Positions 1-12,729 of a stretch of 12,729 nucleotides of DNA are shown here, one piece after another. The stretch covers positions 1-12,729 of the forward strand of contig JAWXAY010000111.1 of assembly GCA_034439715.1 (NCBI GenBank), read 5' to 3'. Within the stretch, counting starts at the first letter, position 1; each line of letters begins with the position of its first letter. Below the pieces are notes generated by a model that was not told the origin of the DNA, made no database searches, and saw only the letters and a program-made list of their open reading frames with translations. Source of the DNA: Pseudomonadota bacterium. Lineage in GTDB: Bacteria; Bdellovibrionota; Bdellovibrionia; Bdellovibrionales; SG-bin7. The position numbers were made by a program, and so were the translations under genes.

Positions 1-124
1 AAAATCTAAAAAAGACTCTCTCAGGACCCTTTAAGACCTCTAAACGAATACAACTAGACTTAGGATCCAAAAAATATATGCTTTAAATTGCCTATGCTTA
101 AATAAATTGTATCCTATTGATATT

Positions 125-940
125 ATGAATATTTTTGATTATGACGACTATAAGGTGTTCACAAAATCCAAAATAACGGCTATGCCTAAGCGTGGTCGGG
201 GGCAGTGGCTGAACATGGCCAGAAGCCTTCGCTTACATACCTCATTAATAAGTCAGATATTTCAAGGAGACAAAAATTTAACTTTTGAACAAGCTTATTC
301 TGTCGCAGAATTTTTGGGTCTAATAAATCTGGATTTAGAATATTATGTGGCATTAGTTCAGCTCGAGCGGGCCGGTACTCATAAAATTAAAAATTTACTT
401 GAGAAGCAAATCCGTGAAATAAAATTGAAATCAACAAAACTTGTAAATCGAATTGGGCAGTCAAAGCAGTTAAATAAAAATGATCAAGCCACTTTTTACT
501 CAAATTGGTTTTACAGTGCGACTCGTTTGTTAACGTCGATTCCTGGCATGAACTCATTGGAGGCCATATCACAGAGTTTGGATTTATCAAAAACTCAAAT
601 CGCAGAAACTTTAGAGTTTCTTTTATCTTGTGGTTTGGTTTTAGAAAAAAATGGCCTGCTAACTTATGGTCCGTTAAAAACACATCTACCTGCTACGTCG
701 CCCCTAGTAGGTCGCCACCATATCAACTGGCGACTCAAGGCAATTGAAAGGGCCAATAAATTAACTGGGGACGAATTAATGTTTACGCTACCCGTAACCT
801 TGTCAAAAAAAGACTTTACTAAATTAAGAAATATGATTTTACAGTTTATTGAAAACGCAGAAAAAATCTATTCTCCTTCAGATCCCGAAACCTTGGCATT
901 TATGAATATCGACTGGCTTCTACTTAATAAGCCATCTTAA
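125..940 (+). CDS. TIGR02147 / DUF4423-like family protein, probable DNA-binding regulator (Xre-like HTH plus winged-helix-like segment)
   Basis: The ORF runs 107..940 from a TTG, but the ATG at 125 (MNIFDYDDYK) matches the family's typical 'IFxYxDY' N-terminus. It has an HTH-like 'MARSLRLHTSLISQIFQGDKNLT', 'FYSNWFYSATRLL', a wHTH-like 'LEAISQSLDLSKTQIAETLEFLLSCGLV', 'HHINWR' and a C-terminal 'FMNIDW'. Family recognised from motifs, no HMM run. Confidence 0.8.
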   Translation: MNIFDYDDYKVFTKSKITAMPKRGRGQWLNMARSLRLHTSLISQIFQGDKNLTFEQAYSVAEFLGLINLDLEYYVALVQLERAGTHKIKNLLEKQIREIKLKSTKLVNRIGQSKQLNKNDQATFYSNWFYSATRLLTSIPGMNSLEAISQSLDLSKTQIAETLEFLLSCGLVLEKNGLLTYGPLKTHLPATSPLVGRHHINWRLKAIERANKLTGDELMFTLPVTLSKKDFTKLRNMILQFIENAEKIYSPSDPETLAFMNIDWLLLNKPS

Positions 941-978
941 ACTTGTTTGCGATTAAGAAATTTATCAGTTGAGGCGTC

Positions 979-2301
979 CTAAGCCAAATCTGCTATTCCG
1001 TTGCTATTGCCAAATGATGATCCAGCATAGCCCATTATCTTAAGCATTGCCATATAGACATTCGCAAATCTCACTTCAGTTTTTGGCATTATTGCTCTGC
1101 CTGATAAAATCTGACCACCGGCCTTACCAGCCAACAATAAAGTGAGACGATTTGTAGTGTGCGAGTTCGCACCCATTTGCATGCCCGATCCAAATAGCAG
1201 CATACTATTATCTAATAGGGTCTTACCATTTGGTTCCGTAATAGCTTTCATCCTCCCCAGCAGATACGCATACTGACCAACATACCACCGAATAATTTTT
1301 TTATACTTCTCGGCGTAAGACGGATCGAGTGAATAATGAGAAACAAGATGATGATTGTCGATCACTCCGAGAAAACTAAAATCACCCGAACTCATTCTAT
1401 TTGTAATCACACGAGTCAGATCACATTGAAACGCAATTACCATCAAATCAAGCATCAATTTTGTATGGGTCGCAAAGACCGCTGAGTCTGTCCTAACGCC
1501 GCTATTGCATTGCTTTGTTGAGGTAGGAAGTGGAGTACTATTAATTTCTATTTCGACTTCGCGAATTGAAGTTAGATACTGGTCCATTTTTACTCTGTCT
1601 GATTTTCCTAATTCTCTCGTCAAACTACTTAATGATTCTTTTGTCGAATCAAGAATACTTTTTTTGTAAGCGCGAATTTTTGCGGCTTCAGCATTAGTTT
1701 GAGTTGTCGAAACAGCGCCACCAGCAAACAGAGCATCAAAGGCCTCTGCGGGGCTATTTACTCGAGGAGCCGCAGTAGTATTCGTGGCCCAAGATAATGT
1801 TTTGGTGTAATAAGAACTGTAGACGGAATCGCCTTTTCCACCATGATCACGATAAGTCATGTTGATTGATCTGACACGCGTCTGACTAGCCACTAAATTT
1901 GCAATATATTGATCAGCAGAAATTCCCGACCGAATATCGGTTAAAGATGGATTATTGACGGCACAACTTAAAAAAGTTCCAAATTCACGAGCATGAACGC
2001 CTGGTGCGTCGGGATTTAAAGTATTTTGTGTGAGATTTGAAAGCATGGTGATGTCACTCCGGTAAGCTTGGAGGCCCTGAAGCTCAGTTGGAAATTGATA
2101 AGCCGCACCCAAACCAACTGGAAGCCAGCTATCATAAAAACTGCCCCACGGAAAAACCAAGAATGCTGTTCTAATGGGAATGCCGGCGATAACAGAGGCT
2201 GCAGTTGCCCTTAGTGGAATCATGGCTTCCAAAAACGGGAGCATGATCATCGCACCACCTGCTTTAAGGAATGTTCTTCGATCCAAATGTGATTTCTTCA
2301 T
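979..2301 (-). CDS. DUF1552 domain-containing protein with twin-arginine (Tat) signal
   Basis: 440 aa. N-terminal 'LDRRTFLKAGGAMIMLPFLEAM' plus family-typical motifs 'ISADQYIA', 'KSILD', 'DRVKMDQYLTSIREVE', 'LMLDLMVIAFQCDLTRVIT', 'HHLVSH', 'TLLDNSMLLFGS' and 'LLLAGKAGG'. The ATG overlaps the upstream gene's TAA (TAATG at 2299-2303) and has a GGGGGA SD. Confidence 0.9.
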   Translation of the reverse strand: MKKSHLDRRTFLKAGGAMIMLPFLEAMIPLRATAASVIAGIPIRTAFLVFPWGSFYDSWLPVGLGAAYQFPTELQGLQAYRSDITMLSNLTQNTLNPDAPGVHAREFGTFLSCAVNNPSLTDIRSGISADQYIANLVASQTRVRSINMTYRDHGGKGDSVYSSYYTKTLSWATNTTAAPRVNSPAEAFDALFAGGAVSTTQTNAEAAKIRAYKKSILDSTKESLSSLTRELGKSDRVKMDQYLTSIREVEIEINSTPLPTSTKQCNSGVRTDSAVFATHTKLMLDLMVIAFQCDLTRVITNRMSSGDFSFLGVIDNHHLVSHYSLDPSYAEKYKKIIRWYVGQYAYLLGRMKAITEPNGKTLLDNSMLLFGSGMQMGANSHTTNRLTLLLAGKAGGQILSGRAIMPKTEVRFANVYMAMLKIMGYAGSSFGNSNGIADLA

Positions 2302-4010
2302 TAAATTCCCCCATCGCCTTTTTGCTTTAAGAAAATATCATTGGTGACAAGCGCATAGACTAAATCGGCAAATGTTTTTTTCGAATCTATATTAGCTAAG
2401 GCAAGGTTTTGAATTCGACAATTTTCAAATGGCTTAAGCTCGCGCCCGAGAGCAAAAGAGGTAATTTTTTTTGAGAAACAAGTTTTGAATTGTGGTCTCT
2501 CATCTAAAAGATCCGCAAGCCCGGTTGCACCGGCGAAGGATTTTCCGTCTGGAAGTTTTCCTGTATCATCAATTGTGTCACCCTCTAATGTCGTACGCCA
2601 TTGCCCAATCGGGTTAAGTTTTTCTAAGCTAAAACCTATTGGGTCCATTACCGAATGACAAGAATAACAGGTGGGATTTTTACTGTGATATTCGATTCTC
2701 TGTCTGCGAGTACCGACAAAACCTTCGGGAGGGTTCCCAAGTGAAATATTACTTGGTGGTTCAGGGGGCGCGGAACACATAAGATTTTCCATAACCCATT
2801 TTCCGCGAATCACAGGAGACGTTTCATTTGCATGAGAGGTAATGGTGAGTAAAGACCCTTGAGTAATTAAACCTCTTCGCTCTGTTCCCACCAGAGAAAC
2901 TTTACGAAATTGATCTGCCGTATAGGTTTTTCCATCAACTGCCTTAGCGCTTATGCCATAGTGGTTAGCTAAATTTTCATTTATAAATGTATAATCTGCC
3001 TTCACGAAGTCTGACACTGAAGCTGTTCCACGAAAAACACTGGCGATCATGGATTTAGTTTCGATCAACATATCATCTTTAAGTTTTGCAGTGAGTGCCG
3101 GAAAAAGTGCCATATCAGCGTCATGCGTACTGAGTGATGAAAGATCCAGCCACTGACTGGCAAAAATGTCGACAAGTGACTGTGCCTTACTATCCTTTAA
3201 CATGCGATTAACTTGCTCTTTCAAAACACTACTATTTTTTAGACTTCCCGTTGCGGCTAAGGCGAACAAGGTATCGTCTGGCATTGAACTCCAAATGAAA
3301 TAAGATAAACGCGTCGCCAATTCATAGTCGTTGATCTGAACCACCACATTAGGATTGTCCGGGGCGCTATGTTTCTCAATGCGAAACAAAAAATTTGGGG
3401 ACATCAATATTTTTTGAATTCCCAAATAAATGGCTTTTTCAAACCCATCTCCCTGACTAGAAGCAACGTCCACTACCGTTTCCAGTTGGACCAACTCTAG
3501 TTCAGAAATGGGGCGACGATAAGCCCTTTTAGCAATGGCACCTAAAATTTTCCTGGCGCAAGCTTTAGCAGAGAGAGTGGCGCTCGGGCTACAAATCATA
3601 AATTTACTTGGGGTCTTAAAAACTTCATTCGCGATAGTTTGAGAAGCGTCCAAATATTTTCCCGCTAGAATCCCATCGATACTTAAGACATCTGAATTAT
3701 TATCAAAATTTAATCCTGATGGATCAATACCAAATGTGTCTGCAGGTCTAATGGCAATGCCAAATAAATCACGGATGGTATTATTATATTCATTTTTATT
3801 GAGTCTCCTCACAGTCACTCGCATCGGATCGTCAACTATCTTACAGGCAATAGGCGTGGCTTCAAAAGGGTTATTTATACTCGACGCTGATGTGGATAGT
3901 GTCTTTGAATCAAAGGACTTATATCCAGCGCAATTCTGAAATAAAAAGGCATTAGCTAAGATAAATCCGAGCAAAATAGATAAGTAGAAATTATTTTTAA
4001 TATTGCTCAA
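2301..4010 (-). CDS. DUF1592-family multidomain protein (DUF1587/DUF1595/DUF1592/DUF1588/DUF1585 architecture), predicted c-type heme lipoprotein
   Basis: Motifs 'RRLNKNEYNNTIRDLFG', 'FDNN', 'RAYRRP', 'SPNFLFR', 'YELATRLSYFIWSSMPDDTL', 'RRGLITQGSLL', 'TSPVIRGKWVMENLMCSAPPEPP' and a CxxCH (CYSCH, 2655-2669). The ORF track starts at 4082. The TTG at 4010 is preferred because it has a GGGGT SD-like sequence upstream and gives a normal-length signal ending in LFQN-C (Cys27). Confidence 0.88.
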   Translation of the reverse strand: MSNIKNNFYLSILLGFILANAFLFQNCAGYKSFDSKTLSTSASSINNPFEATPIACKIVDDPMRVTVRRLNKNEYNNTIRDLFGIAIRPADTFGIDPSGLNFDNNSDVLSIDGILAGKYLDASQTIANEVFKTPSKFMICSPSATLSAKACARKILGAIAKRAYRRPISELELVQLETVVDVASSQGDGFEKAIYLGIQKILMSPNFLFRIEKHSAPDNPNVVVQINDYELATRLSYFIWSSMPDDTLFALAATGSLKNSSVLKEQVNRMLKDSKAQSLVDIFASQWLDLSSLSTHDADMALFPALTAKLKDDMLIETKSMIASVFRGTASVSDFVKADYTFINENLANHYGISAKAVDGKTYTADQFRKVSLVGTERRGLITQGSLLTITSHANETSPVIRGKWVMENLMCSAPPEPPSNISLGNPPEGFVGTRRQRIEYHSKNPTCYSCHSVMDPIGFSLEKLNPIGQWRTTLEGDTIDDTGKLPDGKSFAGATGLADLLDERPQFKTCFSKKITSFALGRELKPFENCRIQNLALANIDSKKTFADLVYALVTNDIFLKQKGDGGI

Positions 4011-4378
4011 AATTACCCCGTACTGATAGTATGCGTTCAAAATACTTCGCAGGATATTGATATAATGCGTCCAATATTTCAATGTAATATCAATAAGATG
4101 GCGAAAAAAAATAGCAAACTTTATTTGATTAGGAAAATTTTAATTTTTACCCCAAAACGTGGGGCTTAATGGCCGAACGACCCATCACTAAAAAAACTAC
4201 GAAGTCAGAGCAATCGCGCTCTCACCCCATGTTAGAAACAAGTGATTTAGACTGAGCCCCTTACATTGGACACTGCCTTAAATAGTTAATGAACAAGCGA
4301 TTAGCATATCCGTCCATTTTAGCACGGGTCACATTTGTCGCTAACACCGCGCTTTAAATACTGTATGTTCGGTGAACA

Positions 4379-5752
4379 TCAGGGCAATTCGCTGTTAGAC
4401 GGTTCCGAACGACTGAAATCGGCTTGTAAGGATTCCAAAATATTTCTTGCTTCATCTTCACTGATATTTTTATGGTTCAGCAGAAAATTAGACAATCTTC
4501 TAGGAGATAAACCTAAAACAAACCACCTAGTCCCATCGACAATTTGGGATTTAACATTGTCTAGTTTCTCAAAACCGAATCGACGGTACAAGGCTATTCC
4601 CGCTTCATCATTGTAGGTGTAAAGATACTGGTTTTGCATTTCATCGATTGGTGAGCCTCGGCCAGAAAAAATCATTGCAAATAGCTGAAGTAGAATTTCC
4701 TTATGAGCAAATTGCCGCAACTCCTTATCCTTCGCAATCGCAAACTTTGTAGGTTCAAAAATTTGTCCCACTGAAAACTCTATAAGCTTGTCAAGGTCAG
4801 GCTCCGCACCTTTTGGCCACTTCCATATGAACTTTTCAGTGCCGCGGTAATCCGTGCGAAGAAATAACTCGCGTTGCTTAAGAATTGTATTGGCAGCTCC
4901 AAACTGCTGTTGCAAGTCTGGCTCCAGATCTTCCCGAGTGCTTGGCCGTGGAAGAAATGCTTTTTCAGAAAAAAGAGTTTCCATCGGTAAAAGTGGAATT
5001 GGTTTTCCCCACAAGCCAGGTAATGCATAGCCAACTCCATAGGTGTTGTCATAAAGCCCCTGATAGTTATCGTCAGAAAATCGTCTACCGAACGGGCCCG
5101 TTAGCTCTTCTACCTTTTGCGTAATTTTGTTATGAAATTTTACTTTTCCATAAGTGGCTCGAGATAACCCAAGTGTTGCAACAATGTTGCCGCTTTTGTC
5201 GCGAACAACAATATATCGAGTGTGGTCGATACTCTCATGAGCTTTACGTCGAAGATGGGTAATGAACTCTTCACTCCAACCACGGCGTTCTTTATAGAGT
5301 GGTAAAACAAAATCCAAAATTTCATTCAGCAACTGAGCCTGCCTATGACGACCATTTTTTATGGCCTTTTTTGAATATTTTTGACTTGAAAATTTATTAT
5401 CGGTAATTGGATGATCCAAAATGTTCGTTGAATCGAGGACTTCAACATTAAACAGTTCTGCAGAGAAAATTTGATGGGTAAAAACCCGGTAATTTCCTTG
5501 GTGCAGAGGCCCAATCGACTGGTAGTCGACAGTGGGATGAACCTCTCGCGAGACCAGGGTGAGATGGGAGTCGTTCCAGATCGAGGTCACCTGATCAAAT
5601 GCCACATTGAAGTTGGGCACTTGTTCTGAAAAAAGTTTCTGGCAGTCAAATCTCGCTATAGCATTGGACGAAAAAAGTAGGCTCACTGTCAAAAGTTTTG
5701 ACAGAAAGCCAATGCGAAAGTGAATTTCAGACTTTTTCCAAGACGTTTCCAT
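4379..5752 (-). CDS. Hypothetical protein with N-terminal signal-peptide-like region and C-terminal GNAT-fold (LuxI/FeeM-like acyltransferase) motifs
   Basis: 457-aa ORF. A hydrophobic 'KLLTVSLLFSSNAIA' with an AxA cleavage site is followed by 'RFDCQKLF'. GNAT-like elements occur in order: 'RYIVVRDKSGNIVATLGL', 'IFEPTKFAI', 'YLYTYNDEAGIALYRRFGFEK'. The CDS is well supported, while the fold assignment is an inference. Confidence 0.65.
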   Translation of the reverse strand: METSWKKSEIHFRIGFLSKLLTVSLLFSSNAIARFDCQKLFSEQVPNFNVAFDQVTSIWNDSHLTLVSREVHPTVDYQSIGPLHQGNYRVFTHQIFSAELFNVEVLDSTNILDHPITDNKFSSQKYSKKAIKNGRHRQAQLLNEILDFVLPLYKERRGWSEEFITHLRRKAHESIDHTRYIVVRDKSGNIVATLGLSRATYGKVKFHNKITQKVEELTGPFGRRFSDDNYQGLYDNTYGVGYALPGLWGKPIPLLPMETLFSEKAFLPRPSTREDLEPDLQQQFGAANTILKQRELFLRTDYRGTEKFIWKWPKGAEPDLDKLIEFSVGQIFEPTKFAIAKDKELRQFAHKEILLQLFAMIFSGRGSPIDEMQNQYLYTYNDEAGIALYRRFGFEKLDNVKSQIVDGTRWFVLGLSPRRLSNFLLNHKNISEDEARNILESLQADFSRSEPSNSELP

Positions 5753-5767
5753 ACTCTAAGGATAAAT

Positions 5768-5784
5768 AGCAATATCTGGGCCAG
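5768..5784 (-). promoter_or_regulatory. Putative sigma54 (-24/-12) promoter of the GNAT-like gene
   Basis: The minus strand reads CTGGCCCAGATATTGCT. This has exact GG-N10-GC spacing and matches TGGCAC-N5-TTGCW with one mismatch. It lies in the 50-bp gap immediately upstream of the ATG at 5752. Confidence 0.65.
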
Positions 5785-5802
5785 CGAATTGCGTGAAACA
5801 AT

Positions 5803-6219
5803 CTAATTGAAACGTTCGTGCTCACAAGTCATTTTTACTTCTGTCGTCGTACCCTGCATATTTAAATAACGGTACACACTCGAGCTTTTACCCCTTCGTA
5901 CTACTTTACCAACAGAAAGAGACTGTGAGATGAATCCCTGCTTATAGTTATTGTATTCGGTTGAATTTGCGTTATTGACCACATTTACTGGGCTCGCTGA
6001 ACCCACTGTGTCACCTTGCCAAAGTACGACTAAGAAATCTCCCAAATTTCCTCGGCATACACGGGCGCCAGACACGTATAAACCGTTTCCAAAGCCCTGT
6101 GCTTCACATTCAAGAGTCTTGCTTGTGCCTTCTGGACAATCCAAATAAGCTTCTGAAGCTAAAACATTAAGACCAAAAATCGACATACTAATTGCAGAAA
6201 AAAGACATAGCATTTTCAT
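5803..6219 (-). CDS. Small secreted hypothetical protein (4 Cys in mature part)
   Basis: 138 aa with an AGGAG SD upstream. Sec-type signal 'MKMLCLFSAISMSIFGLNVLA' followed by a beta-rich-looking mature region with four Cys. Confidence 0.8.
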   Translation of the reverse strand: MKMLCLFSAISMSIFGLNVLASEAYLDCPEGTSKTLECEAQGFGNGLYVSGARVCRGNLGDFLVVLWQGDTVGSASPVNVVNNANSTEYNNYKQGFISQSLSVGKVVRRGKSSSVYRYLNMQGTTTEVKMTCEHERFN

Positions 6220-6255
6220 TTTATTTCTCCTAAATAATTTTATTTAAATCTTTTA

Positions 6256-6693
6256 TTACCAGTTTGCTCTCACAAATTTGCAATCGTTAAAAACGAATTC
6301 CACTTTAGGCCGAGTAGCAATTCGTTGTGTTCTATATTTGAAAGTGAGTTTGCCTGGTCCACGATCTTCTTGAATTGTGATGCCAAACGCACTTGTAAAA
6401 TTCAAAGCCTGACGAGGAACAGCTGAGGTCAAGTTATTGTCTTGGCCGCGAATCATCATCACACGCGCACCTGTCTGGGGGTAATGCCAAAACAGAAGAG
6501 CCTGCCCACTCCCATTTTCAATTGCCGACGAGATACGTGAGTCGTAGGTCACAAGCTGAATATACTGTTTAGCGTTTTGCTCAAGGTCGATAACGACATT
6601 GCCGCCTTCACAAACATAGACGGGCTTCCAATTGGCTTCACTAGCCGATGCACTGCTTAGACAGGCAAGGAACAAAACTAAAAACTTTTTCAT
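6256..6693 (-). CDS. Small secreted hypothetical protein (N-/C-terminal Cys pair)
   Basis: The ORF track starts at 6717, but the ATG at 6693 has an AAAGGAG SD and gives the signal 'MKKFLVLFLACLSSASA'. Cys occur in 'VYVCEGG' and 'FNDCK'. Ends in a tandem TAA TAA. Confidence 0.8.
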   Translation of the reverse strand: MKKFLVLFLACLSSASASEANWKPVYVCEGGNVVIDLEQNAKQYIQLVTYDSRISSAIENGSGQALLFWHYPQTGARVMMIRGQDNNLTSAVPRQALNFTSAFGITIQEDRGPGKLTFKYRTQRIATRPKVEFVFNDCKFVRANW

Positions 6694-6726
6694 AAAAACT
6701 CCTTTGTTACGCCGCATACTGGCATT

Positions 6727-6767
6727 TATTTACTATAAAGTAAATATAATTTACTTTATAGTAAATA
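6727..6767. promoter_or_regulatory. Double palindromic operator, probably bound by the adjacent TetR protein
   Basis: TATTTACTATAAAGTAAAT-ATA-ATTTACTTTATAGTAAATA has perfect 19-bp inverted arms, and each arm is itself a palindrome ATTTACT-N4-AGTAAAT. It lies between divergent genes, with a TATAAT at 6745-6750 between the two boxes. Confidence 0.8.
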
Positions 6768-6794
6768 TTTCCGATCACCTTATCAGGAGGCCCT

Positions 6795-7433
6795 ATGAAA
6801 GCTGACCAGAACATCGCTAAAACTATCTGGGGAGAATTTATGGGAGTTGGACACAGCAAAGCCCAACAAAGACAAATTCAAATTGTGCACGCGGCTTTAA
6901 AAATCATAGCCAAAGAAGGTGCCGATCGGATGACCTTTGATCTCCTAGCTAAAAAATGTAAGGTAACTCGCCAACTGATTATCCACTACTTTCCAAACCG
7001 AGAAGATCTTTTGAAATGGGGCGCACGTTTTGTACGAGCGCATATGCAACAATATGCCGTCGAGAGGCTGTCAAAGCACCCGTCTAGCAAAGATCAACTA
7101 ATAGCTTATACGAGGTCGACTTTTGAATGGACCCGAGAAAACCCCAATTACGCAAAGTTTTGGGCTTACTATTATTACATTTGTGGTCTAAAAAAGGATT
7201 TTCAAAAATCTAATTCCGAGCTCGTGGCCATGGGACATCAGCGAATTTTCGCCCTATTAGAAGTGGCATACAAAAAAGGTGAATCTAAAATAAAACCTTC
7301 CGTTGTAAATTCAAAGCTCATTCAAAACATTATTACGGCGGGACTGTTGTCCCTCACCACCGAAAACTACGATGATATCCAAAAAAAGATAGAAGATTGG
7401 ACCGTTCAAGGAGTATTGCGGATTGCATTTTAA
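6795..7433 (+). CDS. TetR/AcrR family transcriptional regulator
   Basis: AGGAGG SD at 6785-6790. N-terminal TetR HTH 'QIVHAALKIIAKEGADRMTFDLLAKKCKVTRQLIIHYFPNREDLL' followed by a helical C-terminal domain. An alternative ATG lies at 6840. Confidence 0.92.
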   Translation: MKADQNIAKTIWGEFMGVGHSKAQQRQIQIVHAALKIIAKEGADRMTFDLLAKKCKVTRQLIIHYFPNREDLLKWGARFVRAHMQQYAVERLSKHPSSKDQLIAYTRSTFEWTRENPNYAKFWAYYYYICGLKKDFQKSNSELVAMGHQRIFALLEVAYKKGESKIKPSVVNSKLIQNIITAGLLSLTTENYDDIQKKIEDWTVQGVLRIAF

Positions 7434-7807
7434 GAAGGTCAGCAAAGCATTGGATTGTTGCCCTCATCTGCTTCTTTCTGATGATATCTAGATATGAAAG
7501 TTTACGTTTTCAAATCACCGCCACCATTTCTTTGGGATATACTCGAGATATTCGTGCTATGTGGCGCTTTAAGAGTGCAACGTTGCCTATGAAACGGTGG
7601 GACTCGGTTGCGGCCCGAATGGTTTGCAAAGCGAAAAACAACTGGATTGAATGATGGGAGCGCCAACAATCTTCAGTCAGAAGGGCGCAACATTTGATAA
7701 CTGCTTGCCTGGTTACCAATGCCATTCAGAAATGGCATTCGACTTCACGTTCGAGAATTTTCTATTTCAAATTCATTTAGGTCACTGCGGGTATTAAAAA
7801 GCAGTGA

Positions 7808-8200
7808 TTAACGACTGTGAAGCTCGGTTAAGAAAATTTGCGGGCCTTCAGAAGAGACTATATTCCATGCCCTTACGTAGTCAGCCCCATAGCTTTCATC
7901 CATTTTCCGAGCCGTGGAACCGAGTTTACCGGTGGGATCCAATGTCCTATAAACTGACTCTTCAATTGCAAAAACATGCAGATGGTTTCGAACCAATAGA
8001 GGTTCATTTCGATATTTTACCAACATCGACGTGGCACCGATACTGGACAAAATGTCGTTGACGTAGAGATGAAGAATTTTCAGATCTTTGCCTTGAAGTA
8101 CCTATGCCCTCCAATCATATTGCTGGAATACCCCGTTTGGTGATAAATGGGTTAACTATGTCTAACCAATTTTCTTGTAGTCACCCTCTGACTTCTGCAT
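7808..8200 (-). pseudogene. Possible decayed gene remnant (unidentified)
   Basis: One minus frame is open for 97 sense codons (8101-7811, stop at 7810-7808) with protein-like composition (VLQGKDLKILHLYVNDIL...LHVFAIEESVY...GADYVRAWNIV). It extends to an ATG at 8200 through three in-frame TAGs. No family recognised. Confidence 0.3.
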
Positions 8201-8305
8201 GACTTCATCAAGTCAGGGGGTAGTAGGCTAAGCGACTGAATTTACTGGACCTAGCCTAGAATCTTCTGGCAGGGGTCACGAGAAATAGTGCTAAGCATTT
8301 TATTA

Positions 8306-8334
8306 TTGATAATAAATACCAATTTAGGTATATT
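8306..8334 (+). promoter_or_regulatory. sigma70-type promoter of the toxin-antitoxin operon with overlapping palindromes
   Basis: TTGATA (8306-8311), a 17-bp spacer, then TATATT (8329-8334). The palindromes TTTATTAT-TG-ATAATAAA (8299-8316) and ATACC-N6-GGTAT (8316-8331) overlap it. Confidence 0.7.
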
Positions 8335-8342
8335 AAATCGAG

Positions 8343-8660
8343 ATGAAGCAACTTGTTTTTTACTCCACTAGTTCAGGCAAAGAGCCTTGTCGGGATTGGC
8401 TCAATGACCTTCAGTTGACAGAGCAAGCTGCTATCTACGCTTATATTGATAGAATAGCTATGGGTGCTGCCAAGAAAAACATAAAGCCCGTTGGTGGCGG
8501 AGTATTTGAGATTAAAATTGATCGTGGTCCTGGCTATAGAGTTTATTTCGGCCAAATTGGCCAAAAGATTATTTTACTTTTACTTGGTGGAGATAAGGGC
8601 TCACAAAACAGAGATATTCGTTTAGCAAAAGACTTTTGGAGGGATTATGAAACGCGGTAA
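8343..8660 (+). CDS. Type II toxin, RelE/ParE superfamily (HigB / 'addiction module killer' HI1419-like)
   Basis: 105 aa with family motifs 'YSTSSGKEPCRDWLNDL', 'KPVGGGVFEIKIDRGPGYRVYF' and 'ILLLLGGDKGSQNRDIRLAK'. Confidence 0.93.
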   Translation: MKQLVFYSTSSGKEPCRDWLNDLQLTEQAAIYAYIDRIAMGAAKKNIKPVGGGVFEIKIDRGPGYRVYFGQIGQKIILLLLGGDKGSQNRDIRLAKDFWRDYETR

Positions 8661-8943
8661 ATCGTATGATGAAGAACTTAGTCACAAATTTAAAAGTATA
8701 AAGTTTGCCCAAGCTTATATTCTTGCACTCATGGAAGGCGACGAAGGCTTAAGCGTTGAAGCCGCGCTCAAGCACACCATTGAGCGAATGGGCATTAAAG
8801 AATTTGTTCAGCTAGCAAAAGTACCGCAACCAAATGTTTCTGAATTTTTAAAGGGCAAACGAAAATTAAAACCCGAAACATTGAATGAGTATCTCAAACC
8901 ATTTAAGTTAAAAGCAAAACTGATGCTAGAAAAGGCCTCGTGA
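8647..8943 (+). CDS. Cognate HTH antitoxin (HigA / HI1420-like, Xre HTH)
   Basis: 98 aa, overlapping the toxin by 14 nt, with a GGAGG SD just upstream. It has 'FAQAYILALME' and the HTH 'GIKEFVQLAKVPQPNVSEFLKGKRKLKPETL'. The toxin-first order is typical of higBA-like modules. Confidence 0.85.
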   Translation: MKRGKSYDEELSHKFKSIKFAQAYILALMEGDEGLSVEAALKHTIERMGIKEFVQLAKVPQPNVSEFLKGKRKLKPETLNEYLKPFKLKAKLMLEKAS

Positions 8944-8949
8944 GGGGTT

Positions 8950-8968
8950 CACCCGGTCGGGTGTTCTT
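8950..8968 (+). terminator. Weak GC hairpin after the antitoxin stop, possible terminator
   Basis: CACCC-GGTC-GGGTG followed by TTCTT, starting 7 nt after the TGA. The stem is short and the U-tract is poor. Confidence 0.3.
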
Positions 8969-8978
8969 ACCGATTTGA
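8969..8978 (+). repeat. 10-bp direct repeat ACCGATTTGA, left junction copy
   Basis: Identical to 10264-10273. Confidence 0.9.
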
Positions 8979-10266
8979 GCGTACCGACTAAAGGGTAACA
9001 CCTTATACCGGACACATAGGTTACACTTTCTGGCATAGGAGGAAAGTCTTATGCCTTGGAAGGTGTGTAGCATCATGGACGAGAAGCTTAAATTTATTGC
9101 AAAAATAATAGATGGCGAGAAAATGGCTTCGCTATGTAGAGAGTTCGGGATTTCGCGGAAGACAGGTTACAAGATTTGGGAAAATTACAAGGAATGCGGT
9201 TTGGTGGCTTTTACTGACCGTAGTCGTAGACCCTACAAACAAGCCAATCAACTGCCATTTCAAATCGAAAAATTAATTGTTCAATTAAAAAAAGAGAAAC
9301 CAAGTTGGGGTGCACCCAAAATTAGAGAAAAAATTAGAAGAAAGTATCCAAATTTAAAGCTCCCTGCAAAAAGTACAGTCCATGCTGTTCTGGATCGAAA
9401 TGGGTTAGTGAATGTGAGAAGGAGAAGAAGATATAAGGCGGAAGGAACAAATTTATCTCACACGAACATTCCAAACGATTTATGGTGTGCCGATTACAAA
9501 GGAGAATTTCTAATGGGTAATCAAACTTACTGTTACCCACTTACGATTACTGATTTTAGCTCGAGATATTTATTATCTTGCGAGGCTTTAGAAACTACGA
9601 AAGAAAAATTTGCATTTACAGTTTTTGAGAGAGCATTTAAGGAGTTTGGATTGCCAAAAGCCATTCGCACTGACAATGGCAATCCATTTTCAAGTGTACA
9701 CGCAATGTTTGGCCTAAGTCGTTTATCAGTGTGTTGGTTACGACTCGGAATTGAGCTTGAACGAATAAAACCAGGTCACCCTGAGCAAAACGGTAGACAT
9801 GAAAGAATGCACCTTACTTTAAAAAACGAAGCCACCAGACCAGCAGGACAAAACCTTTTTCAACAACAAGAAAAATTTGATAATTTTATTCAAGAATATA
9901 ACTTTGAAAGACCACATCAAGCTCTTGAAATGAAATATCCTGGCGAAATCTACAAGCCTTCTCCACGACTTTATGAAGGCCTGCCAGATGTTGAATATCC
10001 TATGCACGACAAAACTCTGACTGTAACTGATTGCGGAAGAATTTGCTTAGATGGACGAAAGATTAATTTTAGTAGAGTTTTTGCAGGACAGAATGTCGGA
10101 ATCAAACAAGTTGATGATAGAATCTGGTTAGTGAGTTTTATGAATTATGACTTGGGATACTTTGATGAAGAAGCAGCGAGGGTGGAGCCTGGAGAAAACC
10201 CTTTCGGCGCGAAAGTGTTACCTATGTCATCGGTATAATGTGTAACCTATGTGTCCGGTACGGACC
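8976..10266 (+). mobile_element. IS481-family insertion sequence (about 1.29 kb), apparently intact
   Basis: A single transposase ORF is bounded by roughly 55-bp imperfect inverted repeats (8976-9030 and 10211-10266), each with two copies of a ~21-bp motif. 9006-9026 is the exact reverse complement of 10240-10260, and 9003-9030 matches 10211-10238 at 24/28. The direct repeat ACCGATTTGA spans both junctions. Ends are uncertain by 3 bp (alternative 8979-10263). Confidence 0.9.
9051..10238 (+). CDS. IS481-family DDE transposase (HTH + rve integrase core)
   Basis: 395 aa with an AGGAGG SD at 9037-9042. It starts 'MPWK' and has the HTH 'MASLCREFGISRKTGYK', 'WGAPKI', and a DDE triad in 'WCADYKG', 'IRTDNG' and 'QNGRHERMH', plus 'YNFERPHQAL'. 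The stop codon lies inside the right inverted repeat. Confidence 0.95.
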   Translation: MPWKVCSIMDEKLKFIAKIIDGEKMASLCREFGISRKTGYKIWENYKECGLVAFTDRSRRPYKQANQLPFQIEKLIVQLKKEKPSWGAPKIREKIRRKYPNLKLPAKSTVHAVLDRNGLVNVRRRRRYKAEGTNLSHTNIPNDLWCADYKGEFLMGNQTYCYPLTITDFSSRYLLSCEALETTKEKFAFTVFERAFKEFGLPKAIRTDNGNPFSSVHAMFGLSRLSVCWLRLGIELERIKPGHPEQNGRHERMHLTLKNEATRPAGQNLFQQQEKFDNFIQEYNFERPHQALEMKYPGEIYKPSPRLYEGLPDVEYPMHDKTLTVTDCGRICLDGRKINFSRVFAGQNVGIKQVDDRIWLVSFMNYDLGYFDEEAARVEPGENPFGAKVLPMSSV

Positions 10267-10273
10267 GATTTGA
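10264..10273 (+). repeat. 10-bp direct repeat ACCGATTTGA, right junction copy
   Basis: Identical to 8969-8978. Ends 3 nt from the tRNA CCA. Confidence 0.9.
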
Positions 10274-10276
10274 AGT

Positions 10277-10353
10277 TGGTCGGGGCGACAGGATTCGAAC
10301 CTGCGACCTCTTGCTCCCGAAGCAAGCGCGCTACCAGGCTGCGCTACGCCCCG
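10277..10353 (-). tRNA. tRNA-Pro (anticodon CGG)
   Basis: 77 nt: CGGGGCGTAGCGCAGCCTGGTAGCGCGCTTGCTTCGGGAGCAAGAGGTCGCAGGTTCGAATCCTGTCGCCCCGACCA. Acceptor stem CGGGGCG/CGCCCCG, anticodon arm CTTGC-TTCGGGA-GCAAG, T-loop GTTCGAATC, encoded CCA. Confidence 0.98.
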
Positions 10354-10356
10354 ACT

Positions 10357-11568
10357 CTATAAGACATGTGTTTTAATACTTGTAGGTAACTTAGCAATAG
10401 CTTCTGCGACACTCTCAACCTGTCCACGCGCAAAATCCATTACTAAATAACCAATTTGTGGGTCCGTTGCCAAGTGCTGACTCTCAATATTCGCTCCCGC
10501 CTTCGAAACAATACTATTTACTTCTCCCAAAACGCCCGGCACGTTTTTGTGGACGTTAATAATTCGCTGACAGTTTGGTTTTTTTGCCTGCACGTCTACA
10601 TTTGGAAAATTAACCGCACCGTAAGTAGAACCTAATTTAAGAAACCTTACCATACTCTCAGCAACCTCACGTCCAATGGCCTCTTGGGCCTCTTCGGTAC
10701 TGCCACCAATATGAGGAGTGAGAATTACATTGGGAAGAGTTTGAAGTTCAGTTTTAAATTTTTCGTCATTACTTTCTGGTTCATGCGGGTAAACATCAAC
10801 GGCTGCGCCATGCAGGTGATTTGATTTTAAAACACTGACCAGATCTTCGATCGCCACCACACTACCGCGACTGGCATTGATGAGATAGCTGCCAGCTTTC
10901 ATTTTGAGAAATTGTTTTTTGGTCATCATGTTTTTGGTGTTTTCAGTTTCTGGTACATGCAGAGTTACAAAATCAGAAATCTTTAAAAGTTCATCCAGAG
11001 AACCTAGCGAAGTGGAGTTTCCCAGAGGTAATTTTTTAATAGTATCGTAGTAAACAACATTAAGACCCATTGATTCCGCCAGCACACTCACCTGGCTGCC
11101 AATATGGCCATAACCCACAATACCCAAAGTCTTGCCGCGAATCGTATAACAATTTTTTGCAGATTTATCCCACATTCCTTCATGTGCCTTTTGACTGACG
11201 TCGAAAAGTCTACGTGCGAGTGCAATGATTTCACCAATCACAAGTTCAGCCACGCTGCGAGTACTGCTGTAGGGCGCATTAAAAACTGGGAGCCCCATTT
11301 TATTTGCCTGAATAAGATTGATTTGATTGGTCCCAATACAAAATGCGCCAATGACGGAAACATTTTTTATTTTTTCTAGTACATCTTCGCTCAAATGGGT
11401 TTTTGAACGAATCCCAAGCGCAAGATATTCGGTGGTCGACATAGCCTTGATAATTTCATTTTCTGTGAGCGCTTTACTGAGAGTTTCGACGGCAAAGCCA
11501 CCTGATTTTAGTAGATCAGCTGCGGCTGGGTGGATATTCTCTAAGAGAAGAATCTTATTAGATCTCAC
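10357..11568 (-). CDS. serA: D-3-phosphoglycerate dehydrogenase (E. coli-type, C-terminal ACT domain)
   Basis: 403 aa with a GTG start. Motifs 'KILLLENIH', 'GIRSKT', 'GAFCIGTNQ', '[15 protein letters not shown]', Rossmann 'GIVGYGHIG', 'INASRG', '[10 protein letters not shown]', '[13 protein letters not shown]' and ACT 'HKNVPGVL'. Confidence 0.97.
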
Positions 11569-11677
11569 GGTTTAGATCATTCCCGAATGTCCTTAAATTG
11601 TCACCCCATTTGAAATCATTACCGAGGACGGCCTGCTTAAATAATGATATATTTATGGGTTTAATGCGGAGAATCTA

Positions 11678-12721
11678 TTGGCCACGTTTAAAGTTCTCTT
11701 AGTTGATGATGATCCTTTGATTCACGAAGCTGTGGATCTTGTACTCCCAAAAACTTGGCGGGTAACTCATGCTTACTCAGCGGGCGAGCTCGCAGGTTTT
11801 GATTTTCATGCGGCCCTTGTTGATATGCATTTAGAAGGTAATCAATCCGAAGCCCAAGGGCTAAAGGTTATCGAAAACCTACATCAAAAAAATCCCCATA
11901 TCGAAATCATCGCCATTTCTGGAAATCTCAATCAAGAACTTCTTGAAAATTGCTTGTTGGCAGGCGCCTATCGCTTTCTGCCTAAACCTTTGAGCCCCGA
12001 GGAACTGGCTTTAACTCTCGATAAAGTTGAAGCGCTCTGGCTTTTAAAAGAGGCCGCCTTTAGTCGTCCACATTCTCAAAAAATTGGTTGGATAGGTGAT
12101 GGCAAAACGTCACAAGATATTCGACGGCAAATTGCTTCTCTTAAAGGTGAAGATGGCCCAGTATTAATTGAAGGTGATTCTGGAACTGGTAAAGAAGTTG
12201 TGGCTCAACTTTTACACGATCAAGAACCGACGCGCCCCTGGATTCAAATAAATGCGGCCGCCATTCCCACTCACCTTTTCGAATCAGAATTTTTTGGGCA
12301 CACACGAGGCTCGTTTACGGGAGCGAATCAAAATAAAATGGGACTTGCTGAGGCGGCTCATGGTGGCGATTTATTTATTGATGAAATTGAAGCTCTCCCT
12401 ATTGACCAGCAAGCCAAACTTTTGCGATTTTTAGAGACTGGAGAAGTGCGCCGCATTGGCGCACAAAATTCGATTCGGGTAAAAGTAAGAGTCATCGCCG
12501 CGACCAACCGTAGTTTGCAGCAAATGGCTAAGGTCGGCGAGTTCCGAGAAGATTTATTGTGGCGAATTTGCGGTAAAAAAATAAATCTGCCAAAACTTTC
12601 TGAACATCCTGAAGATATCGCACAACTGGCTAATTTCTCCAAAATCGCAAATCTGTGCTTCTATCACAGGGTTGCGGTAAAGGCTAAATCGTTGTCCAAT
12701 AAGTATTGGGGAAGTGTCTGA
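11678..12721 (+). CDS. sigma54-dependent response regulator (NtrC family, REC + AAA+), C-terminally truncated
   Basis: TTG start with a GGAGA SD. REC motifs 'LLVDDD', 'LVDM' and 'LPKP'. Walker A GDSGTGKE, 'ESEFFGHTRGSFTGA', Walker B 'LFIDEI', 'QAKLLRFLE', 'RVIAATNR' and 'FREDL'. Family similarity stops at about 12637, and there is no WPGNxREL motif or Fis HTH. Confidence 0.9.
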   Translation: MATFKVLLVDDDPLIHEAVDLVLPKTWRVTHAYSAGELAGFDFHAALVDMHLEGNQSEAQGLKVIENLHQKNPHIEIIAISGNLNQELLENCLLAGAYRFLPKPLSPEELALTLDKVEALWLLKEAAFSRPHSQKIGWIGDGKTSQDIRRQIASLKGEDGPVLIEGDSGTGKEVVAQLLHDQEPTRPWIQINAAAIPTHLFESEFFGHTRGSFTGANQNKMGLAEAAHGGDLFIDEIEALPIDQQAKLLRFLETGEVRRIGAQNSIRVKVRVIAATNRSLQQMAKVGEFREDLLWRICGKKINLPKLSEHPEDIAQLANFSKIANLCFYHRVAVKAKSLSNKYWGSV

Positions 12722-12729
12722 CCAAAGGG

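Follow-up and report, generated by a model that had tools for sequence, protein, structure and literature searches.

Why should a simple insertion sequence lie ten nucleotides behind the 3' end of a tRNA gene that it leaves whole? The question is raised by a 12,729-nt contig of a member of the Bdellovibrionota (JAWXAY010000111.1, assembly GCA_034439715.1; the whole stretch is hereafter called the window), in which an IS481-like element lies beside a tRNA-Pro gene. Bacterial elements that home to tRNA genes normally carry a site-specific recombinase, or are of the Tn7 type and possess an ATPase together with a dedicated or RNA-guided selector. Tyrosine-integrase islands use tRNA genes as safe harbours, recombining within the tRNA and duplicating its 3' end; Ty3 inserts at a specific position upstream of tRNA genes by way of Pol III factors. 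On the basis of comparisons with relatives, we conclude that the window element almost certainly belongs to a widespread IS481-like lineage with position-specific targeting of tRNA genes. In the parts of the literature searched we found no description of tRNA-end targeting by IS481-like elements; ISfinder, subscription journals and supplements may bear on this.

Boundaries of the element

A preliminary description, made from the sequence alone, reported that the 10-mer ACCGATTTGA is present twice (8969-8978 and 10264-10273), and that the right tip, ...GGTACGGACC, stops at 10266, 10 nt from the CCA of an intact tRNA-Pro gene and tail-to-tail with it. All these coordinates were reproduced. Two readings of the ends were offered: termini of the form TGAG.../...GACC, or an element spanning 8979-10263 within a 10-bp target duplication. 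Position weight matrices built from 69 right and 74 left homologue ends set the termini at 8976 (TGA) and 10266 (ACC), in agreement with the first reading (Table 1). The matrices were seeded on ends already carrying TG or ACC, and independent proof of the ends therefore comes from genomes with multiple copies. One of these (G061) contains seven copies that are identical across 1297 bp (TGTAGT...AGCACC), flanked by duplications of 3 bp (six copies) or 4 bp (one copy), and showing the same type of tip. Among relatives the left tip is TG followed by T, C or A; the right tip is mostly ACC, with ACA in a few.

Table 1. Features of the insertion and its target in the window.
Feature	Coordinates	Strand	Evidence
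IS481-like insertion sequence, 1291 bp, tips 5'-TGA...ACC-3'	8976..10266	+	homologue end matrices; tips in identical multi-copy relatives
Left copy of the 4-bp target duplication GATT	8972..8975	+	sequence; duplication statistics of relatives
Right copy of the 4-bp target duplication GATT	10267..10270	+	sequence; end matrices
Host ACC, matching the right tip, outside the element	8969..8971	+	flank scoring; site statistics
Host TGA, matching the left tip, at chance level in relatives	10271..10273	+	site statistics
Left end: TG tip and two tandem ~18-bp motifs, 24-nt period	8976..9030	+	inverted repeats I1, I2; matrix
Right end: non-canonical 5'-GGT tip and two tandem copies of the left-end motif, 25-nt period	10211..10266	-	direct repeat D1, inverted repeats I1, I2; matrix
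Transposase, 395 aa: two HTH domains, DDE core, C-terminal beta domain	9051-10238	+	Pfam, NF033577, alignment, AlphaFold, Foldseek
Spacer from right tip to tRNA CCA, 10 nt including the duplication	10267..10276	.	sequence, ARAGORN, matrices
tRNA-Pro(CGG), intact, with CCA; target gene	10277..10353	-	ARAGORN; Rfam RF00005
T-arm core GGTTCGAATCC with preferred loop TTCGAAT; putative recognition site	10291..10301	-	sequence; used-vs-unused tRNAs

A single open reading frame lies between the ends, and relatives measure about 1.3 kb. The right end faces the tRNA and overlaps the final codons of the transposase gene. Judging from the sequence, the tandem motifs at both ends are likely candidates for transposase-binding sites. 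Its own assembly (95.7% complete) held no other copies, solo ends or MITEs, making the window copy single, and an Rfam scan of the window returned only the tRNA, with no RNA encoded by the element. A hairpin is located within the right-end region (10201-10215). A conserved right-end terminator acting against read-through from the tRNA was considered and rejected, as 39 relatives gave no clear sign of enrichment (mean z -0.9 to 0.1). A perfect 6-bp hairpin without a T-run adjoins the insertion site on the left (8950-8963).

Target duplication

The longest flanking repeat at 148 distinct two-ended sites was 0 bp (57 sites), 1 bp (14), 2 bp (13), 3 bp (53) or 4 bp (11), with a maximum of 4. In a 128-site subset, duplications of 3 and 4 bp were observed 41 and 9 times, against 3.5 and 0.9 expected when flanks were paired with the wrong partner. 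The proposed 10-bp duplication is therefore rejected: nothing longer than 4 bp occurs at any of the 148 sites, and the identical copies define the ends. The 57 sites lacking a duplication may be collapsed assembly repeats or products of later recombination.

An empty allele is available in Sinorhizobium meliloti. On pSymB of strain 1021 the element stands 10 nt behind tRNA-Arg(CCG) with TTG on each side; two strains that lack it have a single TTG in diverged flanks, and represent a homologous, not isogenic, empty allele, which fits a 3-bp duplication. Together, the duplication statistics, the ends of multi-copy elements and the S. meliloti alleles identify the duplication in the window as GATT. 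Among the contigs of four of the 11 runs listed no joint skips the window element or abuts its ends, assembled contigs being unable to show absence.

On pSymB, elements of the lineage, often broken, lie 9-10 nt behind tRNA-Arg(CCG) in many strains and are missing in others (L097, L098). The same tRNA gene has been struck on a plasmid of R. leguminosarum, for which no empty allele was seen among the 25 of 150 records listed.

The transposase

Pfam recognises HTH and rve domains in the 395-aa product, and the IS481 model NF033577 is barely passed (224.4 bits against a cut-off of 224). The residues D148, D208 and E250 are invariant in an alignment of 58 sequences, and the protein is encoded by a single frame, with no OrfA/OrfB frameshift. 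An AlphaFold model (pLDDT 78.8, pTM 0.68) comprises two helical domains, an RNase H-like core and a C-terminal beta domain. Its best Foldseek matches are IstA of IS21 and TnsB of ShCAST, followed by retroviral integrases, with TM-scores that are low because the domains are rearranged; a sequence search of solved structures gave only weak integrase matches. In the ESM Atlas residues 305-395 resemble a cluster of Mu C-terminal domains (0.89), which we treat as a lead only. IstA and TnsB are ordinarily partnered by an ATPase; the window element encodes none. Family scans and the fold search detected no RNA-binding domain in the transposase.

Relatives lie at a fixed distance behind tRNA genes

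If proximity to the tRNA were due to chance, about 2e-5 of insertions would be expected to show it. We collected the best 80 of 573 genome loci (64-78% identity) and 80 of 589 metagenome loci, and deemed evaluable those with a right end and a flank of 36 nt or more; 33 loci of the two sets were dropped for want of an end or flank. The right end stands just behind the 3' end of a tRNA or tmRNA, tail-to-tail, in 109 of 127 evaluable relatives, 75 of them at intact genes and 34 at fragments. The 67 evaluable genome loci divide into 43 with an intact tRNA, 15 with a fragment retaining T-loop and CCA, four with TGG only and five with none; the corresponding figures for the 60 metagenome loci are 32, 19, five and four. 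Offsets are strongly concentrated (n=116), at 9 nt (62 loci) and 10 nt (50), with three at 11 and one at 12. Right ends are thus enriched behind tRNA 3' ends in one orientation, and the suggestion that this is a site-targeted, tRNA-adjacent insertion sequence with atypical tips is borne out. Among the 79 intact targets 13 amino acids are represented, along with a tmRNA and a gene of unassigned type; His and Cys were met later. The loci are not independent of one another, but those linked to tRNAs occur across Pseudomonadota, Acidobacteriota and Bdellovibrionota, and two loci on viral contigs each lie behind a tRNA remnant.

A census of ten genomes, chosen from the match list for long contigs or several copies, yielded 42 copies whose right end was present. 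Of these, 38 stand at +9 to +11 and one at a short remnant; two have no tRNA, and one is reversed, its left end 9 nt behind tRNA-Met. Of the seven identical copies in G061, all with their own duplications, five are at tRNAs and two are off the standard position. In another genome (G066) copies that differ by 0-1 base lie behind the intact tRNA-Asn gene and behind three 3' fragments of tRNA-Asn.

Within the order of the window organism 13 loci were found, nine of them evaluable: one has an intact tRNA at 9-11 nt, three have TGG-only remnants and five have nothing there. The nearest branch to the window in the tree likewise contains many short tRNA remnants. We infer that the same-order remnants are tRNA ends displaced by later integration of islands.

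One contig of G066 (C5; L221, L226, L229) carries three near-identical copies within 45 kb, at two tRNA-Asn 3' fragments and the intact gene; it is an island array in which each tRNA end has been struck.

The lineage accounts for genes and relics annotated 'integrase core domain' that many genomes have behind tRNAs, including the one behind tRNA-Arg(CCG) on S. meliloti pSymB. A one-gene DDE element is seen to reach tRNA genes by the dozen in a genome, to within about a base pair, leaving the tRNAs intact.

Lineages that differ in spacing and orientation

In a quick maximum-likelihood tree of 89 representatives (midpoint root), the fixed-offset elements fall within a group of 75 (SH-aLRT 99). 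Inside this group is a long branch (support 100), mostly from Bdellovibrionota, whose members land 16-358 nt behind the 3' end of a tRNA or tmRNA at nine of 14 evaluable loci and account for most of the non-tRNA misses. At these loci (L055, L084, L085, L149, L360, L364, L366, L368, L370) a sequence resembling an att arm is often seen by eye between gene and element. Outside the group of 75, a small group (support 99; 57-59% identity) places its left end 3-5 nt behind the tRNA CCA at four of five loci (L379, L380, L381 and L383, from G082, G104, G132 and G138), the targets being tRNA-Asp, -Pro or -Val or a remnant. Here the element is on the strand of the tRNA, which lies upstream of the transposase; the left tip is GGT at three loci, and the right tip is ACA where seen. 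As the GGT tip of the main lineage is the right one, it is mostly GGT that faces the tRNA in both groups.

Twelve distant relatives (31-55% identity, including ISEc19) gave no tRNA call within the 0.5-1.5 kb retrieved, where some flanks were short; several have 3-bp duplications and a GGT tip.

The three tRNA-linked groups share a CG(R/K)I motif and K337 in the C-terminal domain, both rare elsewhere. Measured by identity to the main consensus, the loose branch is most diverged in the first HTH (residues 9-62; 0.56 against 0.82), the left-end group in the C-terminal domain (residues 318-382; 0.47 against 0.73). Our guess from these sequence comparisons is that the first HTH or the C-terminal beta domain could be the reader. 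Three lineages that differ in spacing, orientation and loop preference offer a handle on target choice by simple insertion-sequence transposases.

At one locus (L159) a MITE-like piece, in which a left end is joined to a right end without a transposase, lies 3 nt from an intact element and ~85 nt left of the left end.

What is probably read in the tRNA gene

Comparison of used and unused tRNA genes in three complete genomes draws attention to the T-loop. TTCGAAT, the loop of the window tRNA-Pro(CGG), occurs in 11 of the 14 genes used and in 27 of the 119 not used (Fisher p 6e-5), and A59 in 12 of 14 against 46 of 119, in a post hoc comparison whose kin are not independent and which leaves out nine ARAGORN calls without a TTCRA loop and the reversed copy. 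None of 16 Leu genes has A59, and this lack of the preferred loop explains the missing Leu targets. With one target taken per cluster (42 clusters, 142 targets), A59 reaches a mean of 76% against a background of 43%; the largest cluster (34 targets) lacks the preference (10 of 34, against 80 of 108 elsewhere), marking the bias as lineage-specific.

Exceptional sites narrow the requirement. One element (L080) keeps the standard offset behind a tRNA-Thr without encoded CCA, and the CCA is therefore dispensable. At two plasmid sites (L105, L106) the T-loop motif stands in register, but the CCA is missing and just 2-3 pairs of the stem are present; a further site, on a short contig (L189), resembles them. 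The fragments, and the sites with a T-loop alone, may still be transcribed, or they may be tRNAs in decay. Taken together, the evidence favours read-out of the T-arm as a sequence of duplex DNA; a hairpin, an RNA guide and a tether that depends on the promoter are less favoured. The two cut positions have similar spreads, neither being more tightly fixed. Mimicry of the end-binding motif by the T-arm was set aside, only GG(T/A) being common to the two by eye, with different spacing. An array of ~15 atypical tRNA genes (G063:C1:3990500-3999100), several without a standard T-loop, bears the element on none.

We propose that a single transposase probably reads the T-arm as double-stranded DNA and cuts at a fixed offset. 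The transposase would be loaded onto two tandem sites at each end of the element, and one of its domains would contact GGTTCRA(A)TCC ~25 bp from the cut; strand transfer would then take place 6-7 and 9-11 nt past the position of the CCA. The tRNA would stay whole, making each tRNA gene or displaced 3' fragment a harmless landing site, and a later arrival could insert on the tRNA side of an older copy. Tips that differ (TG and GGT) would be compatible with a copy-out/paste-in route in which one end is the donor and the other the recipient (PMC7780238), the pathway of IS3, IS21, IS30 and IS256 with its circular intermediate of abutted ends. In its boldest form, a proposition that we regard as evenly poised, the 395-aa transposase would by itself read the near-universal T-arm DNA, and relatives would have retuned spacing, orientation and loop preference through one domain. 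Were this true, a single protein would suffice for safe-harbour integration across bacteria, and its targeting module could be exchanged.

A different view is that the address is some feature of the host: a tether at tRNA 3' ends, or DNA held open by heavy transcription of the gene. Candidates for the tether are RNA polymerase at termination, a nucleoid protein, or an integrase or Xer-like protein bound to att arms. The ISAba32 subgroup provides a precedent, inserting in one orientation 5-6 bp from XerCD sites without conserved sequence, and its authors hold, in the available text, that sequence alone is not recognised (10.1101/2022.12.17.520857). By eye, many of our insertions have the tRNA on one side and a terminator-like hairpin or an att arm of an island on the other, and the scatter of the loose lineage resembles regional tethering. 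Against this, the offset follows the tRNA, not the terminator; the bias in loop sequence is specific to lineages; plasmid sites that offer only a T-loop are struck in register; and the pattern is kept across several phyla. We consider a host address, by way of any of these tethers, possible but unlikely.

Guidance by an RNA that the element does not itself encode would accommodate the many tRNA types and the exact 3' fragments. It is an improbable explanation: the plasmid sites are struck in register with neither acceptor strand nor CCA, the offset at the tRNA-Thr is unchanged, and the transposase has no RNA-binding domain in the scans described above.

Likeness of the site to abutted element ends

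With the termini settled, the 10-bp repeat of the window resolves into the 4-bp duplication flanked by ACC, which matches the right tip, and TGA, which matches the left. The preliminary description saw in this, as one possibility, a target that mimics the abutted ends of the element (ACC-nnnn-TGA). On such a model the element would choose sites for this likeness, much as copy-out/paste-in elements make end-directed insertions, and the tRNA would be incidental or secondary. We compared 64 sites having a 3-4 bp duplication with simulated insertions behind unused tRNAs. On the far side, a match of at least three bases to the right tip occurs at eight of 64 sites against 1.6 expected (p 2e-4), several of the eight coming from related genomes. 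On the tRNA side, the left tip is matched at three bases by one of 64 sites, and at two bases by seven, against 4.8 expected. An extension of at least six bases, as in the window, is found at two of 64 sites and at ~0.0005 per simulated site, a rarity that speaks for mimicry, as does the far-side excess.

True junctions of this type also exist: at five loci a right end stands 2-3 nt left of a left end. Where such stacked junctions were inspected, the upstream end was that of another element, of a relic or of a MITE-like piece. This is the pattern to be expected when each new arrival inserts on the tRNA side of the copy already there. Different elements are thus brought together by successive use of the same tRNA, and the far-side ACC excess is due in part to such stacking behind older right ends. 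The window site itself was scored for a decayed earlier right end to the left of the element; the flank score of -26.5 led us to reject it. As 56 of 64 sites have no ACC match and TG is at chance, mimicry fails as an address and survives as a mild far-side excess; that it directs insertion is very improbable. The address is the tRNA gene itself, not likeness to ends, which may have helped at the window site.

That insertion is random and selection then leaves survivors beside tRNAs, or that integrase islands carry the element passively, can be dismissed as scarcely credible. DNA behind tRNAs is neutral, and tRNA fragments of the kind common at island ends make up 34 of the 109 tRNA-linked sites, but the offset has a two-base peak and a single orientation, identical recent copies with a duplication each lie at different tRNAs, 75 sites are behind intact genes, and 0 of 12 more distant relatives had a tRNA called in the flanks fetched.

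Relation to known elements

The available text of PMC11406308 gives IS481 ends as TGT/ACA, and that of PMC10045372, in whose main text the word tRNA is absent, gives duplications of 2-15 bp, mostly 6. The window element resembles the family in its single-ORF DDE transposase and in a duplication within that range; it differs in the tips of its lineage (TGN...ACC, not TGT...ACA) and in a duplication of 3-4 bp instead of the usual 6. By its sequence it is IS481-like, not a canonical IS481, the tips being different. The nearest named element found, ISEc19 (31% identity), has related tandem end motifs, but neither it nor the other 31-55% relatives fetched shows fixed-offset tRNA targeting.

As far as the available sources describe it, the nearest analogue in print is the ISAba32 subgroup (IS1202) at XerCD sites. 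These are one-gene relatives of IS481 that insert in one orientation at a fixed short distance, leave the target intact and stack. Unlike the window lineage they target xrs/dif, their distance equals their 5-6 bp duplication, the left end faces the target, and the tips are TGT.

Tn7-like elements and CASTs with tRNA att sites (PmcCAST, McCAST, type V-K) likewise insert in one orientation at a safe site by a tRNA. They have tandem transposase-binding sites, for which the two repeats per end of the window element are candidate counterparts, and TnsB is among the best structural matches of the modelled transposase. They are described in the available sources as needing TnsC together with TniQ/TnsD or a CRISPR guide, whereas the window element has one gene and its lineage uses many tRNA types within one genome. 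In eukaryotes, Dada are DDE transposons that target tRNA and other small-RNA genes, but by the available text of PMC3706591 they insert inside the gene, keep to one gene type per family, make 6-7 bp duplications and have no TIRs. The window element differs from a tyrosine-integrase island in that its enzyme is a DDE transposase and its contig has no second tRNA-Pro 3' fragment of at least 14 nt. Should it prove functional in a heterologous host, the element would offer a very compact tool for multi-site safe-harbour integration.

Surroundings of the insertion

A gene for a RelE/ParE-type toxin (TIGR02683) and an overlapping frame for a 98-aa likely antitoxin occupy 8343-8943, ending 32 nt left of the element. 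On the other side, 10277-12721 corresponds to 92605-94957 of another contig of the same assembly (G000, C80), with a syntenic sigma-54 regulator, serA and tRNA-Pro(CGG), and no insertion sequence; the two serA genes are 86% identical. The window contig may derive from another, related organism, or the blocks may reflect an old duplication, and tetranucleotide profiles do not separate them. Further upstream, 107-4082 encodes a TIGR02147 protein and a DUF1552/DUF1592-family gene pair, each with several paralogues in the genome.
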